NCBI GenBank assembly: GCA_027923505.1
Contig: BROI01000019.1
Span: 496,001 to 560,000 of the forward strand
Reading direction: 5' to 3'
From: Mayamaea pseudoterrestris
Taxonomy: Eukaryota
Length of the DNA: 64,000 bases
Both the position numbers and the translations under genes were made by a program. Of this stretch, positions 1 through 64,000 are shown piece by piece; the first letter of the stretch is position 1; every line of letters begins with the position of its first letter. The notes beneath the pieces are model-generated. The model was not told where the DNA came from, ran no database searches, and saw only the letters and a list, made by a program, of their open reading frames with translations.

Positions 1-3000
1 CGATTCCCTGCCGCCAATGTGGTTCGTTTCCATGACGATACGGCGACAGATACCTGGTTTTCCAAGGAAGCCGCCTTTAACGACGGAATCCGCGGCCATG
101 GCGGATGCAAGATGATGCAACTGTTCGTCGGCAAGAAGAGTCTGCTGACGAGGGGATACCCACTGAGAACCGAGAGTGACATGCCCATGGCGCTCGAAGA
201 CTTCATTCGAGACATTGGCGCTCCCGACTTGCTCATTAGCGATAACTCGCGAGTGCAGCTCGGGAAGCAAGTTGAAACCTTGTTGCGATTCTACGCGATT
301 CGTGACCAACAGAGCGAGCCCGGATACCAGAACCAGAACCCTGCCGAGCGTCGCATCCAAGAAGTCAAGTCATCAGTCCAGAACATCATGAACCGTACGG
401 GCGCACCCGCTGGAGCCTGGCTCCTATGCGCGCTGTACGTAATCGCCTTATTCAACAATCTGGCGACCGAGTCCCTCAACTGGAAGACCCCTACTGAAGC
501 CGCCTTCAACCGAGTACCCGACATTTCGCCGTTCCTGCAGTTCAAGTTCTGGGAACGAGTCCTGTACGAAGCTGGAGCCGACGAGCCGCCGACATTTCCT
601 CACACCAAGGAAGCAGCAGGACGCTGGGTCGGCATTGCAGAGAACAAGGGTGACATCCTCACGTACCAAGTTCGATCCGATCGGACTGGAATGGTTGTCG
701 TCCGATCCAACGTTCGTCCCTTCTCCGAAGGACGTAACCTACGCGCTGAAGCTGAAAGCGCTCCTGAACCCGAGTCCGAACGACCACTGTTCGCGGAACC
801 TGTCTTCGACGCGCGCCCCGCGCGTGAACGAGTCCAAGTCGAAACTGTCGACGAGTTTGACGATGAGTATGACCTAGTCGGTCCGGTGTTTGAACACGAC
901 CTTACACCGACCCCAGCGCCTGATTCTGGGGGAACCGTGGATGAAGACGCATTCACGTTGGAAAGCGCTGCCGAGTTAGCCGGTCTGGATCCCGACGGAC
1001 CCATGCCGTCCTTTACTCCGGCTGAACTGATGGGACGCACTGTCCTTCTTGACGAGGAAGACGGCTCCACGCGACGTTACAAGGTTATCGAGCAACTAAA
1101 CGATCGCGATGAAGCCAACCACAAGATTATCAAGTTTCGATTGAGTCTCGGCGACGGCGACGTCGACGAGCTTATTACCTACAACGAACTAGCCGACCTG
1201 TGCGAACGGCAAGATTCTTTACGACTGGGGGACGATGACAACGACGACCAGTACTACAAGTTTGATTTCATTGACGGACATGAAGGTCCACTGACACAAG
1301 CCGACGCTACGTATCGCGGCTCATCCTACAACTTGCTCATCCAATGGGCAAATGGCGAGAAGACCTGGGAGCCACTCGCATTGATTATCAAGTCCGACCC
1401 TGTGACCGTTGCCGAGTACGGCAAGCGCAAGGGTATGCTGGAAAAGGATGGATGGAAGCGCTTGAGGCGCATGGCAGGACGCACTAAAATGTTTAACCGC
1501 ATGTGCAAGGCTGCAAAGAAGAACCGTGTCCAAGAAGCGCGTTTCAAGTTTGGCGTTCAAGTTCCTAATACCTGGAAGGAAGCGAACCGCCTCGACGCTG
1601 CTAATGGAAACACCCTGTGGGCTGACGCCGTCAAGACTGAGATGGAGCAGCTACACGAGTACGACACTTTCATCGACAAGGGCATCGGTGCCTTCATGGA
1701 AAGTGATTGGAAGCGCATCAACGCGCATCTTGTTTTCGACTGCAAGAACGATCTACGACGTAAGGCCCGACTCGTCGCCGGGGGACATTTGACCGCTCCG
1801 CCCAAGGACTCCGCCTACTCCGGCGTTGTATCTATGCGAAGCATCCGAACCATAGCACTGTTAGCTGAACTGAACGACCTCAAGTTTTGGGCTGCCGATG
1901 TCGGTAACGCCTACCTCGAGGCCAAGACCAAGGAAAAGGTCTACATTGTTGCCGGTCCCGAGTTTGGACCATTGGAAGGCCATACCTTGGTCATCTACAA
2001 GGCACTATACGGATTGCGCACTTCTGGCGCGCGTTGGCATGAGCACTTTGCCGACACACTCCGCGACATTGGATTCTACCCAAGCTACGCGGATCCTGAC
2101 GTCTGGATGAAAGACTGTGGCACTCACTACGAGTACGTCGGCGTGTTCGTCGACGATCTGGCTATGGCCATGAAAGATCCACAAGCCTTCACGGACCTCC
2201 TCAAAGAGAAGTACAAGTACAAGTTGAAGGGCGTCGGCGACATCAAGTATCACCTTGGAGCCGACTTCTATCGTGATCCCGATGGAACCCTCTGCATGAG
2301 CGCGAAGACCTACGTCGGTCGCATGCTCAAGAACTACGAGACCATGTTTGGCGAGAAGCCACGCAAGCGCAAGTCACCGCTTGACGACGGGGACCACCCC
2401 GAACTTGACCTTACCGAAGAGCTGGATGCCCGTGGCATTCAACAGTACCAGTCTCTTATCGGTGCCCTCCAGTGGGCAGTGACCCTATGTCGACTTGACA
2501 TTCATTGTGCCGTAATGACACTTGGGCGCTTCCGCTGCGCCCCGCGCCGCGGACACCTGGACCGAGCCAAGCGAGTCTGCGGTTACCTAGCTGAGTACCC
2601 TGATGCGGCGATTCGTTTCCGGACGAAGATCGTCGATCACGGGGAACCTACCAAGTATGATTGGTTGCAATCGGTCTACGGCAACTCAAGCGAAGAGCTT
2701 CCGTGGAACATGCCGATCCCGAAGGGCAAGCCTGTGCAACTAACTACCTTTATGGACGCGAACCTGTACCATGATTACACTACTGGACGTTCCGCAATGG
2801 GAGTCCTGCATTTCCTGAACCAGACGCCCGTCGAATGGTTCTGCAAGCGTCAGAATACTGTCGAGACTGCAACGTATGGATCCGAGTTCGTCGTCGCCAA
2901 GACCGCGACGGAACAGATTATGGATTTCCGATACTCCCTACGCATGTTGGGAGTTCCTTTGAGTGGACCAGCCTGGATGTTCGGCGACAACGAAAGTGTC

Positions 3001-3237
3001 AAGAAGTCGTCAACGATCCCGCACTCCACACTTTCTAAGCGACACAATGCGCTCGCCTACCATCGAGTTCGCGAGGCCATTGCAAGCAATGTTCTGTACT
3101 TTGAGCACATCTTCGGCAAGCAGAACGTCGCCGACGTTCTTACCAAGTTCTTGCCGCATGCCACGTTCCGACCCCTGATCATTCCGATTCTTTTCTGGAA
3201 GGGTGATACGGCAAACCGATCGTTGTCACAAGCCTAG
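1..3237 (+). CDS. pol: Copia Pol polyprotein, 5'-partial: integrase core, chromodomain-like segment, reverse transcriptase, RNase H
   Basis: Frame open from base 1. Integrase SDNS...QNPAERRI; RT RKARLVAGG, ADVGNAYL, KALYGL, FVDD; RNase H DAN...GRS, TYGSEF, GDN, NVADVLTK. Confidence 0.95.
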   Translation, partial: RFPAANVVRFHDDTATDTWFSKEAAFNDGIRGHGGCKMMQLFVGKKSLLTRGYPLRTESDMPMALEDFIRDIGAPDLLISDNSRVQLGKQVETLLRFYAIRDQQSEPGYQNQNPAERRIQEVKSSVQNIMNRTGAPAGAWLLCALYVIALFNNLATESLNWKTPTEAAFNRVPDISPFLQFKFWERVLYEAGADEPPTFPHTKEAAGRWVGIAENKGDILTYQVRSDRTGMVVVRSNVRPFSEGRNLRAEAESAPEPESERPLFAEPVFDARPARERVQVETVDEFDDEYDLVGPVFEHDLTPTPAPDSGGTVDEDAFTLESAAELAGLDPDGPMPSFTPAELMGRTVLLDEEDGSTRRYKVIEQLNDRDEANHKIIKFRLSLGDGDVDELITYNELADLCERQDSLRLGDDDNDDQYYKFDFIDGHEGPLTQADATYRGSSYNLLIQWANGEKTWEPLALIIKSDPVTVAEYGKRKGMLEKDGWKRLRRMAGRTKMFNRMCKAAKKNRVQEARFKFGVQVPNTWKEANRLDAANGNTLWADAVKTEMEQLHEYDTFIDKGIGAFMESDWKRINAHLVFDCKNDLRRKARLVAGGHLTAPPKDSAYSGVVSMRSIRTIALLAELNDLKFWAADVGNAYLEAKTKEKVYIVAGPEFGPLEGHTLVIYKALYGLRTSGARWHEHFADTLRDIGFYPSYADPDVWMKDCGTHYEYVGVFVDDLAMAMKDPQAFTDLLKEKYKYKLKGVGDIKYHLGADFYRDPDGTLCMSAKTYVGRMLKNYETMFGEKPRKRKSPLDDGDHPELDLTEELDARGIQQYQSLIGALQWAVTLCRLDIHCAVMTLGRFRCAPRRGHLDRAKRVCGYLAEYPDAAIRFRTKIVDHGEPTKYDWLQSVYGNSSEELPWNMPIPKGKPVQLTTFMDANLYHDYTTGRSAMGVLHFLNQTPVEWFCKRQNTVETATYGSEFVVAKTATEQIMDFRYSLRMLGVPLSGPAWMFGDNESVKKSSTIPHSTLSKRHNALAYHRVREAIASNVLYFEHIFGKQNVADVLTKFLPHATFRPLIIPILFWKGDTANRSLSQA

Positions 3238-3248
3238 ATCAAGGGGGA

Positions 3249-3577
3249 TGACACAATATTATTGAGTTGAGTTGACCTGCGTCTTATGACAAGACGGTTA
3301 GCTACCTGTGTTTTGTATGCATTTAATCCTGTGCAGGGTTGAGTCACACTTGTGACCGAATCCTCACATACATGAGTGAAATCGCTGACGATCGAGGCGT
3401 GAACCTCGACCGTGAACCCAGTGAGAACGAGAAGGAAGCGCACGAGTAGAGTAGCGAGTAACATGCACTATTCTAGCAATTGAGTTTGTTTGTTTGCTTT
3501 ACGCTGGACGAAGAGGTTGATCGCTCCGAGTCCATTGTAGTCGCTGGAATAAAGGTTCGTCTGATATTATCGTGTCA
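3249..3577 (+). repeat. 3' LTR (329 bp) of the first copia element
   Basis: Starts TGACAC directly after the PPT and ends GTGTCA (terminal inverted repeat); AATAAA at 3548-3553. The partner LTR is not in the window. Confidence 0.8.
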
Positions 3578-3970
3578 GTTTCTTTGCAAAGTGGCTATCA
3601 CATGAGTAAAATTCTCAGGACACAAAGTGTCGGGCTTCTGCTAGTTTGGAACTTTCAAAGGTCACGGCTGTTGACTTGCCAATGCAGTGTGATACAACCA
3701 TGCAGAGTTGCAAGGGGGCACACTGCTGCTGCTGCTAGTTTACATGGATACTTGCTCTTGGGGGACACATCATAAACAACAGCATATGGGTGTGATAATA
3801 ATCTTGTGATGACTGACTGGAAGAAATGCATTGGGCGAGAAGAGCAGTGGGGCAGCAACATGCACCAAGACAGCCAGCAAAGACTCACAAAGTTCCCTAG
3901 GACCTTCCAACCTTTTTTGACAGCTAGCAAAACATATTTAACCTCTAACACATTGTAACAGGAGGCAAAA

Positions 3971-4042
3971 GGTCCTCTTCGGGAATCGAACCCGAGACCA
4001 CCTCCACCCTAAAGAGGTATCATACCACTAGACCAAGAGGAC
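3971..4042 (-). tRNA. tRNA-Pro(AGG)
   Basis: 72-nt cloverleaf: acceptor stem GTCCTCT/AGAGGAC, D arm TGGTCTAGTGG, anticodon arm CCTCT-TTAGGGT-GGAGG, T loop GGTTCGATTCC, followed by a TTTT Pol III terminator. Confidence 0.95.
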
Positions 4043-4550
4043 AGTGGCATGGAAGCTGGAATATTGGCATTTGTAAGCTGGTTTGTTTTAGTTCAGACAT
4101 CACCATCGCTGCAAGGCACAAAGAAGTTGAAAGAGATATGTTTGTTCAAGGCATGTCCATGCTAAAAGGAAGTATAGTTATGGGATAGCAAAGGATGAAG
4201 GTGTTTGTTGTTTAACTTTGCTCCCTGACAACCCCTTTCAATTGGCAATGGCGCCACCATTGATAGCTATTTATACGATTGGTCTTGTATATGCTGCAAA
4301 CCCTGTTGCGGCGCTTAGGTGTTTGTTATACAGTACGGTAAGGAGCATACTATACATACTATGGCTTTTTTTGTTAAACTGGTTGCTTGAGGTGCGGCGA
4401 CGCAGCATGTCGGTTCGGTACTGATTGGCGCGGACGCGCGCCGAAGGAACGACCACGTCGCGTGACTTTGTTCCTCGGACGATGACGAATCGGTGATCAA
4501 GACAACCATGGAGGGATCAAGTTCCAACGTAGGTCGGACTACAAGCTACC

Positions 4551-5563
4551 ATGAGACGTGTCTTACTGCTTATACAAATTCTGAACGTGTCGCTTGGACT
4601 GCAACAATGTGCACTGCTGAACGCACGCAGTCGCGTCACCAATTTGCTTTCGGCTACACAACGACAGCAATCTCCTCGAAGCTTGCCAAAGGCCTTCCTC
4701 ATGATGAACTTTCAAGACGAAAACGACGACGACGATGATTTGGATTTTTCCAACTTTCAGCGACGCCAATTACCAGAAACGGCCTTTGGTTCCGAAGCCG
4801 TCCCCGAAGGTCAGCGACCAATCAACGAATATTTAGATTTGCAACGCGCTCCACTCTTTGGTTGGGCGACACTTCAAAACGCTGGTCTATTTTGGAGACT
4901 GCTACTGGTATATGCCTTTGTCTTTTCCGTCATTTGCTATCCGATCGCTGGAGCTACCTTTACCTTGGAAGGCTACACACTGCAAAAGGTGGCGTCGGCC
5001 AACGTTGGAGCACTCTCGCTGATTATACTATTGCTGCTGCGGTTCTTTAGCGGATGGGGCTACGTCGGCGAGCGACTTACATCCAAGGTGATTGAATACG
5101 AGGAAACTGGGTGGTATGACGGGGACTTTGAGCGAAAAACAAAGAGTAAGTGGATCTTGCGCTTGTACTGCGCTTATTGTGGAGCTTTACCTTGCTCGAG
5201 AGAATCGCTTATGCATCATCTGATCCCCTATGCTTTTTACTGATGTCATCACTGTCTCGTTACACTCGCACAGCCGAAGAAATGAGAGACCGAATGGTGT
5301 ATAACAGCGAAGTGAAACCTGTGATTGAACGAATCAAGCAATTCTCACTCGCCGCTTCCGGCCTCTGGGTCGCTTCCGTCATTGGGTTCAACGTTGCCAT
5401 GGACGCCAAACCACTCTTCAACGAATACGATCCAAACATGTTGGAAAAGCTGAGGTATGACGACAAGCTGGCGGAAACGGCGGCATCCTATACGGGCGGT
5501 CGACCCGCCTACTGCGATTCAAGATACTATCGAGCCGTGGCGGGAGGCTCTGGCTGCAAATAA
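4551..5563 (+). CDS. CGLD27/Ycf36 (DUF1230)-like plastid membrane protein; exons 4551-5145, 5274-5563
   Basis: VP..QRPINEY, GWGYV.ERL and YEETGWYDG motifs; signal plus transit-like N-terminus; GTAAG...CAG intron joins the two ORFs in frame. Confidence 0.85.
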
Positions 5564-6000
5564 GCCTTGCTAACGTTTCCTCTCTAGAAAACATGGGCAT
5601 GGTGAGTGCTGTCTTGTTTCACCGAACTGCCTCATTCCATGGATGACGCATCCACGACACAATTGGCCATCCTGGAGCTTCGCTTGCCGGCCCCCCGCCA
5701 TTGACTCTTGCACACTGATACACTAGCTAATTGGCACCATATTCATTCATCGTTACATCTCTCCATCGCCGTAGCATAGCCTTTCGTGTTGATGTACGGT
5801 AGACTATCCGGTGAGCAATGCATCGAGTTGGTTTCGATAGCAAACGTAACCCCATCCCTTTCTCTCTGCAAAGATCCATCGCGTCGAATTTGCGTTCCGG
5901 CAGCAGCTGCGACCATTGATCAAGCAACAATCATTCACGAGGATAGAAGCCTTACTACTTTCTTGTACCTTTTCGCAATCGTTTCATATCAATTCACACT

Positions 6001-7444
6001 ATGCTTGCTTCATCCCGCTCCTTGCTTCGCGCGGCAACCAGTCGTTCCAGCCTCGGCGCCGTCCGATACTTGAACGTGCACGAGTACATTTCCATGGAGC
6101 TCATGCAGCAGCACGGCATTTCGACGCCCGAGTCGCACGTGGCCGAAACGCCGCAGGAGGCGGAACATATTTACAATAGTCGCTTCAAGGCTAGTAAGTG
6201 ACAGATCATTTGCAATTGCTATGAAAGAAAAGGAATTATTGCTGTCGAAGGCTCTTGAAACTCTCTTCCTCATAAATACTTCTTCTTCCATTCCTTCTCT
6301 TTAAACAAATTCAGGAGGATTGGAGGACGTTGTCATCAAGGCGCAAGTGCTGTCGGGCGGCCGCGGCCTTGGTACCTTCAAGAATGGCTTCCAGGGCGGC
6401 GTGCACATGATTTCCTCGGGACAGCAGGCGCGCGACTTTGCCGAAAGCATGATTGGCCAAGAGTTGGTCACCAAGCAAGCGCCCAATGGCATCATCTGCA
6501 ACAAGGTGCTGCTGATGGAGCGCATGTACATGCGCAAGGAAATGTATTTGAGTATTCTCATGGATCGGTCTGCGCAGGGACCTCTCTTGGTGTGCTCGCC
6601 CCGCGGTGGAACCTCGATTGAGGATGTCGCCAAGTCGAATCCGGAATTCATCTTTACGCAGCCAATTGACATAATGGAGGGAATTACCGATGAACACTGC
6701 AAGCGCATGGCGGGCAATTTGGGTTTGACGGAAGGTAGTCCCTCATTTGACAAGGCTGTCACACTCATGAAGAACTTGTATTCCATGTTTATTGCCTTGG
6801 ACTGCACGCAGGTGGAAATCAATCCGCTCGCCGAGACTCCAGACGGCGAAGTGGTCGTGTGCGACGCCAAGGTGAACTTTGACGACAATGCCGAGTTTCG
6901 GCAGGGAACCGTCTTTTCGCGACGCGACTACTCGCAGGAGGATCCGCGTGAAGTGGAGGCGTCCAAATATGATTTGAACTATATTGGTTTGGATGGAAGC
7001 ATTGGATGCATGGTGAATGGAGCCGGTCTTGCCATGTCGACCATGGACATTATTCAGCTCAAGGGAGGCTCGCCGGCCAACTTTTTGGACGTTGGCGGTG
7101 GCGCGAGTGAAACGCAGGTGCAAAAGGCGTTTGAGCTGCTCAACAGTGACCCGTCCGTCAAGGCGATTCTTGTCAACATTTTTGGTGGAATCATGCGCTG
7201 CGACGTGATTGCCAAGGGTATTCTGAAGGCTGCCGACGAGTTGGGAATCAACAAGCCGATTGTCATTCGCCTGCAAGGAACCAATGTCAAGGAAGCCAAG
7301 CTATTGATTGAAGCATCGAGTCACCGCATGATTCTTGCCGACGACTTGGAAGACGCTGCTACCAAGGCTGTCGGTGTAGCCGAAATTGTTGCGCAGGCGG
7401 AGAAGATTGACGTTAATGTTGAGTTTGAGGGCTTGCATCTTTAA
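6001..7444 (+). CDS. sucC: Succinyl-CoA ligase beta subunit, mitochondrial; exons 6001-6193, 6315-7444
   Basis: LNVHEY, KAQVLSGGRGLG, EINPL, GCMVNGAGLAM, NFLDVGGGA, NIFGGIMRCD; mitochondrial-type presequence; intron 6194-6314 restores frame. Confidence 0.97.
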
Positions 7445-7649
7445 AGTGTCGTATAATGAGTAACACTCATCGCATTTACTTGTGTCTGTGACTACCAGGT
7501 GACAATCTATTAGTCGCTACTGTACTGCGAAAGTCTCTTTTTGCTGACGATAAAAGTCCTGCTATTAAATTTGACTTGATAACCCAGAAGGTCTATCAAG
7601 ATGTTACACTATGAATGCTATGCATGTTCCCCAATTTCCAGTCATTAAC

Positions 7650-8482
7650 CTATGGCAAGGTGATTTCGTAGATGCAGACACCAATTAACAAGGTCATGCG
7701 CGAGACGAGTTCAAGTTCCGACCCACCAGCAAGTTGAATTAGTGGCTCATTTTCAGTGTAAATGTATGATCCATTGGTTGAACCAGTATCCTTGTAGTAG
7801 AGGTTGCGCGTCTTTTTACTGACCCCAAACTCGGCATGCGTGGTTGAAACCTCCAAGTCACCGGACAAGCTCATGCCCTTGTTTGTAAAGTGGATGCCCC
7901 TTGATCGACCGACTTTGCATGGTTTCTCAAACGTAGGTTGCACTGCCCATTCCTTGCCAATGTAGCATTCACCAGCCTTCTTTTGACTTGCAATGCATGT
8001 GATTCGAATGTACGGAAGGTTGGGGTCAATGGTGCGACCGCAAATTGTTTCTGGCGGAGCCTTGCGTGCGGCAGGCTTGGTGGCCAGCTTCTTTAATGTC
8101 TTGCCAGTCTTTCCGGCATGTCCAGAGTAAGTGCTTTGGGCTTGATTCTCCTTGAAGTTGCCAGCAGGAGCATCTGCATGAGTCTGCCACAAGGCCTCCT
8201 TGATTGTTTCAAACTTTGACTTGAGCGCATCAATTTTGGCGTCGTAGGTAGCGCTCATAATCTCGATCTGGAAGCCAAGCTCCTGTTCCAGGAATTGCTC
8301 TATTGACATGTCAGGTGGTACTGTATGTAGAAGAAGAACGAATGAATGAATGAGTCGCTGCGATAAACGGCAACATACTATTTGCCTTGCGCCTTGCGCA
8401 CCATGCATCGCCAATCGCCAACAAGAAAAGCACTGCACGCACCATCGTCGGAGAAATCATAAGAATTGTATCGAGACTCCAT
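7650..8482 (-). CDS. FHA-domain protein; exons 8482-8443, 8320-7650
   Basis: FHA motifs VGRS, EVSTTHA, DTGSTNGS; GTGCGT...CAG intron 8442-8321 gives MESRYNSYDFSDDVPPDM. Confidence 0.75.
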
Positions 8483-8718
8483 TGCAGTGCTCTATTGAGT
8501 GTATTTGCGTAATCTACAAGAGTAGCAGCTTGGTGCAGCGCTATGGTGTCTGTGATGGAACGGTCGCGGTCGCCAACGAAAAGTGGTCGTCGCAGCACCA
8601 TCGTCGACTCGCTAAACGAGCGGCCCAGCGCGCGCGCTATCCCGGTTGGATGACGTCATTCATGACTCAGTTTGCCGCGCCTGTTTGCGCTGCGACGATA
8701 ACAAACCTTGCTGTCACC

Positions 8719-9315
8719 ATGGACATTGGCCCCGATACAGACACATCTATGGATTCACACGTCCAAGATTTATCATTCTCAATTGTATGGTCGCCTCTTC
8801 CATTTGTTACATGGCTCCTACCATTCATTGGCCATTTGGGAATCTGCAACAGTCGAGGCATTGCATCAGACTTTCGAGGCAGCTACTTCGTTGGTAGTGA
8901 TGGACGCATGGCCTTTGGAGCTCCTACAAGAGCCCTTAAAGTTGGTGTCGGGGAAGTAGGGGCGGAGCAATGGGATGCAGCTATACAACAGGCTAACACG
9001 GTTTACAATCAAAGAATCCATAATATATGCTGCGACAAGTAAGTCATGAACGCCACATGCCACATGTACGAGGAAACAAACGACGGAACTTTCTCAACAT
9101 CTAACATTCTTTGATCAATCAGTTGTCACTCTCATGTCGCATGCGCGCTGAATGGCATGCATGTACGAGCCTTTGGGATTGAAAAGTGGAACATGGTTAA
9201 ACTTTGCTTCCTCATGTTCTTTCGCTCAAGGTTTCTGAGTCGATGGGCAATCTTGTCGCAGTTTGGACCACTATTCCTTCTGATATTAATTATAACTCTG
9301 GTCAAGATGCTTTAG
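8719..9315 (+). CDS. TMEM222/RTE1-like (DUF778) membrane protein; exons 8719-9038, 9123-9315
   Basis: IVWSPLP..TWLLPFIGHLGI, DF.G.Y, MAFGAP; splicing yields CCDNCHSHVA; hydrophobic C-terminus. Confidence 0.9.
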
Positions 9316-9398
9316 CAAAATAGAGATATTTGTATACTTAGCAGGACCTCTTCCGATTGCACATTGCAAAAGCCAGCACGCACATTACGTGTACTCCA

Positions 9399-10343
9399 TT
9401 AACCAAACACATCTCGCACAATGCGATCAGCAAGGCTTTCATCGTCCTTGTCTGAATTTAAGAAGAACGCGTCGAGTCCACGGTAGACTGCTAGTAAAAA
9501 GACTGGTCCCATGATGTAGGTCATTGGCATGAGCGGCCAGTGCCAAATGAACTTGCGCCAAGTAATCTCTGACCAGCGCCACAACATGGCAAGATAGTTG
9601 GGATAGTGGATCAGATGATTATTGAAAAAGCTGACCATAATCAGCATCATGCAGGAAACGACTGTGGATATAAAAACGTTCATCTTTCTGACTGACAATG
9701 GTTGATCGGGTCGTGGGATACCAAACGTCAGCGCAATCGAGCCCAGCCAGTTGAGCAAGCCTTGCCCAATCAAGATTTGACAAGTCAAGTACTCGAACTC
9801 AAAGTTCTCGCGCAAGACTGACATTGGAGTGCTTTCGTCGTGCACATGAACCTTGGCCAAGGCGGCTGGCGGCAACGCCATGAGCATGGATCTTGTAATG
9901 AGACTGAAAAAGATGCAGCTTAGCACCATGGTAAAGGCAGAAACAAGGAGAAACTTGGTCATCTTCTTGGCAATTCGAAGCATTTTGGAGTCTCCTGGTT
10001 TGATGCTCAAGTCGGAGTCGGCGCGCATGATTTGGTAAAGGTTTGAAAGGACGGCTCCAGAAACCATTGATGCCGGCCCAGCAAGACTTCCGACCCAATC
10101 GCTCGCCTTTCCAACTAGCATTGCAGATTGATCTCCACCCCGCAGCTCCAGAATGGACGAATTCGCCGTAATGGTGGGTTGTCTATCCGATGACGTGCTC
10201 GTCAAGGATGATTGCGGTCGAAACGCCAACAAGCGACGGCGCACGACAGTCGAGTCGCTCGACGCGGCGGCGGCAACACATGCCAATAGAACACTTCCAA
10301 GCAAAAGATGAACGCAATGTCTCATGGTAGCTGTTGGAGCCAT
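9399..10343 (-). CDS. Uncharacterised multi-pass membrane protein, paralog A
   Basis: Signal peptide, LELRGG, about 5 hydrophobic helices; LRENFEFEYLT shared with the neighbouring gene. Confidence 0.8.
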   Translation of the reverse strand: MAPTATMRHCVHLLLGSVLLACVAAAASSDSTVVRRRLLAFRPQSSLTSTSSDRQPTITANSSILELRGGDQSAMLVGKASDWVGSLAGPASMVSGAVLSNLYQIMRADSDLSIKPGDSKMLRIAKKMTKFLLVSAFTMVLSCIFFSLITRSMLMALPPAALAKVHVHDESTPMSVLRENFEFEYLTCQILIGQGLLNWLGSIALTFGIPRPDQPLSVRKMNVFISTVVSCMMLIMVSFFNNHLIHYPNYLAMLWRWSEITWRKFIWHWPLMPMTYIMGPVFLLAVYRGLDAFFLNSDKDDESLADRIVRDVFG

Positions 10344-10530
10344 TTCTACTATGGATTCGTTGCCGCAATGTTGTGAAGCAGCGAATCATCCTTGTTGCAG
10401 TCGCGATCATCCAAGAAAAAATGAGTGCGGATCGCACCGGCATTTGAAGCGACACGATTCGAAAGATCGAAATCAGATCGGCATCACAACATCCTCCCAC
10501 AACATCCGGAAATCTTGAGCAACAACAATA

Positions 10531-11528
10531 ATGAGGCTACATGCGTATATTATTCTCTTTAATTCTTGGGTTGTCCATGCGACGACATGTAGACGGAATT
10601 TGAAGCTATCGCCTACTTTTGCTGCTCGATCATTGACGAAGCACAGAACAGCATACAATTCCGGTCGGCATGCTGTCAAAATCAAGCAGACTGCATCAAT
10701 ACATGCCGTATCACGCATTCGTGGAGGAGGAGAGGGGAATGTAGACAAGGTTATTGAAGGCAGTTACGGCTGGCTGATGAATCTTGGAGCTCCAGCCGCC
10801 TTGGTTGCCGGTGCTGTGATTGGTTCGCTCTACGAATTCAACCGAAACGACGACTTGGAACTGGAGCGTAAGGACGGCAAGCTCGTGACAGCGGCAAAAA
10901 AGTTCTCCAAGCTGCTGCTTGTCTTTGCGTTTGCGCTGGAGCTGCTATGCATCTTTGTTATCACCGTTATGGGGACTGGTACGATGCTGAAATTGATCGA
11001 TCTCCTGGTTTGTCCTCGCCCATCTCATCGTTGACTCAGTCTAACTATGCCACAACATTTCCGTAACATGCAGTACTGATCAGCAAGACCGTCAGCGAAA
11101 AGCTAGCCATGACTATAACGCCAGAAACAACCCCCATATCATTCCTTCGCGACAATTTCGAGTTTGAATACCTGACGGCGCGCGTCACCTTTCTCGTCGG
11201 CTTGCTCAATTGGTTGACAGCCATTGCCCTTCACTTTATCATTCCCAACGGCATTGAGACTGTCGCAACTCGCAACATGGACAAGCTCATTTCATCCATT
11301 TTGGTGACGCTCATCATTCTCATGGTTTCCTTTTACAATACGCACGTGGTTGTCTATGAAAACATTGGCGAAATGATACTGCGCTACAAGTTTCTCGCAG
11401 TACAAAACTATTTGACGGTATGGCCACCGCGGCCCTTGTCGCTGGCGCTGTATCCTTGCGTTGGCTCCATTCTATTTTACATGTACCAGTGCTTTTTTGC
11501 AAAGGCGCAAGGGACGAACTTTACATGA
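10531..11528 (+). CDS. Uncharacterised multi-pass membrane protein, paralog B; exons 10531-10978, 11074-11528
   Basis: SRIRGG, LGAPAALVAGAV, LRDNFEFEYLT; GTACG...CAG intron joins the ORFs in frame. Confidence 0.8.
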
Positions 11529-11698
11529 CTTGTTGGGCAAGCCGGCGGCATTTGCTGGCAAAAGGCACATGAATGCCTATCTATATCTATCTCATCTCAC
11601 TAAACATCGGAATAGGCTAGCTTTTACTTAAAATATAACATGAACTCATTCTTGTTACGATGTTACTACGTTACCATTGTCGAACAATTTTCTCTCCA

Positions 11699-12817
11699 TT
11701 ACGTTTCCATTGCATTTGGTGTACGATTGGCGTTTCCAAACGGCGTTGTCATTTTGCCGGGAGTACGACCGAGACGAGACGGCGTCGTACCCTTTGTCGC
11801 CGCCGCCTTTGGTCCTGTCAGCAGTGCGAGGAGGGCACTGGCCTCATTTTCGTCATCGGTGCAAACCTTGGTCATTTCGCGGAGACGTTCCTCCAGTGTC
11901 GTCTTTGGTTTCTTGAACTGGCCAAGCAAGTAGACGCCATCAGTGTCCGTAGCAGACGTTGATCGCTTCGTGGAAAGTTCCTCCAAGAGCGCTTGGCCAT
12001 GATGAATCGAATCAATCAAGCGCGGCTGCTGCTCGACGACTCGTGCCACTGGTTGCACTATTTGTGATGGCGCATCACTCAACACCTTTTGCAATGACGC
12101 GGATGCGAACGACGCCAAGTCTTGGGCAGCCTCCCAGTCCTTGGTTGCCTGCTCCAGTGCAGCTCGCTGCTCGACGATGAGTGCGTATTGACGACGCATG
12201 TCCAGAATTTCCTGCTCGAGCGCAGTCACTTGCTCACTCGTCGGAACGTTGCACGACGACGGAAAGTCCAACTGCTCATCGTCATGATTCTCATCCAGTT
12301 CTGGTAGTTCCAATAGTTCAGGAATACATCCTTCCTTAAGCTCCTGGTGCAAACGCAACACTTCTTCGACGCGCGACGGTGCATGCTTGCGCAAGGTGAA
12401 AATGTTGCAGTCGCAGTAGGTTTCAAAGATGCGAACGTTTCTCATGAATTTTCGATGGAGCAGCTTCTTCATGACTTGCTGCTTGTTCAAGTCGAGGGCG
12501 GGCAGTGTGGAAACGCCCTGGTCAATGGCAGAATCAATGCAGCTTGCCAAGTGGTTGGTAATGTCAATGTTCATGGTATTAAAGAGAGTCTTGTCGGCCT
12601 CCATTGCAGCAGTTTCCGGCAAATCGCTATAAGAAGTGTACTTTGGTGCTCGCAGAGCCGATTTGGGCGCAGTTGGACTACTGCTGTTAGCATCCATGCC
12701 TTCGTTGCTCATCGCCATGGTCAACAAGTTGTCATGCAACGAGACGGTCGGACGACGGCGCAACCGTTGCAAGAGAAAGATACTGTCCCACCATGATCTA
12801 GTCTCGACAAAGCGCAT
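11699..12817 (-). CDS. Probable Mis12-family kinetochore protein; true start is probably the downstream MAMSNE
   Basis: DITN segment and FETYCDCNIFTL resemble the Mis12 F..FE.Y...NIF motif, followed by a coiled coil; TP-rich C-terminus. Confidence 0.55.
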   Translation of the reverse strand: MRFVETRSWWDSIFLLQRLRRRPTVSLHDNLLTMAMSNEGMDANSSSPTAPKSALRAPKYTSYSDLPETAAMEADKTLFNTMNIDITNHLASCIDSAIDQGVSTLPALDLNKQQVMKKLLHRKFMRNVRIFETYCDCNIFTLRKHAPSRVEEVLRLHQELKEGCIPELLELPELDENHDDEQLDFPSSCNVPTSEQVTALEQEILDMRRQYALIVEQRAALEQATKDWEAAQDLASFASASLQKVLSDAPSQIVQPVARVVEQQPRLIDSIHHGQALLEELSTKRSTSATDTDGVYLLGQFKKPKTTLEERLREMTKVCTDDENEASALLALLTGPKAAATKGTTPSRLGRTPGKMTTPFGNANRTPNAMET

Positions 12818-13266
12818 ATGAAAAGTGCCAAGTGCGCGCGTTTTCGCGACGCGCTCGACGATTCGAAGGATCTTCCATGAACTCGAAAGAGATCTTTGCT
12901 AAACCACCATTGTGGCTGCATACAATTGTTGATTCGAGCCATACTAAACGAGTCAGACACGACGAAAGCATCATGTAAGTTATAATGCACGATTAACTGG
13001 CAAGCGCTTCAAGAGACTTGCTGGAAAATGCTGTTTCCTTTCTTGCTTTACGTTGAGTCAGCGTTCATGCTTGGTCGTCGAGAGTTCGTTGGAACTCTGC
13101 CTGGTAATTGCTGATCATTTTTAGTTTGTTCGTTGATGGCATTATACGCTTGCGGTACTTGTCTAACGTTGACTTCATGCTCGCTTATATGCTTCCAATA
13201 GTACATTTGCTTGTCGTTGCCAATTCCATTCATTCATCAACACCACAAATCAACAACATCAACAAC

Positions 13267-14838
13267 ATGTCAAGCAACGACAATAGCAAAAAGTGCGACA
13301 TTGGCTTGTACGGCTTGGCCGTCATGGGCCAAAACTTTGCCCTCAACATGGCCGACCACGGCTTTTCCGTCTGCGTCAGCAACCGCACGCCCTCCAAGGT
13401 GGATGACACGCTCCAGCGCGCCAAGGCCGAGGGAGACTTGCCCATTGTCGGGGCCAAATCGCCGAAGGAGTTTTGCGCCAATTTGAGCAAACCGCGCAAG
13501 ATTGTTATTTTGGTGCAGGCGGGTAAACCAGTGGATGAAACGATTGAAAAGTTGGTGGAGTTCTTGGAGAAGGGTGATGTCATTATTGATGGCGGCAATG
13601 AGTGGTACCCCAATCAGATTCGTCGCCATGAGGAACTTGCGAAGAAGGGAATCATGTTTGTCGGCATGGGCATTTCGGGAGGAGAGGAAGGAGCCAGAAA
13701 TGGCCCAAGTCTCATGCCGGGTGGTCCAAAGGAGGCGTACGACATTATTGAGCCGATCATCACCAAGTGCGCCGCTCAGGTCAAGGGAGAAGCATGCACT
13801 GGATACTGCGGACCCATTGGAGCTGGAAACTATGTCAAGATGGTGCACAATGGCATTGAGTATGGCGATATGCAATTGATTAGCGAGGTTTACGACATTC
13901 TCAAGGTAAATAAGACGATCGATCGATCGATCCAATTTTTGTAAAAAGGAAAGCGACTTTAATCTTGTCTCGTTCCATCTACACAGAACGTTGTCGGCTT
14001 GAACAATGATGAAATGGCCAAGCTCTTTGAGAAATGGAACACTGGCGACCTTGACTCGTACTTGATCGAGATTACTACCAAGGTTCTTTCGAAAAAGGAC
14101 GACAAGTCGGACGATGGCAGTTACGTGGTGGACAAGATTCTCGACAAGACGGGCATGAAGGGAACTGGTCGCTGGACGGTGCAGGAAGCGGCCGAGCAAA
14201 GTGTTCCGGGATCCGTCATTGCAGCGGCACTTGACAGTCGCTACATTTCTGGTCGCAAGGATGAACGCGTCGAAGCATCCAAGGTTTTGAACGGGCCAAC
14301 GGATGAGCTCCAAAACATTGAAAAGGAGCAGATTATCAATGACTTGGAGTCGGCTTTATATGCGGCCAAGGTTACCTCGTATGCGCAGGGTATGAGCTTG
14401 ATCAAGGCTGCTTCCGACAAGCATAAATGGAACGTGGACTTGTCTCTGTGTGCAAGCATGTGGCGCGGTGGTTGCATTATTCGGGCGGCACTCTTGCACA
14501 AGATTACCGATGCGCTTGCCAAGAACAAGGACTTGACCAATCTGCTTCTTGACCCTGGCTTTTCCGCCGAAATGAATGATCGTCAAATGTCGTGGCGCCG
14601 GATTGTAACGCTTGGCGTTGCAAGTGGCATTGCTACGCCTGGATTCTCGGCTGGCTTGACCTACTACGACCAGTATCGCCGTGCTCGTCTTCCGGCTAAC
14701 TTAATTCAAGCGCAACGCGACTTTTTCGGCGGTCATACGTTCGAGCGCACGGACATGGAGGGAACGTTTCACGTCTTGTGGGACGAGTCGCACAAGGATA
14801 TTGGCGACTTGACGGGTCGACGAGCCGGTGAGCTCTAA
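13267..14838 (+). CDS. gnd: 6-phosphogluconate dehydrogenase, decarboxylating; exons 13267-13905, 13987-14838
   Basis: GLAVMGQN, IDGGNEWY, SGGEEGARNGPSLMPGG, KMVHNGIEYGDMQ, KGTGRWT, WRGGCIIR, QAQRDFFGGH. Confidence 0.98.
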
Positions 14839-14900
14839 AGTATTTGTCAACACATGCACGCGTTTAACAGTTAGATTTATCATTATGCTATTTCATTTAG

Positions 14901-15789
14901 TCAATCACCCTTCTTGTTTGACCTGCTCTTTACCATGAAATCGCCCCGCTCGTACGGACCATTCTCGGTTTCCCAAGCTTCGCACTCATCCGAAAACTCG
15001 TTCATTTCACACTTGCAAGAAGAAACATCAGTGAGTATACAGACGAATCTAACTGTTGAATGGTAATGCATTGTCACGCAACACACTTACTGGATTGATT
15101 TCACCAAACTGTTGACCTCCGGGATAGGAAATGACTCGCAGACTCTCAAAGCTGAGTGGTCCAATGCCATTGTCGTACTGAGTCAAGTCTCGTTCCTTTG
15201 GAACAGCGGCAATGAACTCGAACTGAATCTTCTTATCGGTCGATTTGATCAGCTCAATCATGGCGAACTGACCAGCATCCGTGTTTAAATCGGGGTTATT
15301 GGCCAGCACCGAGTCGCCCGATGCGCCATCTAGGACGAAACCGTAGACGCCAGCCTTGTCCATGTTTTTGGGCGGCGCTTCGAGCAAGTCGGCGTTGACT
15401 GTCACGCACAAGCCTCGCATGCCTTTCATTGCCTGCTGTCCTGGAATTGGCTTGTTGGGAGGACATGGCTGGGCCGTGTAACTGGTTGGTTTCATGGCAA
15501 TCTTGATGGGTCCAACGGCGTTGGCTTGTGTTGGACTTCCTGCTGATGTGGTTGCCACGGAAAGCACTGCTGCCGTTGTGGAAAGGAAAAAGTTGCGACG
15601 GTTCGCAACAGCAGATTGTGAATTTGATGCCAACTGTTCATGGCAGGCGAAACGCTGAAGCAATTTATCCTGCTTGTCATGTGATGCTTCAAGAAGATTC
15701 GACGAAGCTCGAGTCGAGGTGCGACTGAGTGGTTGAAAGGCAGAGCAAAGGAGTAGGCAGCAGAGTGATAGCAGGGAGAGACGAAACAT
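14901..15789 (-). CDS. Probable thylakoid-lumen protein of unknown function; exons 15789-15091, 15011-14901
   Basis: Signal peptide ending CSA-FQP, twin-arginine NRRNFF plus hydrophobic stretch and ANA cleavage site; GTAAGT...AAG intron gives INP-CEMNEF. Confidence 0.75.
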
Positions 15790-16202
15790 GGTCTTGAGGA
15801 TTAAGACAGAATTGAAGTTTAATTCTTTCGTTGTAGCGCTATTGTCACCTTCCTTGAAGTGTGGATATGCTCATGGTGATGGATGCAAATGAGGTGGAAA
15901 GCTGGATGCGTTCTGTCGGTCGCGGTGAGACTTTGAGAAAGTCGTAACGCGCGAGCACACGACTGCGACAACTTGCAATAATAGGCATAGGCAAGCAATC
16001 AAGCATCGTTTGCGAATACACTGGTTACAAAAGTGTAATGGTACGTATGTTAAAGTTGCTCGAGTATGAGATTCCAGCAAGCCTTGACTTACATGCAGGC
16101 AGCTCAGTCGGGTTAGGTGCAGAGCTACGTAGCACCCACTTTTACAATTAGATCAAAACATGAAACTGGATCACTATCTGCCAACCATTTAAGCAGTACC
16201 GC

Positions 16203-16961
16203 CTATCCGAAAGCAGCCTTGGCCATGTTGACATCCTCGTTGGATTTCTTGGTAGCCTTGCCGGTTTCCTTCCATGCCTTCTCGCGCTCATGCTGTTCCT
16301 TGCGGATTTCGGACTCAATCACTGCGGTTGCCATGTTGACATTCTTCAAGTCGCTCTTGGTAGTCTTGCCAGTCTCCTTCCAAGCCTTTTCGCGTTCATG
16401 CTGTTCCTTGCGAATCTCAGACTCAATGACGGCAGTCGCCATGTTGACGTCTTCGTTGGATTTCTTGGTGGCCTTGCCAGTCTCCTTCCAAGCCTTTTCA
16501 CGCTCGTGCTGTTCCTTGCGAATCTCATTCTCAATGACTGCCGTTGCCATGTTCACATTCTTCAAGTCACTCTTGGTAGACCGACCAGTCTCCTTCCAGT
16601 CTTTTTCGCGGCCATGCTGCTCCTTGCGAATCTCGCTCTCCGCAGTGTCGGTAATGTTGACATCCTTGAGGCTTGTCAAAGTGGCGCGGACCGTGTTCTT
16701 TTCGTTCTTCTCGCGATCAAAGTCGGCCTTTCTCGAGTTGGTTTCGGCAGTCTCGGTAATATTCACGTCCTTGAGGTTTGACTTGGTTGCCGTCTGGGTT
16801 GCCTTCCATCCCTTTTCACGGTCAAAGTCAGCCTTTCGTGAGTTCGTCTCGGCAGTCTCGGTAATGTTGACATTCTTGAGGTTGGCCTTTTCTTCGCGCA
16901 TTTTGGCCTTCATTGCATCCTTCTCCTTGTTCTTGTTCATAAAAAAGAGCATTTCCGCCAT
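16203..16961 (-). CDS. Hydrophilic protein of six 35/36-aa tandem repeats, intronless paralog
   Basis: Repeats of LKNVN(I/M)..A.E.EIRKEQHEREK.WKETG..TKS with synonymous third-position variation between units. Confidence 0.85.
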   Translation of the reverse strand: MAEMLFFMNKNKEKDAMKAKMREEKANLKNVNITETAETNSRKADFDREKGWKATQTATKSNLKDVNITETAETNSRKADFDREKNEKNTVRATLTSLKDVNITDTAESEIRKEQHGREKDWKETGRSTKSDLKNVNMATAVIENEIRKEQHEREKAWKETGKATKKSNEDVNMATAVIESEIRKEQHEREKAWKETGKTTKSDLKNVNMATAVIESEIRKEQHEREKAWKETGKATKKSNEDVNMAKAAFG

Positions 16962-17417
16962 GATTGCGCGTTGTTTCGATTAAAATAAAAGGAGCGAGAG
17001 AAGCAAATGTGTTAAAAGGCTCGAATGGGAGCTGTAGGACTATACTTGTGGACTTTCAGACAAGACACTCCTTAACGAAGGGCGGCTCGGTCGCTCATCG
17101 GCAACTGGATCTTGCTTCAGAATGACCATGACCGCATGTCCAGTAGTGTTCGGGTTAATGACCATGAAAATGACTTTGGATCGTGTTTGGTGTCGCTGAT
17201 GTGTCACAAGCGTCACCTTCAACGTGGCAGCGTCATCCTTCCGCCACTGCCCTCGACGGCGCGACGGAACAAAAACCACTCACACCTCCATCGAGTCGTC
17301 GTTGCTGCTGAAGCGGCGACTTTTCTACTCCATAACGAAGCAATTGCTGCCTTGACGACAGAGAAGTACGCGAAATCGCTTAATTCTATTGTATATATAA
17401 TCGAAAGACGCGAAATC

Positions 17418-18098
17418 ATGGCGGACTGGATGGTAAGTGCACTCAGAGTCTTTACGATCAGTCTCTTGAATGACCGACAAGCCTTCCAGCTGACATATGA
17501 TGCCTACAAATGCTACAGTTTTATATGAACAAGAACAAGGAGAAGGAGGCCATCAAAGCCAAGGAACGTGAGGAAAGGGCCAAACTGAAGAACGTTACTA
17601 TTACCGAGACTGCCGAAACGAGTGTCCGTAAGGAGCAGCATGAGCGCGAAAAGGGATGGAAGGAGACTGGTCGCTCAACAAAGAATGATTTGAAGAATAT
17701 TCTCATCACAGATACGGCAGAGACTGACATTCGGTAGGTTTATGGAGGTTCATTTGCTTGTCAGGCTCGTTCTGCATACTTAAAAGTTGACGAGTCGCTG
17801 CAGATTCGTTGCTCATCGCGGCACATCATCTGTACCAACATGGTCACAATGGCTCTGACTGACTGTTCCCTTCTACTTGTCCTATCACAGAAAGGCCCAA
17901 TTCCAGCAGGAGAAGGATTGGAAGGAGACTGGTCGCGCTACAAAGAGCGACTTGAAGAATGTCAACATGGCAACCGCTGTCATTGAGACTGAGATTCGAA
18001 AGGAGCAGCATGAACGTGAAAAGGCATGGAAAGAAACCAATAAAGCGACGAAAAAGTCGAATGAGGATGTCAACATGGCCAAGGCAGCGTTTGGGTAA
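17418..18098 (+). CDS. Hydrophilic protein of three 35/36-aa repeats; exons 17418-17432, 17519-17733, 17891-18098
   Basis: Splicing gives MADWMFYMNKNKEK...NEDVNMAKAAFG, colinear with the 16203-16961 protein; canonical GT-AG introns. Confidence 0.85.
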
Positions 18099-18380
18099 AG
18101 AAAAGGGCTGTCTGTTGATTGTTGGTGAAGCCTCGTCCGAGGCTGGTGTTGTATGTGAGTCAAATTGTTAGACTGGGATCGGACGTGTTATTAGATACAA
18201 AGGACAATAATCTTCTGTGTTAGCAATTACACTTGACTACATAATGTATATTCAGTCATACTATGTATACCAAATATGAGAAAGTCCTCTGGCAATCGCC
18301 ACGAAACCGCTGTGACGTTGTCACACAAATTCTTTGCAAATGCCGACCATGAACCATGACACTTCCACTTCGCCACCATC

Positions 18381-19250
18381 ATGACCGACCCACTTACCAA
18401 GTTGCCATTTTCTCCAGCTGCTCGAGCCTTTTTTGCAGCCCTTGACTTGAACCCGTCGTCGCAAACTGTCAATACGAGCAGCAGTCTCATCAAGAAACGC
18501 ATCTCGACACTTGGATGGCGCAATCGCTACAGTCAAGACGAAAGCTATCCAATCACTGTACATTCACGTCAATTTTCAGTCAGACAAGTCCAACGCGGCG
18601 AAATTGACGAAACGTATGGAACTGGAGCTACAGTTTGGCCGGCGGCTGTCGTCTTGATCAAGTATTTGGAGAAGCACCAGCAACTCGTGAAAGACAAGAT
18701 TGTCGTGGACCTTGGAGCCGGCACTGGCGTAACGAGTATTGCTGCGGCGATGCTTGGAGCAAAGCAGGTTGTCTGTACGGATGGAGAAGACAGCGTCGTC
18801 AGTCTAGCCAGAGACAATGTACGAAGCGCTCAGAAGCAATTGGAGGCACATCAGTGCGACAACATTATTTCGCCAGAATCGTCCATGCGAAGCGACTGCA
18901 TTCTGATTGACAACTGTCCGATTCATGTACAAAAGTACTGGTGGGGTAAAGATCGGCTGGATGAAGACACCATTGGTCGCGTTGATGTTGTTCTTGTCGC
19001 TGATTGCGTCTTGCCAAAGCTGTATCCCATTGGTCCCCTCGTCGATGCCATTGACCAGCTCCTAGTGTCGCCCGATGCGTTTGCTTTGTTGTCATATGAG
19101 CATCGCCATTTTGCCGAATATGATCCACGCGACAAGTTTAAAGAGCTGGCACTTGCAAAAAATCTACTACTGACTGTCATTTCAATGGAGGAGCAAGATT
19201 CGGTGTATTCGGTCGACGACATTGAATTATGGCGCGTGCAACGGAGATAA
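18381..19250 (+). CDS. METTL21-like (Methyltransf_16) protein-lysine methyltransferase
   Basis: TGATVWPAAVVL, VVDLGAGTG, CTD, WWG, VADCV. Confidence 0.9.
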   Translation: MTDPLTKLPFSPAARAFFAALDLNPSSQTVNTSSSLIKKRISTLGWRNRYSQDESYPITVHSRQFSVRQVQRGEIDETYGTGATVWPAAVVLIKYLEKHQQLVKDKIVVDLGAGTGVTSIAAAMLGAKQVVCTDGEDSVVSLARDNVRSAQKQLEAHQCDNIISPESSMRSDCILIDNCPIHVQKYWWGKDRLDEDTIGRVDVVLVADCVLPKLYPIGPLVDAIDQLLVSPDAFALLSYEHRHFAEYDPRDKFKELALAKNLLLTVISMEEQDSVYSVDDIELWRVQRR

Positions 19251-19908
19251 TTGCGGGTGTACATACGGTAGGGATGAGTTGCTTCTTTTGCACGGCAAGT
19301 CGAAACTATATAATTTTTACGCGTGATTTGTTAAGAATGGCGCTATCTTGAAGAGCATTGAGAGCGGCTCGTTATGGAGGTACGCAACCGCAAAAGGGAT
19401 GATACAATGCGAAAGATGACATCATTATATTGGTCAGATAGTTATTCATGGGTATGATGATGCAACTTTTGGCAAGACAATGCGGCCTGCCTGCGAATGT
19501 GTTCGTTGAGTCCCTTTGCACTGGGACAGACTCGGTGCCGAAGTGCTCCATCTACTTTACCAATTCGTGCGACAGATGAACCACGGCAAAGCAACAGTTT
19601 CTCACTACACTTTTGGCATTTAATGACGAATCAACTTTAAAGATAGCGCAATATAAGCAATGGAAGTAAAGAACTGAAGAATTGCTGTCAGCAGCAGGCC
19701 CAGCGTTGCACGGCAAATAGAGTTACGGAGTATATGTTATTAGCAAGATCAGCCCCATCTCGAGCCTGACTGCTGCTGGGATTGTTACAGTAGCATATTA
19801 TTACGAAGATATCAAATATCAACTGTATGTTGATCTGACAGGTAGCGATCGTTCGCATCGAATATCCAAGAAACTAAAACAGTTTCAGCTGACGCTTCTC
19901 TCAAAATT

Positions 19909-20622
19909 TTACTCGTCCTTGTTGCTCGACGAGAAGAAGGAGCTGAGTCGGTAGTGATCGCCGTCGCTTTCGTTGTCGTCGTCATCTTTTTTCGACTTGC
20001 GTTTCTTGGATGTTCGCTTGCGCCGTCGATCGTTATCGCTTTCGTCGTCACGCCGCCGCGACCGTTTCCGGTGCTTGCTGCTGCTCTTTTTGCGCTTCCG
20101 TCGCTCATGTTTCGAACTGCTGCTGCTACTATCACTATCGCTGCTAGACTCGTCGTCTGATTCTTCACTGCTACTGTCACTGCGGTGATGTTTTCGTCGC
20201 TTTTTACTACTCTTCTTCTTTTTCTTGCTCGCCTTATTTTCACTCGCATGATTCCTTCCCCGACTCAATATTCTGTCTCGCTGCGCATCCAGTTGATTCC
20301 GATACTCTACCATTTTCTGTTGGTCGACTCCCTCCAAATTGAGCTTGTCCTGGTTGAGTTCCTTGTAGGCTTCCCAGGTGGGTCGGTTGGGGTCGTCAAG
20401 CTTGTCGCGGACGGTGCGTTCGTCGGCTTGTCCGGCCATGAGGCGCATGACGGTCAACTGCATGGATGTTTGAGTAGTAGCTGGAGCATTGGATGTTGCT
20501 GCAGCATTGGGTGCAGCGCCAATGGTTGGTTGCGGCGCTGGAAGAGGCGCCGGTCGAACGGCCGGATGGTGCGGGCGTGACTCGATTCTGCTGTAGTCGA
20601 CGAGTGACTTTTTCTTGGACAT
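19909..20622 (-). CDS. FAM133-like Lys/Ser/Arg-rich nuclear protein
   Basis: DPNRPTWE.YKE motif, K/S/R low-complexity tail, YRLSSFF end. Confidence 0.75.
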   Translation of the reverse strand: MSKKKSLVDYSRIESRPHHPAVRPAPLPAPQPTIGAAPNAAATSNAPATTQTSMQLTVMRLMAGQADERTVRDKLDDPNRPTWEAYKELNQDKLNLEGVDQQKMVEYRNQLDAQRDRILSRGRNHASENKASKKKKKSSKKRRKHHRSDSSSEESDDESSSDSDSSSSSSKHERRKRKKSSSKHRKRSRRRDDESDNDRRRKRTSKKRKSKKDDDDNESDGDHYRLSSFFSSSNKDE

Positions 20623-21135
20623 GGTGACTGAATATATTGCAGTGTCGTCTTGGAACGAGCAGGTCAAGCAGCAAACAGTAATGATTAGAGGAAAATGGTG
20701 GTCGTGCCGATGGTTTTAATTTTTAATTGATGCGTGACGCGAGAATTTTTTGATGGATGGACCTGAGTAACGATAAGACGTTGCATTCGACTCTCTGGCG
20801 CTCGATGAGTTTCAAAGTCGTTCGCTAAAACTTTCTATGCGAACGCCTCAAAGTACTGGATCTTCGTCAGGGCGCGCCACCATGACACATTCGAGAAGGC
20901 ATCGGCAGCAAATCTTGACATATTGGTTGCAACTTGGAACAACGATTGAGGTACGGAGTGCAATATGCATGAGAATATGCTCCTGCAACGAGCGGGCTTT
21001 GGTAAATTGGACTTTTGCTTTACTTTTCGGTTTGAATCTGTGCGAAATGATTGATTCTCATCCGTCATGCAGCGATCGTTCTTTCCTGTTCCTAATCGAT
21101 TGTCCTTTACAACAGACGATTCATTTTCAACAAGC

Positions 21136-22248
21136 ATGTGTCTATTTCCATCCTGCTACATTATCAACACGAGCGAGGTGGGCGTCATTGAACGCTTCGG
21201 CAAGTACTCGGGGCTTTCGCAGGCTGGACTCGGCTTGGTGTGCTGGCCCATTTCGTCGCTGGCGGGTCGCTTGAGCTTTCGCGTCCAGCAATTGAATGTT
21301 CGCGTCGAAACCAAGACGTTGGATAATGTATTTCGTAAGTTAATTTCAGTGATTGCGTGTATCTGGATTTTTGCAAGATGGGCAGCCGCATGCCGCATCA
21401 CTGACCTCATTCCTCATTCATCTCATTCATTCACAGTCACTGCTGTCGTTTCGGTCCAGTACCAAGTCCTTCGCGAAAAGGTGTACGAAGCATTTTACTC
21501 GCTCACCAATCCGGAGCAGCAAATCACGGCGCATGTCTACGACGAAATGTACGTGAAAATGATTGGAGAATGCGTCGTGAGTGAGTGTAGCCATTTCCAG
21601 CATGCACTCATCACTTTTAACATTTTTTTCTTGCAGGCGCTCGCAGCTTCCAAGCTTGGAACTAGATGCTGTCTTTGAGGCCAAGGAAGAACTGGCGCTC
21701 AGCGTCAAGAATGCCTTGGCGGAAATCATGAGTTCGTACGGCTACCAAATTGTGCAGGTGTTGATCACCGATTTGGATCCCGATCAGCGCGTCAAGTCGG
21801 CCATGAACGACATTAACGCCTCCAAGCGACTCAAGTTTGCCGTTGCCGAGCGTGCCGAGGGAGACAAGATTCTTCAGGTGAGTCAGGGTGTTGTGTTTGT
21901 CTATATTCTGCACTAACGATTGCTGATAGAAAAAAACTGGTCACTTTCTCAACATTTCAGGTCAAGGCGGCGGAAGCCGACGCCGAAGCAAAGTACTTGT
22001 CGGGCGTGGGAGTCGCCAAGCAGCGCAAGGCCATTGTCGATGGCCTTCGCACCTCGATTGTAAACTTTGACAATAACGTGAATACGTCAACCAAGGAGAT
22101 TGTCACCTTGCTGCTGGTGACGCAGTACTTTGATACGATTCGGGACGTTGGTTCCTCGAACAATTGCCGCACCGTCTTTGTGCCGACTTCGCATACCATG
22201 TCGGATGACTTGCGCAACTCAATCATGCAGGCGAATGCGAGTGGATAA
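21136..22248 (+). CDS. SPFH/band-7 protein (HIR-like); exons 21136-21334, 21437-21548, 21637-21877, 21961-22248
   Basis: ERFGK, VETKTLDNVF, SVQYQV, LDAVFEAK, KAAEADAEAKYLSGVGVAKQR, TQYFDT; three GT-AG introns keep frame. Confidence 0.92.
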
Positions 22249-22462
22249 TAATTAGTAAATTTCATTTAGTCTCTAGTAGCTTAGATGTTTAGCGAAATGA
22301 TTACATTTATGATGCAAGTCGGAAGGCAGCAAGAGTGTATGGCTCATTGAGAGGATGGAGTGTTGGCGACTTATGGTATCGAAAGAAAGTAATTGTTGTG
22401 TGTGCGATGTTCATCTGAAGCACCGTGACGCGTCGACCTTTCGCAGAAACCCAAATGCCTGT

Positions 22463-23608
22463 TCACTGATTTCCACAATTGTAGAGACTATTGAGTTTCT
22501 CCAGTGCGTGTCCAAAGACTTGTTCGTCAAGCTCATACACGAGCTGCTTCAAAGCTTGTCGCGTGGCAGGATCATGACTACTCGCATGCCCGCCGTCGTA
22601 GGACTCTGGCTGCAACGGAATGACATAGTCGTCACGCCCCTCGCCCGGAAACATAAAGTCCATGCTTTCATCAAAGAGGCCAAGCTGCTGACTCGCATTC
22701 GTATAGTCTTCGAAGCAAACGACCCAGGTTTTTGGAATCGAGTCTACAGCTGCCTGCTTTCGCCGCTCCATTTCCTCAAAGTACGGCTCGACACCAGCGT
22801 ACCATTTCGACAAGGCAACGTCAATGTAGACGCGCATGGAAATGTTCAAATGTTCATGCGCAATGTATCGACAGAGCGACCGTCCGCGGCGTGGCGGATA
22901 GCTGTGCGAGTACTGAAGGTACTTTTCCCAGTCAAAGTTCTTTTCGTGGCGACTGCGGTCGCCGTTGAAGGTTAACCAACATTCATGTCCCGATTGATGA
23001 TAGAGGAAACCAGATACAATGGCATCAAACATGTTTCGAACAATGATAACGTGTCGATAGTCCATGTTATTATCAACTGCTGCTACCGGTAGTTGAGAGA
23101 CTGCAATGCGATGGCGGGTAATGACTGGATCAAACGATTTGTATAGTTGCTGCGTCAATAGGTAGCCAAATTTGTGGGTACGCAGCACCTTGCGGTCGCA
23201 ACATTCTCGTTGCCTTTGAAAGCAGGAGCAGTTTTTGTTTTCGTCGTTTATGATTGTTGTATTCGTTGCAGGTGTTCGTTGATATGATGTAGTAAAGGTG
23301 CGATTCGTTCTTGACTTGATAAAAGGCCGAGGTGGTTGCTGCATTGTATCGACTGCAGGCAGTTGTCGATTTAGCGTAAAATGCGACATGAATGAGACAG
23401 CAAATGTCAATCCAATTACAATTAGCAGGATCGGACATGCTTGTTGTCGCATGGATTGTAAAGGAGGTGCATGCGCAAAAGGCTTTGGCGTTCCTGTCAA
23501 GTTGACTCGTTCGCGACTGTGGTCGTCTGCTTCCATATCGGTCTCATGATCGTTCCCGTCCTCCATAACCCTATCGCATTCGAGTGAGTCGCTCATGATG
23601 ACATGCAT
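22463..23608 (-). CDS. Type II membrane protein, probable sulfotransferase-like fold
   Basis: Single N-terminal TM; THKFG (5'-PSB-like) and VRNMFDAIVSG.LYH (3'-PB-like R...S) motifs. Confidence 0.6.
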   Translation of the reverse strand: MHVIMSDSLECDRVMEDGNDHETDMEADDHSRERVNLTGTPKPFAHAPPLQSMRQQACPILLIVIGLTFAVSFMSHFTLNRQLPAVDTMQQPPRPFIKSRTNRTFTTSYQRTPATNTTIINDENKNCSCFQRQRECCDRKVLRTHKFGYLLTQQLYKSFDPVITRHRIAVSQLPVAAVDNNMDYRHVIIVRNMFDAIVSGFLYHQSGHECWLTFNGDRSRHEKNFDWEKYLQYSHSYPPRRGRSLCRYIAHEHLNISMRVYIDVALSKWYAGVEPYFEEMERRKQAAVDSIPKTWVVCFEDYTNASQQLGLFDESMDFMFPGEGRDDYVIPLQPESYDGGHASSHDPATRQALKQLVYELDEQVFGHALEKLNSLYNCGNQ

Positions 23609-23914
23609 CTCTGCTTCAGGAAACTCTCAAGGCTGGACTTCTCGCTCTATAAACCATCTTGTCTTGAAGCGGTTTCCTCGTCGGTTGAGTTTCGGCGATT
23701 GGGTTTGGCTGGCGTGCGAACGCACGTATCCAACTACCTTTCAGTGCCGCTTGAAGCAAATCCTCCGCGTGAAAGCCGCTCAAGTCGTGGCAAAATGTCT
23801 GGATTTGAAAAACACCAACGGCAATTCGCTCATCATTCAACTACGAATCAACCAAGCTGCATGGTATGATAACGAGGAGTAAACCATTGCATCATCGCAG
23901 AGTAGCGTAACAAC

Positions 23915-25636
23915 ATGGTGAATCATCATAACCATCATGCAAATTCCTATGGAAGAGTAGCATGGCCGGTTCTATGCTTTGTCTTGATTGTCTTTCTATG
24001 CACGGAGAACGTCTTTCTCTCCTTTGACCATTTTGGCAGCAGGCAATCGACTGTCATGTGCGATCCTTCGTCGCCTACTACTCTGGCAACTACTGCGTCT
24101 GCGTCAATCTATAAATCTCCCTTGATTGATATCGATACTGTGTCTTCGGTGTCGGATGCAGAACCTGAAATTGATTCAGTAGCTTCTGCTGAAACGCCTG
24201 CTACCAGGTCGAACTCTCCTCCGGACATCAACAACGCCACCTCTGTCACAGCAACAAACCCCGCAATTCCATTAGTTACTAAATCACCTACAGAAGTATT
24301 CGCATCCGCATGGGCCGCCCACGAGCTCGAGCAGCTTCACGTTCACGACGACGGATTGCCCGACTTTTTACGCTCCTCCGCCGCTCAGTGGAAAAAAGAG
24401 TTTCTTTCGCTCTTTGCACCATTTGCCATTCACGCGCATCGCCGCAAAGTCATATTGCTTGGACCGCACGATCGATTCAACTTTGGAGATTTGCTCTTTG
24501 AAAAGGTGACGCACTACTTGTTGCGCAACGTGGCCAAGTACTCGACCAAGGATGTGATTGTCGCCGGCATGTTGAATCGCACCGACATGGCCGCGTCGCA
24601 CGATGGACCAAAGGTGATTGTTTCCATCCAGAGTGCTGTGAAAGAGTCTCAACGAGCGACAATGAAGGATTCCACCAAGGGTCCCTACCACATTGTTTAC
24701 TTGGGCGGACAGTGCGCCACAACGAATTGGAACGATGGCTTGATCATGTTTCCCGATGAGCTAAAGCCACAAGTTGCTCAAAATCAATTGGTTGACTGCG
24801 CCTACATGGTTCCAAAGGAGTTGCTGCTGCCAGCAATTTATCGCAATGCTTCCAATGAAACAATGTATGCTCACGATATACAGCAACCAGTCGCCATAGT
24901 CAACAGCATCAATTACGGCAAGAATGGCGACACCCCCTGCGGCGACGCGGTACGCCAGGCCGACTATGCCGCCTTTCGCGACATTACACCCACGCACAAG
25001 GAACTCAAAAAGCAGGCTCGACCTGACTCGGCCGTGCTGACCAACTTTTTGTTTCACGAAACCATTGCCAAGGCGGGAGCCACTGGAGAAGTGTTGCAAA
25101 TACGAAGCAACTTTTCGCAAGGCTACTTGGCGGTGCAAATGAAGGTGGAAACAATCAACAAACTGGGAGTAGACAATATTGCAGCAACGCTGGATGAATT
25201 GTACTATCAGACGCAACTGCCGGCTGTCTTTTTCAGAGCCGGTTCCGTTCCAATGCATGACTCGCTCGAAACAATCAAAGCCATTCGATCCAGAATGACA
25301 ACGCCGTCTGCTACCTTTTACTCGGAGCGCCTTTGGCAAGTGATAGCCTTGATTCGCTACTCGGACGCCGTGCTATCAACGAGTCTACACGTGCGCATCA
25401 TGTCCTTTGTGCATGCCCGTCCGCGCGTCACCTTTTGCGGATCCAAGCACAGGGCGTTCTCCATCCTTTGGGACGCCAAGGATGCCACCCCGTGCGTCGA
25501 AGACTTGGAGAGTGTTGTACCGTCAATGCTGCAAAGCATGGCAACACCAAAAACGAAAACGTACGAGGCTCAACGCAAGGCGATTCAAAGTTACATGGAA
25601 GGCTTTAGAATATATTCGGGGCTATTGAACAAGTAG
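23915..25636 (+). CDS. Polysaccharide pyruvyltransferase-like type II membrane protein
   Basis: N-terminal anchor, S/T/P stem, NFGDLL, GG, FRD, PDSA, SLH motifs. Confidence 0.75.
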   Translation: MVNHHNHHANSYGRVAWPVLCFVLIVFLCTENVFLSFDHFGSRQSTVMCDPSSPTTLATTASASIYKSPLIDIDTVSSVSDAEPEIDSVASAETPATRSNSPPDINNATSVTATNPAIPLVTKSPTEVFASAWAAHELEQLHVHDDGLPDFLRSSAAQWKKEFLSLFAPFAIHAHRRKVILLGPHDRFNFGDLLFEKVTHYLLRNVAKYSTKDVIVAGMLNRTDMAASHDGPKVIVSIQSAVKESQRATMKDSTKGPYHIVYLGGQCATTNWNDGLIMFPDELKPQVAQNQLVDCAYMVPKELLLPAIYRNASNETMYAHDIQQPVAIVNSINYGKNGDTPCGDAVRQADYAAFRDITPTHKELKKQARPDSAVLTNFLFHETIAKAGATGEVLQIRSNFSQGYLAVQMKVETINKLGVDNIAATLDELYYQTQLPAVFFRAGSVPMHDSLETIKAIRSRMTTPSATFYSERLWQVIALIRYSDAVLSTSLHVRIMSFVHARPRVTFCGSKHRAFSILWDAKDATPCVEDLESVVPSMLQSMATPKTKTYEAQRKAIQSYMEGFRIYSGLLNK

Positions 25637-25870
25637 CAGCTATATAATGTTAAAGAACAGTTTAGTCTATCAAATCATTTGTAATTAAACTTTTCGTTCC
25701 ATGCCTCCAGCGGTTGCGAGCCCTCTTTCGGAGCGACTAGCGTTTCGTATTAATCAGCAGGTGCATCGTCGTCTTCGACAAGTTCAGCTGAAGGATCACT
25801 TTCGGCAGCATCCGCATACTCGTCAAAGTCGTCCTCACCCTCTGCAGATGGTTAAAAATAATATTTGTTG

Positions 25871-28708
25871 TCAGTCAGCATTGTTGTCGTCGTTGTCCCC
25901 GCCCGCATCTCCATAAAAATCATCGTCTGTGTCGATATCCTCGTCAAAAGTATCGTCATCGTCACCATCACTCATTAAAGTAATGTGAGAATACGGAGGC
26001 CGATAGTAGTACTCGCTGGAAACTCGTAAAGCTGTTCGACCGTCATCATAGGCAATGGAAACGTCCTGGTTTGGCATGACGCGGGTAATCCTCCCTGGAT
26101 GACATTCTTGATAGTTGGGGCGAAGACAGCTTACAACCTGGTCGCCTTCTAGCAATGGCGCCCGTTTGTGAACGATTTGCTTGTTAACGAGATCCTCAGA
26201 GCCATCGTCATATGAAACAAGGTATGAATCGCTGTATTCGGTGGAGAGAACCGTGCTGGGAAACCAACCTTTCATATACTCATCATCAAAGTAGGTCCAC
26301 GCGTGAGACCCAGATCGTATTTCATTGTCACTTGGCAGTGAACTTTGAAAAGCGCTTTGGCGAATTATTGAGTTTAAACGTGTTGAGAGAGAGTTTCGGA
26401 TTGCCCACCGTATTGGTAGCTTCAAGGTGCTACCTGTCGATGCCCTCTTCGGCAGCGTGAGTTTCCGCCGCGGCAACCGAAGCATTAGTCGCTTCAAGTC
26501 CCATATATGTCGTTGCAATAAACTCGCAAGTGCCGTATCGCGTAAAGGTCCGAATCGAAAGTCGGCAACCAAATAGTCTAGCACTTTTGCCATGTGTGCA
26601 GTATAATCATTGCGTGCTGCAGCGAGTGCAAGGTGAACAATTTCAATCGCTTCTGATTCCGCCATTACTCTCCAGTCGCCACTAATATAGTCTTGTTGAA
26701 GGAATCTGCCGTCGTGACTTGTCGAAGCGCTCTGGACATGGTGCAGCAAGTGTTGCTTCAAACCTGAACTCGCATCAATGTCGAGCGAGGCAAACATTTT
26801 TGAAGCAGTTTCAACGATGGATTGAAATTTGACATTTCCAGGATGAAAATTAAGCCACTGGTCGTACGACCCAAGGAACGTGGCGTCGAAGCGAGAACCA
26901 ATGAGCACATCTTCTTGTGTCGGAAGTGTCGTCGGACCAGCGCTGATCATGGCAGCGTCGATATTTCTTTGAACGCTGGATGAAAATGGGCGCTTCCATA
27001 TTTGTCCATTAATGACGCTCTGACCCCAGGCTGAATGATCTATGTGCATCAACAACAAGAAAGCAGCCGCAGATAAAGTGCAGTACCATAACAAAGTTTG
27101 CCGGAATGATCGTATCACAGACACCTTAGCACCAATAACGCCACCCGGAAAGGCAACAATCCAGCTTATACTCAAAATTGCATAAACTCCGTGCACACCG
27201 AGACAAGCTGCTTTGACGAATGCATACGCATTGTTGATTGTTCCTTGGATAAAGTGCGACCATACAATCTTCTGGGGTGCGTCGTACATAACGTCTCCTC
27301 GCAGCCACATGGGAACCATCAATTCGTCCAGCCGCGGCAAGAAACGATCGTAAAAGTCATCATCCTGCATTTGTCCATTTGCAAATCGCAAATAGCTTGA
27401 CGTTATCAAGTCCCAACCCCAGTTTCGGTTCCATGGCTTCCAAATTGATAAGCAACGTAATATACTCCACGGCTTGCCCATTGTCACATACGGATCCATC
27501 AAGTCAAAGTATGTCATGCCCCACATGCTCCATTTTTGATGAAAGTACGTTCCACGCGCCAGCATGCGCGGATCCTTCGGCTTGGGTCTCGCCAGAAACG
27601 ACAAGATAAAGACGATGCGTTCCGGTGCATTTGGATCAACGTGCGCACCGCCGCGATGCCAAACATGTTGATTGAAGAGAGCGCCGTATCCAGCTGGAAA
27701 CACTCCATCTGACATGGCATCCGTCAGGTGAACGCCATGACCTTCGCAAAGAATCGAAATGTCATTTCCGCAGTATTGCGTCCCTGGTGCAAAGTCGGTA
27801 ATGCCCATGTCCGTCGTTGTATTTTGGAGTGGCACAAAGATGGAATAGGAATGCGCGTAGGTGCGCGCGTAGAACAAGGCGTTACCGACCGCCTTTGTAT
27901 CCGAGTGCCATAGTTGCGGTGGACAGCCATAGGAGCAAGTAATGGCAGTAATTTCTGCAGACGCCGGATCGTAGTCGCCGAGGATGGTTGTAATCATGCT
28001 TCGAAAGGTCGGATTGATTGTAATCATTTTTACGGCATGCGCCACGGCAGCATCCTCCGTCGGCTCAATGCCGTAGCTGATTCGGTGTTCACCTTGCGAT
28101 ACAGGATATGCTTCTGCTTCTGTGACTTGAGCGTTTCGTTGCTGAATATAGTTTCGCAAATCCGTCGCCTCGTCTGGCGACAGCAAGTCGGGGAATATCA
28201 TGGCGCCATGCGTCATGAATCGCTCCAAGTTGGAGTTTGTGGAAGCACGGGAGTCAACGAGAAGAAGTTCGTCGAGATTTGAGGTACGCGTCGCCGTCAA
28301 GTCGTAGGCGTTGCAGTCTCGCTTGTAGTAAGTGAACTCCTCCAGCAACTGCTCGTCTGTTCGCTCGGCTTGTTCGTATAGTATTCGAAAGTACTTGTCG
28401 TGAACATGACGTACACTGTACATGATTAGAAACGTTGTGAATGCAAGTAGAAGCGGCAAATCAATGAAGAAAAGACGAAGGAAGCGTAAAAGCACGGTGC
28501 GTTTGGATAATGTTGATCTGGGGCGGTTCAAACCGGGGCTTCGTCGAGCAGCGGCGGCATTTATGGACTGGCCAGTATTTTTAGTTCCATCAAAGTGAGA
28601 TGAGTTAGCTTTTCCATTTGCCCTCTCGCTATTCTTCATCTCGCCTGCCAAAGGGTTGCCAGGTGTTGAGGATGTGGAAACGGATGCGCATGTTGTTTGC
28701 TCGGCCAT
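25871..28708 (-). CDS. Membrane-anchored PhyH-like Fe(II)/2OG dioxygenase fused to DUF6824-like and tandem Tudor-like domains
   Basis: Q.WHSD, FVPLQ, G.T.F.PGT, WHRGGAH; DVLIG...HPGN...GRFL; two 'V/I.YDDG' modules at the C-terminus; start codon uncertain. Confidence 0.75.
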   Translation of the reverse strand: MAEQTTCASVSTSSTPGNPLAGEMKNSERANGKANSSHFDGTKNTGQSINAAAARRSPGLNRPRSTLSKRTVLLRFLRLFFIDLPLLLAFTTFLIMYSVRHVHDKYFRILYEQAERTDEQLLEEFTYYKRDCNAYDLTATRTSNLDELLLVDSRASTNSNLERFMTHGAMIFPDLLSPDEATDLRNYIQQRNAQVTEAEAYPVSQGEHRISYGIEPTEDAAVAHAVKMITINPTFRSMITTILGDYDPASAEITAITCSYGCPPQLWHSDTKAVGNALFYARTYAHSYSIFVPLQNTTTDMGITDFAPGTQYCGNDISILCEGHGVHLTDAMSDGVFPAGYGALFNQHVWHRGGAHVDPNAPERIVFILSFLARPKPKDPRMLARGTYFHQKWSMWGMTYFDLMDPYVTMGKPWSILRCLSIWKPWNRNWGWDLITSSYLRFANGQMQDDDFYDRFLPRLDELMVPMWLRGDVMYDAPQKIVWSHFIQGTINNAYAFVKAACLGVHGVYAILSISWIVAFPGGVIGAKVSVIRSFRQTLLWYCTLSAAAFLLLMHIDHSAWGQSVINGQIWKRPFSSSVQRNIDAAMISAGPTTLPTQEDVLIGSRFDATFLGSYDQWLNFHPGNVKFQSIVETASKMFASLDIDASSGLKQHLLHHVQSASTSHDGRFLQQDYISGDWRVMAESEAIEIVHLALAAARNDYTAHMAKVLDYLVADFRFGPLRDTALASLLQRHIWDLKRLMLRLPRRKLTLPKRASTGSTLKLPIRWAIRNSLSTRLNSIIRQSAFQSSLPSDNEIRSGSHAWTYFDDEYMKGWFPSTVLSTEYSDSYLVSYDDGSEDLVNKQIVHKRAPLLEGDQVVSCLRPNYQECHPGRITRVMPNQDVSIAYDDGRTALRVSSEYYYRPPYSHITLMSDGDDDDTFDEDIDTDDDFYGDAGGDNDDNNAD

Positions 28709-29006
28709 GATGTGAGGTGGCTTTGACCAGTTCACTCTCGTACATGCATCCAAACTGTTAATGATCTCTTTTGACAGCAGACTGCATGTGTGAAAGAACC
28801 TAGGATGCAAGTGGAGACTGATGATGAAACTGACCTTCGCCATCGTCCGTTTCGCAAAATGCAGCTGTGTCGCACTGGAAACCTGTGCGACGCTTGCTAG
28901 GTTTCTCGATCGACGGAACAACTCCGCAAAGGAAACGTGGTCTTCCCGCAAGCTTTCGGAGATGCCGCGATGGAGATATATATAACCTCTCTCCCATTAT
29001 ACGAAG

Positions 29007-30527
29007 ATGACGATGAAGAAAGCAGTGAGTTTTCTTGTGTTCATGCAGCTGTCGCTGACAGCCAACGCGTTTACGGTTTGTCGCATTGCTCCTGCCGCGC
29101 CAACGTCCCTTTCCGCAACAGAGGGATTCTCGATATTCGAGTATGCAAACGCTGGCAGCGCTTCTGCCGCCAAGTTTGACATTGAGCCATATCTCGAGAA
29201 AGCTGCTCGTGAGGATGCCTTGTTCAAAACGGATCCAAGTGCCTTCTTTTGGCGTTACCTAAAACCCCAGGACGAACGGGAGGGCCGCAAGTTGCTGGCG
29301 GACTTCTTCACAAGCGTCATGTTAACCGCAAATCCAACGCAACGTGCCGTTTGGACCACTTTCTTCGTGCGAACGGCATTCTTTGGTGCCAATGCAGCCG
29401 CGGCAAACGTTTTGGCGAACCGAAAGAGCGCATCCATCATGGTTGGCGACTTGGACCTTTCCTTTCAGCTATATGAGATGGTCAAGTGCTATGAGCAAGA
29501 GCTCAAGTACATTGAGGACGGTAGCATCAAATATCCGTGGGACTTCATCGTGCAAAAGCCGACACGATTCCAGCCAGTCCGCATTCAGTGGAAGCATAAG
29601 CAAACGAATCCACTATTCGCCCTTCAGGAAAGTATGCGACTCCTTGTTGAAGCTCCTGCCATTATGGAGCGGCTTGCCAAGTACAATGGCAAACCTGCCG
29701 GAACCGTTCCAGTCCAGCGTAAAGGAGCATCACTGTACCCAAAGTACTATTTGAACGACTTTCATTATCAAACCGATGGATGGCTCTCTGCTGAAAGTGC
29801 CAAGCGTTACGAAGTGAGCACGGAAACAATCATGTTTGGTACACAAGATACCATGCAGCGACAGACCTTGCTTCCGCTAATGTCAAAATATCGGGGCAAC
29901 AGTTTTACTCAGAGTGCAAGTGCGGAGGCCAACGGACCGTCAAGCATTCTTGAAGTTGCATGCGGGACTGGACGATTCTCAACCTTTGTGCGAGACAACT
30001 TTCCCGCCTCTAGCGTCACTCTTACTGACCTTTCACCCTTTTATTTGGAGAAATCAATGGAGAATGACCGCTACTGGCGCGACTTTCGAGGCCGTGAAGC
30101 CATGCTCGAGTCAACTGGCGATCCTTCCATGCCAGCACCCGCTCAAGTGATTCAGACCAATGCGGAAACCTTGCCATTCCTGGATAATACTTTTGATGCT
30201 GTGCTCTGTGTCTACTTGTTTCATGAGATTCCTGGACCAGCGCGTAAGAATGTTGCCCGCGAAATGGCTCGAGTGGTTAAACCGGGAGGCATTGTGGTGC
30301 TGAGCGACTCGATTCAGACTGGAGATCGCAAGATGTACGGAAACAGCCTCGACGCCTTTAGCAAACTGAATGAACCTCACTACATTGGATATCAACGGGC
30401 TGATCTTCCAGCCCTGTTTACAAGTTGTGGACTGGAATGCCATGAGAAGTATGTTAATTTGCGCACCAAGACTTTGTCATTTGTCAAGCCAAAGCATGAG
30501 ACAAAGGTGGTACTTGGTGAACAGTAA
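29007..30527 (+). CDS. Plastid-targeted class I SAM-dependent methyltransferase, paralog 1
   Basis: Signal ending ANA-F; YYLNDFHYQTDGWLS, LEVACGTGR, DLSPFYL, YLFHE, RVVKPGG. Confidence 0.9.
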   Translation: MTMKKAVSFLVFMQLSLTANAFTVCRIAPAAPTSLSATEGFSIFEYANAGSASAAKFDIEPYLEKAAREDALFKTDPSAFFWRYLKPQDEREGRKLLADFFTSVMLTANPTQRAVWTTFFVRTAFFGANAAAANVLANRKSASIMVGDLDLSFQLYEMVKCYEQELKYIEDGSIKYPWDFIVQKPTRFQPVRIQWKHKQTNPLFALQESMRLLVEAPAIMERLAKYNGKPAGTVPVQRKGASLYPKYYLNDFHYQTDGWLSAESAKRYEVSTETIMFGTQDTMQRQTLLPLMSKYRGNSFTQSASAEANGPSSILEVACGTGRFSTFVRDNFPASSVTLTDLSPFYLEKSMENDRYWRDFRGREAMLESTGDPSMPAPAQVIQTNAETLPFLDNTFDAVLCVYLFHEIPGPARKNVAREMARVVKPGGIVVLSDSIQTGDRKMYGNSLDAFSKLNEPHYIGYQRADLPALFTSCGLECHEKYVNLRTKTLSFVKPKHETKVVLGEQ

Positions 30528-30799
30528 TGACCAATTTATCATATAAATGATGCCGTGAGCTAAACAGGTAATTGTAACTGTAGTAGGCACTAGCATAAAG
30601 TCAGCTAGCTATGCTTTGCTTTGCTTTGCTTTGCTTTGGGTTGGGATAGCTGCTTGGCCACGCACGATGTCGCACCAACGATCAGTAACGGAGCGACAAG
30701 TCACCTCGATTGACGTGGAGGTTTCTTTCGTTCGAAACGAGTCCTTCGCCGATTTTGGTCGTTCAACCAACATCCACATCTACTACTGTACTGGTGACT

Positions 30800-32329
30800 A
30801 TGGTGGCTTTCCGTCTCCTTTTACTGCTTGAAGTAATTCATGGAGCTAGTGGATTCACGCTGGGGCAGAGACTACAGAGGCAGAGGGCTTTGCATGCGAC
30901 GTTAACTGAAGATTATGCTGACGTGAAGAAGGATGATGTCGCTCCTCTTTCGACGACGACGGCGCCCGCACCATCTATAGACTCTTCGTCGTCTTTCAAG
31001 AAACCATTCGACATTCAGACATTTATAGACAAGGCTGCTCGTGAAGATAGACTATTTAGAACGGATACAAGTGTCCACTTTTGGAGGGATTTTGCTTCGA
31101 AAGGAAGGCAGGAGAATTTTCGCCTCATTACCACCTTCTTTACGCAAACCTTGCCATCAACCAGCCCACTGCAACGAGCAGTTTGGACAACCTTTCTGGC
31201 TCGGGCCGGATTCTTCGGTGCAAATGCCGTCGCTGGAAATCTGCTAGCTGAACGGCGCGGAGCGTCGTCAATGTTTGGTGAAATGGACATATCATTTAGA
31301 ATACTGGAGCTGATCAAATGCTACGAGCAAGAGCTAAAATATATCGAGAATGGAGTGATAAAGTATCCGTGGGACTATATTGTGCAGAAACCAACCGACA
31401 CGCAACCATTTCGTATCCAATGGGGCCATCGACAGACCAATCCATTCTTTGCGCTCGACGAAAGTCTGCGCCTCATTCGCGAGGCACCAGCAATTTGGGA
31501 ACGGCGCACTCAATTTCAAGGCAAACCGAGTGGAAATGTTCCAGCTCCACCGTATGCTGACAATATTACCTACCCTCGCTATTACTTGAACGATTTCCAT
31601 TACCAAACTGATGGTTGGCTGTCAGCGGAGAGCGCCAAGCGGTATGAGATGAGTTCTGAGACTATCTTTTTTGGATCACAAGACGTGATGCAAAGACAAA
31701 CCTTGTTGCCCTTGGTTTCACAAGCTCGAACTGCACCGACACATCAGTGTATTGACCGAAATGGGCCTGCGAGTATTCTAGAAGTTGCTTGTGGAACCGG
31801 TCGGTTCTCAACCTTTGTCCGCGACCAATTTCCTGCAGCAAATCTTACATTGACGGACTTGTCTCCATACTACCTTGACAAGGCAAGTGAGAACGATCGA
31901 TACTGGCGAGAATACAGGGGACGCGAGGCGATGAAGGAGTCTACAGGCATTCTAAAGTCGCCGGCGCCGGCTCGCATCGTTCAGGCCAATGCCGAGTCGT
32001 TGCCTTTCCCTGACGATTCCTTTGATGCAGTCCTTTGCGTGTACTTGTTCCACGAACTCCCTCTGCCGGCTCGAAGAAAAGCTGCTCAAGAGATGGCAAG
32101 GGTAGTAAAACCAGGTGGCATGGTAGTGTTGACCGACTCTATTCAAATTGGTGACCGAATCGCCTTTGGAAACGTTTTGGACAACTTTACGAAATTCAAC
32201 GAGCCACACTATGTGAGCTACCAGCGAGATGATCTAGCGGCACTCTTTACTGAACGTGGACTAGAGTGTGACGAAAAGCATGTCAATTCGCGTACAAAGA
32301 CATTGTCCTTTATCAAGCCGAAACGTTAG
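30800..32329 (+). CDS. Plastid-targeted class I SAM-dependent methyltransferase, paralog 2
   Basis: Signal ending ASG-F; same motifs as paralog 1 and colinear with it. Confidence 0.9.
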   Translation: MVAFRLLLLLEVIHGASGFTLGQRLQRQRALHATLTEDYADVKKDDVAPLSTTTAPAPSIDSSSSFKKPFDIQTFIDKAAREDRLFRTDTSVHFWRDFASKGRQENFRLITTFFTQTLPSTSPLQRAVWTTFLARAGFFGANAVAGNLLAERRGASSMFGEMDISFRILELIKCYEQELKYIENGVIKYPWDYIVQKPTDTQPFRIQWGHRQTNPFFALDESLRLIREAPAIWERRTQFQGKPSGNVPAPPYADNITYPRYYLNDFHYQTDGWLSAESAKRYEMSSETIFFGSQDVMQRQTLLPLVSQARTAPTHQCIDRNGPASILEVACGTGRFSTFVRDQFPAANLTLTDLSPYYLDKASENDRYWREYRGREAMKESTGILKSPAPARIVQANAESLPFPDDSFDAVLCVYLFHELPLPARRKAAQEMARVVKPGGMVVLTDSIQIGDRIAFGNVLDNFTKFNEPHYVSYQRDDLAALFTERGLECDEKHVNSRTKTLSFIKPKR

Positions 32330-32719
32330 TAGTTGAGTGCGATTGACGCGACCAAGAGAGTTGCTCCGCTCCGTCCTTTGTAAACTAGTTAGAAGAATTT
32401 GCACAAAATAAAAATATGCACTGGAGTACTGTGACCATAATATATTGAGATAGCTCGCACATTTGCTGAGAAATGCATACAACTCGCAAATGGGAACTTA
32501 TCGGTACTCCTGAGGTGTTTCGGACGTTAATAGCCTGTTGGATTCATGCATAGAGTCGACGCCAGAATCGCTGGATTACCTCCTACGCCAGTTACTCTGG
32601 CCGATCATGCCTATGGTTAATTCTTTGAGATTTAAAGTAGTCTGGTTTAACTGTTTATGTCGCTTATGATAACGTAGTTTAACTAATTTACAATGCACTA
32701 AGAGAGTCTGTCAAATGTT

Positions 32720-33538
32720 TCACACCGATGTATTGCTCATGCCTTCAATATTCGAAATGTGATGGCAGCAAGTGCAGTACACAGCCTTGGCCGAAGCAGG
32801 TACCTGTAATGCCCTTTTGCATGCTAGACAGTTTATAATGGTAGATGCTCCAGACTCGATGGCCTTGTACGTTTGGTCCGTACCTCGAACGACAAACTTT
32901 CTCCGTCCAATCTTCGCGTAGTGATCAGGACATGTAACGCTTCTCCGAAGCTCGTCTTTCGGAAGGATTACTTCGTCGTGCTCAAGAGATGGATTGGTCT
33001 TGCCTGTAGGAGGCAAACAAGGTCGCACAATCTGATTTTTGGCAGATCGTCCAAGCTCTTTGGACGAGGTAGAATCTGACTCACTCTTGCTGCCCTCCTT
33101 GTTGCAAGCTTGCTTGGTCTGCTCAAGCTCCTTTTTACGTTGAAACCTTTCCAGCAGCCTTCGCTGCGCATTCATAACGTCCATGTCATTCAAATCATCC
33201 TTTTCTGAACTTGTTATAACGCAAGGAGCGCTTGGAACACTCACGAAGGCTACTGGCGGCAAATCGAATTCGGCACATTTCGGTCCAGCAGAAACACTTC
33301 TTCTCAGCTCATTCTCTCGTTCAATCTCTTGAAGTATAGCAATCTGCGATTGTATAAAGCTGTCGCTGACTCCGAGCTCGTTGTTGTCGTTGCTTTCTGG
33401 AGCTTCCGAAGGCGATTGAAACTGGGCCGAGTCGGACATGGACGTTGGATAATTTATGAAAGGCACAAGCAACGACGAGTCTGTCGAAGATGAACGCAAT
33501 GTCTCTAATCTCAGTTGCATGTCACTGTTGCTTTCCAT
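32720..33538 (-). CDS. Hypothetical protein with a C-terminal CxxC...CxxC zinc-ribbon-like motif
   Basis: 272-aa ORF; CLAC...VYCTCC. Confidence 0.65.
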   Translation of the reverse strand: MESNSDMQLRLETLRSSSTDSSLLVPFINYPTSMSDSAQFQSPSEAPESNDNNELGVSDSFIQSQIAILQEIERENELRRSVSAGPKCAEFDLPPVAFVSVPSAPCVITSSEKDDLNDMDVMNAQRRLLERFQRKKELEQTKQACNKEGSKSESDSTSSKELGRSAKNQIVRPCLPPTGKTNPSLEHDEVILPKDELRRSVTCPDHYAKIGRRKFVVRGTDQTYKAIESGASTIINCLACKRALQVPASAKAVYCTCCHHISNIEGMSNTSV

Positions 33539-34698
33539 GCCAACTCGAGCAAGTCTTTTTAATGATGAGTATTGACTTGGTCGTTGCCGTGTGACCCTCT
33601 CTTGTTGAACGCGAAAAGTGCACAGAGATTCGAAATCAAACGACTTTTCAATCTCTCACGTGGCTCCTACGACGGTTTTGTACCAGTGCTTGATGTCACT
33701 ATCTTGGGATTCAAACGCTCCGCCGAGACGCCAGATCGCGACGAGAATCAGTTCCCATCGAAACAGGTGACAGTGAAAGGCGAACCTTATGGGTTCGCAT
33801 CCGTCAGATTGATGTCCAAGGCTTCACCATCAACTATTGCCTGTGCCGACTTGATGAACCAGTGAGAATCAACGCATAACTTTTCAGTCCCACGCAACAT
33901 TCAAGATCGTCGCCGAAAAGCAAGGCAAGAAAAAAGTTCGTCCGTGATCATATTCCACATGATCATGGCCGCAATGCAACTTGACGCGTCGCCATCCTTT
34001 TGCAGGCGCGATCGGGGTTCACGTGACGGAACGAGGCGCTGCATAATTAGCCCTTCGTCTCATATGAGTGGAAAGGCCTGCCGGAACCCTGTATAGTGCA
34101 CGAGGAGTTCACCTAAAGGGCAGCTATGTATTAGTTGGTATGGAAATTGGCATCTTCGGCAACGTAAGGCGCGATTGTGTGCTGCTATGATAGAGTCAAC
34201 GACGATGAATAGTTCACGGGCAAATGTAGCTACTGCGGCATCCGTCATTGACGCTGCGACGAGTCAATCAAGAATCACACCGGTACATGAGCCACCATTG
34301 GGAGCACTGCGCGCCGATGAACGCAAGTTTTGCTGCTTGCTGCGCCGTCAACCTGATATGAGCAGCGAGTTCTTGTTTCTACTACTAACAAGTACTCTCT
34401 ACTAATAATACACTACAGCAAGGCTAAACTTGTCGGACAGGCATCAGCTGTTTTCGATTCGCTCGTCAAAATTTTGCAGTGTCGTCGCGTGCTGGCAGTC
34501 ATCTGCCATCCCATTAGCCCCTCATCTTTTCGCAAGGGTGCTCTTAAGATACGTTTAACAAGCGCAAAAGTATATACATATCAAGGATTCAGTATCAATT
34601 GAATTTTAGTCGACGCGATCACACTTTGAATCGGACATTTGACTTGCTACTTGCATCGCGCACTCGCATTGAACGCCAAGTACTAGTCTTTAATCATC

Positions 34699-35396
34699 AT
34701 GGAGGACGACTTTCGTCACTGGCCGCTCAAAGACATTCACACTCCCCACTTGCACGACGTACTCTGCGGAAGAGGAGGCGGAAGTAACAGTCACGTTGGA
34801 AACATGCACTGGAGAATGCTTGTCGCAGCCAATAAGGAACTCTATGTCACGCTGCCAAAGAAGCAAAAGCTGCTGCTCAGCATGTCCATAGTCAATGCAG
34901 TTCGAAGTCAGAAACCTCCGGGAAGGTTTCTACAAAAGGATGCAAAATCTGATTTATACTATGACGTTGGTGATCAGCGAGCGCAGGAAAAGACGAGTCA
35001 AGCCTTGCGTGAAGGTGCGCCCGACATTAAAAAGAAGATTGCCCATCCAACGAGCGAAATTATTACTGCGCCACAACAAGCTCCAATACGAGCGCCGCCA
35101 CCGGCAATATACCCGCATCATGCTCGAGCCGCCGATCCGTTAGCGTATCCGGCAGCAGTACAAGTTCCGCTTCCTCCGCCAGTGCCGGCGCAGGGACCTG
35201 TCCGTAGTCGCAGCAAAAAGAAATCGACCCTGCCAGAGCAGCCAACGATAAGTATGCATGATTCAATGCCGGAGCATTACTCGGAACGCGCGTCCAATGG
35301 AAACGATCAAAACAATCCGCTACAAGTATATAATAGCAGCGCTGGAGACGACTTTGAATCGACGCATGCCGGTTTGGAGGAACAAATGCATGAGCG

Positions 35397-35445
<49 letters not shown>

Positions 35446-36477
35446 TACGCAACGTCGACCTGCCCATCAATTCCTTCACCCGTCGATGGAGGATTGGAGC
35501 CATCCGCGTTGTCGTTTGGAACGTATATGAGTATGGGGACTATTGAAACGAACTTGACTGCGTCGAATCATTACGACGACAATCAGCAGCAGCACAATCA
35601 AGACGAAGAGCATCAACATATTCATGCCGGACCTGACAATGATCTCGAGGCGGTGGCGCCTGTGGATGGCGGTCTAGAGTCGTTTCAGGGAGTTTCCTTT
35701 GGAACAGCTGTCATGAGCGTCGATACCTTACAACTGGAACGTGCTGGCTTGTCGGTGGGGTCAGTCATGAGTCTAAACACCATGCCAGCTGCTGTTGACG
35801 GCGGCCTTGATGCGATTGGAGCAAGTTTTGGCTCCATGTCGATCTCTCGAGACGTTCCGAACGCTGTTGAAGGAGGTCTTCAAAGCGTTTGCTTGAGTAT
35901 TGGTTCATTGTCGCTGTCAGCAGAAGACAGAGCGTTCCTCATCAATTCACTTCGCGAAGACAATATTGAGATTCCAGCAGTGCTAGAGAGTATGCCAACC
36001 TTCTTGTCGGCGCAAAAATCTAGAGGCAACTTGCTCGAGTGCAGCGATACAGACTCGGACGAGGAGAGTCGAAAGGCAAGCAGTGCTCATCCAAGTGCTG
36101 ACTGGGAGAAGCTGCAAGCGACATTGGCCGCGCAGAATACCTCACTTTTGTCGCAATCGTCGTCGTCCATGGTTGTGCCACCGCCATCGTTTCCCACTGG
36201 GCCAAACAACCCAACTTTCTTTGCTAATAACAACTTCGCCTTTCTTGGAGATAACAACGAGTACTATGTCCCCACGACTGGCTTTGATCGAGACTTGTCC
36301 GCACTCAGTGTCGGCGACTTTGAACCAGCTTACGGTCAGTCGCCGGCGACGGAGCGCGACCGACAAGCAATGCCTCCTCCCGCCAATCGGAACATCAATA
36401 CTGCCAGTGATACGCAAGTACCGCGGCCTCCTACCCAGCTGAGAAAGGCTGATAGCGATCATTGGGGAGAAGTCTAG
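34699..36477 (+). CDS. DUF6824-domain protein with polyQ tract and internal DGGL repeats
   Basis: HDVLCGRGG..N.H.GN, IVNAVR, PPGRFL, A.EKTSQALRE. Confidence 0.88.
35398..35442 (+). repeat. (CAG)15 microsatellite encoding polyQ
   Basis: Perfect CAG run followed by CAA. Confidence 0.95.
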
Positions 36478-36968
36478 CGACCAGAGGCGATTTATCTGGA
36501 ACTTGTACGATATACCTCGCTTGCCGAGAAATTTACCGCTGCCTCAGATGTCGAGCGACAAATAGAACACCCCTAGTGCGGACGATTTACATCGTAAGTG
36601 AGTTGGCAGTTCTACGCACTGTTTTTTGCGTTTTATATTCCGCACCTCTAATCTAACGTCAGCCAGCTGACCTATTTCAATGAGGCTTGAGCGTGGAGCT
36701 TTACCTGTAGTAGACGAGCGTGTGCGACATTTGTGCTCTTGGTAAGGGCATCAGTCATTAAGTCCAAAAAGTCGCTTCCGTCTTGGTGATAAGCAAATAA
36801 TTGAAATGATTTCTTTCATCCAGATTTTCATTCGCATCTGGCAGCAGCTAGGTGTATGCGGTATTAATCATGAAGCTGACTATCACGGAGCCGACGAACT
36901 GACCGTCAAAACGGTAAACTGCCATTGCCGCGTCTATTCGTCGGTGAGTAGTCGATTCTACATTGCAT

Positions 36969-37891
36969 ATGGCGCGAGGCATTCCAAATGCGAGACGACC
37001 GTCAACTCGAGAGGACGAAAGACGATATTACACCTTGTTATTTGACTATCAACTCACTATTACCGTGTCATCGACGCAGCGCAAATCAAAGTCACCCAGA
37101 GGTGAGTGGCGCCAGAGTGTGCTGTCTTGTCAGGCTATCGTGACGATAATGATGATACAAATGATGGTGCTCCAATTTCTCATACTTAAACCACAATTCC
37201 AACAGAGGATATGAATTGGCTGCTTGTGCAAGCTGGCCAGGACCAGCTCACGTTGCTGCGAATCATGCGCAAATGCCGTTCCGACCGCGAGAATGAACGT
37301 CAGCTGGCGATTGATACTCTAAAATTTATCTTTCGATACGCAACGAGCTTTGGAAAGTCCGCCGATGAAGTATTAAAGCTTGTTGATGGTTTGACTGAGC
37401 AGGATTGGAGAGAATTTGACCAGCTAGTTGGAGAAGGAAAGAACCAGCAGGAAAACCACCGCCGACTGACGACCAATAAGCCAACCGATTCTTTCAATTA
37501 TTTGGGCTGGTTCTATTACGGCTGGTTCAATCCCTTGCGCTGGATCATTGAGTTTATCAATCCGCAAGTACTCGATTCTCTAGATCACGTAGAGGAATTT
37601 CCGATTGGTCCCTCGAAAGCTTCCAGGTCGGATAAAAAGGAGTTGCTCAAGAAAAACATGAGCATTGTTCTTGGCTACTTGGGAGACAACATGAATGACG
37701 AGGGAGAATACGATAATCCAAGTTACTACACCCTTCGAGCTGCTCTGGTCAGGCCTGCACATCCCGCCCACAAGAACTTGGTTGATGCGCTAAGTTGTAT
37801 CCATTTTACAGTCTCGAAGGAGGAGGAATCGAGCAAGCTGAAGAGCCAAATGAGTGCTCTCGCTGCCGAGATTGTAAAAACAGGCAACTGA
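36969..37891 (+). CDS. Hypothetical protein; possible exons 36969-37101, 37206-37891
   Basis: 226-aa ORF; a GTGAG...CAG intron would add an in-frame upstream exon; no family recognised. Confidence 0.45.
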
Positions 37892-38182
37892 CGGAAATTA
37901 AGTACAAAATTGATTCGCGAGCACGACGCATAATGCTGCCATTTACATAAAAACTAGCGTACTTTATCGTAACATTCACTATAAGTGTCGTGCGAGAGGA
38001 GTTTTGATAGTTTCGTCTGCTGACGAATCTCTTGTTGTCCATTGCGGCAGCCAATCACAAGCTACCATCACTCAGCTTTAAGCCCAAGCAAGAAACAAGA
38101 TGTTTCCCAATTTGTCTCGCGTTACGCTGAAGATAGGCAAGGGTCAGTAGGGTAATCGAAATAGTCGCTCACTACGACACAC

Positions 38183-38976
38183 TTACGCAATCTCAGTCGG
38201 AGTTGTCATGGGCGAGGGCGCGTCGACTTTCTGCAAACAGTCCTCGCACAGATTGACAGTGGGATTTGCTCGGCTATAGTAACTGTTAGCAAGCTTGTGA
38301 AGCGTCAAACCTTCATCGTCGTTGAAGCACACGCCGCATTTGTCGCCTCCAAGGTTGTGTGGATGTTTGCACAGTCTGTAGCTCGTGCGGGTGCAATCAT
38401 CATGGGAAGCGTATATCTTTACCAAACCTGGTTGTGCATCAAGATAAGCAAGCTCCAGTTCGCAAGGATTTGTAATGGGGAAATGGTCGCTAGCCTTATC
38501 AATGGCAGCGAGCTGAATGTGATCCAGTGGGATACGCTGGCCGTAAAGCTCAAAGGCCCGTTGCTTGATGGTCTCAAATAGAAGTTGCCAGCTCCCTTGT
38601 TCATGTGAGATTTTCACATAAGACCATCCTATGCTGGCTAAAGTTTTTTATCGGGCGTCAGAAAATAATGGACTCTGGACAACCCTAGCCAGTTCATGCA
38701 TTACATCACAATACAACGATCAGCGTACGTACGAATACTAAGTCCGTGCTGATAGACGCAAATACCCAGCTTCATGCCAACTAATCTCTCCTCGCTTGTC
38801 GCAACACTCTCTTCCACCATGATTTCAGTCGGCAGATTGGTGGCTGCTGGATCTGTTACAGCGGATAGCGTCGTCAGCTGAAACCGATGCTCTAGAATGT
38901 TTGCCACTTGCTCCGCCAGCTGATTGACGTCGATTGACGTCGACATGGACGATCCATCAATACTGGCAATCTTCAT
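38183..38976 (-). CDS. PB1-like domain protein with a Cys/His-rich C-terminus; exons 38976-38733, 38628-38183
   Basis: GTACGT...TAG intron joins two ORFs in frame; ID.ASD.FPIT...EL resembles a degenerate OPCA motif; CGVC...NLCEDC. Confidence 0.5.
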
Positions 38977-39278
38977 GGCTGCAAATACTTTTCCTTACTA
39001 CTCTTTTACAATGAGATTGCTTGACAACAACTTGGCGAGGAAGTTGCAGACTGGACGGCGTTGGGATAATGTGGACGAAAACCAAAAAATCATTGGAACG
39101 AGTGTGAGTACCGGTACGAATCGCTAACGGCTTGGCGCACTCGCTGTCACACTCGCGCGCCAGCCGAGCCTCGTTCATTTTTTCGTCGACACCAAGTTTC
39201 AACGCATCAGTTGGAAGCTTCCAAAGAGGTGCACAAGGTGCTGCCAAGTCTCCATTTCAGCCTTTTACCGCAACAACC

Positions 39279-42200
39279 ATGAGAATACATTCAATAGTAG
39301 CAACTAGAAATAGCCAGCGCCAAAGGAGGATGCGGTTCTGGGCTGTCGCTATCGTCATTGCGTGCCTGCTGCCAGCTAGCACAAGCGCTAGCATTGGCGT
39401 CGTGCATCGACGAGAATTAAACGATAATGATCAAGCAAACGGCGGCGACTCAAACAAATCTTCAAACACCAACGCTCAAGATGGAAATAGGAAGAATCGC
39501 AATAATGGCAATGGAGGTAACGATGGAAATGGAAACGGTGATAACGACAACGACAACAGGAAAAACAACAAGTCGAACAATGGGAACGGGAATGGCACCG
39601 GCAACGACAACAAGAACAGAAATAGTAACAATGAAGGCAACAATATTGACTGGAGTACAGTCTCAAGCTCGAACCAGACTGATATTGAAGCAGAGTTGGA
39701 GAAAGAAGCCTTTTTGAACTCCAACACGACGGAGTGGCATAAAATCACCTACGATGATGACACTGTTTCCGGCTGGCAAGAGATGGAGGCAGCAACAGTC
39801 ACACCGACCATTGCTCCGATAGTTACATGGGAAAGCGATAAACCCAGTAGCTTTCCGACTAGTGATGCAAGCACTGAAGTCACGGACGAGCCAACTGCAG
39901 CAGGCTCCACCACTGAAGCTGTATCGTCCACCCCGACAACTGCATCTCCCACGACGGAAAGCTCTACTCAAATACCAGAATCAACAGGCGCGCCGGTTGC
40001 AAGTAGTGGAGCGAACAAGTTTTTGTCGTTTGCAGGCAATCAGCAGACGAACCAGACGCAGCAGCAGCAATCGCAATTCATCACTAGTTTCGGTGCGTCG
40101 TCTACATCAGCGACTCCGACGACTGCTGCACCGACAACGGCCGCTCCTACAGTGGCCCCAATACCTTCACCAACAGCCACGAGCCAGCAGACGGCCTCCT
40201 TCTTTGGCTTTCTCTCGCCTCCGACGTACTCGGCGCAAGGCACCGCCACGGCCGAGGACGCCGCAAATGCCACAGTACTAAAGACGAGTTCGAGCAGTAG
40301 CAACACTAACGAATTCTTTGAGACGAGTGAAAGCTCCAGTGGCTACTTCCATGTTGCTCAGCCAACCAGTAGTCCAGTCGTCAGCACGGATCCAGCGGCA
40401 ACGTCTGGTTACACTGAACAAGGAGATTCGTCACCTGAGTATGCTCCAGGCGTTTATTCATATCCTATCGCAGACAGCATTCAGGATGCGTCTCATCTCT
40501 TTGATCAATCCAATCACTACCAAGCTGGGCAAGCAGCACCAGAATCAAGTTATCCAGTAGGTGACGTCGCAAATGTCGAAATGCTCAATATGACGAACGT
40601 TGAGGCTGTTGACGGCACGGGAGGTGGCTATGGGTATCAGGCAGAAGGTGGCGAAGACTCCTATGTCGAACATCCTTACTATTCCATGCCCACGGAAGAA
40701 AGCAATTTCATGTCAGGTTCCGGATACAATCCAAACGATGCATCAGCCGACATTCCGGATTGGGATCCGTCACCAGAGGCATATGCAAGTATGAGCATGC
40801 CGCAGCACATCTCCAGTAAGGGCGGGAAAGTCGGAAAAGACGTGAAAGGAAGCAAGGGAGGTCGTCACGGCAGCGCCAGTTCATATGATGCTGCAATGAA
40901 ATGCATTGAAGATCAAAAGGCTGCTAAAGAAAAAGGCCACGGCGACGACAAGATGAAAAAGTGCCCAGATGTCAATGGTATGTATACATTTGTGTTTTGA
41001 GAATTACCTTCTCTCTGCTCCTCCATTTTATGGCAGTTCAAAGCATCTAATATTCCCGCTATTTTCTTTGGCTACACAGCAAGTAAGGGTGGAGCACGAA
41101 GGAAGATTCAGATGCCTAAACCAGGATATCCGCAACCCACCTACCCTCAACCAATATCATTTCACTTCCCTTCTCCGACGATTATGCATCCGCAAGCGCC
41201 TTCGCCAGTTTCTGCCCCTATATCTGCACCAGTATCTGCACCAGCAACGCAGTCACGACCTACTTTCTTCCGACCTGTTCAACAGTCGCCAGTCGCTCCT
41301 TCTGCGTCAATTGTTACTCCGACATTAGCAACTAGCTCCGCTGTTCCAACGCCGTCTCCAATTGTAAGATCTCCGGCCGCCTCAGAGCCCCCAACCACCG
41401 AATCTTCGCCGGCAGCAAATGCACCAACGCCCTCTTTCGTTGCGACTGATGCACCATCCGTTGGGGCATCGTTTCCCACAGTCGAGCAACAGCCAAGCGC
41501 TTTTACGGCATTTCCTGTCATCGCTGATATACCCACAACGACACCAGGTACGTAAGACAGAATCGCATGCAGAATTTTACAGAGAATGATCATCTCACAC
41601 CACTTTTCCTTGCTCGCAGACTCAGAAACTGAAGAACCCCCATCGGCTGGATTTCCGACTGCTGCCACACAAACAACTGGGCCATCAGTAAGTTTTCCAA
41701 GTGCTGCAGCCCCATCAGCTGAACCAGTCATTGCATTCCCCACAAGTGAAAATAATGATGCCGCAACAGCAGAACCAGTTGAACCGACGCCCGCTAGTGA
41801 CAATTTTCCAACAGCATTACCAGCATTGACAGATGGAGTGGATACACAACGTCCGACGCCGTCAAACGGCGCTGCCGTGACGAGCTTGCCAACGGTTTTG
41901 CTAGAAGTAGAGCCCAACACAACATCATCGGAAGGTGTGGGTCCATCGCAGCCTGTAGAAGTATCCCAGCTCAACGAAGTATGGGTAGCTGCCAAGGACG
42001 TCACTGTGGAAGCGAAAGGTTCTATCGATCTCTCGACGGCGCAGCAGGAGGTTTTTAATCAAACTGTCAGCGTCATGACGCCATTCTTCGAAGCCTATTT
42101 CGGAGACAATCTTGTAAAATTTCAACTCGGGTTGACCTTTCTCGAATCCAAGACGGATTCCGTATCACTTGGCGACTCGGGATCTGAAGCCGCAGTCCAA

Positions 42201-43184
42201 TCATATTTTGTTGCTGAGGTGTCATTTCTTGTATCAAGCGCTGACATGGACGTACTAATTGACTTTGATCAGAAGAAAGCTACAGATGTTGTTGAGATGT
42301 TTTATCAAGGCGATTCTCGGGATGTCTTGCTGAAACTTTTGTATGGCAAAGGTATAGAAGTTGATACACTTGAAGTATATGAGGGCGAGCTTGATGAGTC
42401 GAGTGGCTCTCCGGCACCAACTTCGTTTCCAACGAAAGACCCAGAACTCTCAACAGAACAGGAACCTGAAGCCACCGAGGCCACCGAGACCAAGTCGACA
42501 AACGCTGCCTTGTATGCAGGAGTCGTCAGTGGTGGTGTAATTCTCGTTGCTATCGGAGCTGTGATATATACGACACGAAACAGCGAAAGAAACTTCTTCA
42601 AAGACGCGCTCGAGTCTGTTTCCGACAGTTTGTACAATGACAGTCTCGGTGGCCCACCTGGTGGAAAACTTCTCCCGGTTTTGTCGCCTCGGGCAAGTGC
42701 GACGGCACGCACAGGCCGGTCGTCCATGGCAAGCAGTGAGACTCGAAGTCGGATCAAACCGGCTGCCATTACGCTTCGCAAAAAGGCAAAGGCAGCACAG
42801 GAATCTGCGGGCAGTGTAAGCACACTGGGTTCTATGCGACTTCATAAAAACGGCCAAGAAAGTCGATCACCACCGATCAATGAAAACGAGGCTGAGGACT
42901 ATGATCGACTCCACAGAATGGAGAATGGACCAGACCTAATTGCTTCGCGGGTTCTGACGTATCACGATCCTGATGTCCAAGGGGTAGTAAATAGCTACCC
43001 AGAGTTCGACATATATCACCAAGCCAATCCATACGCTGATACAGCATGGTCAGTGGATGGTTTAACTCTAGAAGATGAGAATGAGGTTGGAAGGCATCGA
43101 AGGTGGCAAGACGAATCAAGCGAGACTGGTATTTCGGGGCTTCCTGACCATCATAGTTCAACCAACGGCAGCACTAAATCATAA
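39279..43184 (+). CDS. Large mucin-like type I membrane protein; exons 39279-40977, 41080-41547, 41620-43184
   Basis: Signal peptide, HRREL, N/G-rich and P/T/S-rich tracts, folded juxtamembrane domain, TM ALYAGVVSGGVILVAIGAVIY; two GT-AG introns keep frame. Confidence 0.8.
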
Positions 43185-43291
43185 CGCCTCTATGTTACGT
43201 TGTTGTATATATTGTGAGTAAAACGATATCTAAAAATTACATTAAACACTTTAAAATGAGGTAAAATCGTGAACCGAGAAAGTGCATCGTT

Positions 43292-46027
43292 TTAAAACGA
43301 CGCTTGGGTCATGAGGTCGTCCGATGCATCGTTCGACGTTGCCGCGCCAATGGCTTTGTCATTTCGCGGCGTGTAGGGAGTTGGAAAGAAGTGTAGAAAC
43401 GAATCGTCATTAGGGTTGCCGTCTTCGTCCTCTGTATCTTCGTCTGCTTCTACCGTTTCGCGTCCCGGAAGAATGCCAAGGGTTTGCTTCTCCTTGTCTG
43501 TCAGTGTGCTGCTCGCGCGAACAATGCCGTTTGGAATCGCGGCCGTCACCTTGTTGTTCGCCGACAAGGTCATTGCGTAGTTACTCGTGATACCCGGTCC
43601 CATGAAGAGACTACTCTCATCGTCGCTCGATTCAGCAGGATAGTCCGGTGCCATTGCAATGCTACTAACTGTGCTCTCGTTCATCAAGTCATGTTGCAGG
43701 TTCCCCCCGCGCGCTCGTGGTGTCTCCATGGACATGTCATGCGACGACGATTCGGCAGACGAATCCGCTTCACTCGCTCCGGAAATTTCTTGCACCAGTG
43801 GCAGTCCCGATGCGAATTTGAGGCGGGTTTGGTCGACAATGGAGCTCTGGTCATCAGAGTCCTGTGAATATGCGTGGTGGATGCTCCACTGCTTCATTTC
43901 CTTGGCCAATTTGTGTTGAGTACCAGCCTCAAGTTGATGTTGATCAAGTCCGACAATGTTGACTTGCTCACGAGGTGCTCGCTCGCTCACCAACGATAAG
44001 TCGTCATCATCTTCATCGTCCTTGTCGTCGGAGAAAATAACCATTTGGTTGCGCGGGTCCATTGGTTTTGGTGGCGCCAAGAAGGAAACATCATTGGCAG
44101 CAAGCATCGACGCATCGGGTGCAATCCCATCTGCGACACTCCACATTCTCGATTCGACCGTTTGACTTTCATCGTCATCGTCGTCGCCGAGCACATTGGT
44201 GTTGTACATGAGTGAGGGTGCAATCGAGTAAGACTGATCGCCAATCATGCTATTGGACTCAATGTACGAGTAGCAGGAGGTGCCTTCGCTCACGGGGTAT
44301 CGTCCAGCTTGTGACTCATCGTCGTCGTCATCCGAATCCACCACTTTGGCCAGTTCCTTAACCGCCTTGGACGGAGACCCTCGCGGTGCTGCCGGCGGAA
44401 CCATGAAACCAGAAGGAGTCGTTGGAGCGCTTCCCTTTTCGGCGGCACCGCCCGATGACTCATCCGTTTGACTCGTCCTCGAGGGCGGAATCATGTTGTT
44501 TTCCTCATGAAATTCCTTGTCTTGACCGCGTCGACGCGCCTGGTTGCGACACAACAAGCAAGCGGCCAAGCAACAACCCAAGAAACCGGTACCGCCAATG
44601 ACAATGATGCAAATCCAAAAAATGTTCCATTCAAAGGGAAGAATCATCGAGTCGTCAGTGTTACTGCTTGTGGAAGCCTTGTCACTTCCAGCGACAAACT
44701 TGTCATCGTCAAGCTCCTCTCGCACCGCCGATGAAAAGCCCACATAGACTTGAAAGGTTGCCTGTAACACTAAATCATTGGCCGCCTGCAGTCGCTCCAT
44801 GAATCGCTGCAGGGCAGCGCCGTGCATGGCGCGAGCAACCATGCTGGGAATGGCTTGACGCAAGTCTGCATCAACGGCGGCATCAAACACTACGTGCCCA
44901 TGAATGGCTTCGGTGATGGTCCACACTGGTTGCTCGTATTCGGATCGCACGCCCGTGACGGATCCGGTAATGGCTTGAATGCGGGCAGTGGTATTATTTA
45001 AAGACTTGGCTGCGTTTTGCTTGTTCATGATGAGCAGCATGACGTTTAGTTCCGTGAGCAAATGCTCCTCCGTCAATTGCAGTAGCTCGGATCGATCAAA
45101 GGAGATGCTTTCTTGTTGCTGCAATTGTCGTCGTCGTCGAAGGTTGCGACCATTTCCAGAACTTGTTTCATCAAGAGTCAATAGAGTGAGCAGAAAGCTT
45201 TCAATTTCAACCTTGTCGATGTCACCAGAATCGTCGTCCACTGCAGGATCATTTTCGTCATCAGTTTGATTCGTCAATGAAGGAGGAGGCGGCAGTAGCG
45301 GAGGCTCCGTACTGTTGGTTTCCTGTGACTCGGTAGCATTGGCAAACGTCGGATTGCTCGTCGAGTCACTTGGTAGCGTCGGCTCAAGTGTTGGCAATAT
45401 GGTAGGCACCAAGGTCATAGCCTGCGTCAAGGGAATTGTAGGAGCCAGGGAAGGCGTGGAAGGAACGGCCGTCGGCTGAAACTCTCCGTAAAGCATTTCC
45501 CACCAAAGGCAAGGCTCGAGCGTGTCTGCATATGGAGGAAGAAGAGGAAAGAAAATGAGAGTTGAAGCTTTCAATATCGCGATTGCAAATTCCTCGTTCT
45601 CTGCTGCTTGCATAGCTTCACTTCTTTAGCAGTCTCTAACAAGCAAAAGCCCATTTTACGTACCAGAAATTGAATCCGTTTGATCCGGTTCAATCTGAAT
45701 TCCTTGGCAAAGCTTTGGTCGAGCCTTCTCCTCGAGCGCCCCCAGCACCCACCGACACGTATCAAGGTCGCACTTGACCGAGTCATCGTCATTGGCATCA
45801 ACGAGACTTGGATCATTGCAATGATAGATGGAATCCTTGGGACATTTCGTTTGTAAACGTCGGTGCGTCACAGACGATGAGGAAAACGACAGGAATCTCC
45901 GAAAAGGATTCGTCACGGAAACAGCAGCGTTACTTTCGTCATTGGCGTAAGAAAAGCTACTACCGCATTGTAACGCCGCTAGCGCAAGGAGCGCCATGGC
46001 CATGGTCCGAAGCAAGCTCATCATCAT
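43292..46027 (-). CDS. Type I membrane protein with RXL motifs and a long acidic tail; exons 46027-45664, 45525-43292
   Basis: Signal peptide, HRRLQ, Cys-rich module, PT repeats, RRRRQLQ, TM followed by Cys cluster; GTACGT...CAG intron keeps frame. Confidence 0.8.
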
Positions 46028-46999
46028 GGTTGTTTGCTGCTGCTATTGTAGAGAGAAAAAGAGTCAAAATGCTGTTGCCTTGCTGAAACAGCCTGGCACA
46101 TGCAAGAATGCCGTGTCGTTGGCTTGGAAGCGGCGGTTTGTGTCGGCGGCACAAGCACTTGGATCGTGCCAGCTCCCTTCCGATCGATTGAGAGAATTAG
46201 CCATTCAACGAAAAGAGTTGGAGTTTTGTTTGGTGCAATGAAGCATTATGGAAAGCGTGCTGGCTCCAACGGCAACGCAGGGCGGGCTTCCATTGTGGTT
46301 ACTCCACAAAGATTTCAAGGGTTAGCTAACAGTAAAATATGTGCTTCTTTCCAACTTTATTTTATTCCATGGCGCATGTAGAGTCGAAAAGAAAGCTCTT
46401 GGTAAAGAACAACACCATGTATAAGAAATCTCATTGATAATTGCGTAAGCGTTTTTATCTAGCAAGGATATTTCATGCGAGCCAAGCCCGAAAGTGTCGA
46501 AAGTCATGCTTGGGGATGCGTTGCACGATGGGCCAATGAGCGATGAAGCGAAAACAAGCCGCAACAGTACTCCTCGCACGATGAGATAAAAAGTTTGAAT
46601 TGCAAAACTGAATCTAACTTTGAGAGTTGTGGAGTAAAACGGAATGCACAACTTAGCTCAGCCAGGATTGCTAATGTATTCAAATGATATTGAATGCGGG
46701 CATGTCGTTCGCATGGGCTAACATAGAGCTGGACAGCTACTAGTCAAAGCGCTGAGAGGAGATGAGTCCAGGAGTAATTGAGAGAAGCACGACGCGGCGA
46801 CCTTTCGTAGATCGACAAGCACGGAATCGGTCGCGGGCCTGTAGCCTGATGGCAACTATCGCAGCTGAACTACGGTAGCACAGATTTTGATTGGTAAATT
46901 GAGGTAGTATCATAGTCTCTTAATAGATATCGAATGGTGCTCAGCGCTATAGGCGAGTCGAGTTAGCATTGCGAAAGGCTTGACGGCTTGATCAATCAT

Positions 47000-47437
47000 T
47001 CAATCCACTCGTTGCTTGAATATTCCAACTCGTGGTCCAGCATCGTCAAATCGCTTGGTTGTATCTGTTTCACCTTGGTCTTCCACAAATGCCGAATAGC
47101 AGTAGACTGCAATGATAAAATTTGTCATGAGAATGGCTGCTCCGCCGGCCCAAACGTCGGGCGACTCCTTGTGTTGACAATAGTGCAATGCTATTAGAAA
47201 GGTAACGACAGGAAACACAACCATGCAGCCAGTTGCAAGCGCCAGTTTAACGCCCACTTGTCGATTCTGAGGGTCGAGTAGTCTGTATGAATGTGGCAAG
47301 CGAGTGAGAGATGTTGTTCGTTGAAGAAGCCGTCGATCCGTCGATGATGCACAATCAATGATGGCAGGGCAAGCCCAATGCTTAATTCGACAGCCTGTTT
47401 CATTTCGCATACAAGCCACTCACGCTGAGAAGCCCAT
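47000..47437 (-). CDS. VMA21-like V-ATPase assembly factor; exons 47437-47424, 47282-47000
   Basis: Splicing gives MGFSALLDPQNRQ; two TM helices (KL...M...PV.TF; A...N.II..Y...AF.E). Confidence 0.7.
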
Positions 47438-47788
47438 CTTGATGCAAATGGATTAGCGTTATTCTGCACTCCTCCGGAGGTTGACGTTAGCGACGATGAT
47501 TTGAACGATGGTCGCATCATCAGTGCGCCATGGTCGTTTTGTTGGTTTCGCTGGTCATACTCTGTGGCGATCGATGTTGCAACCTTGACAATGAAAAGAT
47601 TCGTAAGTGGATCGCCTCTGAGTATTCTTGAACCGGTACGACACGTCTTACTGGTATTGGCAACGCTCGCTGCATGCGCATTGCAACCATTTTCGCTTGG
47701 CTCCAGTCAGCAACGAGAGCTAACAAGAGATAAATTGATCTCCATTACCATTCATTACTTAACAAGCTTCTGATTAAACGCGCACGAC

Positions 47789-48682
47789 ATGCCGCCGGCA
47801 GCCAAGAAGCAACGCAAGTGGACGTCGGAACCGTCGCGTCGCAGCGAACGCCTTCGAAAACCTGGCGACCGTCCAGTTGACGTTCCGAAACGAATTCGCA
47901 TGACCTTGCTTTGTCTCAATCGTAGTTTGCAAGAACCAGGATTGACACGCTTGGTGAAAGAGTACTATGATGGCCTATTGATGGATGATGTTGTAGAGCG
48001 TGCCACGGTCGTATTGGACGAGCTATGGGCAGCGGCGGATCAACCGACCGTTCGCAATGAAGCTGTGCCGTCATTGATTGACGAAATTATTGGCGACGTG
48101 CATTACTACGCTGACAATGCGGAATTCATGTACTTTGCAATGTCTACCATCTCCGTGGGTATGATGGACCGGAGCTGTCATGATTCCATAGTACAAGCCT
48201 TTGCGACGCGGTTGTTTGACGTTTTTCTGCACTCCACCCAGAAATACATGCATAAACTTGGAGCATACTTTGTATACTTTGTGGAAGTATGTTTGAGAGG
48301 ATCGCGATTTGACTCGGTGCGACAGGATGGATTTGAACTTCATGAAGAATTGCTTCAGCATATCCTTGACTCGGGCGCTGTCAATCTTCTCCAACAAATG
48401 ACACATGAACACTTATATGGATTATCATTTAAACAAAATAAACGAGAGGCTGGGACACTACTGATCATGGCTCGAGGTAATTTGATTAAGGTGGCGGATG
48501 AATGCGCGGTGCATCCGAGACGAAACATTTCGATTCCTCAGTTGCAAGCTCGCATTGATTCTATGTATGCCGAAATTGAAGCACTTCGGCGGCGCGATTT
48601 TAATGCAGAAGTAGACGATGATTTGGATGATGATGATGATGATGATGATTCGGAATTGTCGGACGAGGAAGATGACGAGTAA
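47789..48682 (+). CDS. Hypothetical helical protein with NLS-like N-terminus and acidic tail
   Basis: 297-aa ORF; PAAKKQRK, RRSERLR; poly-D/E end. Confidence 0.65.
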   Translation: MPPAAKKQRKWTSEPSRRSERLRKPGDRPVDVPKRIRMTLLCLNRSLQEPGLTRLVKEYYDGLLMDDVVERATVVLDELWAAADQPTVRNEAVPSLIDEIIGDVHYYADNAEFMYFAMSTISVGMMDRSCHDSIVQAFATRLFDVFLHSTQKYMHKLGAYFVYFVEVCLRGSRFDSVRQDGFELHEELLQHILDSGAVNLLQQMTHEHLYGLSFKQNKREAGTLLIMARGNLIKVADECAVHPRRNISIPQLQARIDSMYAEIEALRRRDFNAEVDDDLDDDDDDDDSELSDEEDDE

Positions 48683-49084
48683 TGCAGCTTTGGGCTTGAT
48701 GGACTTTTGGATGCATTTTCTCGATGGACGAGTAAAGATCAGGCCTACGTAGATCTATCGGTAGTATCTAATATTGCGTGTATCTGTACGTGACTACAAA
48801 ACTCCTTGCTGGGCCTGTAAATCAAGGCTACTTTACTCATAGTCCCTTCTTGGAACCGTCGTAAGTAAACTTCTTGATCGACAGAGGCTTCTTTCCAAGA
48901 GCATCAAAGCGTGACTTAGCTACTGCTTGTTGCTGCAACGACCTACAAAAATACATATGTGACGATGAACTTGGCTAGGTTTCTAACATGTGACACAACG
49001 TGTAGCGCTTCACTTTAAAACAATTTATCTCTCAAACCTTTAAACACCGTCCATCCAACCATGTTACCACTGTCGCGTGGCTAA

Positions 49085-50296
49085 TTACCCAAGTGCCTTT
49101 GGCAAATGACTGGCTTCCAAGGCGCACACGTAGGAAAGAACACAGAGGCCTTTTTCTGGAGCTGTAGAAGAAACAGATTTACCAAACGTTCGACTGGACT
49201 TGTTTGGAGTACCTTGCTTGCCAGACAATAATTGGTTGAGTTTTAGTGGCGCCGGTACATTCTCCTTGTCGTTCTTTGTTGCATCAGTCATTACACCATC
49301 TTGCTGCTTCTTGGGACCACGCTGCAACGGCTGCTCGACTTGTGAATCGTCATCGCTGCTTTCGCTCACTTGACTTGCAGTAGCAGTGTCCAGTTGCTGC
49401 ACTTGCTTGGATACTCCAATAACCGTCATGAATTCAACCTTGTCGAGCAGCTCCTTTTGCTGCCCCTTCAACGCGTTGCGCAAGTAGGCTCGCCGCTGCT
49501 CGCAAACCCATCGACGCAATTCTTCATTGGGCGGCGCATCAAGGTCACCCTTTTCGACATACAAGCAAAACTCTTGGTAGTGCTCCATCCACTTGTCTTT
49601 GCGACACTTGAGTTGATCAGTAATAGCATTCCAAGTGAATCCAAGCTTATCGAGCAGATCTTTGCGACCCTTTGGCAGTCCGCCTGTTGACTGCAAGTAG
49701 CGCTGCCGCTGCACCCATTCGCCAAGCGATCGATCAATCTTGTAGCGCTGCGGAACGCGCGTATGGCCAAACTGCTTTTGAAAGTCGACCAAACGCAGAT
49801 ACTTGATCATCCAAGCCGACATTGGGGCTCGGTTGCCATTGCTATTGCAGGCTTCTTCAAGGGCTTCATCGTTAGTCCTTCGCTTGTTCTGCAAGCGCCA
49901 CTCGAAACCAAGTCGATCCAACCATGCGCGCTTGACGTTGCTTGAATCGGCATGCGCCAGCAACTGACGCTGCGTCTTGACCCAGTTGATGAGCTTTGGA
50001 CTGAAAATTGTAGCGTCTTCAGTATCAGGATTAGTAATGGCCGGATTCTTTCGCTGCTGCTTCTTGATGCTGCTGCAACATGTTGGAACGTTGGTGGTTC
50101 CGTATTGCTGGTGAAAGGCTTCCAGCTCGCGATACATTTGGATCCATTGCTGCGGAGGGAGCGTGTTGGATGCAGAAAGAGTCGATGAAGACGTAGTGGT
50201 AGGATTGTTCATGCCCATGGTAGACAAAATCATGCTGTTGTGTGACTCGCTGGACAACAAGTTTGTGACGGCGAGGAAGGCAATCACGTTCGACAA
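49085..50296 (-). CDS. Helicase-associated (HA) repeat protein
   Basis: Three W...Y..L..F....G...VP / L..WV..QR / LD.LGF.W repeats. Confidence 0.88.
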   Translation of the reverse strand: MSNVIAFLAVTNLLSSESHNSMILSTMGMNNPTTTSSSTLSASNTLPPQQWIQMYRELEAFHQQYGTTNVPTCCSSIKKQQRKNPAITNPDTEDATIFSPKLINWVKTQRQLLAHADSSNVKRAWLDRLGFEWRLQNKRRTNDEALEEACNSNGNRAPMSAWMIKYLRLVDFQKQFGHTRVPQRYKIDRSLGEWVQRQRYLQSTGGLPKGRKDLLDKLGFTWNAITDQLKCRKDKWMEHYQEFCLYVEKGDLDAPPNEELRRWVCEQRRAYLRNALKGQQKELLDKVEFMTVIGVSKQVQQLDTATASQVSESSDDDSQVEQPLQRGPKKQQDGVMTDATKNDKENVPAPLKLNQLLSGKQGTPNKSSRTFGKSVSSTAPEKGLCVLSYVCALEASHLPKALG

Positions 50297-50785
50297 CGAT
50301 GTAACGGTGAATGGAAACGGATCGAAGGAACGGACGAAACAAGCGGATCAAGATACCATTCCCTATATGTATTAACGCGCGTATAGTTTTGAGTACCGCA
50401 CAGCTCGGCTTGCGTGCGCATTCAAATGTGAACGCGTTCGCAAAAAGCGTCGCGACGCTTCGTGATCCATATATAGCAAAGCAACGGCAATGTCGATTTA
50501 CTTTATTTCCCCTGGGTTGTGCTTGACGAGAAAAGGAAAGTGCAGTGGTGAAGCCATATCTACGACTCGATACACTTGCTATGGAAGTGAGCGAGACGAA
50601 AACCTTCTGTCCCAACCTACTTCCAAAGTACGTAGTTATCTAACATTCAGTCTTTCAAGTAACTAAAGAATTTTGAAAACAATTGACATAGTGGCTTGAC
50701 TCAAATAAAAGTAAAAAACATTTTTATCTACACGTCCAAACGGTATATGCTAGGGTAGCAGTAGTCATTCATGTCTCCGTGAACC

Positions 50786-52474
50786 TTACCTTCGACCATC
50801 GGCAACAAACTTGCGCTTGATGAATGTAAACAGTTCGTTTTCAGAGCGACCTTCCTTGGACTTGTCATAGTCAACGACTGTCCCACGATCGTACCAGCGA
50901 AGAGTGGCAAGATCCGACACTCCTTGCTCCAAACAGAATTTCACGTTTTCGAAATCCAAACAGTCAACCGCGGCAATGACGACCGGCATGCTGCTCTGCG
51001 CAACATGCTCTCCGAGCTTCTTCCAAGTCGGAATGGGATGGAACGAGCACCATTTGCACCAATGAATGAAGAAATTGACAAAGACTGGTTGGTCGCCGTT
51101 AATCACACTTTCGAAAGTGCTTCGAGTCAAGTATTGAATCGAATCAATGTGCCCCGTCTGCTCATTCTGTCCATCGTCATCAGAAGATGGCTGTGTCTCC
51201 ACCTTACCACTTTTCCGCTCCCTTTTGCGTCGCTTCTTCTGCTTCCTTTTGTGTTTCGGCTTGCGTGACATGACTGGAGTTAGATCAGGCTGCGCAGCAA
51301 TGAGTGATTTGGCCGGTTCAATGACCAAGGTTTGAATCGACGCCGAAGAAATCGCCACAGGAATATCCGGTTTCATTGCTCGTGGAATCTGCAACAGTCC
51401 AGTCCTTTCGTCGCTCGAGACACTTTGGGCTAACGCGTCAGGCTTTGACATTATTGCTTTCGATAGTTTGGGTGCCTTGAATGAAATTGTTGGTTTCATT
51501 ACGGCAAGCATTTGGGACTCCATTCGACGCCGACGCGGCGGCTGCTGCTGCTGCTGCTGCAAGCCAGCTGCACCTACCGTGCTGGAGCCCATGCTCGTCC
51601 GGCGAGGCGAGTAAATTGGCTCAAGCGCCGCCCTCGTTTTTGAACTTACAAGCTCGGTGCGATTGAAACGTCTGCTGCGGATGCTGGCGAATGCATTTTT
51701 CTTGTCGACGACCAGCAAGCCAGATTTCTCAAACCGCGAAGGCTTCAAACTTGCATTACTCTTGACAAAGGCAAAGGATCGAGATCGCGTAAAAATTCCA
51801 TTTATCGTTTGGTTGCTTAGCTGGCGGTGCCCCTGGCGTTCGATCAGGCGAACTACAAGATCTTTGGAGTCGAGCTTCGCATCAGCAGCCTCTTCCAGCA
51901 AGTGTCCATACTCCATCAATCTTAGCGTCGGAAGCGCTTGTACCATTTGCTTTCGACAAAACGAATTCTCCGAACAGTCGACAATTGCAACTTGGCTGTC
52001 TGATGAAATGCCCGAAGACACTTTATTCAAAAGCAGCTTCTCATCACGCGATGCATAGACAAGCAGTACCTTCTCGTTAATGCTTGTTAAGTTCTGAAAC
52101 GACTTATCGTCTAGAACAGTGTAGCTCTTGTTTACTTTCAATGGAGTCGAACTAGGCGTGATTGGCACCATGACGGCAAGCGCCTTGCTCTCATGCTGAA
52201 GATCCAAATCATACGGCCCGGGGAACGCCGCCTTGAGAAAGAGACACGACGAAATCAAAGCAAACCAGATGCAGCCATAGACCATGACCCTCATTGCGCT
52301 GTCATGTCGAGGAACTGCATTGGAGCTGACATTCTTGAAGAAAATTGCGTCGTCGCTGTCATCGACGATATCTTGCGTAGCTTCGTCAATCTTGACTTGC
52401 ACAAACTCATCCTCGTCGTCTCCATCCAAGCCAACAAAGACTGCTTCCTCCTCAAAGACTCCAATCGTTGTCAT
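50786..52474 (-). CDS. Membrane-anchored thioredoxin/PDI-like protein
   Basis: One TM; degenerate Trx fold (VDCS...C....V.ALPTLRL); C-terminal Trx domain FVNFFIHWCKWC...AVDC; start uncertain. Confidence 0.7.
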   Translation of the reverse strand: MTTIGVFEEEAVFVGLDGDDEDEFVQVKIDEATQDIVDDSDDAIFFKNVSSNAVPRHDSAMRVMVYGCIWFALISSCLFLKAAFPGPYDLDLQHESKALAVMVPITPSSTPLKVNKSYTVLDDKSFQNLTSINEKVLLVYASRDEKLLLNKVSSGISSDSQVAIVDCSENSFCRKQMVQALPTLRLMEYGHLLEEAADAKLDSKDLVVRLIERQGHRQLSNQTINGIFTRSRSFAFVKSNASLKPSRFEKSGLLVVDKKNAFASIRSRRFNRTELVSSKTRAALEPIYSPRRTSMGSSTVGAAGLQQQQQQPPRRRRMESQMLAVMKPTISFKAPKLSKAIMSKPDALAQSVSSDERTGLLQIPRAMKPDIPVAISSASIQTLVIEPAKSLIAAQPDLTPVMSRKPKHKRKQKKRRKRERKSGKVETQPSSDDDGQNEQTGHIDSIQYLTRSTFESVINGDQPVFVNFFIHWCKWCSFHPIPTWKKLGEHVAQSSMPVVIAAVDCLDFENVKFCLEQGVSDLATLRWYDRGTVVDYDKSKEGRSENELFTFIKRKFVADGRR

Positions 52475-52777
52475 GGCGAGATAGTAGTCGTCGAGATTGA
52501 CGAGACACTTTGACTGGGACGCACCTTGGCGGAACTTCGGCTTGGCAGATCTGGCATCGAACATGTCATCGTGCAAGAGGAAGCACGAATGCGCGCGCGT
52601 TCGCTCCGACGTCAATCGCGCCTCTGTGACGTCATTTGAATAACCAGTCCGACACGAATATTTTTTTTGTGACAAGCTCGACCATGCGCGAGAAACATTC
52701 ATTTCTGGTGGGATCAAATTATCAACATCGCAACAACGACTTGCAGCAGTGTATCACAGAGCAACTAGCTGTCAAAA

Positions 52778-53112
52778 ATGGTAATTAATGAAATGTAAAG
52801 CTTATTCAGGAACTGTAAATTCATGGTGATAGACCATACGTCTTCTCACGCAATCTTTGCTCTAACTCTCGGCATGTGTCTCGAACCACCGTTTCTACTA
52901 TTCTGTAGCCTCATTCATGTTCAGAAGCTGCCTTGGGTCTACTGACTTGCATGGAGGAGACGGAATGCGTCAAGTCCGGCAAGGACATTATGGAGTGTTT
53001 GAAAGATCCTGTGGAATCCGACGACTGTCGAGCCCAACGAAACGCCTATACAATGTGCAAACACTCGCAGCTGAACATGAGAACAAGAATCAGGGGCGTT
53101 CGGACATATTAG
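52778..53112 (+). CDS. COA5: COA5/PET191 cytochrome c oxidase assembly factor (68 aa); exons 52778-52780, 52909-53112
   Basis: M|PHSCSEAALGLLTCMEETECVKSGKDIMECLKDPVESDDCRAQRNAYTMCKHSQLNMRTRIRGVRTY: six Cys in CX9C-type spacing and an R.R.RG..Y end typical of Pet191; absent from the ORF track. Confidence 0.85.
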
Positions 53113-53281
53113 AATCTATAACTATGTTTAAGAGGTGATATATTATTTCATCATAGACTTGTTCAAATTCGCAGGCGCACATTTCTGCATAAAGAAAGCC
53201 ATTAATGTCTAGAACACCAACGACAAAGCTACACCAAGCAGTATGCAATATTAGTATGCACCACAAGCGCCACTATTTGTT

Positions 53282-54298
53282 TTAAGTATCAAGTCCTTCC
53301 GCTTCCCACAGATCCGTCAGCAAGTCAATCATTTGCGGCAACGCCACTGGCTGCGGAAACTTGCGCGGACCTCCCTCCTCCCGAAGTTGCTTTGGCGTTG
53401 CAAAGAGCACGTCGATAATTTCGTCAACGTCCACGGGAGCCGCCACCGCCTTGGCGGAACTCGAGTCCGTGTCGCTTCGTGGACCCAGCCACTCCTTGCG
53501 AGCATGCTCCCAAAAGGCAAGGCCATGATTAATGTAATCGTCTTGCAAAGATTCAGGTGGATCAGTATTGACGGGGAGACCGAAGACTCCATTCAAAAGA
53601 GCATTGGCGGGGTGCGATGCAACAGGCGGAGATGTGTCATAAATCTCGGCATTCGTGGAAAGGGTTGACGTCGTTGGTTGTGCGTCATCAAGGTGCTCGC
53701 CGTTGGGCTGCGCTTCTTTCTGCAAACCTTTAGCAGCATGACTTTGCAATTGCTCGGGAGAGCTGTTCATACGCTTGACTTCGACAATGAGATCGGTGCT
53801 ATCCCTCGACTCGGAAAAGTTTAGCGTTTCGGATTCAGTGTTTGCATCCTCCGTCAAGTCGGTGGGCTGCCGTACAATCGTCGCCGGTGCTGCTGTATTC
53901 AAAGTCAAATTGCTTCCTATTTCATGAGCTGCAATCTCTATAATTTCTTCTTGTGCTTGATCTTCCTCTACGTCTACTGGAGGTGTTGTGGATGGCTCAC
54001 CACCGTCTGTCGTCACATCCGCTTCTTGTTGCTGTTGACGATGCGTCTCTGCGAGTACGTCGTCGGCTTGTATATACTCTTCCTCTCGTCCCGCACCAAT
54101 GTCAATAACAAGATCTTGCCAAGAATTTGCGTCATTGTCAGCTTCAACATCTCCTGCAGCTTCTAGTTCTGCTGTATCGGAATAAATTGAGATGGCGTCG
54201 GTCTCGGAGAGAGCAGAAGTATTCAGCGCTTGTATCGCATCTATCTCCGCGGTTCCAGTCGTTTCAGACAATGTTTCTCGGTTGTCCGACTCCATCAT
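53282..54298 (-). CDS. DUF4050 (Gag1-like clamp) domain protein with acidic N-terminus
   Basis: NHGL.FWE..R.EW.G and F.QPV.L..MID.L...WE.EGL. Confidence 0.8.
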   Translation of the reverse strand: MMESDNRETLSETTGTAEIDAIQALNTSALSETDAISIYSDTAELEAAGDVEADNDANSWQDLVIDIGAGREEEYIQADDVLAETHRQQQQEADVTTDGGEPSTTPPVDVEEDQAQEEIIEIAAHEIGSNLTLNTAAPATIVRQPTDLTEDANTESETLNFSESRDSTDLIVEVKRMNSSPEQLQSHAAKGLQKEAQPNGEHLDDAQPTTSTLSTNAEIYDTSPPVASHPANALLNGVFGLPVNTDPPESLQDDYINHGLAFWEHARKEWLGPRSDTDSSSAKAVAAPVDVDEIIDVLFATPKQLREEGGPRKFPQPVALPQMIDLLTDLWEAEGLDT

Positions 54299-54944
54299 GA
54301 TTTCTCTCCTACTGCTACTCGTACAGTATTCTATCGCAGCGTCTGCTGCTGTCAAGAAGGCCAACGATGGCTTCCAATCATCGGTTGGTTTCGCGTGTGC
54401 GATGATGTGTGTGTGACCTTGCCGCGCTGGCGCGCCACGGAACCGTGACATGTCGTAGTATGACTCATTTGCACGCCAGCCGCGCCGCAATCGTGGATTG
54501 CGAACGACTCGCGCATAATCCATTTCGACGTTGGTCGAGCAATGGGCGATCGCACATTCGTCACATTGGAGCTTGGTGGTTCTTGGATGACTCCTGCTTT
54601 GGATTGTTACATAGACGACGTCTCGGCGGCACTGTGAAAATCCTAAAGATGCGTGATATACATGCTTTTGGATGCCTGCTCGCAATTCGGAACACGAATC
54701 CTGATGTTCGAAGATCTTAAAAGCCTTGAAGCGATGATTTGTTTCCAGCTTGTTTCATTGTTGGAAATTGTTAACAAGATAACTAACATAAGATGAAGCA
54801 TGTGCGAAAAGTGGGAAGTCTAAAGTGCATTCATGAGGATGCAAGTCTGGCTGACGATAGCATCTCATCAGAGGTGCTGGCGGAGGAAGGCGAGTGCGAG
54901 ATCAGTATTTCCAAGGCTGGATCTGACGCCGACACCATCAGGGA

Positions 54945-55214
54945 TGCTGAGAATCGGTGATTAAACAGGTGATCCTCAGTACTATGGCCTACATCCCAGG
55001 GCATTGGTAAAGATGCGGGATCGACTGGCTGCGTTGCAATGAACAGGACAGTTAGCTATAGAGACTCGGAGACACTCTTGGAGAGGTCAAGATTCCAAGA
55101 GTTACGGCGGTCGCTTAGGATAGAATAAGCTCACTCTTTTATAGCGGATCTTTTGCAAGCGAATAGGAGAGGTTTATATCGTAAATTACAAGTACATTTG
55201 GAGCAATCTCAGCA
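54945..55214 (+). repeat. 5' LTR (270 bp)
   Basis: TGCTGAGA...TCTCAGCA; identical by eye to 59684-59953. Confidence 0.97.
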
Positions 55215-55249
55215 TACCTTAAGGTAGCCTCGGAGATACCCGAGTCAGC

Positions 55250-58200
55250 ATGGCTGAACCAGCCCAAGGAATCGTTCCTGCAAGGACTGACGAGGAGCGA
55301 TGGAAAGATGAGCGCTGGAACAAGAAGCCTGCGGCGATCCCCAAGTTGGATAAAGACAAGAAGTTTTGGACTTGGAAGATGGAGATCGAGGCGTGGCAAG
55401 TTGCGCATGACTTGGACAAGGTAATGGATCCAAGCGGATGGGCGGACCTGCCGACGCGAGAAGAACAGCCAAATCAATCGTACGCCAACAGGCGAGCCGT
55501 CAAGATGAACAAGGTAGCCATGGCGCAGTTAATCATGGCGCATGGCGACGGAGACAAGGGAGCGGAGTTCCTCTTGATCATTACGGAATCAAGGACGGAA
55601 GCGTGGCCGACGGGCAAGGCAAGTGACGTCATGAAGAAGCTGATCGAACAATATCAGCCGACCGATCAAGTTGCCCAATTAAAGTTGATGGATGACCTTA
55701 GCAGTCTCTCGATGCGAGACAGCCAAAATCCAACCAAGTTGTTCCTAAAGGTAGCAGAGCTGGAGAGTCAGTTTCTAGCGTCAGGAGCAAAGCTCGAGGA
55801 GCGTCAAGTCGTTCCTCATATCATCAAGGCCTTACCGGAGCGGTACAGCGGACGAGTGTCGGCCATGTTTGAAAAGCACAAGGAGCTAACCAAAGCAATG
55901 ATACGCAAGGCGTAGAGGCAGAATATCGCCTCCAAGTGGCGAAAGGCGCCATCAAGGAAGACGACGATGAAGATGAAGATGAACAAGCTCTCTTTACTCA
56001 ATCGTCGATCGGAAACCCCAAGGGCTGCTGGCTTTGCGGCAGCACGGAACACAAGAAGAAGGACTGCCCAAAGGTATAAAGGGAACGGCGGCGGAGGCAA
56101 CAGAAGCAGGTCGAAGAAAAGATTCCAAGGAACGTGCGACGAATGCGGAAAGCAAGGGCACAAGAAAGAAGACTGCTTTCATCTTGAGAAGAACGCCTCC
56201 AAGCGCCCCGCTTGGTTCAAGAAGATCTTGGAGAAGAAGAATGAGTCGGCAAATGTCACTTGTGACGACGAATTCTTCATCATGGCAACCAAGGGCGTCG
56301 CGGAGGTCGACGACGAGTTGTGGTTTGCCGACAACGGGTGCACGAGCGCCATAACGAAGTCAAAAGAAGCAATGTATGAGACAAGGGCAGCAAACGCGAT
56401 AAGATCAAAGTCGGGAACAGTGAATACGTACATCCCGAGCTTGTTGGAAAGTTGCGAGGCACAATCGTGGATAAGGACGGCAAGAAGGTTGGAAACTTGT
56501 CGTTGGATCGAGTCAGTTACTCGGAGTCAGCCGTCGGCAACCTCATTCCAGTCGGAAAGATGATAAAGGAAGGTTGGACGCTGAAGCAGTCAATAGATGG
56601 ACTGGAGTTAAGCAAAGGAAAGCGCAAGTTAGTCTTCGATGTGACGGTACAAGTCGGCAGCGGAGTCTTCCACGCTATCGCGAAGTCAAAAGGACGCCGA
56701 CGACGGCAGAACAAGCAACAGTCACGGCAAACGCAAACAGAGTCGTTTCTTACCAACAAGTGCATGAAGAGTTTGGCCACATGGGCAAAGCAGCGACTCG
56801 AGCGACAGCGAAGCACTTAGGATGGACGCTAACTGGAAAGATGAATCCATGCGTCTCTTGCGGCGCTAGCGAAGGCGCGCCAGAAGGATATCGCTCGAAA
56901 GGAGCCAGCCGAGAAGGCAAAAGACACCAGGACGACGCATCTACTTGGACTTGACGACGCCAAAGGATAAAGAAGGCAAGAATCTGCCAGGCAAGTTGAA
57001 CGGTCGATGCATCGTGGACGACGGCGACAGGATTCAAAGTTGTCGACTTCTTCGCAACCAAGAACGCAATGGTGGAACCAACCTTGAACCTGCTTAGAGA
57101 ATGGAAGCACAAAGGAAGGGAGGTTGAGTTTCTAAGGATGCATAACGCTGGCGAGAACAAGAGTCTTGCGAGGCAAGCCAAGGCAGAGGGACTCGTCAAG
57201 CGCATTGAATGGACAGCGGCAAACACGCCGCAACAGAACCACAAGGCAGAAACCTGCTGGCGCACACTCAAAGGGCGTTCAAGAGCTATAGCATACAGAG
57301 CAAACGTACCAGAGAAGCAGAGGCAGAAGTTCTTTGCAAGGCTAGTAAAGCATGCTAGCAAGTTGGATGGACTCACCATGGTCGAGTTGAATGGGGAAAT
57401 GAAAACACGCTATGAGCACTTTGGCGAAAAGATTCCACGCTTTGTTAAGTACATGAGGCGTTGGGGCGAGGCGTGCGTGCGAGCGAAAGGTGTCAAGAAA
57501 CCGGGAATGGAATTTGACAAAGGCGCAGTCGGCATGTTGGTAGGCTTTTCCGGATGACCATGAGGGAGACGTCTATCAAGTTTGGAATCCCAAGACGAAT
57601 AGAGTTGCAGAGGTTAGAGATGTAACGTTCCTAAACAAGTGGTATTTCCAAGAAACGATCAAGGAGATAGCCGACTTAAAGGAGAAGGAAGGCATCGATT
57701 GGGATCTTGACACCCCAAGAGGTGCGACTCACGACGCGCAAGCCAGCGACAGTGAGGAAGAGGAGAGTGTCAACGGTGACGTTGACAACGTGGCATCAGC
57801 AAACGAGCGAGCTGTCACAAAGATTGACCATGGGGAAGGAAGAACAATAACTCGATCCGGGCGCGTTGTAATACCAAGGCAACGATTGATCGAGCAAGCA
57901 ACGCTGGCGTATCAGCTGGCGACCCATGAATGCGCGTTGGCGATGCTGGACTGTGAGCTTACGCTCAACGCGGCAATCATCGAGGAGATGGAGGAAGGCG
58001 AGTGCTACACGCCCGGCGGCGACGAGTTAGCGCGCTTGGCGCAGGGATTGGCGATGGCATTGCGCATACATCAGAGCTACAAGTAATGAAGTTCAGCGAG
58101 GCAATGGCGAAGGGACCAGTCGCTGAATGGCAGAAGGCGGTTGACGCGACGGCATCGAATGCTCAAGTACAAATGCTTCAAAGAAATCCCACGCTCGCAG

Positions 58201-59662
58201 CTTCCTGAAGGAACGAAGCTGATTCGACACGACATGGGCAATGAAGCAAAAGGCAAACGGAACAAAGCGAGCAAGAATGGCGGTCAGGGGATTCCAGCAG
58301 ATCGAAGGAGTCCATTACGATCCCAAGTCGGTGTCGGCGCCTGTCGTGAATCTATCGACGACGCGCATCATGTTGGTATTGATGTTGATGGCACGCTGGG
58401 ACGCGCACATTGTCGACGTGCGAGGAGCATTCTTGCAAGGCAAGTTCGAAAACGACGAAAAGATTTACATTAAGATACCACAAGGATTCGAAAAGCATTA
58501 TAAAGCAGACAGCGTGTTGCAGCTGTTGGCGCCAGTGTACGGATTGATACAAGCGGCGTACTGTTTCTATTTGGTGTTGGTCAGAGCGTTCGACAACCAA
58601 GGATACGGAAGGAGCAAGGCCGATCCATGCCTCTATTATCAATGGGGCGAACAAGGATTACATCTTTGGTCGAGTCATACGGATGACTGCTTGTCGGCCG
58701 GAAAGGATATCATCACAGCGAAGAACAAATTCATGAGCGAACTTCGACTGCGAGGACATTGGCGAGTTGAAAGAGCACATCGGCTGCAAGATCGATATCA
58801 ACAAGGAAGAAGGATGGTTGAAGATAACTCAACCAGTCGCAATTCAAAGACTCAAAGACGAGTTCAATATACCCGACGAGCTCGATGAGGAGAGGCTTCC
58901 GGCGTCACCGGGAAGCAAGTTAAAGAGCGGCGAAACAATCGTTGGAGCGCAGGAGCATCACGAGTTTCGCAGCGGCGTTGGCATTGTTCAATGGATTAAA
59001 AGAGGCTCGAGACCAGAGATAAGCAACGCTGTTAGAGACGTTGCAAGGCGTCTACAGGACCAACGGAAGCGCATGTGAAAGCGAACCATCGAATCATGCG
59101 CTACTTAACGAGGACTCCGAGACGTGGACTCGTCCTCAAGCCATCGAGGCAATGGGATGGCACACCAAGCTTTAAGTTCAGATTGAAAGTGATTACGGAC
59201 TCATCATACGCGTCGGATCCAGACACAAGAAGGAGTCCAGGAGGCTACAGCACGTTTCTAGAGGACGCGCCAATCGTTCAATGCTCAAAGATGCAAGACT
59301 TTGTCACGCTGTCGCCCACGGAGGCGGAGTTAGTGGAGATGACGAACGGAGCGCGCGAGCTGTTGAGCCACAAGCGATTACTGGAGTCGATTGGATTACA
59401 AGTCGAGCTCCCAATGAAAGTTATAGGAGACAACAAGGGCGCGTTTGATCTAACGAACAATTGGTCGACGGCCGGCAAGACGCGTCATATTGACGTGCGA
59501 TATTATTTCCTTCGAGAGTTGAAGGAGAAAAAGATTATAGACATTGAATGGATTGGAACCGACGACAATTGCGCCGATATCTTTACAAAGAATCTGGGCG
59601 TGAAGGCGTTTAACAAGCACGCAAAGGTGTTCGTCGGCGACGATGAGTACTTTGAAGATTAA
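55250..59662 (+). pseudogene. Copia gag-pol split by about 10 frameshifts (real or assembly error)
   Basis: Two CCHC knuckles (CWLCGSTEHKKKDC, CDECGKQGHKKEDC), WFADNGC protease, H...GH...CVSC, NAGEN/PQQNHKAE integrase, DVRGAFL/YGL.Q/HTDD RT, TDSSYA/SPTEAE/GDNKGA/RHIDVRY/ADIFTK RNase H, scattered over three frames. Confidence 0.9.
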
Positions 59663-59683
59663 GTACATCGGATCAGAGGAGAG

Positions 59684-59953
59684 TGCTGAGAATCGGTGAT
59701 TAAACAGGTGATCCTCAGTACTATGGCCTACATCCCAGGGCATTGGTAAAGATGCGGGATCGACTGGCTGCGTTGCAATGAACAGGACAGTTAGCTATAG
59801 AGACTCGGAGACACTCTTGGAGAGGTCAAGATTCCAAGAGTTACGGCGGTCGCTTAGGATAGAATAAGCTCACTCTTTTATAGCGGATCTTTTGCAAGCG
59901 AATAGGAGAGGTTTATATCGTAAATTACAAGTACATTTGGAGCAATCTCAGCA
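59684..59953 (+). repeat. 3' LTR (270 bp)
   Basis: Direct repeat of 54945-55214, preceded by the PPT. Confidence 0.97.
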
Positions 59954-61292
59954 AGGGACGAAAGTTTCGAATGCGAAAAGTCGTTTGAAGGCTCATTTGG
60001 AAGGCGAAAAGTAAGAGTCATTAGCCTCGTGCTGCTCATGATGAGCATGGTTGCTGTGACTGCCGTTTTGGTCGCAGTCGCCATTGGCATGCTGCGTCAA
60101 GGGCAAGGCAGCAGCGAGTCAGCAAGCACCACAGACATGGCGAACCGACAATCATATGCAACGGAGGCGCCATCGCCAAGTTCGACTACTTCTGTTCCGT
60201 CGTTGCGCTCGGCCCCTTACAAAGCCAACGTTGACAAAGATCCTCTACCAGCAAATGACGACGATGCCATTATGACTACTGAAGCACCACATGCACAATC
60301 TACTCAAGATCCAAGTGCAAGGGCGCCATGTAAATTTACAAGCAGCACACCTCCACCACCTCCGTTTCCAGGCAAGAAAGGCATTGGGATGCGATTGGAC
60401 GGCCAAGTCATGCTTGAAAACTTGCGTAAAGTTGTTCAGCTGCATCCTTACTGGAACTGCTCGTGGGATCTTCAGCGCGTCAAAGGTCAGCCCAATGACA
60501 TTGAGTTTGTTCCCATGATATGGGGAAACGCTAGAACGCAGTCTGAACTCGCGTCTGAATTGCAGATGATTGTTGATTCCGGAACAGCAAAGCGGATCTT
60601 GGCGTTCAATGAGCCTGATCGCAAGAAGCAAGCAAACATGCCGGTTTGGAAGGCGATGCAAACTTGGCCAACCATTAGTTCCACGAATCTTCCAATCATT
60701 GGTCCTTCCTGCTCACAACCCACTGGAAAGTGGATGCAAAAGTTTTACGATAAAGTAAAGACCAAATGCCTGCGTATTGATTACGTCGGAATCCATTGGT
60801 ATGGGAATGCGAATGCTGCTCAATTCAAGCAGCACATGGCGGACATTTACGCCATTTATCAACAACCTTTGGTCATTACCGAGTTTGCGCCTGCGGATTG
60901 GAGTGCAACGACAGTCCAAAACAATCAGTTTTCAGCAGCCGACGTACTCAACTTTGCCAAGGAAGTAATGCCGTGGTTGGAGGAGACGGAATGGGTAGCC
61001 GCGTACGCTTGGTTTCCTTTCAACATTGACGATGGTGTTGGTACGAGTTCAGCCCTCTTTGACAATGCAGGTGACATGACGGTGCTCGGTCGTTTCTATG
61101 CATCAGTGTCGACAGAGTACCCAAGTGGCGACCAGTGGATACAGTCGGATTAACTTCCTTTTCCGTCTCTTGTAATTCTTTATACTCGTATATATTAATG
61201 TTTCTTTACATAATACAAATGATTTTACGGTAAACACTGCTTCGGCTTGTCTTTATTTGAGTATGGAACAAGAACCACCAAGCAGCATTAGC

Positions 61293-62616
61293 TTACTGCT
61301 CAACATGCACCCCTCCTTCCTCATTATTAATCTCATGCTGCTCCCCGCTCCCTTGCTGATGTTCCTCTTCCTGATTCTCTTCCTCAATAATGCGCTTCAT
61401 GTATCGAATACCAACAAAGTGCTCCATCCGATGATATTCCCCCGGTTTGACGGCAGATCTCCGCATACGCTCGACAGCTTCGACGCCGTCAATGACCTTG
61501 GCGAAACACGGATCCGCTTCACCAGGATCGTTGTAAGCTGATTGACCGCCAGGTCCATGAATGACGGAATTGTCCCTGAAATAATGCAAGTAAAAAGTGA
61601 GTCATTTTTCGTTACTCATGATGGGCCGTGACACACTTGCCAATTAACACGTACCTCACGGATATATAAAAGTCTGGTCCACCGGGTCGTCCAGCATATC
61701 CAAGTGTATATTGCGTATGCGGAAAGTTGGGACTATACTCCTGAAACAAGACACTGCTAAAGCCACTCTGCCGAAAGTTTTGGGCCAGATGCGCGTCGGG
61801 CGGAGTGCTAAAATACGAGACTGGCCCCGCCTGAATCACGTGGTGCGCGTTGCGATGAAAGGATGCGCCATTGTAGAGGCCACGCTCGACTTGCTCCAAG
61901 AACCAGTAGACGGAATGTGGCATGTCTGCTTCGGGTGCCATTTCAATGACAATGCGGTCGCCGCCCAAAGCGTCGTGAGCAATATTGGAGTGCGGATCAA
62001 ACTCCAACTTTATTTCAACTCGATGCGGACCTGGTCCAAACCTTGCCATGAGTTGCTTCATTGAGTATTGCTGTATCGAGTCATGCGTAGTGTGCTTTTG
62101 CTGCACCAGCTGCTTTATTTTGGCGTCCAACTGTTGCACTTGCTCTCGCTCGCCTTCCGTTCGTTCCAAGTTTCTGGCCTGCTGCTCGGCAAGCTGCAGC
62201 TCTCGCGTCAATTTCAGATTCTCTTGCTCAAAGGTCGCTACTCGTTGTTGTAGCTTGCTCATGGCAGCATTCTCATGGTTCGTCTCATGTTTCATTCGAT
62301 CCCTTGACTCGGGCGAGTGAATCAACACGTAACCCATCGCCGCGACGGCAATCAAGAGTAATCCAGCCACAACCTTGTAGAAGGTCGACGTTCCTTCACT
62401 ATTGGGACTGTACGATCGATGGCGGGCACTCAAGCTGAAGCTCCGTTGCACGCCGGGTCGCTTGTGTCCGGAAACGTTGCTCAGTGGACTCGTCGCCGCG
62501 TCGCCCGCTAGTGGCAGCAGCATGGACGAGTCGCTCGAGGCGGATCGAGCCATGCCAATGCCTCGCATGCCGCGGTGCTTGAGGTCGCTCATGTCCATCA
62601 TGGTGGTGAATGTCAT
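61293..62616 (-). CDS. Type II membrane protein with coiled coil and divergent cyclophilin-like domain; exons 62616-61655, 61575-61293
   Basis: PHSVYWFL, YNGASFHR, VIQAG, FQEYS..FPH..YTLG.AGRPGGPDFYIS|RDN..HGPG, CFAKVIDG; start uncertain. Confidence 0.8.
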
Positions 62617-62951
62617 ATGCTGCTGGATAAAATGATTTTGGAAGATGTAAAGCAGTGTGTGTATGGCTTGTGTGCATGTATAATGCCTGTCAAAATAGTG
62701 TGAAGCATGCAAGGAAAGAAGGTGGTCGGTCGCGATTTGCTTCGCAAAGAGGGCGCAGGTAGCCAAGAATGTCATGGTCATGCAGTCATTTGCGAAAGGT
62801 CATCCATGCCTTTCCATGTGAGTATCGCTACGATGTGTGTGCGTCGGACGGACGACACCAGCAACCACCCAAGATCGGATCTGCTTTTGACCATGACGGC
62901 AAGTCTTCCTTGAAACGGACAATCAGCTTGACCAAAGGTGCATTTGGAACC

Positions 62952-64000
62952 ATGCTGGTCCTTTTTGAAACTCCCGTGGGATACTCCTTGTTCAAGGTTA
63001 GTCGCCAATTCAAATGTCAAAGCATTACTCCTCGGCTAGTTTCATTTGTTCTTTCGATTACAGTAACTCATCAATTCGATGTTCTTTCACCTTTAGGTTT
63101 CAAACGAGAAGAAACTATTGAAAACTGATGCTGCCGACATTTATGACACATTCTTCAAAGACTCGGAGGCTGCGCAAAAGACGCTAGAAATGGTAAGCTT
63201 TCAGCCATTTCAGGACACTGCCGACGCCGTCTCGGCTGCCACTGCCATGATGGAAGGCTCCGTGAGCGCCAGCCTCAAGAGCTTTCTAAAGAAGAAACTA
63301 AAGAAGGCGAGTGCACCGGAAATGCTGGCCGTGGCGGAACCGACGCTTGGAGCATCCATCAAGGATACTGGACTGCCGAATCTATCCAAGATTGCTCACG
63401 ACGATCGCATCAAGGAAGTCTTTCGGGGAATTCGTTGCTACATGGATGAGTTGCTTGGCGACGAGGATGCGCCCCAGCATGTTTCGCCGGCTGACGTTCG
63501 CGCCATGCAGCTTGGTTTGTCGCATTCGCTGGGACGGTACAAGCTCAAGTTTAGTGCCGACAAGGTTGATACAATGGTCATTCAAGCTGTTGGTTTGCTC
63601 GACGAGCTCGACAAGGAAATTAATACATATGCCATGCGCGTCAAGGAATGGTATGGATGGCACTTTCCCGAGTTGCAGGCGCTGGCTGGGGACAATGTCA
63701 AATACAGCAAATTGGTGCTGTTGTGCGGCATGCGCGAAAAGTTCAAGGAGTCTGATTTGAGCAGCATTTTGGAGGATGAAGCACAAGAAGCGACAATCAA
63801 GGATGCAGCGGAAATTTCCATGGGTACCGAAATTGCCATGCTGGATCAAATCAACATTCAGGCATTGGCCGATCAAGTTTTAAGCATGACCGAATATAGA
63901 GCACAACTTTACGAGTACTTGCGGAACCGAATGAATGCGATTGCTCCAAACTTGACAATTCTCGTCGGCGAGCTAGTGGGAGCGCGACTGATTGCGCATG
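62952..64000 (+). CDS. NOP58: Nucleolar protein 58 (box C/D snoRNP), 3'-partial; exons 62952-62996, 63097->64000
   Basis: MLVLFETP.GY.LFK; GLSHSLGRYKLKFSADKVDTMVIQAVGLLDELDKEINTYAMRVKEWYGWHFPEL, SMGTEI, IAPNL; YKLKFS.DKVD favours NOP58 over NOP56. Confidence 0.95.

What the first reader, a model, noticed from the sequence alone, without database searches (positions are those of the whole stretch)
16203..18098. Head-to-head pair of unknown 35/36-residue tandem-repeat proteins
Two divergent paralogs 456 bp apart share the N-cap MA..(L/M)F(F/Y)MNKNKEK and the identical C-cap KKSNEDVNMAKAAFG, but carry 6 versus 3 repeats. In both, 35-aa 'ITET/ITDT' units precede 36-aa 'MATAVI' units. The proteins lack Cys and Pro, are highly charged, have a near-invariant Trp per repeat and no targeting peptide. 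I recognise no family. Inference: a length-variable helical ruler or filament-binding protein (helix + LKNV loosely recalls WH2/thymosin LKKT), or a LEA-like stress protectant, co-expressed from one bidirectional promoter.
Basis: partly seen in the sequence, partly recalled or inferred. Interest (0 to 1): 0.7.

Follow-up and report, generated by a model that had tools for sequence, protein, structure and literature searches.

The report
Undescribed diatom helical repeat protein pair
Two expressed, back-to-back diatom genes belong to an undescribed family of proteins built from 0 to 13 copies of a 35-38-residue unit, so far named only from gliding (raphid) diatoms; their design suggests they lie along a cytoskeletal filament, most plausibly actin, but that is untested.

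Summary
Gene A (16203-16961, minus, 252 aa) has 6 units; gene B (17418-18098, plus, 145 aa) has 3; the ATGs are 456 bp apart. Both introns of B are skipped in contigs of two runs that also cover A; 11 of 11 listed variants in A are synonymous. No curated Pfam, PDB or Atlas match. The genes belong to a family of about 220 retrieved sequences with 0-13 units, including two more candidate paralogs in this genome; all 8 members with a species name are raphid pennates. Each unit is an extended LKDV-containing segment plus a helix conserved on one face (period 3.6-3.7, 32 of 5000 shuffles), which points to a conserved partner rather than a LEA-type shield. The 35-38 period and a V-x2-A-x3-F-E core resemble F-actin side-binders (cortactin, Xin, SFM), but strict WH2, thymosin, Xin and SFM motifs fail. 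Best guess: a filament side-binder, actin about 35%.

The parts
16203..16961 (-). Gene A, single-exon CDS, 252 aa: N-cap + 6 units + C-cap
   Evidence: covered by contigs of X3 and X4 (16007-16358, 16329-17040); 11 of 11 listed variants synonymous
16881..16961 (-). Gene A N-cap (residues 1-27)
   Evidence: conserved in the family
16566..16880 (-). Gene A units 1-3, 35 aa each (ITET/ITDT type)
   Evidence: (family D2, 105-nt spacing)
16242..16565 (-). Gene A units 4-6, 36 aa each (NMA type)
   Evidence: (family D1, 108-nt spacing)
16203..16241 (-). Gene A C-cap (residues 241-252 and stop): the first residues of a further unit, ending just after the conserved Phe
16962..17417 (.). 456-bp spacer between the two start codons (5' UTRs and presumed shared promoter region)
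   Evidence: no homology between the two halves except the start contexts
16954..16971 (-). 18-nt start context of A, 94% complementary to that of B (17408-17425): trace of an inverted duplication
   Evidence: pair I21
17418..17432 (+). Gene B exon 1 (5 codons)
17433..17518 (+). Gene B intron 1, 86 nt, GT-AG
   Evidence: skipped in contigs of X3 and X4, not in X1 or X2
17519..17733 (+). Gene B exon 2: N-cap, unit 1, start of unit 2
17734..17890 (+). Gene B intron 2, 157 nt, GT-AG
   Evidence: skipped in contigs of X3 and X4, not in X1 or X2
17891..18098 (+). Gene B exon 3: rest of unit 2, unit 3 (36 aa), C-cap, stop

Best explanation
Genes A and B encode soluble, probably cytosolic, non-globular proteins that are chains of one binding module. 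Shown: each 35-38-residue unit has an extended, beta-branched-rich segment (LKDV followed by xITETVE or NMAxAxFE) and a helix of about 22 residues whose conserved residues lie on one face; the caps are partial copies of the same unit; unit number varies from 0 to 13. Inferred: the module docks on a conserved partner, and tandem units dock on successive subunits of a polymer. Most likely polymer: F-actin, one unit per subunit along a long-pitch strand (a 37-residue cortactin repeat spans about 5.5 nm), the hydrophobic V-x2-A-x3-F/I-E core taking the subdomain 1/3 cleft as the SFM/Lifeact and Xin motifs do. Unit number would then tune avidity, and the proteins would stabilise or mark long-lived actin, such as the raphe bundles used for gliding. 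The head-to-head pair is an inverted duplication whose copies gained or lost units; shared regulation is plausible but not shown.
For: Unit spacing in the family 35 (137), 36 (32), 38 (17) of 199 intervals; cortactin's 37-residue repeat bridges successive actin subunits over about 5.5 nm and repeat number tunes affinity (PMC11102864, passages). Conservation oscillates with period 3.6-3.7 over residues 214-238 (32 of 5000 shuffles reach it; first helix 138 of 5000). Protein conserved while silent sites diverge: 57 of 62 C-terminal residues identical between A and B, but only 29 of 53 codons; the Seminavis member Sro128_g061380 is a core gene with piN/piS 0.067 (PMC7335047 source data). In 37 unique internal NMA units, P1/P4/P8/P9 read V-A-F-E in 14, V-A-I-E in 9, V-A-V-E in 7; SFM is VxxLxxxFE with P1 and P8 essential (PMC13364712, sections 6, 7); Xin consensus has DV-x6-FET (PMC2478706, passage), found 10 times in 229 sequences (0.06 in shuffles). 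8 of 8 species-named members are raphid pennates, the group with raphe actin bundles that show no directional subunit turnover (PMC11420354, passages). No heptad or 11-mer periodicity.
Against: No HMM support for any actin-binding family: WH2, Thymosin, HS1_rep, Xin or Nebulin never appear in the Pfam tables shown (one search shows 25 of 47 families), and family profiles find nothing in the PDB sequences better than E 0.12. Strict SFM (VxxLxxxFE) and strict Xin motifs: 0 in 229 sequences; genes A and B themselves have Ile, not Phe, at P8 of their internal units and Gly at P9 of the C-cap, and the commoner 35-residue unit is one residue short of the SFM spacing. Motif counts are inflated by relatedness. 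A 35-38 period is not specific to actin. About 220 of the 229 sequences carry no species name, and no named species falls in the subfamily of A and B. Sro128_g061380 is not among the 1,069 rows of pennate/raphid/benthic signature genes of PMC7335047. Whether this genome is itself a raphid was not tested.
Confidence: 0.35

Rival explanations
1. Side-binder of another polymer (microtubules), or a self-assembling coiled-coil or filament protein; the acidic tails of some members would act like tubulin-tail mimics or spacers.
For: Same one-face conservation and tandem design; slightly basic (pI 9.2-9.3); 17 of 90 full-length members end in a D/E-rich tail; AlphaFold2 gives long continuous helices.
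Against: No heptad signal (power 5.0 at 3.5 and 4.6 at 7, against 115 at 35.5-36); no Pfam microtubule-binding repeat among hits shown; pTM 0.26 and 0.47 mean the long helix is not a trusted fold.
Confidence: 0.18
2. Beta-thymosin/WH2-like multimeric actin-monomer buffer: helix, LK-D/N-V, a TET-x-E-x-N stretch and a second helix per unit.
For: LK[DN][VI] 222 times and TETxExN 77 times in 229 sequences (1.8 and 0.08 in shuffles); the order helix - LKxV - TETxExN - helix recalls thymosin (LKKTET seen in the abstract of PMC3284464, search listing; the continuation is recalled).
Against: Third motif position is acidic or Asn, three extra residues separate LK from TET, and the preceding helix has Thr/Gly where WH2 has large hydrophobic residues (WH2 positions from PMC13364712 passage); canonical L[KR][KR][TVA] is depleted; no Pfam hit.
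Confidence: 0.1
3. Scaffold for EF-hand proteins (calmodulin, centrin, myosin light chains), one per unit, in the manner of IQ or Sfi1 repeats.
For: Hydrophobic-E-x3-R-(K/G)-x4-R-x3-W on one helix face loosely follows the recalled IQ pattern; W-K pair as in recalled Sfi1 repeats.
Against: The IQ Gln position is Glu in 93% and the second Arg is one residue late; no IQ or Sfi1 Pfam hit among those shown; Trp is only 53% conserved in 35-residue units.
Confidence: 0.1
4. LEA-like or hydrophilin stress protectant that folds into amphipathic helices on drying or freezing.
For: Very hydrophilic, no Cys, Pro-free, no signal stretch; variable repeat number.
Against: Gly 2.8% (recalled hydrophilin criterion above 6%); no 11-residue periodicity (power 2.8 at 11, 0.2 at 11.67); near-invariant E/R/R/K across several diatom orders and piN/piS 0.067 are unusual for generic shields; no LEA Pfam hit among those shown; members include planktonic marine species.
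Confidence: 0.1

Closest known systems
Cortactin/HS1 repeats (Pfam HS1_rep PF02218; PMC11102864)
   Same: Tandem, non-globular repeats of nearly the same length (37 versus 35-38), variable number among paralogs; a half repeat at the end
   Different: No HMM similarity; predicted helical rather than Gly-rich; no NtA or SH3 domain
Short linear F-actin-binding motif, SFM (Lifeact, ITPKA/F-tractin; PMC13364712)
   Same: V at P1, F (or I/V) at P8 and E at P9 in the 36-residue units; F/V at P1 and F at P8 in the C-cap
   Different: P4 is Ala, not Leu; genes A and B have Ile at P8 internally; the 35-residue units are one residue short; SFM tandem arrays with a fixed 35-38 period are not described in the sections read
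Xin actin-binding repeat (consensus in PMC2478706)
   Same: D-V-x6-F-E-T spacing in 10 family units
   Different: No W-L before FET, no PLD; period 35-38 with a long helix; Xin arose in chordates per that paper, so any likeness would be convergent
Beta-thymosin / WH2 (Pfam PF01290, PF02205)
   Same: Helix followed by LK-x-V; TET-x-E-x-N stretch
   Different: Acidic third position, three-residue insertion, no amphipathic L/I helix, no HMM hit
Nebulin repeat (35 residues, recalled)
   Same: Period of 35; length-variable chain suggests a ruler
   Different: No nebulin Pfam hit among those shown; the recalled SDxxYK hallmark is not in the consensus; chains of 0-13 units are far shorter
Group 3 LEA proteins / hydrophilins (criteria recalled)
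   Same: Hydrophilic, charged, helix-prone repeats
   Different: No 11-mer period, low Gly, strict sequence conservation

Membership tests
WH2 / beta-thymosin | Match to Pfam WH2 (PF02205) or Thymosin (PF01290) | tested here: not met
   Absent from the tables shown; genome searches with both models found no candidate (controls uninformative)
WH2 / beta-thymosin | Basic LKKT/LRRV-type motif | tested here: not met
   L[KR][KR][TVA] 3 in 229 sequences versus 11.3 in shuffles; family has LK[DN][VI]
WH2 / beta-thymosin | Amphipathic helix with large hydrophobics at P1/P4/P5/P8 before the motif | tested here: not met
   Positions carry W/E, T, G/R, T/Q
WH2 / beta-thymosin | Binds G-actin | not testable with these tools
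   needs a binding assay
SFM (VxxLxxxFE) | V at P1 and F at P8 | tested here: inconclusive
   V..F in 14 of 37 unique internal NMA units, I or V at P8 in 16; C-caps of A and B have V and F; their internal units have I at P8
SFM (VxxLxxxFE) | L at P4 with E at P9 | tested here: not met
   Strict motif 0 in 229 sequences; P4 is Ala (note that the pattern selected on A/S at P4)
SFM (VxxLxxxFE) | F-actin binding lost on P1/P8 mutation | not testable with these tools
   needs co-sedimentation or imaging
Xin repeat | GDV(K/Q/R/S)XX(R/K/T)WLFET...PLD consensus | tested here: not met
   0 strict matches; only the DV-x6-FET spacing, 10 times
Cortactin/HS1 repeat | Match to HS1_rep (PF02218) or to cortactin chains in the PDB | tested here: not met
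Cortactin/HS1 repeat | Period of about 37 residues | tested here: met
   35-38
Nebulin repeat | 35-residue period with SDxxYK (recalled) | tested here: not met
   Period met, hallmark absent from the consensus
LEA group 3 / hydrophilin | 11-mer periodicity; Gly above 6% (recalled) | tested here: not met
LEA group 3 / hydrophilin | Induced by water stress | not testable with these tools
   No expression levels available; the Seminavis gene id was not found in the supplements of three transcriptome papers
IQ / Sfi1 EF-hand-binding repeats | Q-x3-R-G-x3-R (IQ) or LL-x3-F-x2-W-K (Sfi1), both recalled | tested here: not met
   E replaces Q, second R shifted by one, no LL/F before W

The most novel reading that the evidence does not exclude
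The family is a raphid-diatom invention that lines and stabilises the raphe-associated actin bundles, the static track for gliding myosins: a convergent, independently evolved counterpart of cortactin, nebulin or Xin with a new actin-binding repeat, whose unit number (0-13) tunes grip or span.
Probability: 0.2. Interest if true: 0.8.

Novelty: new variant of a known kind. Interest (0 to 1): 0.52.

Why it matters
The molecular make-up of the diatom gliding apparatus is largely open: the raphe actin bundles show no directional turnover and their architecture is called unknown in PMC11420354 (passages read). A small, conserved, multi-copy family named only from raphid diatoms and shaped like a filament side-binder gives a concrete candidate that can be tested in transformable species (GFP fusion, knock-out, co-sedimentation). 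If it binds actin it adds a new actin-binding repeat and possibly a diatom F-actin probe. If not, it remains an undescribed, strongly conserved diatom repeat family that deserves a profile.

Tried and rejected
Complex prediction of a full-length diatom actin (P0288) with the last 67 residues of gene A: no answer, ipSAE 0.02 in two runs against a mark of 0.34, alignments not used, partner fold uncertain, controls not folded; the tool states this is no evidence either way. The look-up of sequencing runs: no RNA holder listed by record; X3 and X4 are taken as RNA only because their contigs skip introns; parts without cover in these runs were not used. ESM Atlas: no usable hit for P0001 or P0143, low recognition. 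PDB sequence searches: 0 hits for P0001 and A2; ZapA E 0.12 and an RNase E 0.58 for A4; ribosomal L9 E 1.1 for A5; all taken as composition noise. Seven long hits (P0065, P0093, P0097, P0120, P0125, P0126, P0128) were dropped as unrelated repeats (WD40/HEAT/TPR/fn3/ARID etc.) before all family counts. Pfam hits below cut-off (DUF1414, TMP_2, DUF3896, SHOCT_2) rejected. Genome searches with Thymosin, HS1_rep and WH2 models: no candidate, but the controls are prokaryotes, so absence is not shown. AlphaFold2 models are single long helices with low pTM; no fold search was run on them. i+3/i+4 charge pairing only marginal (96 of 2000 shuffles), so a stable single alpha-helix was not adopted. The bacterial promoter/terminator scan is irrelevant for a eukaryote. 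Conservation of the head-to-head layout: the metagenome scan gave 5 loci, each with one family gene and mostly too short to judge. Literature: accession ids of the Nitzschia and Seminavis members in no main text; topic searches showed no description of this family in their listings; subscription journals and bioRxiv supplements were not searchable and may hold expression or proteomic data. PMC4710849 (passages) gave nothing. A search for longer, fused forms with the profile was not run; the phmmer search over all lengths showed none.

Full report
What is there. The window is contig C19:496001-560000 of a 30.6-Mb, 41-contig genome; its actin is 96-99% identical to a group of actins that includes named diatom ones, so it is taken as a diatom. 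Gene A is a single-exon ORF of 252 aa at 16203-16961 on the minus strand. Gene B starts at 17418 on the plus strand, 456 bp away, and gives 145 aa after removal of two GT-AG introns, 17433-17518 and 17734-17890. Cut at the LKxV-type motif, A has a 27-residue N-cap, units of 35, 35, 35, 36, 36, 36 and a 12-residue C-cap; B has the same caps and units of 35, 35, 36. Neither has Cys or Pro; A is 41% charged with 2.8% Gly and has no hydrophobic 19-mer.

The genes are real. Of four runs laid (one study, at most three samples), X3 and X4 each have a contig that skips both predicted introns of B, and both cover A; X1 and X2 carry the unspliced form. The runs' kind is not on record; RNA is inferred from the joints. 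Contigs give no levels or start sites, so co-expression is not shown. All 11 base variants listed inside A are third-position and synonymous (the table showed 40 rows and withheld 26; X2 alone also shows single-base gaps in one contig each). The last 62 residues of A and B are 57 identical, yet only 29 of 53 comparable codons are the same: selection on the protein, not recent conversion. An 18-nt match around the two ATGs and a weakly supported sister position in a tree of 43 rows (88/0) fit an inverted duplication followed by gain or loss of units.

The family. phmmer gave 21 hits and 90 hits among 50%-cluster representatives, of which 7 long ones were dropped as unrelated; a profile gave 110 hits. 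With cluster members the working set is 229 different sequences, many of them fragments or mis-called genes. Of 90 with both caps, 11 have one unit, 38 two, 35 three, 5 four and 1 six; 17 end in an acidic tail. A metagenome locus encodes 13 units (L032). This genome has two further candidate paralogs: a one-unit gene on C25 (L022) and a zero-unit form with an N-terminal extension on C9 (L016); their expression was not checked. The tree separates three groups: the group of A and B (90/92), one with the FDFKAPE extension (98/90) and one starting MAELMFG (96/95) (only 73 columns). Eight members carry a species name: Cylindrotheca fusiformis, C. closterium, Nitzschia inconspicua, Nitzschia sp. Nitz4, Pseudo-nitzschia heimii, Fragilariopsis kerguelensis, Seminavis robusta and Stauroneis constricta, all raphid pennates. 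The collection does hold centric diatoms (Discostella actin), and the part of the MMETSP table seen lists 18 raphid entries in a set of 88 diatoms. Against a firm claim: most sequences are unnamed, none of the named ones is in the group of A and B, and the Seminavis member is absent from the published list of pennate/raphid/benthic signature genes, although it is a core gene with piN/piS 0.067.

No known family. Pfam scans of A, the exons of B and family members gave nothing over a curated cut-off; PDB sequence searches with A and three profiles gave nothing better than E 0.12; the ESM Atlas gave no usable hit. The scan's own notes hold no look-alike (one search listed eight unrelated findings). 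Ten paper searches showed no description of the family.

Anatomy of the unit. Anchor spacings are 35 (137), 36 (32) and 38 (17) of 199. The first third of the unit is rich in V, I, T, D with low helix propensity; the rest is helix-prone. In an 84-row alignment (45.7 effective at 80%), E216, R220, R226 and K231 are 93, 100, 91 and 90% conserved, while every third or fourth column is free; conservation oscillates at 3.6-3.7 residues (32 of 5000 shuffles for residues 214-238; 138 and 364 of 5000 for two other helical windows; none in the linker; four windows tested, uncorrected). Hydropathy shows no heptad or 11-mer period. AlphaFold2 draws one long helix with pLDDT 75-86 but pTM 0.26-0.47, so there is no globular fold. 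The C-cap is the start of one more unit, ending just after a Phe that is 97% conserved. Inference: a chain of identical docking sites for one conserved partner surface.

Which partner. A period of 35-38 residues is what a chain needs to step from one actin subunit to the next: a 37-residue cortactin repeat spans about 5.5 nm over two successive subunits, and fewer repeats mean lower affinity (PMC11102864, passages); nebulin's 35 is recalled. The 36-residue unit opens with V-x2-A-x3-(F/I/V)-E in 30 of 37 unique cases, the spacing of the F-actin motif VxxLxxxFE, in which P1 and P8 are essential (PMC13364712; outline, sections 6, 7, 8, 11, 12 and passages read), and of the Xin consensus (PMC2478706, passage). 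Raphid diatoms glide on two actin bundles that show no directional turnover, and many diatoms lack profilin and Arp2/3 (PMC11420354, passages). These are resemblances, not membership: the strict SFM, Xin and thymosin patterns score 0 and the basic WH2 motif is depleted; A and B have Ile at P8 internally; the majority 35-residue unit does not fit the SFM spacing. I put F-actin side-binding at 0.35, another polymer or self-assembly at 0.18, thymosin-like monomer binding, EF-hand scaffolding and LEA-like protection at 0.10 each, and the remainder on unlisted partners.

Neighbourhood. The flanks hold 6-phosphogluconate dehydrogenase, a protein with a plastid-type leader, and a Methyltransf_16 lysine methyltransferase; none is seen beside the family gene in L032, the only related locus long enough to look at (ORFs read by eye), so the neighbours are not treated as part of the system.

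Verdict. A real, spliced and conserved gene pair of a family that I could not find described; function inferred only. It is filed under no known family. It most plausibly works like tandem-repeat filament side-binders. Interest 0.52; the boldest reading, a raphid-specific stabiliser of the gliding track, has about 0.2 probability and would merit 0.8. Supplements of bioRxiv preprints on Seminavis expression were closed and may bear on the expression and distribution claims; PMC8027222, PMC12618581 and PMC7296067 were seen only through supplement searches that found nothing, PMC7335047 through passages, part of section 9 and its source-data file, which is cut.

Noticed in passing
L016:1474-1722 (-) = G000:C9:733813-734061: Candidate zero-unit family member: N-terminal extension and N-cap run straight into a C-cap-like end; 83 codons. 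It suggests the caps alone form a working module; an intron or further exon was not excluded.
   Followed up: partly
L022:1310-1716 (+) = G000:C25, about 354390-354800: One-unit paralog with an intron after codon 10, close to the unnamed 75-aa protein P0127.
   Followed up: partly
L032:430-2277 (+): Metagenome contig with a 13-unit member mixing 35- and 36-residue units.
   Followed up: partly
window 16914 to 18381: One contig of run X1 joins 16914 to 18381 (40 letters on the short side), and X2 and X4 have a loose end at 18381; possibly a divergent second haplotype or a repeat upstream of the methyltransferase gene. Unexplained.
   Followed up: no
window 18381-19250 (+): Methyltransf_16 lysine methyltransferase gene 282 bp downstream of gene B; any link to the Lys-rich repeats is speculation.
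   Followed up: no
window 15049-15789 (-): Protein with a signal-peptide-like start and a twin-arginine stretch (plastid/thylakoid-type leader, read by eye), no Pfam family; X4 skips 79 nt at about 15012-15091, so its true C-terminus differs from the ORF.
   Followed up: no
window 13177-14838 (+): 6-phosphogluconate dehydrogenase in two exons.
   Followed up: no
window 11699-12817 (-): 372-aa ORF with a weak Mis12 match (E 0.007, below cut-off): possible kinetochore protein.
   Followed up: no
G000:C2:502317-503641 and 522156-523480: Two actin-related genes with identical scores 20 kb apart; L009 also holds a fragment that looks by eye like a copia-type retrotransposon remnant.
   Followed up: no
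P0193: Family C-terminus joined to a cyclophilin domain (PF00160) on a single 1,083-bp contig; most likely a chimeric assembly.
   Followed up: no
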